From contig CAJFCJ010000001.1 in the NCBI GenBank assembly GCA_904063045.1, forward strand, positions 744,001-808,000: a stretch of DNA of 64,000 nt, read 5' to 3'. The translations under genes and the position numbers were made by a program. The stretch's first letter is position 1; every line of letters begins with the position of its first letter. Positions 1 through 64,000 of the stretch are shown here, piece by piece. This DNA is from Dimorphilus gyrociliatus (taxonomy: Eukaryota; Animalia; Annelida). Under the pieces are notes generated by a model. That model saw only the letters and a list, made by a program, of their open reading frames with translations. It ran no database searches and had not been told where the DNA came from.

Positions 1-518
1 TTTTAGAGAATTGGAGGTGGATAAAAATGTTATATAGATTAACAAAAACTGTTCAGGAAATTCATAGAAGTTTAATTGTAATCAATAACTTAAAGTTGAG
101 TAATATCCTTTTAAGGTATTACCCGGACAAAGGATGGACGGCTCCTAAGATAAGCAATTTTGGACGAGCCTACATCCTTGACGGATTTTCAGACAAATCG
201 TCTAAAGGTCTCAAAGGGATGGCCGAGAAAAGCTCATTTAGACAGTATTCCATGTCCTTTGAATCAGATATCTTTCAATTGGGTTATATTATAAAACAAG
301 TTGATCTCTCTCTTAATTTGGGATTGGACGGTATTGTACGATTTTGTCAATCTACTACAAGCAACGATCTATTTTGGTCGACATGCGATATTGCGGATGC
401 ACTGGAAGGAGCAATGGCTGAAATGCAAGCATTAGCAACATCAAAGGGGACTAATAGAAAAAGCTCAATGCTTAAATTCGATCTATTTCAAACAGTTTGT
501 CCCTGTCTTAACTATTGA
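1..518 (+). CDS. C-terminal lobe of a protein-kinase-fold protein, probably a pseudokinase (5'-truncated by the window)
   Basis: The frame is open from the window start (LENWRWIKMLYRL...). IVINNLKLSNILL aligns to the IHRDLKPxNILL catalytic loop, KISNFG to KIxDFG, and SDIFQLG to SDIWSLG. Stop TGA at 516-518. Confidence 0.7.
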   Translation, partial: LENWRWIKMLYRLTKTVQEIHRSLIVINNLKLSNILLRYYPDKGWTAPKISNFGRAYILDGFSDKSSKGLKGMAEKSSFRQYSMSFESDIFQLGYIIKQVDLSLNLGLDGIVRFCQSTTSNDLFWSTCDIADALEGAMAEMQALATSKGTNRKSSMLKFDLFQTVCPCLNY

Positions 519-803
519 AAATAAGCAATAAAATTATTAAATATAGAGATAGTGAGATTAAAGAATATCAAAACAACTAACTGCTCACTGCTCAAGTAGA
601 GACCTACTTACTGCCCAAATTTTGATAACGACATGTCTTAGAAATATTTCGATCTCAAATAGTGTAATGTGTGTTGATAGTACTAAAAATAATTTAATAA
701 CAATGTCCTAAGAAATGTATTTTTTAAAATGATATGAATAGAGGCAATGACAAAAGACTATCTCATGAAATTAGTTCTAATAGCTAAATATAACCTATAT
801 CAG

Positions 804-3531
804 TTAGTTGAGTAAGTCGGTATCTCTTTCAATACCGACAAATAGGTTTCTCTCTGTATGACCGTAGCGGTAGTCGAAGAATAATTCTTCTCCTTCCGCT
901 ATTGCTCTTTTGGCGAATATTCCAATACGATGATCACCGTTGACTAATAATACTTTCGTATCACAATTGGGATTACGTGAATGATTAGCGAATCTAATCT
1001 TATTCCCTTTTCTTGTAGCATCAACAACGCTATCTGAAAATTATACAATTTCAAATGTAAGCAATTTTTCATTAAATGAAACATTTATATAAAATACCTT
1101 TGGTTAAATTGAATAAAAAGCTGCACATCGATTTATCGTAAACTTTTCCTCGCTTATCGGCCTCCAACTGAGAAATTAACTCTCCACAATATTCAGAAAT
1201 GAGCTCTTGCTTTTCACAAGCATCCTTAAGGAAAATTCCCCATCCAGCAACATTTGACGGAGCGAGAAGTAAATGCTAATATTTAAAAGAAAATTTCAAT
1301 TAGTAATGGTTGTGACTGAAAGAAAAGTATGTACCTTTCGCAAACCCCTTTGAATATTAACGTTTTTGCAATTTTTACTTTTAGAATCAGCTGTTTTTTT
1401 TTAAAACTTGCATTAAACTTAATTAATTGTCTACTTGTATAGAATTGAACTTACATGCTCCACAGCTCATGCATAAATCTGGATCACATTCTCTTAAAGC
1501 TACGAAGCAGGGACATTGTTTCGAATTACAATGAGATTTGCATTTGCAACCAGGATATCTGTTTCCGCCTAAAATATTCAGATTAATAAGCAATGAAATT
1601 AAAGCATAAAAAGTAAACAACAAAATAAGTTATACATACAATATTTGGAACAATAGCAAAATTTTTCGCAATTTAATTTACTTCGAACGCATATACAATT
1701 TTCATCGCATTCCCTATCAGGATGATAGCACGGTGTGAAGGAATGAGATTCTTGAGCCTTACGTTCTTCTCGTCTGTTGTTTTTTTCAAGTTATGAATTG
1801 GAGAGCATAAATATCGAAACGTTTTTAAACTTACTGATATTTTCGTTTCTTTTTCTTTGGAACTTCAGGCTCTGTGTATGGATTTTCTAAATTCCATTTT
1901 CTAGATAATTCACAAACTTCTTGGCAAGACTTAGTTTCTATTATTGCAGCTATACAACAATAGTCAGTATTATATATTTCGTGCAATGTTCTTAAAAGTG
2001 TCTGTTCGCTTCCATCCCAATCAACGAGAGCTTCGTCGTCCTGGGGAGGAGTTTTCCTTTTTAGACGGCCACTTGATCTTGGAGATGGAGTAGTTCTACC
2101 ATCCTGATCGGACTTTTTAACTAATAGAAGATGACATTTAGGACCACAGGGTATAGATGAGTCTGCTCGTATAGACGGTATAGGCTTTTTTTTCTCCCAA
2201 CCAGTCCTCTTTTGAACAATCGGAATCTTTACATCGTCATCCGAATCGTCGACTTCTTCGTTATCATTATCAGAATCATTTTCCACTTGTTTGTCATCAG
2301 AGGTCTTCTTATGTCTGGTTGGTGATTCGTCGTTCCTTAAGCGATGGTGCATAAGGGAATTCATACTATAGCCTGCCAAAGACAATGAAAATTGACAAAT
2401 TTTTTATATTTAAAGAAAACGACCACAAACCGTGAATAAAGCAGTCATATCTATAGCAAATCCGACAAAATAATAGATGATAAGAATGAAGAGCAACTTG
2501 ACGAGAAACCGCTTGAGCACCTTCGCCATCAATACTCGAGGTACAATTTGTTGGAGAATTTTGATCAGTTAACTCTCTATATTTATCTTTTAATCTATCG
2601 GCTGTACGTTTATCGCTAAAGTACATGGATATCGCCTCGAAAATTACATCATGAGGAAACGACGACATTGCTATTATAAATAAAAAAAATTTTAGTTTTA
2701 AATTTTCTACTTTCGAGATTTCAGATAATAAAAACACAAACCGTCCGAGTTATTTACTTCCTTTCCCGATTCATCATATTTTTTTAATGCATCAACGAGA
2801 TCAACTAATGTTTGATTATCTAAACGATCCTCTTCACCGTCCTCCCCATGAACTTTACCATCGTAATTCCCTAATAGTTCTTCAATGAAAGAAGAATCTT
2901 CATCCAATAGCCTTTCGCCCATATATGGTATATTGTGCAGCACACTCTCATCTTCAATCTAGAGAAAACTTTTTATTAAACTAAAGAGATTACTATATAT
3001 TTAATAAAACCTGGTAATTATGTTGTAATGGGGCCCAGCTGTACATTGTAGGTAATTTAGTCACTGGATTTAGTAAATTTGTTGGGACATATTGTACTTG
3101 TTCATTTCTAACAGATATTTTTGTCTAAAATTCAGGAAATTAGAATATTCATAGAAGTTAATTAGAAGAGATAAAATAATAATTGCTTTACCTTTTTCTG
3201 TTTTGGATTTGTTGGTATTATATTTTGAGAAATTGTTCTTGCCAAAGGCTCTGTGACTAACGAACGCGATTTACTGACATCATCTATAAACTGTCTATTT
3301 CCCTTCCAAGCTTCCTAAAAGTTAAAAAACTGTTCAACACTTCGAAATTCGATAATAGGTATGTTATGATGTTGAAACTAATTTGTTAATACAAACAATT
3401 TTTCTGCTTGCTTCTTCATGCTTTAACTTTCCATATTCCGCCTTGACTTTTTTTAACCAATCATTTTTGTGATGGAAATCTTTAAATTTTATTGGACTTT
3501 TCCTTTCAGGAGATGAAGATGGGGATGACAT
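804..3531 (-). CDS. EZH2: Enhancer of zeste homolog, PRC2 H3K27 methyltransferase (multi-exon)
   Basis: ATG at 3531. Motifs in order: [12 protein letters not shown] (SBD), [12 protein letters not shown] (SAL), LHNIPYMG...NYDGKVHG (SRM), [13 protein letters not shown] (MCSS), CXC domain [17 protein letters not shown] domain [42 protein letters not shown] at 804-806. Introns about 60 bp. Confidence 0.97.
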
Positions 3532-3973
3532 AATTTGAATAAAGCGTAATTCACTTCAATATCGCTCAAATTAACAACCAATAGTCACCTAAGTAAATAA
3601 TATATTGAAATATGAAAATTGAAAATATACTTTTAACTATTATATAAACTCACAGAACTTTCGATTATCAGTTAAAGTATGATATTTATGAAATAGATTG
3701 GAAGATGATACCTCAATCAAAAATAGCGCACTTATTAATTTGCTTAGAACCAGTTTATTGTGATAGGTGAAAGTAGAGCGGTTCTAGCTCCGCACTCATT
3801 TCTCCAGAAAACTCTCACAGAGGAGTGACTCAGAGCTGTCATTAGTAACCTCAGGTACTAAACAAATAATGACGATAACTCATAGTAAAAAAAAGGCCGC
3901 CAACGCTTGAGCGTATCAGAAACTAGATCGCTGGAGTTCGTCGCTAGCAGTTTCGACCGAGACACCGAATGAA
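3532..3973. promoter_or_regulatory. Shared divergent promoter between EZH2 and TMEM64
   Basis: Only 442 bp separate the two head-to-head start codons. The TMEM64-proximal half is richer in GC and CpG and contains TGACTCA near 3826. Confidence 0.6.
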
Positions 3974-5191
3974 ATGTCCAAAACAGCGGAATATCTTCCT
4001 GTACACCTGAACATTTCACAAGCCGCACCTGTGAACAAAACGGAACAGTATGATCACAAGCGCAGTTCATCGGATAGCTGTATTCAACAAAAAAATCCTC
4101 AAATTATCATTGACATTAATCAAGATACGAAAGACAGGGATTGTTTCAAACTAGTCATATTCAGTTTGGGAATAATTGTATTTTTCTGCCTGTTTATTTT
4201 TCTCGGAAGAGACTATATAAAATACCTCCTTTTGTTCATAGAGAAGACTGATATATCAATAAGTTTTGCAATATTCTCTGTACTCTTTACCATAGTATCA
4301 TTCCCAGTAGCATGGGGGTATGTTCTCTTGAATGTAGCAGCTGGATACCTGTTCGGGCTTACTGTGGGGGCCATTTTTGTGGCATTATGTGCACCTGTGG
4401 GCATCTTAATAGCACATTTATCAATTAGAAGATTTTGCAACGACGTTGTTATGTCTAAATTATTGACGAACAATCTACAATCTCTTGTTAAAATAGTAGA
4501 AAGTGGGCAGGGAACGAAAGTCATTTTTCTCGCCAGATTGACTCCCATACCTTTCGGATTGCAAAATGCTGTTTTCGCAGTAAGTAAAGATTCTTGCTCT
4601 ATTTGCTCTTCAAGTATCAAAATTGTTCTTAGAGAAATGATTTACTTACCACGAGATTTTTATATTCTAAGTATGATTCTCAGAGCAAACTATTAATCTT
4701 ACTAACAAGTACCTATATTATCCAAAGGAATGATTATTTTTGTTCTAACTAGCTGCTTAATTGAGCATCCCAGATAGATAAAATAATCTTTTTTAAACAG
4801 ATATCTAATATCGGAACTGTTCGATATTTGATAGCATCGATACTAGGTCTTTTGCCTACTCAAGTATTAAATGCCTATATTGGTTCAACTCTTCGTTCAA
4901 TGGAGGAAGTTGTATCAGATAAATCTCAGAATATTACTGGTTACTTAGTATTTATTATTCAAGTAAGTAAGCCTATATACCTGAGGCATTTAAATCGTAT
5001 GACTCATGACGTTCTACTTGTTCCAGTTGTTGGTTACCCTTCTGTTACTAGCTTATATCATAAGAAAAGCCAAGCAAGAATTCAATAAAGCACTTGATGT
5101 AGACGTTGAATCGCCTTCTCCGGCGTCTCTCTCGGAACCAGTTTCACCTGCAAACGTGCTTTCGAAACCATTTTTTAATAAGGCTCTTTAG
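3974..5191 (+). CDS. TMEM64: Transmembrane protein 64 (VTT/SNARE-associated domain), 3 exons: 3974-4579, 4801-4962, 5027-5191
   Basis: FPVAWGYVLLNVAAGYLFG, ARLTPIPFGLQNAVFA, LLPTQVLNAYIGSTLRSMEEV. In-frame GT-AG junctions; stop TAG at 5189-5191. Confidence 0.92.
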
Positions 5192-8100
5192 AACGTTTTT
5201 ATGTCTATTACAACTTATCATAATTTCTATTAAAAAAATGTGTATGTTGATTGTACATTTGCAAATTGTGTATATTTTTATCATGCCAAAATCGCTCACA
5301 CAGTAGCTCTAAACAGAGTTGCATAATTCATTAATTGTTTATTTGTAACGAACGAAAATCCATCCATCTCATTGATGGTCAACTATAACATTAAATAACA
5401 CAATTAAAACAATACTCTAGCAAATGTAGTTTTTTCGTGTTCAGTATCTGTATGACAACGTTCGCATATTTGCCCTTTCGTCTGCTACAGAGCACACATT
5501 GGAATTTTACTATCGCTGAAAGGATATGCGCATATTTATAATTGGACAAGAAAGTTAAATGTACAGGAGATAGTACAAATGTAATTTCTTGATTGACCTA
5601 TTAATCAACAGCTGTCATTGTATTAAAAAGTGAATCTTTATTTTAAGGGAAGGGGAGATTAACGTTAAAAGATAAAGAACATTTATCGATTAGCTAAATT
5701 TTAAATAGGTTATTCCTTATCACTTGTATTTTTATTTGGGGAAGAATTAAGCTAACTATTCCAGGATGGGTGGGAATATTTTAAGATTTATATAGATTAT
5801 TTTAAAAAAGCAAAGAATCAATTTGGAAACGAATATTAAAATATAAAAGATTTTTGATTGAAAGGTAGGTCATTCAAATAATTACCATGCCTTTTTATAA
5901 TATAACGTAAAGTATGATGCATTAACTATAGATAGAAGAACATTTTATTGCTAATTGTACATATACTGTAAATTCATGTATATTTCTACTACGTAAATAA
6001 AAGGCTATATATATTATTGAATTGTACACGAGTACCGTAACGAGTATTATAGAATATATCGGCGAAGAAACGCTAACTGCGAATTGTTTATAGCTTGAAA
6101 CATTGTTTATGCTTAAGTTAATGCTAGGGGAAACAATAAGCATCATATTGCATGTGATAATTTAGACTTAAGATTCACTCTATTGAAAGCATCAACGAGA
6201 AAAAGATTCTGAAACTAAGTATTTCCTCATAAATTCCATAAAATCACCTTTTATAAGATATAAAAAAAGAGGTAAATGATTTTATCATGCCTAAATTCAA
6301 GAAAAGGAGAGAGAACATGCCTTTTTAACAACCACACAATGAATTAAGAGAATTTAAAGAGTGATACTTGACAAAGCTATCTTTTTGAGCATTTTTTCGT
6401 GAAAAATAAAATCTATTGAACGAACTATACATTCTTGATATATATACAGTTTATAGGTATAGGACTATATCATTTTACTATGGAAACGCGGTATAAATCA
6501 ACTACCTGAAAATAAGTCTCTTCTCTCATACCTTCTATCTGTTATCTTTCTATATTGTACTAAAAAAATGTGACTATTTTTGATTGAATTAGGAAAAATA
6601 TTTTAATAATAATTTGCTAGCTAACTACCATATTTAAATCTAGGACAAATACACTCTGCAGGTTGCTAAGATGACTCATCTCATAAATTAAAATACTTCA
6701 GTGCCTATTTATAGATTGACTGATTAATTTGCATATAGTATTAAAAATTCTGAAAAACTTGGCTATTCTTCATGATTTTTATAAATTAACACTTTGTTTT
6801 TATTAGTCTCGTACTACTTATTTAATGTATATGCAAATTAGAGAAAATCTTAAGTCTATTTAAAGAAATTATTATATAAGCATATTTTTACCACTACTGT
6901 CCTATTACATTTGTTTTTTTTTAAAGAAAAAGGTCATGTCCGAAGCAGTTCTGTGCGATTACATTTTATTGATTGATTTAGCCATAAAATAAATTTTTAT
7001 TATAGAATACTCCAGTTTGGTATGGCACAAAAAATATCTGTTAAATAAGTAATAATAAAAAATCACAATATGAGTTTAATGTACGTTACCAACCACGATA
7101 GGATATTCAATTGCTGTTACAATAAAAGCAGCCATCATAATGCTTTTTGATAAAAAAAAAATTAGATCAGAAAGAAGCGTAAAGAAACAATCATAGAGCG
7201 AAAAAGTATAAACGAAGGGAGGGGTAGAGAAAGGCAGATGAAGAGACTCGTTTATCAGTTATAAATCAACAATATATGCAAAAATGCTAATGGCAAGATA
7301 GAAAAAGGAAGGAAAAGCTTAATATAGAAACTGTATGTTGAACATTAAAGCTGGAATAACTTTAATAATTTTTTTTCTGCAAGAGTGAATGAAAGAATCC
7401 GTAATAGAAACCATAAAATACTGGAATTAGCATATAAATCTTAGTAATTATATGTTGAATAAACAATAGTGTGTTTTATTCGTTCTTGTAGAAAGACAGT
7501 ACGGCCACAAGTATCTTAAAAAATGTATTAATGACAACTGTATATATAAATAGAGATATTTATTTTACTATAAATGCATAAATTACTGTTTATAAAATTA
7601 TGCATAATCGTATTGTCGCTTTTTAATGGCAATTTATCCTAATAATTAATCTTGAATTCTAATGACTACTTTTACTATTCACTTTGCCGATAAAATTTAA
7701 TGATAGAGTATGTGCGAAAGTATATTGTATAGATTGAAAAGAAACCTTCGCACTCTATATATGCATAAAGCATAGAAAGGTATCAAGATGCATTTATTGA
7801 TTTTTCCTCGCTATTAACAAAGCAACATAATTAATGATGAGCTTATGAATTAAAACTAAACAGAAATCTATTAGCTATGGTTATAAAAGTATAGACAGAG
7901 CATTATCATTTTTCTATGGAAATACAGCGCTGGTTCTCTTTTTAGCCGATCGTTACTCAGATAGCTTATTGTAATGTAATATACCTATGTAAAAATACTG
8001 ATTCCTTTCAATAATAACTCTGTGAGTTGGTCTGACATTACCAAAGCAAGTGCGTAAAGTGATTTAAATAAAGGACAGTCAATCATGCAATAATAAACAA

Positions 8101-8493
8101 CATTTTACACTTTAGTTATTATTAATCTATTAGGGAAAAGTACAATGCATATTAATATTCCCAAGTATAAAAAATTGAAATTTAAAGTGACATAGTAGAA
8201 CTATAACAAAACCTTTTCTTATCTCAAGAAGATAAAAAAAAGTCATAAAATATAAAACCAACATCTTAACTACAAACAGATTATTGAAAAACGCAATTGT
8301 TGAAAATCTATTATTTTTTGACGTGTTATGAACTCTCGATTTATCTGTTACATAATACTTAAATATCTGTGGACTCTATTTTTCGTAAGTGATAAAAATT
8401 ATCGTACAAACGATAGTAAAGATTTTGATTTTTAGGGATAGTTATTAAAGAATTAAACATAATGCGGAATAAAGTTTAACACATCCTTACAAT

Positions 8494-10265
8494 CTATCTT
8501 GTCTTTTCATTTCTTAGGTGTTTGCAGTCATCAATAAGAAAGCTGAAATAATAATTAAGGTTTCATTAAAATTAACAAGGTTAATTATTAGCGATGAGCT
8601 TATCTTACCTATACCAGAGAAATGGCAATGGAACAGTTCCAGCATGCCATAGGGAATGAGCATCAAAGGTCCAATAAAGGGGAGCAAAATCTAAAAGTTC
8701 CAATAAAACCAAACAATTTAAACATAATACTGTTAAAGCAGCTTTCCGAACATGTTTTAAATGCTTATTTTTCGAGCAAAACCAAAGCCAGCCAATAGAA
8801 TTTACAAGACCTGAAACAAGGAGAAATTTAATTGAAAAGAATTATATATGAAAGATAGTTAATATTAAACGCGAATGTAAAGATTATAATGTCAATTGGG
8901 CCTAGTTCTTTGAAAGGACATAATTCATGAATGAAATAAATAACACCAAGCCTATTCAAGAACTTCTCTAGGAAGTATAACGTAAGAGAAATATGTTTAA
9001 AAATAACGGAAAATTTCAAATGAGTGTTTGTTATAGAAAACAATAGACATACCTATAAATATGTTTACTTTAATATTATATCCATAATCAAAGCTAACAA
9101 ACCACATGTAATGTACATGATAGCAATAAAAAGCTATTAAAATTAGACTTGAAAACGTTGTTTTGAAAAATCCTGAGCCAGTTGTTCCAAAAAGCCTAGA
9201 TTTTTTTTAGAGGCCAAAGAAAGGTTATTGCAATAATAATGGTTATAAAAGGAGATCAAATGATTTTTTACAAACCTCGCTATAAAAAAGAACAACTGGG
9301 TCAAAACGTATCCTATTGCTCCAAAGTAATCTAATGCCTATAAATATAAATGTATTTATATATACATTTAACTTTTCATGTTACATATACAGTATATGAA
9401 AGGAAAAGTTAAAATATTGAATCAAAGGATTAATTAAGTAATTGGTATTTATTGTTGTACCTCCGTTAAACGGGTGTCTTTTGTATGAAATATCGTAGAA
9501 AATGACCAAACTATCATTCCTACCTATTACAGAAACAGTAAATACACAATAGTAACCTTAATGCGTAGGTAAAATAACTATATTCATACCAGAGCATACC
9601 AATGAGTCACATAGTACATAGGTGAGTCACTCCGAACTTTTTTTCTAAATTGCAATAGAAGATATATATGAGGTAAGCCGTTTAAAATTGAAAAAAGGGT
9701 AGAAGCTGGTTCTTGAATACCCAAGAATCTTATAAAGGGCCACTGCAATGCACAATATATGTAAAGTGAGAAAATATACATATATAATAGTAACTAATTA
9801 TTAAGAATAAGTAGTACCTTTCCATAGAATTGAGGTACGCCACTGTTATCTTTCTTAAAGGCTTCAACAGTTGACCACATACATGAATATTTGCATTCAT
9901 CATTGCATGACCAGAAGTACATGTAAAATGGTTTTGAATTTTCATACTGTTGAACTGGAATGTATTCATTTTTTCAACTGATTATCTTATTAATTGGATA
10001 AACTAACGATTTGGTTGCTTGCATGAGATATCTAAACATTGTCGATAACACTTAATGAAAACCCAAGAATTGTCACCACTAGAAGCCCGAACATATTTGA
10101 AAGAGATATGTAGTATAAAAATACAAAAGGCTATAAATCCACCTGAAAATTATATCATGATAATATCGCTCATTGGTTTACTGGTCTTTAAAATGTTTGT
10201 TCTTCTTTTCTTTACATCGAAAGTCAATGATTGTGAACATTTAACTATATTAACTTACGTTGCAT
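8494..10265 (-). CDS. PGAP3: Post-GPI attachment to proteins factor 3 (Per1/CREST family, GPI lipid remodelling)
   Basis: Signal peptide followed by ASSGDNS..CYRQC; WSCNDECKYSCMW; PQFYGKWPFIRFLGIQEPAS; STIFHTKD; FDYGYN; DAHSLWH. All CREST motifs are present. First coding exon is ATGCAAC (10259-10265); stop TAG at 8494-8496. Confidence 0.93.
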
Positions 10266-10434
10266 GCTTAATTTGCATAAATATTCAAATCAACAGTTAA
10301 ATTTGTTTATATTTTTAAAGCCGGTTTTGGTTCTATCAAGGAAAACTTGAGGTATGTTTTTCAGACTTACGAAAAATGGTAAAATAGTCAGTTCCATTAA
10401 TCTCTTTAAAAATGAGAGGCAGAATTTAAAACAG

Positions 10435-10448
10435 AAAATGGCGGGAAA
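10435..10448 (+). promoter_or_regulatory. Overlapping YY1-like (AAAATGGCGG) and E2F-like (GCGGGAAA) motifs in the 394-bp divergent PGAP3 / KY-like promoter
   Basis: Sequence aaaatggcgggaaa matches both consensus motifs and lies between the two start codons. Confidence 0.45.
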
Positions 10449-10659
10449 GTTCAAACATTTAGATATTATTTAGTCGTATTTATACATATCTCTTATATAA
10501 AAATGTATTTATTCTTATTATTGTACAACTAATGTTCTGACAATATATTTTTAAGTTTAAAATATTAAATTCGACTTCAAACTTTCGATTGAAAAAAGAA
10601 AATAATTTCAAATAAATAGAGGGAAACTGAATAAGCAACAGGGAGAAGCAAAAGCAGAT

Positions 10660-13600
10660 ATGTCTACTAAACGACTACAAAGTAATTTACAAATCCCTGC
10701 ATCCGTATTTGTTCAGGATAATGATCAAGATAGGAGAAATAAAAATACTCTTGATGAAGATATTATACAAATCCCTGGCGATATTACATCTTACAATCGT
10801 ACATCAATTGATAAAGAATTCGTTCAGAGATTTCATGAAAATAGAAACTTATATAAGCCAGTTTGTTAAAAAAAAAATAATGCTTTTATTCTATATATAA
10901 TTAGAGTTTATAATTTTTGTTCAGTGTTTAGTATCTTTAAATTATCCACCAGCAAATCCTATATCGGAGGAGTATGAACTTAAAAATGTTGAATTCAAAC
11001 AACTAAATCACACGTGTTCTATGATGGCTTCGAATAATATGACTTTTTTAATTAATGCTTCTTTCGCTGATCTTGTACGTAAATTAATACCACCAATCTA
11101 TTCAGATCTGGCGATAGTACGTTCCATATTTGTGTTTTGCTGTTCTATTGACCTAAACTCTTTAATGGAAGAGATTTTACCTATACCAATTGAGGATTCT
11201 CCTCTAGAGTGCCTATGGAATGTCTATGGAAAAAGAGCTAGCATGGCGGGATTTTTTTCAAGATTATGCAGACATACTCCTGTTCCCGTTAAGGTAAAAT
11301 AAGGACCTTAGTTTAAAGTATAACAATAAAACTTAGGCGAATTTTGACACCTTTAGATAATAACGGGAATAGCTAAAAATCGCAATTGTTGCTTTGCTTT
11401 AAATGATATAAATGTTAAAACAGCATCTTGCCAATGGAATGCTGTTTTTGTTAATGAAGCTTGGAGACTATTAGACGTAGTATGGGCTTCTAGGAAGAAG
11501 GATATGGAAAAGGAAGATAATTGGAAATTAATTCAAATGAATGGAGAATCTGTAACGGACGAAGACTTCGACTTTATGGTATTTATTGGCTGTTAACATA
11601 TTTAAAAAGAAACTTCTTTTCATTGATTTTTATTGATAAAAATCGTAAAGACAGAAACTTCTATCCAAAATAAGGATTTTTTCATGAAAAAGCATATTAA
11701 TGAATTCTTCTTTTTAACTTCTCCGAAAGAGTTCTTAGCAACTCATTATCCTTGTTTAAGGTGTTGGCAATTAGTTACTCCCACAATATCAATAAAGCAA
11801 TTTCAAGCAAGACCATATATTAGAGAGAGATTCTTCGATATGAAGTTGGCTTGTAAATCTTCCGACAATCGTATTCTTAAAACAGATGAAGGAGAGCTAA
11901 CTCTGACGTTCGATCTACCTTTTGAATCAAATAGGAGTAGCTCAATAACTTATGATTTTGTCGTAAGTTTTCGTAAATAATGAAATATAAGGCCTTATAG
12001 ATAAGAATTATTTACAAATATTAGTGGTTATTATATGATTTGGAAAAGCACTACGTTCTGGAAGACACTGCCCTAATCTTCCATAAAAAAACAAAAAAAC
12101 AGCTTATCTATCACATGATGTTCACCAGGCGAGGTTTCTATAGATGGGATCTTTTTGGAATGGAAAAGAACAAGCACTCCAACATGGAATTATTGATTTC
12201 TTATTTTATAGATAATAAACATTCGGATCAGAGAACTGATCCTTTGAGTGAAAATCCAAAAATTGGCTGGGGTAGAGGAGTCTACGCTGATATAGGAGGC
12301 ATTCAGTTTGCAGCTCACGATAGTGCCGTGATAGCTATGGGTGAGAATAATTCTATAATTAATGCAATCAAAAGAAATCCATTGAATTTAGATTACTTTA
12401 ATTAATACTAAATTAGTCATTAAATCTTTTAACAGAGTCTGGATACCTACAAACAAATTTTGGTATCAAATCTCAAGTGCTGAAAGATAATTTCACTGCT
12501 AAAGTGCTTTTAAAAAATAATTCAATAGTAACAAGAGACTTAACAAAGTATATTGAACAAATAAGCTTTTAATTAATAACAAATTATAAAGGATTAAATG
12601 TGAAAAACTATAGCTACACATATTGCTGCTTCGTTAAAGAAAATTTGCAACTGAACGTTCGATTACCTTGTGCTGGAGAATATATAATGGAATTATATAC
12701 TGGAAAAGCCAATTGCCAGGAGACACTACTTAATTGCTGTAATTATGTTCTACAATGCGATAATATTTCAGTATCTGGCCTTCCATTTCCTAGCTTATAT
12801 GAAAGTGTTCTTGGTGCTAGACATCGTAATTGTACATTTGGAATTAAACCATCAGAAATTAGGGGAATATTAAGATCTGAAGAGAATTTTTTCTCATTAA
12901 AATTTAAGCATACGCCCGATGTTATTATATCATTAGAATTAACTTCAAATGAAGCCAGTAATTTGCCTTTAAAAATGATTACAGATCAATTAACTCAAGT
13001 ACGACTAGAAGGTTCGGTTCTTATTAATTAAAGTAAAACAAATTTGAGAATATCATTTGAAATTGTTTACCTGTCAGATAAAATGACCGTTTTTCAAATT
13101 CGAACCTTTTCCGACAAAGAATTTGGAGCTAATTTCTACGCTTATAAACAAGGCAGAGAAAATCGTTGCCTAAGACATATTGTGTCCTATCTATTACTTC
13201 CGTTTTCGATTGTCAGTGGAAATGGTAACATAAATTTGATATAATTTACTTCAAATTACCATAAATAGAGATATTATTTTTTTTATTTCTTATTAGAAAA
13301 TACTCAAAATGTTCAATTCGAAATTCCACCAAGAATACCATACAAACATATTGATGTTGATAGTGATCTTGTAATAATACCGCTATCGAAACAGTATTTG
13401 GAGCAAATGAATACTAATTGTACCGAATCGTTGTTGGAGTTCGTTATAGAGATTCATAATTCAGTTCACTATGATTCTTGCACAAATTTTCATATAAAAC
13501 ATTTTAATGATAATAAACCACATTTTGAATTTAGGTTATCTTTAGGTTTTGCTTCAAGATATAGAGAATTTAATTTAAATACAAGGTGTTTTTGAATAGG

Positions 13601-15073
13601 TTATGTTCAAACGGTCTTTACTACGTTGATATATTTATAAGGGACTTCCGTAATATTCTCACAAAAGTTCAAATGTATACAGTAAGGAGGCAAGATAAAA
13701 CAAAATCAATAGAGGAATCAATCAACTGTCTTAGGAAAATGACAAAAAGTCCATGTTTAGAAACAGGTTATGATAGCAACACTTCAAGTGAAAATTCTCA
13801 AGTTAAACAAGTTAAAAAAATCTCACCATACAAATCTAATTACAATTTTCCGAACCGTTCCGAAATAAAATCAGAAATATTAAATTTTATTTCAACACGA
13901 AAGTTTGTTAATAAAGTTTATGATCCAAATTGAAAATCTATGTTACTTTATATGTTTTTCAGAACTAGGAATAATTTGGGTTCTAAGAAACGACGTAAGC
14001 ATAAAATTGGATCAATAGAGACTTTATTAAATTGCCGTTCTGAAGAAGAAGTGCAGGTTTCATTCAATAAGGTTAATTATTAACGCAGTTAACGATGTCG
14101 ACTATTTATACTTTATAAAGGATTGGATTCATTATGTAAAAGCTGAATCTAGTTTGGAAGAAATAAGAAATATAATGATTAAGTTAAAAAATGAAACAAG
14201 CAGCGAATTGTTTAGAATACCATTTAACGTATTTAAAGAATATGTTCTTGAAAGCGGTTCGTGCGTTTACCAAACTTAAATTCATTATTAAATCTATGAC
14301 AAAATAGATATGAGAACAGCATTAAGAGATAGATGCCAGGTTCAATTACTTAATGTTGTAAGAAGGGGCCAAAAGTTGAAATCAGAGAATTTAGATAGTC
14401 TATTATTGGCATGTCAAAAATCTTTGGTTTGTAGACTTATACTAGAAACAAAAAACACAATTTTACTTTCTAATCTCTATATTATTCAAATTTATTCTCC
14501 TTAAAGTCTCAAGTTAAAATGCTTGAATCAGCTAGAGAGCATTTAGCTAAGCTAAAAATAAATAACTTTCTTGAACTGTTAGATGAATATCCACCTCCGC
14601 AACATGTACAAATCATATTAAACTGCGTTCTCATATTAATAGAGATACCAACTGATGGAAATTTAACAACATCTTCAGTATTTGAGATTCTTAAGAATTT
14701 AGTGGGAATGCAGGAAAGTAAAAATAGTTGGACAATAATCTATACATATATTCAAACAGTTGGAATTTCATTCTTTAAACAAAAGATTCTATCTGTTAGA
14801 CGAGGTGTTGCAAACTGTCAAAAGGCTAAATGTTTAAAGTTATTAAGTAATTTGAAAGAAGACGATTTATTTAATATGAATAATAGCGGTAAAGTAATCT
14901 TTAACTGGGTTTGTTTTTATTGTTTGTGTTTTTTATTACTATAAAAAAAAACAAAAATAACTTATTTATAGCTTATTGCTACGTTATGGAAACACACAAG
15001 TAGGAAAAACTTGCCTCATTGGCATATTGAGAACGAATTGGAAGATGATAAAGACGCTAACAAATCATTCTAA
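10660..15073 (+). CDS. KY/hillarin-like protein: inactive transglutaminase-like core, KY Ig-like repeats, helical repeats and a C-terminal dynein-MTBD-like domain (multi-exon)
   Basis: SPLECL..FFSRLCRHTPVPVKIITGIAK..CQWNAVFVNEAWRLLDVVWAS..INEFFFLTSPKEFLATHYP..YIRERFF; VRLPCAGEYIMELY. All junctions could be joined in frame. Stop TAA at 15071-15073. Confidence 0.85.
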
Positions 15074-15620
15074 TTTGTCATGGTTATAAAAAGAAAACGT
15101 TTAATTACATATTATCTAGGTTTTTTATAATATTTTATAAAAATTTATTACGTATTATTTATTGACACTACTTTGTATTAAAAACTATAATAAAAACTAA
15201 TCTCAATCAACAACCTCAACTATAGTATATCCTTTCCTTAGTAATTGCGAATTGTTTCAGCATTTGATACGTGAATTACAAAAAGAAACGGCTAATTGTT
15301 TAGATGCTTTTAATTCTATATAAACGAATTCTATGAATAACTCTTTTAATATTTTGTTTTATTTTATACACTAATACAAATGTAAAATTCTATTTAATTT
15401 TTGACTGGTTCAAGTTCCAAGACGACTTTTCGTAAGTAGAAAAAAATTGAAATAATAACCTGTTAATAGTTGACAATTAAATATCGTTCAGCTTTTCTCA
15501 TAGTTTAATAGATATTTTCCTTTTTAGCGATAATTTTAGTGGAAGGAGTTGCTTGGATAAAACAAATAATTCATTAATATAAATGCTTAAATGTATATAT
15601 ATTTGTTATTTATTTAAAGA

Positions 15621-16781
15621 ATGAAAAAAATACGAGGTGTAAAATGCTGGGCTACATCGATCCTGTCTATAGCCGCCTTTTTGTTGTTATTCAAAATATT
15701 CCTTGAGAAACCTCCAATCAAAATAATAATAAATACGGGAAGCTCAGCAGAAACGGTATTTAAGAGGAATACTACTCTTTTCCCCAAAGAATCCATAGTT
15801 AATTTGACTAAGAGTAAGATGATACCGAAATGCGACGAAAATCTCTGTAAATTCTTAAATTACTATCCATCGATAACAGTTAATCGAAAACCTGCATGTA
15901 ATGGAACATTAGAGTAATTATAATCTTTTTTTAAATTTAATTACAAATCATAAATCTTCATTAAACTATTTCCATTGTCATTATGATTATTTTACAGAGA
16001 TTTACTGACAGTGATTGTCAAGACAAAAGGACGTTTATCTTATGTAGGAAAATTATTATCATCTCTATTTCTATATTATCCAAATGTAAAGGTAATTGTA
16101 ATGGATGAGGAAAATACAAAATCCTCAAATATAGGTGAATGGAGAAGATTTGAAAATTTTGAGAATATTTTACATGTTAAAATTGGTTCAGGAGTTGGAA
16201 GAGGACGTCAGCATGGTTTAAAATTAGTAAAAACTCCTTTTTTTTTTACAATAGACGATGATATTACACTAATAAAGTTTTCCCATATCGAGAAACTAAT
16301 AAACGTTTTGTTATATACAAATATATCTTTATGTGGAGCCTACATCGAACCAAAATACAATTATGATGGTCTAATAAGATCGTGGAATAATAGTGTATAC
16401 ATTTATCCAAACTTATATTACGATTCGATACGAAATTTCAAAAATTGTTATACATTGGACTTTGTAAAAAATGTTTTTGTTGCCAAGACAAAAGATGTAA
16501 TAGAGGCTGGAGGATGGGATACAGAAAGGGACTTGTATGAACACGAAGACTTCTTTATAAACTTTAAAAAATCTGGAAAGATTGTAGCTCAATGTTTAGA
16601 TGTAATTGTTAAACACCAGGATGTAGATAGGACTTTAGCAGTAGATAGACAAAGGAAATTTAAATATTGGAATGAAAAACTTAAAACAAAATGGAAAATT
16701 AATGGAATATATTTTTGCAGACCGGAGGCTTATTGGCTAAGTTATTTTTGCCCTGAAGATATGAAAAAGGGATTACTTTAA
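15621..16781 (+). CDS. Type II membrane glycosyltransferase, B4GALNT1/2-like (GT-A fold), 2 exons: 15621-15913, 15998-16781
   Basis: N-terminal TM anchor; LTVIVKT..LFLYYPNVKVIVMDE; GRQHGLKLVKTPFFFTIDDD (DxD motif); LDFVKNVFVAKT; WD..LYEHEDFF. This parallels the B4GALNT catalytic domain. Confidence 0.8.
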
Positions 16782-16810
16782 TAATATGAAATATACGTTG
16801 TTCCTATATG

Positions 16811-16832
16811 GAGAGAGAGAGAGAGAGAGAGA
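16811..16832. repeat. (GA)11 microsatellite
   Basis: Direct reading. Confidence 0.95.
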
Positions 16833-17508
16833 AAAAAATAAGGTTGAAACATCTATTTTTATATCATCTGTATTAGCTAGTTTGATAGAGCAAAACCCTA
16901 TTAGTAGCGGAAAAGACTTAGATATAAAGGGAAATTAAAACTTTTAATCTCACTACATGAAAGATGGAGCCACTGTTTTACATCAACTTTAGCGTTACCA
17001 TTTCAGTTTCGTCAGTAAGCATGTGAAAATTCTGTGATCATATTGCATACAAAATTCGTTCTTAATTTATTTAAGTTTTCCACTATAGTTAATAGATCCT
17101 TTGTTAAATATATTATAAAAAAGTAATTTTTCATTACTTCTAATAAGTGCATAACTTAATTAGAATGTAGGTTGTTCTAGACAGATTGTAGCTGTTTGAG
17201 ATAAATAACATTTCGAAAGCATTGCTCCAGAATTGTGTTTGTTTCAAAATCGATTAATATTCAAGAGGCATAATTGAGGACAAATAGCTACTCAAAGACA
17301 ATGCGAAATCGACTTAACAATTGCGTTAAAAGATATTTAATAGAAAATGTACATTTGAACACTAATCAGGACTTGAATAAATTTTAATGACAAGAAATAT
17401 GAATAGTAGTTAGCCGAATGAATGTATTGAAAGAAAACCTAAAGCAACCATGTACAATGGAAAGAATCAGGCTGTCGTCTGCTTTAGATAGAGTGCCTAA
17501 AATGAAAA

Positions 17509-17656
17509 GCCGCCATTTTGTATTTCTATATATTTATCTATATACCATAGGCTGACCTTGCTTGCCAATAGATGCGAAAGCTCTTAGTAGCACAAAAGTG
17601 ATATGCGAAATAGAATTCAAAATGGCGCCACCTGTTCAATAAAAGACCGCCATTTT
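17509..17656. promoter_or_regulatory. Cluster of three YY1-like motifs upstream of the HAD gene
   Basis: gccgccattttg 17509-17520, caaaatggcgc 17618-17628, ccgccatttt 17647-17656; 170-320 bp upstream of ATG 17825. Confidence 0.5.
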
Positions 17657-17824
17657 TTCCTTTTTTACAAGGTCAGTTAAAATTTCTCTCTCGATTATAG
17701 AGATATAACTTATGAAATTTCAGCAATAGAATATTGCCCGCCATACGCTAATCAGCCGATTTGTCCGTGTAGAGGCTGTTCCACGGCATTTTAATCGTAT
17801 TTTTCGCCCTTCTCCAAGGCTGAC

Positions 17825-20779
17825 ATGGCTTCCTCGGCTGAAAAAGTAAAGGCGAAAACCATCATACGAGAGCTAATATGCAAAGGCATAAAAATTTTGG
17901 CCTTTGATTTTGATAATACGATCGTCCGTGTACACACCGGTTTGTTGCTGTTTTTTTCATATTTACTTTTCTTTATATCTGGTTTTCTGGTTGTTAAGAC
18001 AAGTTAAAAGATGTTTGTAGGGATTTTAGAGATGTTGTACATAATGATTAAACGTAATAATTTTGCTTCTTTAAATAGCATTGATAAAGATCTCTTTATT
18101 ATATATTTTTAGCAAAATTTTATATTAAGAAGTCTTACTAAATAATTATAAAGTTAACTATAATATTTATCTTTAAGAAAAAAAAGATCCAAAAAAAAAA
18201 TATCATTGTAGGTTGAAAAAAAAATTTTTTTTTCAAATAAAAGCCCAAATGGTTGGTGTAAGGAAAAGATGTAAGAAAAGAAGTTAATATTCTAAAAAAC
18301 AACCGATAATATTCCCGTTTTTATTTCTCTTTCTTTTCACTTTAAAAACTACTCTTGAAAATTCCAGGGTAGCATGTTTTTTTTATTAAATATTCAATAT
18401 TTAAACAGAGAAAGAGAGAAAAGTTAATTTTTTTATATTACTGTAGCATTAGTGTTTACTTCTCTCCGTGTTCGGTTCTTTTGCATGTGTTTTATTACCT
18501 GGAGAGAGAGAGAGACACACACACACAAGAGGTAGGATAATTAGTCGAATTGAAAGAAAGCGATATTTTTTCTCTTTTTTCTTAAAAAGAATGAAAAATA
18601 TGCTTTAATTTATCTATCAACTTTCATTTGAAATCTTGACATCAATCTTTAATATAAAGAATAAATCGAAAAGTGTGAATTATTAAAATAACATATATAT
18701 ATTTCATATGAAATGAAACTATTTATTATAAGTCTTTGAAGTTTATATATAAAAAAAAATGGAATATCAAATCTAATAACGTTGAAGAGGATCGTTTAGA
18801 CAAATTCTTTCCGTTTTTTTGGTGCCACTTAATAGTAAAGTAACTGCACAAATTAAATTCTTTTTATGTTTGGGATTATTTTCAAAAGTCTTGTATAATA
18901 CTATATTTTCTTCTTTCGTCTGAAAAAATGGTTTTACAGCCTTTCTTCCCAAGGCACTTGTACACTTACAGTATACTGTATATATTGTATACACACATAT
19001 ATACAGTATATATATCATCGAATTTAAGAGCTTATTTTTAATCTGGTAAAAAATAAAGTAATCATTGTTAAAGGCCTAATCTTTGAATCGTTAGGTGTAG
19101 AGAGATCTATTATGCTTATGTAAGTATGAATGAATTCAATTTTTATTTTATCAAAAGAAATTCAATATACTACACTTCGCTTATGATTTACCTTTAAATG
19201 AACTTTTTTTGAGAGGTGTAAAAATTTGATAGGTTATTAATTTTGATTTATATAAGCCATGCAAAGTGCAGATCACCTATAGCTTTTATTCTTTTGGAAT
19301 TTTTACCAAATAGTTAAACGGACGACGATTCTAGGCTCTTAAACTATTTTCTCATTCTATCTTTCTAGTCCTTTTTCTCTCCTTTCTATTCTCACTGTAT
19401 CTCTCTCTGTAGTTCTCTTTATCTCTTTCTTTTCTCTCTTTCTCTCTCTTTTCTATCAGTCTCTTGCTTGTTATTTCATACTTTTTAAAGGGAAAAAAAA
19501 GGGTTGAAACTTTTGAAGACAATATTTCATTCATTTGTAGGTCTTTTCTTGAAAGTACTACTCGGTATATAATGTTAACTTTTTTATGTTGTTTATTATC
19601 TAAAATTAATAATAAGATTACTTAGTAAATAATATCAGATTTTTTCCCCTACTATAGATTTTACTTTAACAGGAAAATATATATATTTATTAGTATATAT
19701 ATTAATTAATTAATCAATTATATTAACCATTTTCCAGAGGTCATATTATTACTATTACTATAAGAATATTATTCAATATATACATTAAAAACTATACAAA
19801 TATTACTATTTATGTAATGTACATTTTAGAATATATACTGTATATGTATTATTAAACGTCTGTGAAAAGAAGGATATGTAATAAATTTTTCTAATGATCT
19901 TAATCAGCTGTTTCAAGTTTATTACTGATTTAATATTAAAATATTTAAATGAAAAGAAATATTAATAATTTAGATCTTTCTTTATCAGAAACTTATCAAT
20001 TAATCTGCAAAAATAATGGGCTGGGGAGGTTATTGATGATTTTGCTTGATAGAATGATAAATTAGGGGTTAGGAGGGTGGAAAGAAGGATTGCACTGAAA
20101 GAATTTAAACTAGATTTTTGTTATTTTTTTTATTCAGGTGGAGAATGGAAGTCTAGTTTAGAAAAGTTAGAAGCGCAAATTCGACCCTGTATGAAAGAGT
20201 TATTATCAGCAGCCCTCGAATCCTCCTTACACGTCTGCATTGTGACATTTAGTGAGCAATTCAAACTTATAGAAGATTTAATGGCGTCTGCTTTTACCAA
20301 GTAAGTTAAAAATAATGCAGTATTTTTTATGAATGTAAATATTCGCCAGTTCTAAGAATATATCTTTTATGAAATATCCTTTGTAAATATACTTAGTAAT
20401 ATTCTTTTTAATGTGATTTCATAAAATTCTCATTAATCTTTACAGATATAATTACAAAAAAATACTTTTACGTTGTAACACAAAACATTGGCCAAGGGGT
20501 GAAGAGGGACATGGACCTTTACCACAAATAGCTATGATGACTCTAGGAAAGGAACAACATTTATCTTGGGTAGTTACTCAACTTTATCAAACCCATGGCG
20601 AACTAATAAAACCCCAAGAAATTTTACTGTTAGACGACGACGAACGAAACTGCAGAATCGCTAGAGAATTTAATCACAATTCGTTTGTTGTTACCGATTC
20701 GATTAATTTAAAGGAGTTTGCTGACTATGCTAAACAATTAGACGTGGATTTAGCTCCACCTGTTACAGTTTCATCTTGA
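17825..20779 (+). CDS. HAD-superfamily phosphatase of unknown specificity, 3 exons (about 17825-17939, 20119-20301, 20446-20779)
   Basis: Motif I AFDFDNT, motif II VTFS, motif III GKEQH, motif IV LLLDDD. Junctions are in frame; first intron is about 2.2 kb. Confidence 0.85.
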
Positions 20780-22122
20780 TAATTTTTTTGTTGTGTCTGG
20801 TTTTGTGAGCTTAGTTTTCTTTCTCTTTTTTTATGTTTAAAAGAAAAAAAAGAAACGGTGCTTACTTGACTAAAAGAGAAAAAAAAACTTGACTTTGGAT
20901 CTGCACCAAAAATTAAGTATGTTATAAGATAAAAAGAAAAAAAGCATCACATTTTGAAAAAAAATCCAGCATTTTTTGTTTGAAAAGAGAAACAAATATA
21001 TTTTTGTTACTGTAAATAAAAAAAAATTTCCTTTTTTCTATTATTGAACTTATGTAATGATTCGAAATTAGTATTTAATATTGTTATATATATACTGTAT
21101 AGTATATATAGAGCGAGATAGTAAAGAAAGAGAAAGAGTACTTGCCATATAATTATGATCTTCGAAAATTTTATATTAGTAAATGAAATACAAAATATCT
21201 AGAATATTACCATTTTTATAACAATTGTGTAAAAGATATAAATAGAAATAGTTCTGAAGAACTCTATACATACAGTATTTTACCTTATCTTTACAATACG
21301 CATACGTTCTATAAAGCAGCGTAACCCAATTAATGCAAATTTTTTTCAACAAAATAACATTCTATACCTGAAGACTGATGCAAGGAGTAGCTAGTAGTGA
21401 GATACTTTCAACCAGAAATGTTTTTTCTTTACATGATTAAGGTCACGTAGTCTAAACACAAGCTCTTTATCTTTATACGTTTACATATACGTAAGAAACG
21501 AGAACAATTAACACCCTATAGCGCACAATTTGCTTTCTACTGGATAGAATTTATTTGTAATTTCGATCAAAGAAAATGTCAAAACGGAACTTTAACACTT
21601 TTAATCATTATTCGTTTTTTTTTCTATTATAAGTGATTGATATTTAGTATTGGATCTAAAATTTACATTCTACTATCAAATATTCTGCAATTTTTTTACA
21701 CTAGGTCTAAGTCATTGTATGACTACCAAGATAATATGAATTTGAAAAGGAGTATAAAAAAACAAGTTCTGTAACATATAAAATGTATTTGAAAAAGATT
21801 TATTGAATATTTACCAAATGTCACCCCATTTGAAAATAGACTCTTTTAGATAAGCAAGAAAAAGAAACATTTACTTTTCAGTTTCTATACTTTCAATAGG
21901 TGTTAAACTAAGTTTTACTAATACACTTAATATTATTTGAAGAATCTTTTCTTCATCCATTGTTGAATAGCAATTATTTCAAATATATAGATTTCTAATG
22001 GTAATAGATAGCATTTATATTCTTTCTCTTTTATATATTTCTATCATTATTTCATTATTTTTCTGACAAACAAGATAAAAAGGAAAGAAAAAGTTATTGT
22101 ACTGATTGCAAACTGTACAATA

Positions 22123-22125
<3 letters not shown>

Positions 22126-22164
<39 letters not shown>
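22126..22164. repeat. (AT)19 microsatellite
   Basis: Direct reading. Confidence 0.95.
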
Positions 22165-22166
<2 letters not shown>

Positions 22167-23589
22167 TTGAGTGATATGATAATAGAAATATATTAATGAG
22201 ATATTTTTTATATGTAAGAAAAGAGAAAAATATAGAAAATACGTATTCATTATTATGTACTGCATTTATAAAAGCTAAAACTATAAATATACAGTATATT
22301 TATGTAATATATTATAAACATAGTACATTATAATATAATTAATTAATGTAATAAACATTAGTCTAAAAGTGATTAACGTTAAAAGAGCTTATTACATCTT
22401 CTATATTAAAAAAAAACAGTTTAGATGATGTATGGAAATTGTTACGTAAACATGAATCTGCCGAAGATTTTATTAAAAATGAAAGAAATGATAATAAATA
22501 TACTAGTTTTCATGTAGAATAGATTATGTAAAGCTATCTGTCTTCTCTAGATGGATAGTTCTTATTTGGTTTTTACATATTGCTAATAATCTCAAATATA
22601 ATTGGTCTTGTAATAAATAACTATTCGCAATCATATCCAATTACAGACAAAAACACGAATGAAGTATCAATTAAACGAACCGTTGCTAATTTTTTACTAA
22701 CATTTTCTGTTACTATCTGTGAATTAACACATTTAAACAATAAGCCTCAATGAATTATCTTTTTGTTTATTATTTAATTTTAACAACAGTGTTTAGTAAT
22801 TCTTAATTGGGTATTGAAACTAAGTGTATCAATGTATAAATATAATCTATTGCATGTTGACAACATGTGTAGGGTATCTAGATATATATCTAAATATGGT
22901 ATATGCAATCTTTAAACGAGATTTCGACATGGTTATATCGAAAGTAAATACAATACCTATTAATTATTATACACAATAAACTGCATAAACTCATATTCAT
23001 TCCAAAAAATAGTTATGTATTTAAGCATTCAACTCAATATTGTAAATTGTTAAGGAAAGCCAATGTACACAACTGATTCATAAGTTATTTCAAGAAAATA
23101 TATAATAACAAAAACCCATCTCTTAAGGTGGTATAAATACATTATTTAAAGTCTGTTACAATATGGAAAAAAAGTCTTTTTCTCATTTCCAAGGCTACTT
23201 TGATTATATTTTTAAAATGGAAACTATATTACTTTAGACTAAATAATGAAATTTCTATTGCAAGCACGCAATACCAGAATTACTTCTATTTATTAACTTT
23301 GATCATTGTTTATTCTAGTGTAAAATTTGACAGTGTTTTTTTCACTAAAGCTTTCACTTTTCTTCTGAATTGCAAATATTTCTTAGAAATTATGCATAAT
23401 ATTGAATTATTAACATATATACTGATATATAAAGACAAAAAGATATTTGTTTGTCTGATAAGGTAATCAAAAATTTCTCTTTTATGGAAAAATATTGAAA
23501 GAATATGGGAGAATAATTAATAGAAAATCAGGGAGAATAAGGATTCAAAGAAAGAGAACATTATTAATTTATTGCTAATATAATAGAAA

Positions 23590-25832
<2,243 letters not shown>

Positions 25833-26588
25833 CTTTGAGTTCTTTAGAAAAAATGGTGGACCTCTCTAGCGAAGAGTGAAAAAAGTAGGTCTTACGTATT
25901 TTTTGGCGTATGACTGTAAAGTTCAAATACTGTACCTTTTCGATCAAAGGTTTTGCCGCAATAGGATCGCCATCTACAGTTCATTTTTATAACCAAATAG
26001 CAATTTGCGGAAGAAGTTTATAAATGAAGTTAATCATTGACAAAGCTGACTAACGAAGAAGATAAACTGTTAAAATTAAAATTTCTAAGCTTTTTCTTCT
26101 GTTTCGGAAACTAGTGTACATTCTTTAGTATTGATTTCCTTCGGTTTGATCGGAAGTGATGTTCCTATATAAAAGTTCCCTCAAGTCGAAAAGACAATCC
26201 TTTTCAAGAAGAAAAAATAAACTTCAAGAGAAAGGAGCATACTTTAACTAATTGAGGAAAAGTAAAAGACTAGAATGGTTATAAAAACTTAATATTTTTT
26301 AGTCATAAGAAACAAAAACAAAACAAGTAGATAATTAATATTCAAATAACCTTATTAAGATCTTGAAGTTATATTCAAAAATACAAAATGTAAACAATAC
26401 ATAAAATTACTCATTGACAAAATAAAAAGTAATCAATCCTACTTGATTGTTTTCTTCTTGACAAATATAAAAACAACTATGATTAAAAAGTATAAAACAA
26501 ATTTTCCTTCTCAGGTTTTTCTTGCTTTTTTTTTCTTAGTTTTCGTGTTTGTTTTTGTTTTTTTTAAAAAAAAGAACAAATTTATTTA

Positions 26589-27274
26589 TTAGAAATAGAA
26601 TCTTGTTATTGTAAATGATGAAATTAAGCTAAGGAGAAGAGTGACTGTTACAGCTTGATTTTGATTTCCTTTCAACTAGAAAATATATAGATTAGAATAT
26701 AACTGAAATAATAATAATATAGATAATAAGGCTTACCGTTACGTAATAATTACATAAATCTCCGTGACAACATTCAACACATTTCCAATCATCGTACCAA
26801 TCTCTCTTGCAGTAAGGCAGGTGACGTTTCCTTTCTTTGAGGCAATGCTCTGATGTTGCGCAGTATTTTGTTACATAATGTTGCCTTTCTCCATAAGGTA
26901 CCCAATATGGCGGAACTATGGTTAAGTAAACAAAATAATAGACTATTAATAATGATTATTAACTTTTAAGATTAATTTATAATTAAAAGATTAGAGAAGC
27001 ATCTAAGATATTATCCTATTCATTAGAACTTACGTCCCCATTTTACTTCAGTCATACACATATCCATATGTCCTTCGCACTGTACAGAAGTCTTGATGCA
27101 TTTGTCTTTATTAGAATCTTGATTCTGACATGCATAACACTCCAAACTATTTCCTTTAATACATAATTTTTCATATGAAAATGTTATCATTAATGAAAAT
27201 ATACAAAGTTTACCTTGATTTACCCATAACAATAATATAGAAATTGTCAATAATAATACATTAATTTTGTCCAT
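26589..27274 (-). CDS. GPI-anchored Ly6/uPAR three-finger protein, most similar by recall to Drosophila coiled (cold); 4 exons
   Basis: Signal peptide; LECYACQNQDSNKDKCIKTSVQC..CMTEVKWG; PYW..HYVTKYCAT..C..PYCKRDWYDDWKCVECCHGDLCNYYV; hydrophobic GPI tail LKGNQNQAVTVTLLLSLISSFTITRFYF*. Confidence 0.85.
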
Positions 27275-27779
27275 TTCGAACTAGACAAAAGGCAGGTATA
27301 CTACCTAAATTTTCTTATCGTTGATACTATTCTTATCAGGTAAAAATTGTGGATAATATACAAAAGATGTCGTTACTGTATAAGCGATAAGACACGAAGT
27401 AGGTACTCTCTTTCCATTTCCTCGAAGTCTTAGGGCAATGATCCCAATGTATAAAGCAATGGAATATTACGTAATTGGGTTATGTGGTAGCTATTAACCT
27501 ATTATCAAGAAGAGTTTTGATTACTTTTCAATAGAAACAACAGTCACATTTTGTTGATTTATAGAAATATGAAGAAAATAGTAAATGATTAATTAAGGAG
27601 GATATTCCAACAATACTAATATATATAATACAAATATAGAAATATGTTTCTCCTTCGTATTATCTTCTCCCATTGCTTATTCTTATTATTATCTTTGTTA
27701 TTAATACAATGTATGGATAGTACTGTATGCTACTGAAATCTCTTCCGTATTCACCTAAAATAGGACGCCCACGATTTGT

Positions 27780-27801
27780 TGACGTCTACGATGCTGACGT
27801 C
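27780..27801. promoter_or_regulatory. Tandem CRE/ATF-like TGACGTC motifs upstream of the Ly6 gene
   Basis: TGACGTC at 27780-27786 and 27795-27801, about 500 bp upstream of ATG 27274. Confidence 0.35.
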
Positions 27802-28015
27802 GATAAAAAATCAAAGTCAAAAAGGTCGTTTCAAGTGTAAATTTTTTATATTGAATATTAGTTGAATGACAAACAATAATAATACAATTTATTACTTAGA
27901 AACTATAATTATTGTTTATTGATAATAAAGATATTAAAATAAAAGAAAGGGTTATGTTTATCAAGCTATATAAAAAACAAATCTTCATCTTCTTCTGATA
28001 AATACTAACTAACAG

Positions 28016-28027
28016 TAGAGGGCACTA
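28016..28027 (+). promoter_or_regulatory. CTCF-like motif TAGAGGGCACTA (intergenic)
   Basis: 12-nt match to the CTCF core, between the Ly6 and SLC7 genes. Confidence 0.4.
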
Positions 28028-28907
28028 GTTTGATCTTGTTATTATTTTCAAATAAAATATCGTTAATTTTTTTATATTGATATTTTCTTTTCATGTAAAT
28101 TTTGTGCCAAAGAAGCATAAAGTTATAAGAGAAAATGTTTATTTATTAATTTCTATACTATGTTTTTATAGTCTTCTATAAAGAGCTAAATCTATATACT
28201 AATAGTATTTTTTTAGAATTAGATTCGATAATAATTTTGCAATTTTGTGCATAGCTGTCAAGGAGTCAATACTTTTCTCTTATACTTAGTATAGAAACCT
28301 GAAATATAATTAAACCTAGCAGCATATAGAAAGAGAGGGTAGGGAGTGAGAGTGTAGGCGAGAGGAGGAGAGTAAATATGTTATAGAAACATAAATAGTA
28401 ACTTATACAAGTCCTTTATTTTCTCCTTCTATTTTCTCCCTTTCATTTCATTGTCGCTTTTCCTTTGCCCTTTTTCTTTTCCTTCTCCGCTCTTTCTTTA
28501 TATTCTTAAAGAAATAAGCGAATTAGAACTTATTCTATGCAAGAGATAAAAGGATATAGTAACAATATAGATTAATAAAACGAATAAATAGTGAATGATG
28601 TGTATCGTGTTTAAGATTCCAAATAATTTTTCTCTACGGAGTAAACTATAAATATTTACTTAGTTGGCTTTATTAAATCAACCATGAGACGGAAGAGAAA
28701 AGTGAAATTTGTTCAGTAGACACAACATAATAGTAGTGAAAACAGAGATTTGGTTAATTGGCAATTTCCCGAGGAGATTCAATAGAGAACTAAAAATAAA
28801 ATCCAATGATACTGTAAAATAGAGACTGCCAAAAAAAAGAAATAAACAACAGAGAAAAGAGGAAGGGAGTATAGAAGAGATAGACCGAATGAGGCAAATA
28901 AATAGCC

Positions 28908-28944
<37 letters not shown>
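28908..28944. repeat. Compound (GATA)2-(GA)n microsatellite
   Basis: Direct reading. Confidence 0.9.
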
Positions 28945-28947
<3 letters not shown>

Positions 28948-30641
28948 TAAAAGTGGGTAAATACTGTCAAAGTCTTATTAATTTCGGTCGATCGTAAGCG
29001 ATTTGCAGTCTGAGAACTCAATAATAAATATTTTTTTAAAAATATGCTCAATGTGTTACACAGATTGCAATTATTAATGAATATCTAAATATAAGATTTT
29101 CATCTACATTTATTCACGAAGCCATATAGAGGTTATCGTACTAAATTTCTAAATATAGATTATAAATCCAATGATCAATTTAAGCATTTCACTGAAAATT
29201 AATTATATTAAAAATGTTTTATATAAAATTTCCTTTTGAATTAGAATAAACTACATGGAAGGTTTTTACTAAAGCTATCTAATTCATTGTTCTCGTAGCA
29301 TATGCTTTCAATTTATCAAAAATACAATAGGTAGGAAAAGGTTTTAATAAAAATAACCTAAACAAGAAATAAGGTCTGATGTTTATCATATGAAGAAAAT
29401 CTTCATCAATTATGTCCTAATTGATTAGTGTATCTTTATCGTAATCATATATTCTATATTATTATAATATATAATGTATAAGAAACGTTTAGTTAGTTAT
29501 ATTCATTTAAAATATTTTATAGATCGATATAAACTATTAATTATTTAATAGACATAAGGGGGAAACGCTAATACGGAATGAATGCTTCATAAAAACTACA
29601 TGTACTAGTGTTTTTATAATGAACCTTTTCGTGCTGAATTTACTCTTGTAAATTAAGTAGAATTAGACATGTAACGTTCGGATAAAAGAGAGAATGCGTA
29701 GGAAGAGCGTTGATGTTTTCAATCACCAAATGCATTGCCTTAATCCTGATTCCCTTATTGCTCTATTTTCCCGTTTCTATTCCTATTTTTCACTATATAT
29801 TCTTAAGGGTGTCTTGTATCGGCCTTTCATTTCTCTTCACTAATATGTAGACGAGTAAGTAAATCTATCTGTTTTATTATATCTCTCAATGAGATATCCT
29901 TTCCTTCATTTTTATAGAAGAAAAAACTTTCAGCTGCCATTAAACCCATCTCGTATAAAAGCTAAATTACCAATCGATCAATACATATGCAGTATATATA
30001 AAAAATAAACCTTGGAGCTTTAATCTTTATAAGATACAAACAATTTGGTTTACTTTTAGCTACATCACAATATCGACACTAAATTCTTTTATTCAGATCT
30101 TAATTTCCACTAATTTTGTTTTTTATTTCTTTTTTTTTTTCTTTTTGACAAACACAATTTGCTATATTATCAACTAAATATGAATAACATATATATAAAT
30201 TTGAATCTAATTTAAACTCAGTTACATCCATTTCCTGATTAAATTTTCATCTTGTAAATTTTATCTTGAAAACAAAAGAGAACCCAAAAAAATAAAAAGA
30301 ACACCAATTTCAACAAATTTATCTTTTTTTATCATTCCTATCAGTCTTTATTGCAGGGAAAATAAATAGAATTCAATTTTTTTCATTCTGAGAACAAAAA
30401 TCACATTTCTTTGCCTGTTTATGGTCAAAGAAAGAGCTTTTTCATTGTCAGAAAGAAAGGTCTTTTCGTTAATAAATCATCTTTTTTTTGCGTTTTTGTT
30501 TGTTTATTTGTTTGTTTATTGTGTGTCTGTGTGGCAAAGCAATTATTCTATTTATTTTTCCCAAAAGAAAAGAAGAAAAAAATGAAAAGAAAACGGGTAA
30601 AGGGAAAATTAACTTTTTGAAGTGAATTTTAATTAACTGGT

Positions 30642-33600
30642 TTATTCCATATCCTTCACTTTCTGTTCTTCTGGTAGGCAAATGAGAATTTTCTGTACTA
30701 GAACAGTAAGCCCATCTGAAAAGATAGAAAGGATTTCTCTTTCAATAAAAACATATCATATTCAGTTTATTTTTATTTTCTATGCTATTTGAAAAATAGT
30801 AACAAATATAATTTTATACAATATCTAATTTGGAACTATTTTCGTAATTGGGTCAATAATAAGAAATCCTCATTAAAATTTAATTTAATTTATAGAAAAA
30901 TTATTTTTAACTTACTTATTGCTCTTTCGATGGGCTTTGGATGACGTTTGGGCATGGCACAGATAAGATAGATCGGAATGCCGGATGCTATAATTAGACA
31001 TCCGAAACCAGTCTGTGTGGGAGCTTGATAGATGGAGAATATTATAAGGAAGGAAGAAATGACGATAAAAGTTATTGGTGCAATTAAGGGAATGTTCAGT
31101 GGTCTATGAAGTTCTGGTCTCTTCTTTCGTAGCCATAAAAGAGAGACGACAGATAACGTAATAGCTAACCAATTGCTAAAGGTAACATAGTCGATTAAAG
31201 CAAACATATCAGTTGACACCAGATACAATAGAGATGTAAAACCCATAAATATAACTGCTGGTGCCGGAGTCATTCGTTTTGTTTGAACCATAAGCATCAT
31301 CCTAGGCATGTGACCGTTCCTAGCTCCGACGAAGAAAAGTCTAATAAAAGCAAAAAAAACACATATTTTATCAAGAAATAATAGAAAATCGTTAATAAAT
31401 GATTTTTTTTTAATGAATTGGTTCGCGGGTTGATAGATTGAATTTATAATAAAAAATAAAAAAAACTGGTAAAATCAGTTCTACTGATGGAGGGTTTATT
31501 ATATTTAATTTAAAAACTCTTAAAGATAATTTATTCTACTCTTTTTAATAATTTTACTTTAGTCTAAAAAAATTAGCAATTCACAGAAACTTTGGTCTAT
31601 TTTTAGCCCCACTTTAGCGCTCTTTATACATATTCCTTTATTGATTACTAGCTTCTATATTGACTACGAAACGTCAACTTGGCTTCTTTTCCAGAGAGCA
31701 GTAGACTATAAAAAAAAGCCTCGAAAATTTAGGGATACACAAGGCCTAAGTAGATAGTCTGTACCAAATACCAAGTTTGAAATGAAAACAAATCTTTTTT
31801 TTAGCAGATCTAGGCTAAGGATAAGAAAAAATATATGTCATACACGTGGGAAAGAATTGTTTGTCCTCATTTACTATGTTTTCTCTATTGCACTTAATTG
31901 CATAAAGCAACTACAGATATTAAATAGAAAAAGATTTTACCTAGCTGTCGTAAACAGGATACCATTTACGCCTCCAAAGGTTGACAAGGCAACAAATACG
32001 GGCACAATCCACCACATAACACCATAGACTTTTTGGGCAAAGACAACAGCTACAGCTTGCGCAGCCAGCATTTCTTCCTTAGAAACGACTGTGAAATAGG
32101 CCAAGTTGCAAAGTACATATACAGACATTACTATTAAACATGACATGGCAATGGCTTTGGGTAAGTTCTTCTCTGGGTCTTTCAGCTCTTCTATTACGCA
32201 GTTCAAATAGTTCCAACCGTTATATGCGAAAAGTCCAGAAAAGAAAGCCAGTGATAGACTACCGGCATCTGCACTAGTACCATCCCAGGCTCCGTAGAAA
32301 TGCATAACTTGTCCTCTACAAGCCTGTACTATTCCAGTAATAATAATTAATACAAGGGCAGCCAATTTCGCTATTGTGAAGATATCTTGAACACGTGTAG
32401 CATAGTTAACATCGTAAGCATTAACAGCGGTTAAGACCACTAGAAGAGAAGAAAAAAAAAGATACAGTATAGATAATTCTTTCATATAACATTCAATAGA
32501 AATAATATATAATATAGTGTAATGGTAAGTATTATGTTGATTTTATTCGGAGTAAGAAGCGATATTTTTCTTTTCATCAACTACAAATAAGATCACATCT
32601 CTTTCTCTATCATTTATACATCCTGTTGAGAGCAACAAATTGTATACTCTGCCAAGCAGAGCATACAATTTACTTTTGTTCAGAGGATAGAAAATTTGTT
32701 TGTAAACTGATTTGATATAAATCAGAGAGGAACTTTTAGATATTTCTCCCCTAAATCTCTTAAATAGAAAGTAAATTATATAATCTGACATATTATTGGC
32801 AGTGTTTAGATAAATGTCACGTAACCTACGATAAATGCTATATTTAGTATGTCATTTAAACATGTTAGCTATATATAAGAATTTTCAATAATGATCTTTC
32901 AACGATAATACTAATATTACATTGTCGAAAGGTATGATCCATTCTAAAATTGTGCTATAACATTACTAGTCATTTGTTTAATGCTATTTTGTTTACAGTA
33001 AATTTGATATCTTTCTTAATTAGCTAGTAGAGACGGATAAGAATTTGTTAAGAGTGAATAATTATTATTAGTAAAATGTTGCAAGATCTACTAACTTATG
33101 CAAACAACCGCCAACAAACGAACAGCAATTTGGGGCTGTTCACAATCTGGGAAGAGGGGCTCCATAACATAATAAGAAAATGTTAAAGCAACAATCGCTT
33201 GGGAGCATGGCCTAACAATTAAAGCTTCCGTCCAGAGACGCAGAAAAGCGAATACTGAACCAAAAGCTTCGTGAATATATGCATAATCTCCTCCAGATTT
33301 CATAATAGCTATACCAAGTTCGGCATAGCAGTAGGCTCCTAACATTGACAAGAATCCTGTCAGAATCTGTGGAATATAAATCAATATGAATATATTTAAT
33401 AACAACAATCTATGATTTATTAAAAAAAACTAATACGAAAACAAAAAGTAGCACGTTGTATTAAAAATCAATTGAAAAAATTAAAAACAATTTTTATCCA
33501 GCTATTCGACCCTTATAATATCATGATTTAATATATTCCATCATTGTATCTCTTTAAATTATATACAATTTCCTTTTTGTAGACAAATTCAATTTTACTC

Positions 33601-35668
33601 TATACGCATAATTAAAAATATAAAATGTTTTATATATGTTTGTGTATTAAATATTCAAGGAAGCATAGTAAATATTAAGCTATTTATTTTACTCTAAAAA
33701 ACAAAATGATGGAAAGGCGGAGAGTGGGCATGGGGATTTTTATTTGTTACATTCTTAAAAAAACAATATTATTCTATTTATTTAATATCTTTTGATTTGT
33801 TGATTTTCTTTTTTTTATTCCATTTAAAAATTGTACAATCTATCATATTACTATTTTTTTTATAACAATATAAAGTTTATTAGCATATCGCTAACAAAGA
33901 ATATTCGATTTGTCAAGATGATAAGCAATAAGCTGTCTTTACTAGTGCATAATAAATTAATAAATATTAGAATTTTGCTTTACTTAGTTTAGAATTAATA
34001 ATAATGTATATAAATCCTTATTGGTAGATTTAGTAAAAGTTTCTTTAATGAAGACGGGAAATTGTAGTTTTTTAAAAGTAAATAAAGTAATCCCTAAGTT
34101 ATGCAAATATTTTATTTCAAGGGTTTTTTTTTCCTCTCTCTCTCTCTCTCTTGTCAGAAATATTTGTCTGCTTCTTATAAGGTAAAATTCCTTTTAAGAA
34201 AGTTGGTGCGTAAATCCGGGGTTCTTCTATATATTTGCAAACATACAGAAGCCAAACTGACATTTCGATTTTGAGAATAAATACATATGTTTTTGAACAT
34301 TATTGTTCTATTGAAAGTATAACGCGTTTATAATATTTTATTTCTTCTATTCTTATTAGCGCTTTACCGCCAAAATGTGATTAATAATTAAGGGACGGCA
34401 GGTGGTCACTAACTTCTTCTGGTTTTTAATTAAAAGGAATTTTATTTTAGATTGCAGGAAGTACCTTAGGTAATTGTAAACAATTATCTAAAGCTTGTTT
34501 TCTTTTTAAAATATTTAATTTTGCTCGATTAGTAAATTATCTTTCTTATTTCACAATAGATAATACAACTTGACCGATAAAGTCTTATACACCGCCCCGT
34601 AAGAAGAAAATGGGCGTTTTTTATTTGTTTCTTTCAGTTACGCAATTTATATTTTAAAGGTTGTCTGTTGAGTAGGAATAAAAATTTGACCTACATACCA
34701 AGAAAACTAAAAAAAGAGAAAACCGAAATCCCCAACTGTTACTAAAGCGAACATAGCATTAAAAGTCTTCATTCTCTCCGATCTAAATTTAGCCTTAATG
34801 GAAATTTAGCAATTTATTTACGGTCTACTAAGCCTATTAGAAGAATTACTAGGAGAAACTATATAACGGATAAAAAATAAGCCGACTGTTTAAAAACTAT
34901 TCCTTCTAGGCGATTGTTGTAAGAATTTTCGCTTTTACGATATCACCTTCAAAAACTCCTTTTGTTGTCAAATGAGATATGCGTCTCCATTAGCTCTTAA
35001 CCAGAAAAAATTTCCCTTAAAAGACAAGAACAATATAAAGAAGGTCAATACCAATCATTTAATTATTCATAAAGACACAGTCTTCGCTTTTCAACTACAA
35101 GACAAAAATTGACAGTAATAATATTTTTTATGAAAGATTATCGTTTTTAAGAATTAAACCTGATTAAGGCTAAATTATTAACTATGATTTAACGGATTTC
35201 GGATTAAGTATAACAATAAGTAAAAAAAAACTGTAGATTAAATCATTAAAGGAGAGCTGCTTAAGTAAAATAGATTTATATTAGAATATATACATTTATA
35301 TATATATATATATAAAATATAATAACGGTAACCTAATAAACACTTTTAGTATAACTAACGATATTTGTTTTTGATTATATTCGTTTAATCTATTTTATGT
35401 TAAAATGCATTAAAAGAGACAAATAGATTTTATTATGAATTATTTATAAGATAGACTTTATAACACTAAAAGTTTTCGACAGCTTTTTGACATCTATATA
35501 ATACTAAATAATCAACCAATTTGCCACTTTTGACTATAGATATTCTCATAAAAAAAAGGCTAATAAATATATATATATGTGTGTGTGTGTATCTATGCGA
35601 AGAAGAATAAGATATCTTTACAATTGATTCTGATAAAACATCGAGATACAATTCAAGCAGTTATATTC

Positions 35669-35699
<31 letters not shown>

Positions 35700-36469
35700 G
35701 CTAGATAGATAGATAAGTTGATAATAAAATGTATATTTATGTATATTTTATTTTTACTATTATAAAATATGATATTATTTCTTTATCTAATTTCCAAAAT
35801 TTGCATATTTGAAATAAATCTATCTTCTATTGAGAGGGACAGGGAATTTCATTCATAACATAATAAATTACTTGTCTACACCCTTTCTCCACGTTTTTTT
35901 TTACTGATGCAAGATTGAATAATTCTTTACACAACAAAAGAGTCTACAATGTCGCGAAGGACGTTTCCGGTTGATTCACGTGGTTTGAACATATATAAGT
36001 ATATATATATATATATATGTACATATTTATATATAGATGTATATGTACTTAATAGAATACTCTGTAGTTTACTAGCTAAATATTTATTATCCAGCTAGTA
36101 CATAATTGTTGCAGAATTTTGAAAAAGTTCTCTTTTGTGTACTACAATATTGAACACTAATAAAATACTCACCCATATAATTAAAGCCAATCCTACACTT
36201 CCGGAATGCTTTAAAACACCAGTTGGACTCACAAAAATACCTGAACCAATAATCGATCCAACGATAATCCCAACTCCATTCATTAAAGACATTTTCGGTT
36301 TTAAGTTAACGCTATCGTCCGAGTTAGCTTCATCTCCTTCATGTAGTTTGGAAGATCCAACCGAAGTATGTCGACTACGGGACATTTCGGAACCGCTCAA
36401 ACTTCTCATAGCTGCTCGTACCTTCTTCAGAGAACCAGAACCGCTTATCTGTCTTTCCGGCCTCTCCAT
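30642..36469 (-). CDS. SLC7 L-type amino-acid transporter light chain (LAT1/LAT2/y+LAT-like), 5 exons
   Basis: [45 protein letters not shown] (Cys for the disulfide to the heavy chain), [22 protein letters not shown]. Stop TAA at 30642-30644; first intron about 2.8 kb. Confidence 0.95.
35672..35699. repeat. (TA)14 microsatellite
   Basis: Direct reading, SLC7 intron 1. Confidence 0.95.
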
Positions 36470-36518
36470 GTGGATTTATTTGTATGTCTATAGGCCACCA
36501 AATAAATTTCTTAGATAT

Positions 36519-36520
<2 letters not shown>

Positions 36521-36550
<30 letters not shown>
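36521..36550. repeat. (AT)15 microsatellite
   Basis: Direct reading, just upstream of the SLC7 ATG. Confidence 0.95.
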
Positions 36551-36552
<2 letters not shown>

Positions 36553-36870
36553 CAGCTCTAAATTTCTTGGCGACTCTTTACTTTTGTCCACGTAGCTGCT
36601 TCAGTAACGTGAGTTGTAAAAAATCTATTTTACTCAACGGTTGCTTTTGAAATATGTTCCTTATTTATCATCATTAAGAGAGAAAAAATCGAATACATGT
36701 ATATATATATATATATTAATATATTTATATATAAATGTATCAGATTTTACATTGTATAGCGAGCACACAGTCGATCACCAACAGAAACACTGCAAAGGGT
36801 TTGTGTTAGGCAGCTGTTTGCTTGCTGGGGTATCTAGTTGATTACTCATATATTTTCGCTCATTTTTTGC

Positions 36871-36881
36871 AGCGCCATCTA
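36871..36881 (-). promoter_or_regulatory. CTCF/YY1-like motif TAGATGGCGCT upstream of SLC7
   Basis: Reverse complement of agcgccatcta, about 400 bp upstream of the ATG. Confidence 0.35.
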
Positions 36882-37786
36882 AGAGAAATTGCTGAAAACT
36901 TTAAAATACCCCTATACAGTTGAATTTTATTGATCAATGCTACATTTTTAAATTTATTTATAATTTAGCCTATACATCTTTTATACAGTTGATATTTTCT
37001 TTAAACAATTTGTTGAATTGTTTAAACCAAATATAAATACTCTTTGTCTAACGAGCGAACAGACTTGGCGAAACAAAAGCATATGATAATAAAGATACCA
37101 AAAACATTGACAAAAATAATAAACAAGAATAAAAGCAACATTTATAATTATAAACAGTCTGCCTTCTTGAACTCTGAAAAACACTATTCTAATGGAAATT
37201 TAATATTAAGAAAAAATTAGGATAATCTTTAGAATGATTGTCTTTAAGAGCAGAAATAAATGAATATATGATTTAATATTAGTCTATAAAATTACATAAT
37301 AAAAGAAGTGTTTATAGATTTTGTAATCTGACAAAAATGGAAGTTAAATACGCTCAAAAATCAAATTTTATTCTCTTGCATATTGTTTAAGAGTGTAACT
37401 GAGCGTTTGCCCTGCTCCCCGGCTGAGCGAAAATAAATGAAATGACCTTGAGTGTTGCTAGGGATTTGATATGTAAACAACCCTTAGCCGGAGTTTTCTT
37501 CTAGGTTATTCATATTGATCCACCAGTGTCAAAAAGTTTTGTACAGTGGCGTCAAAGCGTTAAAGATTGTCTAAAAGCAAATTTTTTCCAGCAAATGTTT
37601 ATCCGGTAAAAGTTAACGTTCTTTTCATTTTAGAACATTTGAAAATTGAGCTAAAATGAATTTATATATTTATAAGAAAAAGTACAATTAAAAGAACTTT
37701 ATGTAAATTCTTTCTAGGTAACAATGTCTATTTTTATGAACACAATAAAAAGTAATTTGGAAAAATGTAAGAAAAATATGATGAGA

Positions 37787-40700
37787 CTATTTTTGTGTTT
37801 TAAACTTTGAAGTTAGTTTATCTCTAGTGGCAGATAGCCTAGCAAACACATCTTCACTGCATGTTGAATCACTGTCTTCTAATGAAGCCATTTTTGGTCG
37901 ACTACTACTATCAGAGTCATAATGTTGGATAAGAGTTATAGGACTATCTTGCTTAACTGTTTAAAACAAAAAAAAATGATAACATGATATATTAATTAAA
38001 TGTAAAAGATTATATACAAGATATATTGACACTTACTATCGCTTAGGGGTAAAAGACTCTCAATCGATCCCATATCTCTCTTTTGTTCTTTCTTATCTTT
38101 TTTTGTACACGTTGAGCATTTACAACCAACCCTGTGCTTGCAAGAATGGCTCGGTCGTTTTTCTTTACCACAGTTAGAACAGTATTCTTTTTTCCTATCT
38201 TCGTTTCTGTTAGCGTTATTATTATTTCTAAATTCAAAGGCAAAATCTGTAAGACTTTTCTCCGAATTGGTCTCTAAATCAGGACCAATCGCGTTAATTC
38301 TCTTTAAAATTTTACTTTCATCAGCAGATCTCTCAAATCCAGACATTTGGGTTTGAAGTCTTGTAATTTCAGACTCTTTTAAAATAAGATCTTGCTTAAC
38401 ATTATCCAACAGTTCGTCTCTATCAGCGATTTGTTTACTAAGACGTTTTATAGATTGTTGAGACGTCTTAAACTTTTGTTCAAGTTTTTCCTTATCAACT
38501 TCTAATTGTGTTATTCGAAGACGATATTGAGTAGCTTGTTTAAGACGAGCCTCTTCCTGATCAGCGTTCTACATTGATAAAAAATGTTGGATAATCTTTT
38601 GAGAAATGATAATATATATACCGTTTTTCTATAAGTATCTTTAATTTCATTAATTTCCTGTTCAACTTCTTTCAGTTTAGCCAACGCTTCATCTCTATCT
38701 TTATGCTAAAAGAGTAACATTTTAAAAGTTATATTAGAAAGAAAAAACTCATGTAATAAGGTTATTTACAAGATTTGCATGAGAATTTTGCGCTTCAGAT
38801 AGTTCTGCTTCTAAACGTCTTATTTCTGATTCCTTAAGCTTTAAGTCCCTTTCAAGGGACTCTATTTTCCTAGAATATTGTGAGGTTTCTTCGTTTCTCT
38901 TCTGTTTGATAAATCAACAAAGTAAATATGAAACATAAGTAGTTAAAATTGATATAAGAATTCGTCTTATAAAATACATACATTTAAACCCAATTTTTTA
39001 CTTTTAATCTCATCTTTTAATTTCTTATTTTCCATTTCCAAATCTAATATTTTCGAATTTAGATCACCTTGTAATTTTCTATTTTCGTGCAGTTGTTCAT
39101 TCAAACTTATTGACGATTTTCTAACTTCGTCAAGAGCTTTTGTCAATTTTTCTACTTGATTTAATAAATCCTTTTCTCTTTCATTCATTCTTCCAAGTTC
39201 ATTTTGAACCTTACTTTCTGCTATATTAAATTTTTTAAAATCTAATTTTAATTGATTCAGTTCCATATTCTTTTCTTCAAGTTCACGTTTAGTTTCATTC
39301 AGTTCATGAACATAGTTATTACTATTTAATTCGGTTTTCGATAGAGAATTTTTCAATCTACTTAGCTATTTATAATTTAAATAAAAAGGATTAAAGAGTA
39401 TAGTCACTAATTGATAAGATGAAAACTTACTTCTTTTGACTTCTGTTCTGAGTCAAGTATGGCTTTTCTCATTCCATCTTCGAGTTGTGAGGCCCTTTGC
39501 TGTAGGTTCTCCTTATGATGTCTCAGCCCAGCTTCGAGTTGTGATATCTTTGATTAAAAACAATAAATTTTTAATGTATATAAGCTGGCTTCTTATTTAT
39601 TAATAAAGTACAAACTTCTTCTGCTCTTCTAAGTAGTTCTCCTTGTCTCTCCTTTAAGTCATTTTCCATTGAGATACATTCTCTCTCAAGACTTCTATTT
39701 TCATCTTGAAGACGTCTTATTATTTTTTTCTGATGGTCAATAGTTTTCTCCCTTTCTTCCAACTTATTTTCCCATCTTTCAATTTTCATACCATTTTCAG
39801 TAAATTCAGCTTTTACTTTGTTAAGGTCATTACTTTTTAAGAGGTAATTCTCCTCTGTGCGTTTTAACCTGTCTTCTTTTTCTCTGAGGGCATTTAATAA
39901 CTTTTCATTACTCTCATCTTTATCCTTTAAATGATCTTTAAGAGAGTTAATTTCTGATTTCGATGAAATAATAATCCCCTCCATCTCTGCTATACGATCC
40001 TTTAACCTCTCAGAGTCATCCCTCTCGGCAACAAGCTGTTCTCCAGCTTCTTTCAACTCTTGCTCTAATCGACCTTGACAATCTTCCAGAAAAGAAACCT
40101 TCTTGAATAATTCTTGAACTTCTGCAGAATATTCCTCGGATTTTGCTCTCATGGCTTCATCCTCTATTTCGTGTAATTTCAAGCGTAATTTATTTATCTC
40201 AAGCTCCAATCCTTCTATTTTATTATTGGATTTTCTTTTAACAATTTCTAATTCAGATTGATGTCTGTCTTTTAGACGCTCCATTTCATCCACTTGAAGA
40301 TCAATGTTTTTTTCATATGATAATATTTTACTTTCGATATCCTTCATTTCATTGATATTTTCATCCCTTTCTCTTTTTAATCTCCTTATAGTTTCATCTT
40401 TCTTTTCCAACTGAACTTCGTATTCATTTCTAATCTTTGACAAACTATCTTCCCTTGATAATACTTCTTCTCTGATGGCAGTAACGGATCTTTCTAAAAT
40501 TTCTCTCTGCTCGTCACATTTTTTAAGAGAGTTTTGAAGAATATCAATATTTCTTTGCAATTCAGCACATTGCTCTGAATGTAAATTCTTCATCATTGAC
40601 ATTTTTGAATTTGCTTCATCAATTCTTTCATCCTTTTCCGCACAAAGTAATAAAGTACTTTTTATTTGCTGTTCAAGATCGCTGACACGTCGATTAGTTC

Positions 40701-42759
40701 TGTGAAGTTCAGTTACTTTTGTTTCAAAGTCACTTTCCAAAGTTTTAAAATTATTAGCTAGAAACTGTCTTTCATTTTTAGACTTTTCAAGAGTTTTCTT
40801 TAAGTTATCAATTAATTCTTCTCGTTTTCCTAATTCATTTTCCAAAGAGCTAGAATGATCTTCTATTTTAGTAAGTTTTTCCAAAAAAGTATTGAGTTCC
40901 TCTGACTTTCTTCGATTTATATCCGTTTGTTCTTCGTATAGGCTTTTTAGCTTTTCTTTTTCAGAAATTGCTTTAAAAAAGTATAAGAAAACACTTGTAA
41001 ATATGTTTCAAATCAATAAACAATCAGAATTAAATGTCATATTTAAATATTTAAATATTTAATAATATCTTCTTACTGTCTTTTTGTTTAACCATCAGCG
41101 CTTGAACTTCTTCATTAAGTCTATCAATCATATCTGCTTGTTCAGCGTAAGTCCTTGTATTCTCTCTCCATTTTTTAATTTCTTTATTTCTCCTGTCCAA
41201 TTCGTGGCTGAAATGCGATTTTGTGTATATTGTAAGGACTGAATGAGCTGATCTAAGTAAACTCTCACCGAATAGATTTTATTAGTGTCAGAACGTCAAT
41301 TTCTTCGTTTGAACTCACAAATTCCATATAGGATCCATCGTAATTGGGTTTAGGTGAACTTGTTCTTGGACGGATATTTCGGGTAAAATCTTTTACAGTT
41401 TCATGAATAGAAGAATACAATTCATTCATTTGCAGTTCAAGATTTTCTATATGATTTTGTAAATCAACAATTTTTCTGTCATATTCAATTTCTTGACGAT
41501 CTAAATCTTCTTTTAATTGATCTCTGTCTGCTTGAATTTCTTGATTGGATCGAAGTTGTGTTTCCAAACAATCTATTCAAAATAATTACAATACAAGTGA
41601 CTTTCAATAACGGTTAAAAACTTAACCTACCTATTATGTCCGACTGACCGTTTAATAAGTCATTTACCTCGATCAACTGAACTTCAAATTTACCCTTTTG
41701 TTCTTCAGTCTCCTCTAATTTATTAACTAATGATCTTTTAAAATAAATAATTAACTTTTAAAATATGATGAAAAAAATTTGTCCTACGAGAATCTGTCTT
41801 TATAATCATCTAATTCATCCTTCAATCTGCAATTAGTTTGTTCAAGGCCACTTTTAGCTACAAGGGTACTTTCGTATTTGGTTTGTAGCTTCCTTTTTGA
41901 TTCCATCAGCTGTTTAGTAATCAAATGATTGTATGTTTAAATATTATTATCTTGTAAAAACCTTTTCGATAGTATCATCCTTTTCCTTCTTTATTCCCGT
42001 AAATGTCGATTCGAATTCCTTGACTTTAATAATAGCACCTTCTCTTTCGGCAGCCATCTGTTGATTACACCTTTTCTGTTCTGCAAGTTCATATCTCAAT
42101 CTAATCATATCTTCTTCAGCTTCTTTTAGAGAATTCTGAGCAAGAATAAGCTCCTTTTCCGATCGTTCTAGACACTCTGTTTTTTCTTCGTAAACCTCGT
42201 TCTCTTTCTTCAATCTTAACGATAGTTGTTCCATCTCTTTTGTAAGGACCACTTTCTAATGAATTAAGCAATAATAGAAATTATTGAACAATTGATATAA
42301 AATCTGTAAACAAACATCAGCTTTGATTTGACAAACTCTGTCGGTGGTATCTTCCAGTTGGAGCATTAGCTTATGATTCTGCTCCACTAAACGATCATTT
42401 TCAGATTGTATTCTTTCCAAGTGTTTCTTTGCTCTTTCGAGCTCATAACTTGTTCGTTTACTGGATTGCTGTTGGAGTTAATATTATTGAATAATTATTA
42501 AATCAACTAGCATAGTTTTTTACACACTTCCTTGAGTGATAGGGTTTCTTTTTTGAAAAACAACACTTACACTATTTGAACTTGTATCATTTATTGCAAG
42601 ATGATGTCCATCCGGAGCCTGCCGAACAGAATTTGAGCTGTTTGATCCCCCAAAATCATTAGATCTATCAGATAAATGCAAATCCTGTAAACTTCGCTTG
42701 GTTTTTTCCAATTTTTGTTTAATTGATTGAACATTTTTAAATATCGTATCTTCCTCCAT
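37787..42759 (-). CDS. Long coiled-coil protein (roughly 1200+ aa, about 14 exons) with a C-terminal Cys/His cluster; possibly centriolar (CEP128-like N-terminus)
   Basis: Successive E/K/L-rich heptad exons with GT-AG ends. N-terminus NVQSIKQKLEKTKRSL resembles the CEP128 N-terminal helix by recall. Last exon ends RDKLTSKFKTQK* (TAG 37787-37789). Orthology is uncertain. Confidence 0.75.
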
Positions 42760-42879
42760 TTGGCAAGTTTAAACTTGTAAACAATTCAGACTTATATTTT
42801 ATTTCAAAGGAATAAACTTAAAAAATGTATAGACTAGTTTTCACTAAAATATCTTTGAATCAATCTCCTAAATTGGTGT

Positions 42880-42893
42880 ATTGCTTAGGCAAC
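42880..42893. promoter_or_regulatory. RFX X-box-like element ATTGCTTAGGCAAC
   Basis: Perfect GGCAAC half-site plus TTGC in the palindromic position; 120 bp upstream of the coiled-coil ATG. Confidence 0.45.
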
Positions 42894-43322
42894 GTGATCC
42901 GCGATAATTAAATAATATTGTATTGTGGCCGATAATGAAGGAAGATGCCGGAAATAGTATGGTTCCTACTCCCAACCTTATAATTTGAAAGTTTACAAAT
43001 AGGTTTTTAAAAATCTCGATGAGATAGATTGCTTAAAAAATATCTATCACAGATATCAGTGTGGTTTAAATATAAAACTAAAAAACATCCAGAGTAAGAG
43101 ATGGAATGAATTTCTCTAGCTAGTTTACCTGTTTTAAAATTAGAAACAAATGTAGACATACTGAAAAACTGTTAATTAATAAGACAAACATTGTTTTCAT
43201 TACTTTCTCCATCTTGACTTAATTAATATTTTACTAAATAGTGATGAATAAAGATTAATCATTAAAATTGTTCATAAGAGGAAAATGTTACATCACACAA
43301 TTTCGATGTATACAATCACACA

Positions 43323-44902
43323 TTATGCAAAGTTATCTTTATCACCATAAACATAAAAATCTTTTAGAAGGTTTGTTTTAGTCAGACATATATCTTCTTC
43401 AACATTTCCATCAGCCTCTTCAACTGAATCACTAAATGTCTTAGTTGCTTCCTTTACAGCATTCTTAACTTTCTCAATGATATACTTTAATGGTTTTACG
43501 TTGAAATATGACATCAACCCTGCACATAGTATTCTCGCAAAGATACTTCCATCGCCGCTCGACCACTTTTTGGGAACTAGAATTAATATTTGTAAGTGTT
43601 AAAATTGAAGAGAATGTCCTTAAGTAAAGACTTACAATTAACTTTATGATAAATTAACATGGAATTTTTAGGAATCTCGATTAAATTTTTTTTTCTTGCA
43701 AGCTGAGTTTCACTTAAAGATACAGTATGGACTCCTTTTGTGATTCCTCGGACAGTTCTCTCTGATATTTAAATAGTGTTTATATTCCACAAAATTTGTA
43801 CATGAAATTATCTTTACCTTTTACATTCGGATAGAGCAGAAAGATAAAAATCTTTGGAATATTAACGATATGATTTTCTGAAAATTTATCATAAAATTCT
43901 CGAAAACTCATAGTTGTATCATTGGGTGGAATTGAGAATCCATCTTCTGTTTCCTTAGCGTGAACAACAATAACTGCCGCTGACGAATATTTCCATATCT
44001 GACGAAGCTTACTTAATTTTCCCTGATAAATGAATAAAGATACTTTTACTTATTGAATATACACTAATGTTAAAGATCGTACGATTATTTCATTTTCGCT
44101 CTGGCATACTGTTACTTGACAGCCGAGAGCAGTTAAAACGTCGTCTAACATGCTTCCATCATGTGAATCTTTAACGCAATCTATAATGAGACCTGATCCA
44201 TTTTTCAAATGATATGCCTTAAATGGGAAAAAAACCGATTAAAATATGTTAATAATATACTGTTTTTTTTTTGATGTGAACAGTTACCTTATCCAAGTCA
44301 ATATCTTCATGAATTTTAGAACTTCTATCAATCTGATCAATATTAATTGATGATGGTATTGTTTTTTCATACACTTAAGAAAAAGAACATAGTCTTCTGA
44401 AAAACTTTCAAAGATATTATACTGTATATTTACCGAGTTTTTTAACTGCGTTCATAAATTCAGTATCATGATTCCTTAGTTCACCGTATGGGTAAGGTTC
44501 CCCAGGTCTGAGGGCTTTGTGTGCTTGTCGTGCCAATACTGGATCTAGCATCTCAGCCAAATCAGACTGATTTGAATCGATTAAAGCTCTAAAAAGTGCG
44601 TTCCAGGCTCTGGATCCTGACTTTTGAAGCTGCATCCAAAATGCTGAATTTTTTTCATATGAGGTGGATTTTTTCTGGAATAGAAAACATTCTAATTAGT
44701 GAAAAATGACCTTCTATTCACTTTCTTTTCAATTTGTAACAACAGTGTTAATTGAAATGGTGTGAACCTGAATGATCTCTAACATTTCCAAACTGAAAAT
44801 GTTTTCTGCTAGAAAACAGTCAAGAAACAATCCATCAGTAGACAAATCTCTATTTAAGCGAACCATATTCTTTCTTATCTTGTCTCTATGTTCTTTTTCC
44901 AT
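43323..44902 (-). CDS. CARD + catalytically dead caspase-fold protein, copy A (7 exons, intact frame)
   Basis: CARD: MEKEHRDKIRKNMVRLNRDL..AWNALFRALIDSNQSDLAEML. p20-like: GLIID..DGSMLDDVLTALGCQVTV, AVIVVHA, PKIFIFLLYPN. p10-like: IPKNSMLIYH, WSSGDGSIFARILC, TNLLKDFYV. Stop at 43323-43325. Confidence 0.88.
43811..44224. repeat. 414-bp duplicated block, copy 1 (two exons plus a 60-bp intron)
   Basis: Base-by-base comparison with 45703-46116: constant offset 1892, no indels, 8 mismatches. Confidence 0.97.
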
Positions 44903-44977
44903 GATGTTGTCAACTTTCTTTTTTGCTTGTAGAAACAAGGATCTTCAATCTATTTACCTATTTATCGCTCAATAAGG

Positions 44978-44989
44978 CAGAGGGCACTA
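44978..44989 (+). promoter_or_regulatory. CTCF-like motif CAGAGGGCACTA between the two pseudocaspase genes
   Basis: 76 bp upstream of the copy A ATG; 12-nt match to the CTCF core. Confidence 0.4.
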
Positions 44990-45220
44990 TTTTTTAAAAA
45001 GATGTTTTCGTATTAACTTAATATTTTAAAGTTCCACTATTGTACAGAATTTGAACTTATAAGTGAACAAGTCCATGTTCAATTCACAAATTATTCTATT
45101 TAATCAAAATACCAAACTGTTATATGATCTAATACGTAATATAAAAATATCAGATATGTTATGAAACGCAAATTCAATATAGCACTATGAAATTATTCAG
45201 GTCTGTATTCAAATATGGAT

Positions 45221-47077
45221 TCATGGTTTGGAGTTACTTTTGAAAGAATACATGTAAAAGTTCTTGCAAAGGTTTGATTCCACAAGGCATATTTTATCTT
45301 TAGAAATTTCTTGTTTTCCCTTCTCACTTGTACTTTTGACACTTGAAGGAGTATTATCATATTCATTTTTCAGTTTCATCATAGTAGCATTGACTTTTTC
45401 AATTATATCTGGATGTATTGGTTTTTCGTAGCAATATGCCATTAATCCAGAAATAAGTACTTTTGTAAAGAGGCACACTTGGTTATCTTCGTATTGTTTT
45501 TGAACTGGTAGTAATTTTTAATAGTATAAAAGTTGATTAGAATGTTATCATATAAAATGTTACCCCTTATCTTGTGACAAATTACCATACTGTTTTTGGG
45601 AATATTAGTGACTTTACTAGTATTCTCTGTTGTTTTAGCTGACGCTTTTAATTAAGTAACGTTTACTACTAATATATTCAATGTGGCTTTTAAACAAAAT
45701 CTTCTTTACCTTTTACATTCGGATAGAGCAGAAAGATAAAAATCTTTGGAATATTAACGATATGATTTTCTGAAAATTTATCATAAAATTCTCGAAAACT
45801 CATAGTTGTATCATTGGGTGAAATTGAGAATCCATCTTCTGTTTCCTTAGCGTGAACAACAATAACTGCCGCTGACGAATATTTCCATATCTGACAAAGA
45901 ATACTTAATTTTCCCTGATAAATGAATAAAGATACTTTTACTTATTGAATATACACTAATGTTAAAGATCGTACGATTATTTCATTTTCGCTCTGGCATA
46001 CTGTTACTTGACAGCCGAGAGCAGTTAAAACGTCGTCTAACATGCTTCCATCATATGAATCTTTAACGCAATCTATAATGAGACCTGGTCCATTTTTCAA
46101 ATAGTATGCCTTAAATTGTGACAAATGATTAAAATATATTAATAATATACTGTTTTAGATAACGGTTACTCTCTCTGAATTGACATCTTCACAAACTTCA
46201 AACGTTGAATCAATCTGTATGTCCTCAAACGGTTTCTTTTCAAGAACTTAAGGAGAAAATAGAGAAAATTTTTTAAATAGCAGCAAGAGTATCAATTATT
46301 TACCATGGTCTCGTATCATATCATCGAAAACACTGTCAGTATTCTTCTCTTCATCAAAAGGGTATGTTTCATTTTCAAAAATTTCAGAAAAAATTTCTTT
46401 TGCAAATTTTCTATCTAAATAGTCCGCAATAGCCCCCTGTTGAGTTTCAAATAAAGCTATGAAAAGTACTTTCCAGGCTTGTTCTCCAGATGTTTGAATA
46501 TCCATCCAAACTCTGAAGTTCTTCTCATAATCCGAGTAATTGGACTGAAGGCAAAAAACTAAATAAATACTATTTTATTGAAGCTATATGCAACATCTTT
46601 ATTGATATAATTAATGAAAAAGCTTAAAAGTTAACTATGATTGATTTACTTTTCTGCTTTCATTTCAGAAGTAAAAAAAGCTTGTAAATGAATAAGGAAA
46701 CTACTATATGTAACGAGAGTCTAATCTAATATATTACAGTCTTCAATCACTATACTTATCCTGCCTGGAGTGTATCATCGCTCATACGATAAGCTTTTTT
46801 AATAGCTATGATACATTTATTAGTCTTTAAAGAAATCGATATTTTATCAATACTTTCTTTAAACTAACAATACTGAAAAATAAATTTTAAAAAATGGAAA
46901 CGTTAACATAGTCATTACCCCCAAAAATTCTATACATACTATATTTAATTTTTCCTCATAATCTTCTGAAAAAATATCTGTCTGAATAAGCTTTCCCATA
47001 AACAATGCATCAACCTTCAAATTCTTGGTTAAATGAACCAAGTTCTTTCTAATTTTATATTTTTGATTATCATTCAT
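45221..47077 (-). CDS. CARD + catalytically dead caspase-fold protein, copy B (7 exons, intact frame)
   Basis: CARD: MNDNQKYKIRKNLVHLTKNL..AWKVLFIALFETQQGAIADYL. Same p20-like block with VVHA and PKIFIFLLYPN. p10-like: IPKNSMVICH, CLFTKVLISGL, SNLCKNFYM. Stop at 45221-45223. Confidence 0.88.
45703..46116. repeat. 414-bp duplicated block, copy 2
   Basis: 98% identical to 43811-44224, including an identical intron. Confidence 0.97.
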
Positions 47078-47130
47078 GATTGAGTCCTATTTTCGTTTTC
47101 GATTAAATAAATGTAACGTATAATATGATA

Positions 47131-47141
47131 AAGATGGCGCT
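47131..47141 (+). promoter_or_regulatory. CTCF/YY1-like motif AAGATGGCGCT upstream of pseudocaspase B
   Basis: 54 bp upstream of ATG 47077, same orientation as the motif in front of copy A. Confidence 0.35.
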
Positions 47142-47843
47142 TCTTAGCTAAAGAAGTTTTCGTATAAAAAGTAATATTTAAAATCATAACCAGCCAATAT
47201 AGCTTCGTATCTATAAGTTATATTGAAAAAAAAAACAAACAATAAACCATTGCCAATATAATTGTTAGCAAGAAGTTTAAAATAGTTAATCACTACAGGA
47301 CAGGTTTTACAAACTAATTAACTGTTAATTACAAACTTTTGCCAACAAAGTGATACATTTAGTTCTGCAATTAGGTTACTATTGAAATGATAAAATAGTT
47401 ATAAGGTAATTAGTTTTATGATGATTCAGCGATTTTATTCGCAGATACAATATATATAATTATTGTTAATTCTTAGAATTATTAGTTTCATATCTACATA
47501 ATTAGGAAGTTTAGTATTCGATTGTATATTTGATCAAAAAGGATTAAAGTACGTGACAAAACTTCACAATATACAGAAGAGTTATTTTCTCATAGTTATT
47601 CATAACAATGAATTAATTTGTGTGTTTTATTAAGTTCAAATAAACGACATTTAACTATCTAATTTAAATATTATTATACCTGATGAGAGTTTTTATATTA
47701 CTTTTCTATTACAGAGAACTTACAACATTTATTTATATTTATACTAACTTCACTTTCATCTATTATTAATGTAAAGTTTAAATGGAAACAAGAAAAGGAA
47801 AAGAGAGAAAAAAAGAAAGGAAGAAAGGAAAAGAAATATCTAG

Positions 47844-49949
<2,106 letters not shown>

Positions 49950-50141
49950 TATTGATATAAGGAATTAAAGTTTTAGGCCATAATACACACATAAACACAC
50001 AGACATGTAACCACACGTATATACGCGCACAAGATCACTTATATATGAGATTTGAAGATAAGTTCAACATAATTTATGTTGAACTTAGGGAAAGAAAAGT
50101 AAAGCTAAATGATACAAGAACAACAGTTGCACAACGCATGT

Positions 50142-50150
50142 TGGGCGGAG
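50142..50150. promoter_or_regulatory. GC box TGGGCGGAG, proximal to E75
   Basis: Sp/KLF consensus about 190 bp upstream of the E75 ATG. Confidence 0.4.
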
Positions 50151-51132
50151 TTTGCGCATATCATTATAAATTCCCAACCAATCATCACTGCCCCGACGCT
50201 GTTCGCACACTTTTCCAGTTTAGTGCAACAAGTCGTCCTAAGGTCTTTGAAAAAGTGAAAAAAAGCGTATTCTATACTTCCTCTTTGGAAAATAATTTAA
50301 CGAATAAAACAAATGAAAAAGACTGGACTAACAACAGTTCACTCATAAAAGACACCAGAGATGTTCATTAAATATGTACTCCCTTAGTATCCTTTCTCAA
50401 AATGTAGGGAAAAAGAACAGACTATTGTGACAGAGTCTGTTAAAAGCCTACTATAAGAATTAAAATAAAATCTTTAATTGCCACAATAGGAATGAGAACA
50501 GTTATTTTTTGTATTTAAGGGAAAAGAAATAAGGGAATAGGAGAAAAAAAATTCCGACAGATAATATTTCATTTATGTAATAAGAACAAAGTAAATTCTG
50601 TTAAATGAAAATCTATTTTCTTTCTTTTTTTATTCTCTTCTTAATGAAAAGAAAAAGAAAACTAGAACTTTCTTAATTTGTACAAAAGAAAAGGAGGATG
50701 ATGAGAAATAACTTTTGAAACTTTATACGAAAATGTTTCAAGAACGTTTTCAATTTCATTTTAAGTAACTTTAACAGTGACAAAGAGAACGGATAATCAC
50801 GAAACATGAAAAATATCCCACTTAAAAGTAAGTGTGTATTTCATGAAATTTAAGATACGTGGATAGTGACTCTTTAGGTAAAAGAAAAAAAAACAAACAA
50901 CAGTAAACAAGATGATTTATTACGGATATTTAAATAGTTTTAGAAGAGAATAGCGTGCATTTTATATTTAATTTATTATTAGAGATTAGCGTCATTTGTT
51001 GAAACTTATACAATGTCTAAAAAATGCCAGGGTCAAAATAAAAACCGGGATAAGAGTCAGCTAACAAGCATAACCTTATTCAATCATTCCCTCTCAAGTG
51101 CCGCCCTTGCCAGTCAATTAGAAAGAACAAAG

Positions 51133-51257
51133 CGTGCAGTAGTTTGTCACATCATTCATTCTAATTACCTTCGTTGCTTAAGCTGCTATTCGATCATAGT
51201 GCGCCTTGTCAACTAACCGCTCTAACGAGATAATTATATCAAGCAAACTACTGCACG
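51133..51257. repeat. Inverted repeat / foldback with perfect 14-bp arms
   Basis: cgtgcagtagtttg (51133-51146) and caaactactgcacg (51244-51257) are exact reverse complements. Inner imperfect stem taattaccttcgtt / aacgagataatta. Confidence 0.85.
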
Positions 51258-51342
51258 TCTACTCCTTATTCCTAGACGCTTAACGCTTCATTTCCTAGTT
51301 TCAATAGCTTAACGCCCGTTCGTTTTCGTACAGGGAATCGCG

Positions 51343-51415
51343 TGGGCGGAGCCAAACTATCAGGTATACCATTGATTGCTCAACTATAATTATGGTTTGG
51401 GCAAGGGGTGGGGTA
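51343..51415. promoter_or_regulatory. Distal GC-rich element upstream of E75 (second TGGGCGGAG plus GGGGTGGGG)
   Basis: Identical 9-mer to 50142-50150 plus a CACCC-type box, in an otherwise AT-rich region. Confidence 0.4.
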
Positions 51416-53231
51416 TTATATTAAATTTCTGTTTGTTTAGTCTAAACTATATAATAACTCTATAGTATGATGAAGACATATTCAATCTCATGCTAATTAG
51501 ACACAATAATTGCAGCATTCGTAAAAAAAATTACAAAATGATCTTATTCTATTTTTAAGTAAAAACATAAAAACACCTTTTTTTTCTTTGTTTGCCTCAA
51601 ATCTAACATGGATTATGAAATTGTATATATCTATGTAAGCGAATCGTAATGCATTAGTTGGAATGCAAGAATACACCTTGACACGATATACATTAGCAGC
51701 TTTAACCAATGTATCAGAATTCGTTTCTTAAAAAATTTCTAACTGACGTATCTGATGCGTTAAAAATGTTTTGATGGTGTTCGCTGTTAAAGTATCGTGT
51801 TTGCTGTCAACACGAAATGCTAATTAGAGATGTATAATAGATCTCATTAGCAAAACTGGTTAGAAGGCTGCTAAATGTAAAGTTCAACAGAGTGATGTAG
51901 CAAATTAACTAATACCATAATTAGTCTACTAATATTCAAGTAAAGCCAATTAGAATAAGCTATAATATCTCTAAGATAAGAAAAGTATCATATATAGTCT
52001 TTATAATTCTCCACAGGTAGGACAATTTTTCTTCTGATAGAAATAATTGGAATTATTACGTCTTTTTCCTAAAACTTCAATTGCTCATCTTTACGTTTTC
52101 CTTTCATCTGAATTGTTAATTGCAGTCTCTTTATTAGAACTATTAAAAGAATATTAAGGATATTTTCAATATACATTATATATTAGTATATATATAATTG
52201 TATAATCCGTTCATTTCCATATCCGTTCAATGTATCTAGAAACGTATATTAATACAAAATGCATTTTGTTACATTTGAAATCTGGTAGATGGCGTATTGG
52301 TTCAAGAAACTAAGAAAGAATAGACATTAAATTTTTAGATGTATACTTAGATTTCTTCTTAATTCAATTGCCATACAAGATATGCTCTTATCAATTTCGA
52401 ATAAATAGTAAGAGATAACATTAAAATTAACTTATCAAAGTGTTTCCTTCAGTTAATATATTATTAGTATATAGAACATATAAACGGCGACCTGTTGGGA
52501 AGTAATAGTTTCTTTATTAAAAATCCTCTTATCATTTCGAAAACATTATTGAATAACTTGTAATTGTTTTTGTTTTTTGGGAATAATATTATGAAGACCA
52601 TATGTTGCCATTCTCGAAAGATTAGAACAAGCTGACTATGTTAAAAGGAACAGTATGTTCCAAATCCTGTATACAATAAAAGATTTGTCTTAGATCTATA
52701 TCAAAAGTATGTATTCAACAACATATACGCTCATAGATTTGTATATATCAGAATGTATAGAGTTTAGGAGGTTTCCCGAAAGAGATATTAAGAACGTGTA
52801 AATCTTTTTTACTACGTATTTAACTAATGATAAAAATAAATATGATTTGTGATCTTTAGATATCTGTACCAATTTTAGTTAAAAGGTCAATCTGAATCGT
52901 TATATAATTCAATATAATATTATCGAAACTAATACTCTGGTCTCTCTTATATGTTTTATGTATAACGTTCAGGTTTGAAAATTCGCCATTTCGGGACATT
53001 GTAACATGTGAAGAAATCCGTTCCAACAAATCCAAAATTTAATATCGCTCATGAGAAGTTCTCAATTTTATCACAATATTTCCTTTTCATCTTCGAAATA
53101 AAAGACATTTTTTTAAATAAAAAAGAAACGCAAGATATAAACATATACTTTTGAGTGTTCAAAAGAAAAGCACATTGCGCCAAAATTCCTTTCCCTCTGA
53201 ACACCAATATATAGATTATATTTTATAAGAA

Positions 53232-54665
53232 ATGAATGCGGTGGTGTCCTTGATGAAATATAAATCGTTACTTGTAACGCCTATAAGAAAGATGGCAGGG
53301 CATAATAAATGGTCAAATATTAAGCACATAAAAGCTGCAAAAGATTCTAAAAAAGCTGCAATATCAATGAAAATCATGCAAAAAATGCGTTTAGCAATAA
53401 AAGGTAGGTCAAATCTAAATAAGTTATTTATTAAAAGGAACAATAAAGTGCTAATTTTATAGAGGGAGGTAGTCATAAGCCAGAGTTAAATTCCAGATTA
53501 GCACGACTTGTGGACGAAGCCCGATCCAACAATATTCCTATGTCATCTGTTGAAAATGTTTTAAAATCAGCCGTAAGTTCTGCTATTGCTATATTTAGAG
53601 GATGTTAAATATTTATGAATATGTAATGTATTATAAATATGCATATTAGTAAGGTCATGTATTGTAATACCTAAAGGAAAAAAATAAAAATCAAGGTACA
53701 CATTTGTTTGTGGAAGGAAAAGGCCCAGGTGGCTGTATGATGATTGTTGAAGTTTTTTCTGATAATCCTAGACGAACTCGTCAAGAATTGAGTGCTGCTT
53801 TTAGAAAATCTGGGTAAAATATGAAAAGAAATATCTCCCCCTTCTAAAGTATACAAAAGATTATTTCTTTTAGGGGCGCCATTGGAGATTCAGGAACGGC
53901 GTCTCACGCCTACAATTACAAAGGAATTGTGAATGTAAGGCCTTTTTAGATTTCCAAAGTCTATTTTCACTTAATTAGTTTTACGTCAATGTCAGATATT
54001 GAAAGAAGGTTGCTCTCTTAACGCTGACGAAGCAACTGAATTAGCTATAGAATGCGAAGCGGAGGATGTATCGGAAACTGTTGATGACAATGGTAGAGAG
54101 GTGTGGCAAGTATGTATCTAATCGATTGCCTTACTTCTACTGAGAAAAGTCTTAAAAACCTATTTCCCTAGATCTATATATACAGTATATACATTATATA
54201 TCAATAGTTTATGCCAACATACTTTTTATTAAGTTATACACTTAATAGCTATTCATAATTAAGCTTACAAGGAATCATGTGACTTAACAATACGCTATAT
54301 GACTATTATTAAAAAAAAATCTACCTATATTCATATACATTGGATTTATGAAGGCCGTTCTATAAAAGCTTTTGTAGCCTAGTAGTCTGGATCTAAGTTG
54401 ATTTTTCCTAAGTCACCATGACTGCTCGTAAGAGAAATAATACTCGTCTTTTTTTCAGTTTATAACCGAAAGAAAAGATGTTCATAAAGTAAAGTCAGAA
54501 TTAGAAAAGAGAAGCTATAAATCAACTGAAGCTCGATTTGCCTACATACCAGAACTTTTTGTTGAGCTTGACGAACCGGTCTTAGCGGCCGCCATATCGT
54601 TATGCAATTATGCAGATCAAATGTCCGACGTAATAAGGGTGTACGATAATATAAAAATACAATGA
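53232..54665 (+). CDS. TACO1: Translational activator of cytochrome c oxidase 1 (YebC/TACO1), mitochondrial, 6 exons
   Basis: Presequence followed by MAGHNKWSNIKHIK; EGKGPGGC; ATELAIECEAEDV; AYIPELFVEL; DVIRVYDNI. Stop TGA at 54663-54665. Confidence 0.95.
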
Positions 54666-54669
54666 TTTA

Positions 54670-54691
54670 ATTAAAAACAAACTTTATTAAA
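54670..54691. terminator. Overlapping candidate poly(A) signals for the convergent TACO1 and TENT4 genes
   Basis: ATTAAA on + at 54670-54675 and 54686-54691; AATAAA on - at 54683-54688. Confidence 0.4.
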
Positions 54692-55052
54692 CAAAAAATA
54701 ACTCAACAAAAATTTTTTTCAAAGCCTATGATAACACAAAAAAATACTTGAAGCACGCGAAATGAGAATTTTTCCGAGTTTTTTGACGGCTTTGTATTTG
54801 TAATTTTTTTTTTTTTTTGAATGAGCTGTGTAAGGATTGAGGCGGAAGGCAAAAAGATGAGAATGATATTTTTCATATGGGAAAAAAAATTAAATTACCA
54901 AACCATCCGCTCTATCGTCAATTTAAAAACCACAAAGCGAACAACACTACATATATACTTTTTTTTTTTTGAAAAGAGCTATTAAAAACACAGCTGGAGG
55001 AAGAGTTTTAAAATGACTTTAAAAAAATATCTAATACTCAAAACTAACGTAA

Positions 55053-57078
55053 TTATCTAGAAGTTCTACCATTTGCCATAGGTCTTGTTTTATTCTTTCT
55101 ATTTACACCACTTGAACTAGTACTTCTTGTCTTGGCTGTCGACGGTCTCCACATTTGGGAGGCTATTGGCTTGCGTACCATACCATCTTTGTCCCGTTTG
55201 GTTGGGGTGGTAGGAACTGTGGAATGACTCGAATCCGAGTCAGATTTACTTCTGGTAATGGAAACTAGAACTTCTTTCTTTTTTGGTGCAGCGTCTTCGC
55301 AAGGTGATGTCGAACGCGACGAATGACTCCCATCTGAACTATAGGCGTCCATCTGGGCGAATGGAAGTGTTGAAAAGGCCGTTAAGGCCACTGGTACGGG
55401 TATATGGTAATAGGCTTTAACCCATTCTCTATACTTGACGACATCCTCTGGTATTCGTATAATCCTTCCCAACATACCATTACCCACATTATGACCAGCT
55501 GTTTGGAGTACATGGCCGTTAGATAAAGTAACGTATGCGTACTCAAAGGCATGTTTAACTTGCATAACCCCGTAGGATGATCGTCCTATGTCATTTGTAG
55601 GCTCCAAGGGATCTTCTATGCATAAAATTCCAGAGTTATCTAGAGGTAATTCAGACTTTGGCTTATACGACCCTCTGTCTCTTATAGTTATGGCAGTTTT
55701 AAAATAATTGAAATTTCTTCCATACAATTCGAAGAATTCAATGAGAAGGATTCCTAAATTAGTAGTAGTTATTCTGGAATCGTACCTTGGATTTAATTGT
55801 AAAAAAGAAATAGTCAACAATATCAATGAGTACGATGATATACCACCGCAAAACACCTCGTTCAAATCCCTCTGCAGGAGAAATTGTTTTAGAACAAGAA
55901 CTAAATAGGGTAAATGCGGCATCCGGCACATATAACGTCGAATAAGTTCAGCACTCTTAACTGAATTTTTCATATTAAAACTGATATCGACAGTAACCGA
56001 TGTAAATTTATCGGTAAGCTTTACAATAGGTACTGTAGCCCTTGATAATTCTTTAACGTCATTTTCGTTACAAACTCCGTCCTTAATCAATTGTTCACGA
56101 AGTTGTCGAAGAGGCGGACTTGGCCAATCACCAAAAACTACAAGGTCAATATCACTGGTTGGTAAATAAAGTTCCGTTTTGAAACTACCGAATACTTCGA
56201 CTCGGACGTTCTCGTTCGGAAAGAGGTTATTTACAGATTTCGTTATTCTATCAATAACGTCTTGCCTCATCTTATGTTCGGCACGAGTTGGTCTCATGTA
56301 CATATTAAAGTCGAGGATTTCTTCATGTAACCTGTGTGAAAATAAATAACGACTCCATTAATTAGCTATATAATACATAAACCATTGAATTAGGTCGAAA
56401 TTTTATTATTTTATTGTAGGGGTAATATCACTTTTCCTCAATCCGTAGTAAATGTTGTTTACGTTATACTAGAAAGTACACTTTTACTAGAAAAGAGGCG
56501 TTGGTAAATAAGAAGAAAGGCTATTATTTACAAAAGATTCTCGATATTTATATGTTTATTGATATGTTAAAATGTAGGTTGTTTTTCATTAAACCTCTCT
56601 ATCGTTTCTTTTTAAAAAAAAATTCTTCTCTAATATATAATATTACAAAACTGTAGTTGAGCACTGAATAGAGCAGAAACCTACCATACTGCAATAAATT
56701 AGTTGCGTAAAAAAAAGAGATGATAGATAAAAAAATCAAGACTAATAATTCGTCGTTATATTCAATAGCTAATACGTCCTACACTTACCCTGCCATCCCA
56801 GGCGAGTATTTCTTCTGATGTGGTATCCATGGTGTCATCGGAGATTCACTATCAACCTCCAGATGATGAGCATACGCAGAACGACTCAAACCGTATGTAC
56901 TGGCTATATTATCCCTGCATGGTCGAAATATTTTCTTCTTTCCAACTTGCTCGTCCTCATACGTTTTTAACTTACACTCTTCTTCATTTTGATCACGGCT
57001 GGTTTCAACAACACGCGTCCAGAAATCGCTAGCCGGACCCCGACATTCAGCCGGTAACCAGTCGATTCGTGGATTCAT
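55053..57078 (-). CDS. TENT4: Terminal nucleotidyltransferase 4 (PAPD5/PAPD7, Trf4-like), 2 exons: 56789-57078, 55053-56331
   Basis: Start MNPRIDWLPAECRGPASDFW parallels the PAPD5 MDPRIAWF start; GLHEEI; FGSFKTELYLPTSDIDLVV; VDISFN; GGISSYSL; LCIEDPLEPTNDIGRSSYG. Confidence 0.95.
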
Positions 57079-57160
57079 CACCGTGTTTCTCACGCCTTTA
57101 TTAGCTATTACTGTATAACTTTCCTTCAGACGTTATTATAACGCGTGAAAATTATCTTGT

Positions 57161-57270
57161 TTACGTTGGTTTGCTTTTGCTACGGACAGCGCCGACTACA
57201 ACAGCTACGCCCTCCGAAGCCCGTTTGAGGGAAACTCTCATGGCATGGCTAAATATAGACAGTACGCCAT
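57161..57270 (-). other. Two overlapping candidate upstream ORFs in the TENT4 5' region
   Basis: 57270-57238 MAYCLYLAMP*; 57241-57161 MRVSLKRASEGVAVVVGAVRSKSKPT*. Both end before the main ATG. Whether they are transcribed depends on the unknown TSS. Confidence 0.4.
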
Positions 57271-57345
57271 TTTTCTTTTTGTCAGTTTCATTTACGTCTT
57301 AATTGACCTTGTTTGAAGACACTGCATCAAAACGAATCGATTTTT

Positions 57346-57357
57346 TTTCGCGCCAAA
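57346..57357. promoter_or_regulatory. E2F site TTTCGCGCCAAA upstream of TENT4
   Basis: Classic double-overlapping E2F element, 88 bp from the VPS9D1 stop codon. Confidence 0.5.
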
Positions 57358-57444
57358 ATGTTTAAATGTTAATTTTTGCATTATTATAAAATATCTTGTT
57401 GAAGAAAAACATAATTAATTTTTTATATAAAATTAATGAACAGT

Positions 57445-59814
57445 CTATGTTAATTCTTGATTGAACATATTTGCAACATAACGAACAGCTGTTTGAAGTG
57501 ACGCCAGACAATATCCTTCTTCACCCATTAAATAGCTGTTGAAAAAAAGACAATTGTTAATAATTATAGATTTATTGACAATTACAAGAAAAGTTACTCT
57601 TCATGGGTAAATTGTTCTATAGCCCTACATTCAGTGACTAGCTCTGGTTTGCAGGTTTTTACAACGACGAAACTTAAAATTGGCACCAAATCATCCGCTC
57701 CCCTGAATAATGTTAATTAAATCAACAACTTTTTAAATAATAACCAATTTTCTTGATTAATTTATAAATCATTAACTTACAGAACAGGTAGAGATTCGAG
57801 CTGAGTTTTTTCATAGTGCTCTTGAACACACTCGACAATCTTCCGTGATGAAAGAACTAGCAAGAAAATAGTATAATATAATCAGAAAAAATATACAACG
57901 AGACTAACCGATTGATTCTAGTTTTGCCAGAGGATTATGCAAATCACAACATTTTGCCAATTCGTCGACCGCCTGTTTATAAGTGTTACGATCGTCTGAT
58001 AATCGAAATTTCGGGTTTACTTTTAAATTGATCGGTGATGCATCTGATAATTTTGTCATGGTTTTGGAAATTCCTTCCTCTTCCGCTCTATTTGCTAATC
58101 GAAAGAGCGTTAGTAAGGAATGCCAAATCGGTTTAAAATATATAGGCTCCACGGTAGAGAATATTACGTCGTATCCTTCTTGAGATTTTAAATCATTAAA
58201 TGTGATAATTAACATAGTGACAACTTTTTCTAGACCCTCTCGAGTATCTCTTGATATATCTTTAACATGCCTTTCCAAAGCCTCATCTTCTAAATTGGTA
58301 ACCATTTCAGGATTTTCTACTTCATCTTCGAATAAATCATCCATTTCTTCCCATAGTTCCTCTCCTTTAAATGACTGAGGACTTTTAAGTGACTGGACAC
58401 TGCTGGTTAAAGCTGGCTGAGGATTGTAGTTCGCAAGGTGATGGGCATGGCGTTCGGTTAAAGGCTGAGTCCTATTCAGAATCTTTTGTTGTTGCTTAGT
58501 TAGAAGTATGGTTATTGGATGATCCTCTGTTCTAAAAATCGTAAGAAGGGTAAAAGGTCTCAAAATCTTAATTGAAAATAAGCCTACGATAATATTCTGT
58601 TGATCATTGCCTTCGCAAACAGAAAATCATTTGGCCGGGAGTTTAACTGCTCCCTTAGGATTCCTGGCCACTTCTGTAAGAGATCGAAACATGCAAAATT
58701 AAGAAATATAATTCAAGCAAAATTAAAGACCTTTTTTTGCTCGTATTCTAAAACTTCAATATAGATCATTCTTCTTTCATTCTCGTCCGAGTCTAATCCC
58801 GGTAAGGAAGACATAGATCTGTAGAAATCAAATATATATATGTATATATATTGAATTTGCTACCAAGAGATTTATTTGCTAACGTTGTTGCTTTAGCTTC
58901 AAGTATTTTTCGCTTTTCCGCTAATCTCTTCGAAATCTGTGAATTTTAAATTAAGATAAAAGACAATGAAAAAAGAGAAAGTTTCCTATTTTCACTGACA
59001 GTTTCCTCTCTAGTTTTAGCAATGGCAATATTTTCCGATAATTTTCTTACTAGACTTAAATTCTATAAATGAAAAAATAATAATTATAATATACTGAATA
59101 TACTGTTTGTATCATTATAAATATATATATATATGTATATTATTTGGTATAAACTAACACCGTCAACCCCGCATCTTCTTGATGAATAAGCTTCAATAAT
59201 CTTTTGATTTTGCTTAATTGCCAGATCCATAGGAGTAATTTGCCTATAATAAAACTTAAGGATTGCACTTAAAAATTAGAAACGTTTAATTAATCAAATA
59301 CCCTATGTCTATATTGGATAATGATGTAAGCGACGGACTTGGACTTGCAATTAAAATAGGAGGCTTGCTTGTTGCTGAATAAATATAGGATTAAACAAGA
59401 CTAAGTATCTAATTGATATCAATCTTACAGTAGTGCTGTTTACTGTTCTCAAACATGTCAGCCAAACGATCTGTGCACTGTTTGGCCAACGTTAGACATT
59501 TATGAGTGTTGTAGGACACTGTAGGTATTTATGTTTACAGAGTTAGTAATTAGCTATTTATATAATTTTGTATTTGTACTTATTAGATTTAAAGCATCTT
59601 TCTGAAGTGTTTGCGAGATGAACTGTATACATTTTAGATATTGCCTGTAAGCTTCCTGAAAAGAGGAGAGCGATAATAAATAAATTTTCTGTGAATGTTG
59701 AAAATTTTAATTTAAGTAATATCTTACTATATGACTAGATTCACGGTCAAGTTTTAATGCGGCAGAAACGCCTTTCATAATCAAATTGATATTTTCATCA
59801 ACCTGAGAAGTCAT
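57445..59814 (-). CDS. VPS9D1: VPS9 domain-containing protein 1 (MIT-like N-terminus plus VPS9 Rab GEF), multi-exon
   Basis: N-terminus [29 protein letters not shown]9 domain [37 protein letters not shown]. Stop TAG at 57445-57447. Confidence 0.88.
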
Positions 59815-60261
59815 TTAAGTGCTATTTCGAACATTTATTATTAAGAAGAAAGAATATTGAAAATTGGAACAGAATTCGAGACGTTCTACTTATTTCTCAT
59901 GAGTAAGCTGTATCATGTGACTGAAATGTGCGGGAAACGGATATATTATATGAATTTCGAATTATATTAAATTACAAATTGAACAGTTAAAGCAGGCAAG
60001 AAATAATCTAATTGAATTTTACACTGCATACGATTGAATTAATCTACAAATGATATCACAGTTAACAAAATAATTTTGCCTACTATAGCTTGAATAATAA
60101 TAAAGAAGCGACCAATAGTAGCACCAATCGTTTTATACGTATTATCAACATAATATGTACTCTTAACAAAAAAAAACTCAAAAAAACCTTTGAAAAATGA
60201 AAATTTTTTTGAAACTATAACTTCTAAAAAATAAAAAGGCTCGGCGTATAAAAGAGAACGA

Positions 60262-63200
60262 TTAGGTTAGAGGATTGCGATAAAATGAAGAAGACAGTCT
60301 TATTGGATTTTGAATGAGTTTATAGCCTTTTGATCTCATTACACTTTTTAAATTTTCTTCTTCTGTTTCGTATCGCTGGCGTTCCTCTTCTAGATGTTCT
60401 ACCAATAAAGACCGTTCTTGAACATAATTGACTAATTGCTCTGTTAACTCCTTCTCAGTTGTACAATATTCTTTTGATGATTTATCCTCTGTTGTCAAAG
60501 AAATAACATTTGTGATGACGGATTTTGAAAAAGATTTATACATTACCTGTTCTAAGCATTACTTTTCTTAATTGACCTTCAACCCTCCTCTGCCTATCTT
60601 CCAATTCCAATTCTTTTGCTCTGCAAAATTTTTTGGAATGTCATAATTATTCATACGAATAAAATAACTAGTTGGTGTTTTTATTAAGTTTTAATAAAAG
60701 AATTCTTTTTTCGCATTAAATCAAGATGCATTGATGAATGAATACGTTAAGGCATCTAAAGAGTACTAACTATAACATGAATGATATTTATTATAATCGA
60801 TCTATAAGAGACGAATTATGCAGTAATCTACGCTTAAGTTTAGAACGCATATATCTATATTGAGCTGGAATTATACGATTCGTATGTCGTATTCATTCAT
60901 CCTTGGCATTTGTATGATGCTCTTTACCTCAAAACTAATTCATTTTCGAGCCTTACAAGCTGATTACGTTCGTAAACAATACTAAACCAGTCCTGTAGGA
61001 GCTTCTCGCTTTCGTTAACGTCTGTTAAAAGTCGTTAAAGCCGTTTTTTAAACTATAGTACGTTATGAAGCATATAAAGCAGGGTAAATAAGAATAGCAA
61101 TCAAGATTCTTTAACTAGTAAGCAATTTAAAGCAGGGAAAATTCAAGCGTGTTAAAAGAAATTAGTTTTTTATTGCTGAAAATTGAACAAACCGCAATCC
61201 TTGCTTCTAAGTTTACTTTCTACTTCAACCCCTCTTTTTTCCACATTTCTCTGCATTTCCTCTACTTCCTGCAAAATCATAAAATAGTGTGTCATTTATA
61301 ACAATAATTTAAAGAGATTAATGTGAAACGTGTACTTGTAAATTTCTCTGCAAATGCTGAGCTTCTCTCAGTTGTCTTTGTTCTAATTTCTTCTGCTGTT
61401 TACCCAAATGCTGCTCCATTTTTCGAACTTTTTCTTCTTTTTCAGCAGCTGTCATTTGCTTTTCTTCTTCCTCTTCTTCAGATCCGCACTCTAAGCACTC
61501 CTCGGAAGCAGTCGGTACGTTTGTCAAATTAGATTTCTTTGTTAATCGTTCCAATATTTTTCTGTCAATCATGGGGGGGGAAATGGAAGAAGATGCTGGA
61601 ATCGAATTCAGAATTTCTTCTGTGAGTTTCTTTTGTTCATTTTTAGAGCGTCGCTTGAGTTTTGATAATTTACTTCGTTCAGGTGATATTGTTCGTTCTT
61701 GTTTTGTCCTAGAACTTTCGTCTGAGTTCTTTTTAAATAAACCAAGTAGTGATCGCCGCTTCTGCTTTTCATCAGCTGAGTTGGGTCGGCGAGGAGGTTT
61801 TGGTGGAGGTTTCTCTGGATCGCTTGTATCAATTGGCTGGTCTGAACCATAGCTTGAAGCACTACTAAGAGAGGTATCCAAGCTTTTGTTCTTTGCTGTC
61901 CATGGAAAATTTTTCTTGTCCGGATTTATAGGCACGTCCTTTTCATTCCCATTTACTTCGATGGTAATTTCATGTTTTTCGTGATCTTCACTTCTACTCC
62001 TAAATCCGAATACCGCATTTGGATCAATTCGTATTGGCTCCGGATCTTGTGAGACAAATCTCCTTTTAGCATCTAAATGCCTAATAAGTTTTTCAGATCG
62101 TTTTTCGTCGACAGGGGGATGATGGTGGTGAACGTTTTCGGATGTTTTTTCTGCATTTTCAGCATTATTAATCTTATTATCATTTTCATCGCTTTTCAGA
62201 GAGGCAGAGCTTGCTTTAGATGCGGAGCTATCAGTCCGAAGGATTTCTTCGCTAAAGAACTCTTTAGTGCCACTATCTTCAGACTGGCTTTCTGATCCTC
62301 TTGAAGGACTATCTCTTTTATCATCATTGAGTAGGCGCCCCCTAAGCACAACATCTCTTTCAGTGGCTTTACTATATGCTTTTACTCCACTGGAAAGCTC
62401 TAATTGAGTAATTTGCTTTTGTAAATTCTCTATTCTGGAGCTTTTCTTCACTGGCTTTTTAATGGGATAGTCTTCGCCAAAGCTCTTCATTTGAGATTTG
62501 TAGCTGAATTTTTTTTCTAGCTCAGCAGCTTGAAGCTTAATTCTGTCAGATCCAGACGATGATTCACTTTGACTCCTAAGTAGTAATTTTGGACTTTGAT
62601 CACTCTTTGTCCTATGTAAAAGCTCACGGTTTGACTTTTTATCATCCTTAATTGTCGCCTCTCGAAAGATATTTTTCGGTCTAGTATTGTCTAATAAAAC
62701 CCTAACATTTTCGATGGTAATAGGCCGCCTTTGTGCTTCACGTTTTTGAGGCACGAACTCGGCTCTCTCAACTTTCTTGGATGGTATAAACTTAGTTGCT
62801 TCGTTTTGCTTTATGAACCGTAGTTCTGTTATCTCGACAACCACAGGTTCAACTTTTTCAACAGGATTTTCAAATTCTTTCGCTTGTTTTTTGTCAAATT
62901 CCATTAATTGTTTCTTACAACTATCGCTGCTTAAAAACTTTGGTTCTGTTGTGTGACGTCTTGGGGTTCTGCCCCTAGTTTTAGTAACCTTAGAGTCATC
63001 TATGAGAATCGTTCTCTCTGAGGATGTGCCTTCATCTACAAGAACTGCAACAAGGTCATTTCCATTGTTATTTCTATCTCCGTCTTCGTCTTTTATGTAG
63101 GATGGGGTCATTTTTTTCACGATTGGACTGAATAGGGGAATTTCTGCGGAATCTTCATCTTTTGATGTTATTTCTTGAATAGACAGGCTTTTTGGGAGAA

Positions 63201-64000
63201 TTTTTTCAGATTTTTTCATTATAGCTGAATAATCAACACTTCGAGATCTTGAATTTGCTTTCTTTATATCATTTTCTAGTTGATTCTTTATGGCTTTACT
63301 ATGCCAAGGAGATGGTTTCGATGAGTTTGGAATCTCAACAAACATACGTTTCCCTGGAGTTGAAGGTGTTCTTGCAGGAGTACCAGAATCAAGAGAACTA
63401 AGACTACTGAACTCCGAGAAATTAGCCAAATGACACTTTTTTCTATCAACTGAACTAATAGCAGATTCGTCACCTGAAGAAGGTAGAGGAGATGTTGTTG
63501 AGACCGTTTCTCGAGATCGTGATATATCAGAAGCATCATCCAATGTATTTTCAAACTCATCATTTGAGGAGATTGAATTTCTGATTGTTGTTTCATTTTC
63601 TGCCATATTATCGGATGTACTGTCCAAAGTAACGCCCTTAATTGTTATGGCACTGGAATGCATTTCTTCTGAGTCATTTAGGCTTCCACTGGTTGAGGAA
63701 ATCTTATCTTCAGAGTCCTCGCACGAATTTGATGATAGATTAGGCAATTTAGTGGACTGAGAATTAATTAATAGCTTAATCATATCTGCTTCACTTGTCT
63801 TGTCGGGTGGTGTTCTTGAATCAGTTGAGGAGGATTCTGATCCATTTTGATATGTACTATCTATCAACCTTTCTATTTTTCTTAATTTTTCTACTTCAGA
63901 TGTAGATACTGCATTTTTCTCAACTACTTTCAAGGTATCGTCTAAAGTATTATTTCCCTGATACTCTTCATCCGTATTTTCTTGAAGAAGCAATTCTCTA
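60262..64000 (-). CDS. MICAL: 3' part of a MICAL-family protein: long disordered exon plus bMERB Rab-binding domain (5'-truncated)
   Basis: AQHLQRNLQEVEEMQRNVEKRGVEVE..LLQDWFSIVYERNQL..KELELEDRQRRVE..QERSLLVEHLEEERQR..MRSKGY matches the MICAL3-type C-terminus. The PPKPPR SH3 ligand lies near 61790-61810. The monooxygenase domain is outside the window, so a MICAL-like paralog is not excluded. Confidence 0.8.

Follow-up and report, generated by a model that had tools for sequence, protein, structure and literature searches.

Whether a caspase that has lost its catalytic residues can still take part in the control of cell death is the question raised by a locus of the annelid Dimorphilus gyrociliatus, where two neighbouring genes, here called A and B, each combine a CARD with a caspase-like body that carries Tyr where the catalytic Cys would be expected. 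Both genes lie on contig CAJFCJ010000001.1, in a stretch of 64,000 nucleotides that is referred to below as the window.

Few pseudocaspases are known, and c-FLIP is the only one understood in any depth. The A/B pair would offer a second, independent case of dead caspases tuning live ones, in a small laboratory annelid, with the assets of being expressed, having a compact gene structure and lacking detectable relatives. The pair would further throw light on the control of initiator caspases in lophotrochozoans, a group reported to be without Apaf-1. The idea itself is not new, since a FLIP-like role was proposed in 2011 for a mussel CARD 'caspase-2' (PMC3037946) and caspase-12 is treated as a pseudocaspase (PMC11121540).

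Gene organization and transcription

A and B are two separate, tandemly duplicated and transcribed genes (Table 1). Their spliced translations are stop-free, and all 12 introns are of the GT..AG type and 56-93 nt long, with the exception of intron 1 of B (395 nt); the product of gene A is identical to P0001:338-730. Both open frames have been maintained over the long term. The original prediction of two intact seven-exon genes, each with a CARD and a caspase-like body, is borne out by the stop-free translations, the GT..AG introns and the RNA contigs, as well as by the profile and fold matches given below. At the stop frequency of the window (0.069 per codon), a frame of 390 codons would stay open by chance with P of about 8e-13, which excludes chance open frames as the source of A and B.

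The RNA evidence consists of contigs of one public run from 2017, evidently derived from RNA, and the stretch compared with them comprised 3901 letters. RNA-type contigs skip all six introns of B exactly at the predicted coordinates, and introns 1, 5 and 6 of A likewise (CT..AC on the forward strand). Nine of the 12 predicted introns across A and B are thus confirmed to the base in this one run, and both genes are transcribed and spliced, a point for which the original prediction had named RNA evidence as a check. Introns 2-4 of A had zero coverage in the same run, within a gap that takes in exons 3-4 and part of exon 5. Exons 4-5 of A are nearly identical to their counterparts in B; positions 157, 162, 173, 204, 206 and 231 discriminate between the two genes. 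Contig depths for A and B are in the hundreds, although such depths say little about expression level. In this very compact genome, the spacing between A and B that lacks RNA coverage amounts to only about 130 bp.

In the public annotation, A and B are fused into one protein, CAD5110809.1 (730 aa). A single gene encoding one chain with two CARD-pseudocaspase units, as annotated, is nevertheless very unlikely. The deposited model does splice exon 7 of B (donor 45333) in frame to the 5' leader of A (acceptor 44926), but this joint is absent from the RNA contigs of the run, and one B contig continues uninterrupted through donor 45333 and the stop codon as far as 45149. Coverage in the run ends just after the ATTAAA motif downstream of the B stop and is zero at 44953-45083, between the two genes. 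Furthermore, the deposited model omits exon 6 of B and uses another exon 1 donor, whereas the contigs show the joints of the two-gene model. The public gene model is wrong in that it joins two genes as one.

Table 1. Positions in the window of the two genes and of the features discussed in the text
Feature	Position	Strand	Remarks
Gene A, CARD-pseudocaspase	43323..44902	-	393 aa, 7 exons
Exons of gene A	44768-44902, 44434-44674, 44288-44373, 44083-44217, 43818-44022, 43636-43761, 43323-43576	-	stop included
CARD of A	44626..44902	-	about residues 1-92; exon 1 and start of exon 2; intron 1 inside range
Gene-conversion tract, A copy	43805..44266	-	from the 3' part of intron 3 through exon 4, intron 4 and exon 5 to the first bases of intron 5; p20 core
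His220 of A, CAC (VVHA)	43960..43962	-	candidate catalytic His equivalent
Tyr263 of A, TAT	43831..43833	-	catalytic Cys position; LLYPN replaces QACxG
p10-like exon 7 of A	43326..43576	-	'KKW-SSGDGS' without S1 Arg, then C-terminal 'ICLTKTNLLKDFYVY'
Gene B, CARD-pseudocaspase	45221..47077	-	386 aa, 7 exons
Exons of gene B	46940-47077, 46304-46544, 46170-46246, 45975-46109, 45710-45914, 45564-45644, 45221-45504	-	stop included
CARD of B	46496..47077	-	exon 1 and start of exon 2; 395-nt intron 1 inside range
Gene-conversion tract, B copy	45697..46156	-	p20 core
His218 of B, CAC	45852..45854	-	candidate catalytic His equivalent
Tyr261 of B, TAT	45723..45725	-	catalytic Cys position; inside conversion tract
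ATTAAA	45099-45104		downstream of B stop; coverage ends just past it

Domain architecture

A matches the Pfam CARD profile (PF00619) over residues 7-88 with 37.1 bits (E 3.1e-9), above the cut-off of 23.9, and has no DED match in Pfam; its prodomain is a single CARD and not a tandem DED as in c-FLIP. Exon 1 of B alone, a single-exon piece that is too short, gives a weak CARD match (E 0.093, 13-17 bits), and residues 1-130 of B align with those of A in BLASTP at E 3e-28. The two CARDs, for which about 39% identity had been claimed, are indeed 39.1% identical over residues 1-92. The best PDB sequence matches of the A CARD are the CARDs of CED-3 and caspase-9, and Foldseek superposes it on the caspase-9 CARD with a TM score of 0.75 at 28-29% identity. 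These comparisons assign it to the CED-3/caspase-9 type.

Profile and model searches agree that the body, which follows a linker of about 60 residues, has a strongly diverged caspase (p20+p10) fold. Against Peptidase_C14, A scores 18.6-20 bits (E 6e-4 to 1.6e-3), just under the cut-off of 21.4, in a match that covers profile positions 23-233 of 233. In the ESM Atlas, 39 of the 40 nearest clusters are Peptidase_C14, and superposition of the Atlas model on CFLAR and on caspases 1, 3 and 8 yields TM scores of 0.68-0.72. AlphaFold2 gave a pLDDT of 43.8 with the A+B alignment and 38.8 with the caspase domain alone, values too low for the geometry of active site or interface to be read from the models; the model with the higher value matched procaspase-7, procaspase-1, the protease-like domain of c-FLIP(L) (3h13) and CED-3 in Foldseek. 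The PDB sequence matches of A comprise only CED-3, the caspase-9 CARD, caspase-3 p12 and similar entries, and neither the p20 part alone nor exon 7 of B (p10) alone found a caspase in the PDB sequence search, where both returned only chance matches (ParM, complement C3).

Loss of catalytic and substrate-binding residues

The weak alignment of A to CED-3 ends with 'ipkif' on 'kpkiv', and it is the register of this alignment, extended by hand over five residues, that places Tyr263 at the position of the catalytic Cys. The LLYPN motif with a TAT-encoded Tyr, as originally read in both genes, is therefore upheld by the sequence and the hand-extended CED-3 register. The companion claim, that the catalytic His is kept as VVHA, stands as far as the presence of a His is concerned, but the HMMER alignment sets His220 of A two residues off the CED-3 His. 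His220 lies inside strand 215-224 of the low-confidence AlphaFold2 model and is followed by Ala, which replaces the oxyanion-hole Gly (VVHA vs SHG). It is probably equivalent to the catalytic His, an assignment that needs a small gap shift.

In the p10 part, phmmer aligns A with caspase-3 p12 (E 0.03-0.1) in such a way that the Arg of 'SWRN' faces a gap of one residue, and B contains no Trp-Arg pair in the aligned stretch, so that the Arg of the p10 WR motif is absent as predicted. Loop L1, which connects beta1 to helix 1, is presumably about 10 residues shorter than in caspase-3 and without Arg, as judged by eye and not with an alignment tool. Asp is absent from the intersubunit linkers of both proteins. 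At the C-terminus, NLLKDFYV / NLCKNFYM had been described as a preserved dimer strand; the segment can be aligned to caspase-3 but, as a minor correction, it matches the C-terminal tail 'LTKELYFY'. In the caspase fold, the interface strand beta6 is presumably the preceding 'ICL..' segment.

As judged from sequence, the A/B fold cannot act as an Asp-specific cysteine protease, because the Cys is changed to Tyr, the oxyanion-hole Gly to Ala and the p10 S1 Arg is missing. The stretch in which the S1 Arg was lost is deeply diverged and lies outside the gene-conversion tract described below, which suggests that the dead state is old and not a recent accident. A and B might still be hydrolases with a non-canonical nucleophile or altered specificity, for which the probably retained His would speak; however, the same three changes argue against it, and the identical Cys-to-Tyr replacement marks the inactive c-FLIP(L) (PMC7586951), which makes such an activity extremely improbable.

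Gene conversion and selection

Recent gene conversion holds the p20 cores of A and B about 95% identical, against only 35-39% for the CARDs and p10 parts. The two copies of the tract are 96.1% identical over 462 nt (blastn), with intron 4 being 100% identical, and the exons flanking the tract are saturated at synonymous sites between A and B. Because the Tyr codons lie inside this tract, the shared Tyr is to be counted as one event and not as two independent ones. Outside the tract, pN and pS are 0.40 and 0.62 for the CARD, and 0.42 and 0.70 for the p10 part. This excess of pS over pN between A and B, read from saturated parts, points to purifying selection and runs counter to the neutral decay that the original prediction had considered. 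Within the tract, seven non-synonymous substitutions, one synonymous substitution and none in intron 4 were counted (Fisher P 0.45, not significant), a distribution that gives no sign of constraint on the core.

Homologues and phylogenetic setting

Word-based homologue searches were made with full-length A and, allowing E up to 10, with the A caspase domain and the A+B alignment; apart from the protein itself they brought up nothing, and no relative of A or B was found in any mollusc by such searches. An exhaustive HMMER search with exon 5 recovered the protein itself and two other matches (E about 5e-4 to 9e-4), which are unrelated repetitive proteins. In the accessible portion of the supplement of a recent survey of lophotrochozoan caspases (preprint, Horkan et al., 10.1101/2023.12.11.571055), CAD5110809.1 is missing, for which the fused gene model may be one reason.

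According to the same preprint, APAF-1 is absent from annelids, and no CRADD or FADD is listed for D. gyrociliatus (10.1101/2023.12.11.571055, text and Suppl. Table 1). The apoptosome- or PIDDosome-like platform on which A and B had been proposed to act is weakened by these reports, and an apoptosome-type platform as the default reading is rejected. One CARD caspase of the species has been reported, Casp-Y (CAD5125939.1); its other caspases include a DED-caspase (CAD5115032.1) and executioners.

Comparison with known pseudocaspases

The parallel that had been drawn with the Cys-to-Tyr change of c-FLIP is confirmed by the literature, in which c-FLIP(L) has a pseudo-dyad R315/Y360 with Tyr at the Cys position (PMC7586951). 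c-FLIP(L)/CFLAR resembles A and B in its full p20+p10 fold, its N-terminal death-fold recruitment module and its origin by tandem duplication of caspase-type genes, and structural comparison ranks CFLAR clusters and PDB 3h13 with the best matches. Unlike c-FLIP, however, A and B have one CARD instead of two DEDs, apparently keep the His where FLIP has Arg315, and have an intersubunit linker without Asp. Beyond the shared fold, there is no detectable sequence relationship between them.

Among spiralians, the CARD 'caspase-2' of Mytilus galloprovincialis (Mg2-like) lacks QACRG and was proposed in 2011 to be a CLARP (c-FLIP)-like non-proteolytic regulator (PMC3037946). Mg2-like and bivalve caspase-2-like genes lacking His/Cys share with A and B a CARD prodomain and the loss of QACRG, and the catalytic dyad is missing from the bivalve proteins as well (PMC3037946; PMC7836458). 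Mg2-like differs in belonging to another phylum and in its P20 domain, which was undetected by its authors. Caspase-12, which keeps its catalytic Cys, likewise combines a CARD with a caspase fold, although it is part of the vertebrate inflammatory caspase cluster. A review recommends the name pseudocaspase for it and states that it may modulate inflammatory caspases; the inactivity of the human read-through form is put down to a mutated SHG box (PMC11121540), as opposed to the Cys loss in A and B.

CSP-2 and CSP-3 of Caenorhabditis elegans are reported to inhibit a live paralogue; in PMC3591282, however, the anti-apoptotic csp-3 phenotype could not be repeated. An Aedes decoy caspase enhances its live paralogue according to a passage of PMC3141678 that cites Bryant et al. 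2010. Like A and B, these nematode and dipteran forms are products of gene duplication, paralogues of caspases that have lost catalysis (PMC3591282; PMC3141678). To our knowledge, they have no CARD, CSP-3 being the small-subunit part only; the Aedes protein is presumably CASPS18. COP/CARD16, INCA/CARD17 and ICEBERG/CARD18 consist of a caspase-related CARD and are proposed competitors for CARD platforms. They lack a protease fold, whereas A and B retain the whole p20+p10 body. The novelty of the original prediction lay in the premise that CARD decoys lack this fold, and it is weakened by caspase-12 (PMC11121540) and the mussel CARD 'caspase-2' (PMC3037946). CARD pseudocaspases are not unprecedented, and regulators of the kind that A and B probably represent have been described or suggested from mammals, insects, nematodes and mussels.

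Possible functions

Taken by their sequence, A and B are probably regulators and not executioners of cell death; the part of decoy or allosteric partner originally proposed for them is an inference. By analogy with c-FLIP, we lean somewhat towards the view that these CARD-pseudocaspases would tune a live CARD-caspase through recruitment and pairing. The CARD may recruit A or B to a CARD platform, or without such a platform to a CARD-caspase such as the reported Casp-Y, after which the dead protease domain would pair with the live caspase domain and modulate its activation. The direction of the effect, inhibition or enhancement, is not readable from sequence. Precedents for such a mechanism, reported or proposed, are c-FLIP(L) acting on caspase-8, caspase-12 on caspase-1, CSP-3 on CED-3 and the Aedes decoy on its paralogous caspase (PMC7586951, PMC11121540, PMC3591282, PMC3141678, PMC3037946).

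Two other readings of the pair have to be weighed against FLIP-like tuning. A and B could be scaffolds or adaptors in which the CARD seeds CARD filaments or caps them and the dead fold binds non-caspase proteins, perhaps in immunity or stress signalling and not in apoptosis. The divergence of the CARDs to 39% identity with cores kept alike would suit such a role, as would an S1 pocket dismantled further than the killing of catalysis demands and the failure to find relatives elsewhere, as is often the case with immune genes that evolve fast; caspase-8 and MALT1 offer comparable examples of scaffolding. We nevertheless consider it rather unlikely, because the C-terminal beta6/tail segment, which serves caspase dimerisation, is among the few p10 motifs that A and B have in common and that can also be aligned with caspase-3, and its conservation fits pairing of the caspase type. 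The genes could also be expressed but functionless duplicates in decay, their catalytic loss being simple degeneration. The lost catalytic and S1 residues, the lack of orthologues in the word-based and exon-5 HMMER searches and the 7 to 1 non-synonymous excess in the converted core, which is not significant, are compatible with decay, but about 390 codons are open in both frames despite a stop frequency of 6.9% per frame, none of the 12 splice sites is damaged, and the old, saturated parts show a lower pN than pS. In addition, both genes yield correctly spliced transcripts, at contig depths in the hundreds, and they lie in a very compact genome that leaves about 130 bp without RNA coverage between them. 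Decay is thus an improbable account of the locus.

Returning to FLIP-like tuning, a more specific form of it can be formulated, which we regard as doubtful and put forward tentatively. In an annelid with no reported Apaf-1, CRADD or FADD, the lineage-specific A/B pair would constitute a FLIP-like control layer of CARD-caspase activation. Exon-bounded conversion would keep the cores alike because each has to match one and the same live caspase, and divergence of the CARDs and p10 surfaces would direct the two proteins to different upstream platforms.

Gene structure and the deposited model

Genes A and B, the neighbouring CARD-pseudocaspase genes, were rebuilt from sequence, and both proved to be intact seven-exon genes as originally predicted: their spliced translations are open, and all 12 introns show GT..AG boundaries with matching phases, with lengths of 56-93 nt except for B intron 1 (395 nt). 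In this window, with a G+C content of 30.5% and a stop frequency of 0.069 per codon over six frames, the chance probability of a 390-codon open frame, derived from that stop frequency, is about 8e-13. No third copy was found in the window by tblastn. None of the three neighbours (nuclear receptor, CCDC39-like, and TACO1/YebC-type) has a relation to cell death.

Features of the A/B region, in window coordinates
Feature	Positions	Strand	Source or remark
Gene A, 393 aa	44768-44902, 44434-44674, 44288-44373, 44083-44217, 43818-44022, 43636-43761, 43323-43576	minus	rebuilt from sequence
Gene B, 386 aa	46940-47077, 46304-46544, 46170-46246, 45975-46109, 45710-45914, 45564-45644, 45221-45504	minus	rebuilt from sequence
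TAT (Tyr) codon	43831-43833 (A), 45723-45725 (B)		
CAC (His) codon	43960-43962 (A), 45852-45854 (B)		in VVHA
RNA contig joints, A	43576/43636, 43761/43818, 44674/44768		
RNA contig joints, B	45504/45564, 45644/45710, 45913/45974, 46108/46169, 46246/46304, 46544/46940		
Conversion tract	43805-44266 (A), 45697-46156 (B)		
zf-C4/Hormone_recep nuclear receptor	about 47844-49949	minus	just upstream of B; public gene calls
1356-aa protein, faint CCDC39 match	37787-42759	minus	just downstream of A; public gene calls
TACO1/YebC-type gene	53232-54665	plus	public gene calls

When exon 5 was used for an exhaustive HMMER search, one protein alone was significant, P0001 (CAD5110809.1, DgyrCDS173, A0A7I8V530; Dimorphilus gyrociliatus, CAJFCJ010000001.1, GCA_904063045.1), a deposited model in which B and A are merged into one 730-aa protein. 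In this model, an alternative donor after B exon 1 adds seven residues (VCIEFLG), B exon 6 is left out, and B exon 7 exits at donor 45333 to the A leader at acceptor 44926. The gene A protein is identical to P0001:338-730, which served as the query wherever databases were searched with the full-length protein; correctly spliced B has no public record.

Transcription and splicing

Expression data come from one public 2017 run of one study, the only public run containing the stretch (0.58 of sampled words present, near the exonic share); its contigs skip introns and are therefore RNA-derived, and they cannot rank expression. Every listed joint falls at CT..AC on the plus strand, which confirms all six B introns and three of the six A introns to the base. 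The RNA check thus bears out B throughout and A in part, since A lacks contig coverage at 43905-44428 (exons 3 and 4 and a portion of exon 5), and the A exon 2 contig ends at 44450, 16 nt short of the donor. Exons 4-5 of A are near-identical to those of B, and the assembler may have collapsed them onto B; the gap also includes exon 3, which, unlike these exons, is unique sequence.

One contig extends from B exon 7 past the stop codon to 45149, contig coverage is zero between the genes at 44953-45083, ATTAAA is present at 45099-45104, and the 44926/45333 joint occurs in no RNA contig of the run. Together, these observations argue for two transcription units, contrary to the deposited fusion, whose three splice choices are supported by none of the RNA contigs of this run; the public record of these genes is mis-annotated. 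Within B intron 1, a second joint (46872/46940, 67 nt skipped) and one contig unspliced across 46515-46872 were also seen. An isoform retaining most of this intron reads Tyr-Cys-stop, two codons past exon 1, leaving half a CARD, and probably represents an unproductive form or an intermediate of processing.

Domain architecture and loss of catalytic residues

In full-length A, the Pfam CARD profile scores 37.1 bits (cut-off 23.9, E 3e-9) and Peptidase_C14 scores 18.6-20 bits, under its cut-off of 21.4 (E 6e-4 to 1.6e-3), the latter match covering profile positions 23-233 of 233. Sequence matches of A in the PDB are led by CED-3 (8jol_C, E 9.5e-4) and include CARDs of caspase-9 (E about 0.01-0.03) and, at E 0.03-0.3, many p12 chains of caspase-3; the p20 part alone and B exon 7 alone gave no caspase match there. 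Among the 40 clusters that lie nearest by features in the ESM Atlas, 39 are Peptidase_C14, and the Atlas model of P0001 residues 490-730 reaches TM 0.68-0.72 to CFLAR, caspase-3, caspase-8, and caspase-1 clusters. AlphaFold2 models are poor (pLDDT 43.8 and 38.8) because the alignment contains A and B only; the first (pLDDT 43.8) nevertheless runs beta1-alpha1-beta2-alpha2-beta3-hairpin-alpha3-beta4, then beta5 and two helices, the order of a caspase. Foldseek on the low-confidence model retrieved procaspase-7, procaspase-1, the c-FLIP(L) protease-like domain (3h13), CED-3, and caspase-9, and its CARD part matched the caspase-9 CARD (TM 0.75, 28-29% identity). Several weak but concordant lines, with no single strong one, thus point to a caspase fold, and the predicted architecture stands: A and B retain a recruitment domain like that of initiator caspases, together with the general body of a caspase.

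When the CED-3 alignment of A, in which 'ipkif' pairs with 'kpkiv', is extended by hand, Tyr263 falls on the catalytic Cys position, as predicted, and B carries the same codon. The His said to be kept is present as a codon in both genes, but it lies two residues out of register in the weak CED-3 alignment and is followed by Ala, not Gly. The p10 Arg is absent as described: in the HMMER alignment, A is one residue short exactly where caspase-3 'SWRN' has its Arg, and B lacks the Trp-Arg pair at the equivalent place. Compared by hand, loop L1 (beta1 to helix 1) presumably falls short of its caspase-3 counterpart by about ten residues and contains no Arg. No Asp occurs in the intersubunit linkers of A and B; the CARD-p20 linker of A contains DQID and EDID motifs, 'QID' being common to both proteins. 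The proposed C-terminal dimer strand, NLLKDFYV in A, does align with caspase-3, but on its tail LTKELYFY; the beta6 interface strand is presumably the preceding 'ICL..' segment, also common to A and B. Judged from their residues, A and B cannot be Asp-directed cysteine proteases.

Gene conversion and selection

Amino-acid identity between A and B is 53% overall, 39% in the CARD (as originally estimated), 29% in the linker, 95% in the p20 core, and 35% in the p10 part. At the DNA level, 96.1% identity extends over 462 nt, taking in exons 4 and 5 with intron 4 between them (100% identical), the 3′ portion of intron 3, and the initial bases of intron 5, and similarity collapses outside; this pattern identifies the stretch as an exon-bounded gene-conversion tract. 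Because the Tyr lies within it, the shared Tyr represents one event rather than independent evidence from two genes. The p10 Arg is missing from both copies at a site that the tract does not cover and where the two sequences have diverged deeply, so the non-catalytic state is probably old, with open frames maintained since.

Outside the tract, pN is below pS in the CARD (0.40 vs 0.62) and the p10 part (0.42 vs 0.70), which indicates purifying selection; synonymous sites are saturated there, and the ratio itself is unreliable. The eight exonic differences inside the tract, mostly C/T transitions, comprise seven non-synonymous and one synonymous (not significant, Fisher P 0.45), with the changes H157Y, S162P, H173Y, K204I (two substitutions), R206C, and P231S.

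Precedents, function, and platform

Exhaustive HMMER with exon 5 and word-based protein searches found no relatives of A or B in other organisms; the latter reach only proteins that have 5-residue words in common with the query and fall within set length windows, and thus miss distant caspases by construction. The CARD-pseudocaspase architecture is not unprecedented, and its novelty had been overstated. Like A and B, a mussel CARD 'caspase-2' combines a CARD with a caspase homologue without QACRG; it was cloned lacking QACRG, His237, Gly238, and Cys285 (Romero et al., PMC3037946) and suggested as a possible non-proteolytic regulator analogous to CLARP (c-FLIP). Further bivalve caspase-2-like genes lack His or Cys (Vogeler et al., PMC7836458), and caspase-12, for which the name pseudocaspase is recommended, likewise joins a CARD to a protease fold (PMC11121540). 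A and B join the known pseudocaspases as lineage-specific, publicly mis-annotated members with an unusual conversion pattern.

By analogy, the best-supported reading is that A and B regulate a live caspase: they would be recruited through the CARD, the dead domain would pair with a live caspase domain, and activation of the latter would be altered, either up or down. Precedents are c-FLIP(L) with caspase-8 (PMC7586951), caspase-12 (PMC11121540), CSP-2 and CSP-3 (PMC3591282, where the csp-3 phenotype was not reproduced), and the decoy caspase of Aedes, an enhancer of its own paralogue (cited in PMC3141678). The original prediction of a CARD-based c-FLIP analogue is therefore confirmed as an observation and partly supported as an interpretation: the CARD pseudocaspase stands, and the function is suggested by analogy. 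The apoptosome or PIDDosome-like platform is doubtful, because in Horkan et al. (10.1101/2023.12.11.571055) APAF-1 is reported absent from molluscs, annelids, and brachiopods, and for D. gyrociliatus their Supplementary Table 1 lists neither a CARD-caspase nor FADD, CRADD, or APAF-1. CAD5110809.1 is not among the proteins in the accessible part of that supplement. The same source is internally inconsistent: a CARD-caspase is "not detected" in Table 1, whereas a later supplementary table lists CARD Casp-Y CAD5125939.1, together with the DED caspase CAD5115032.1, for this species.
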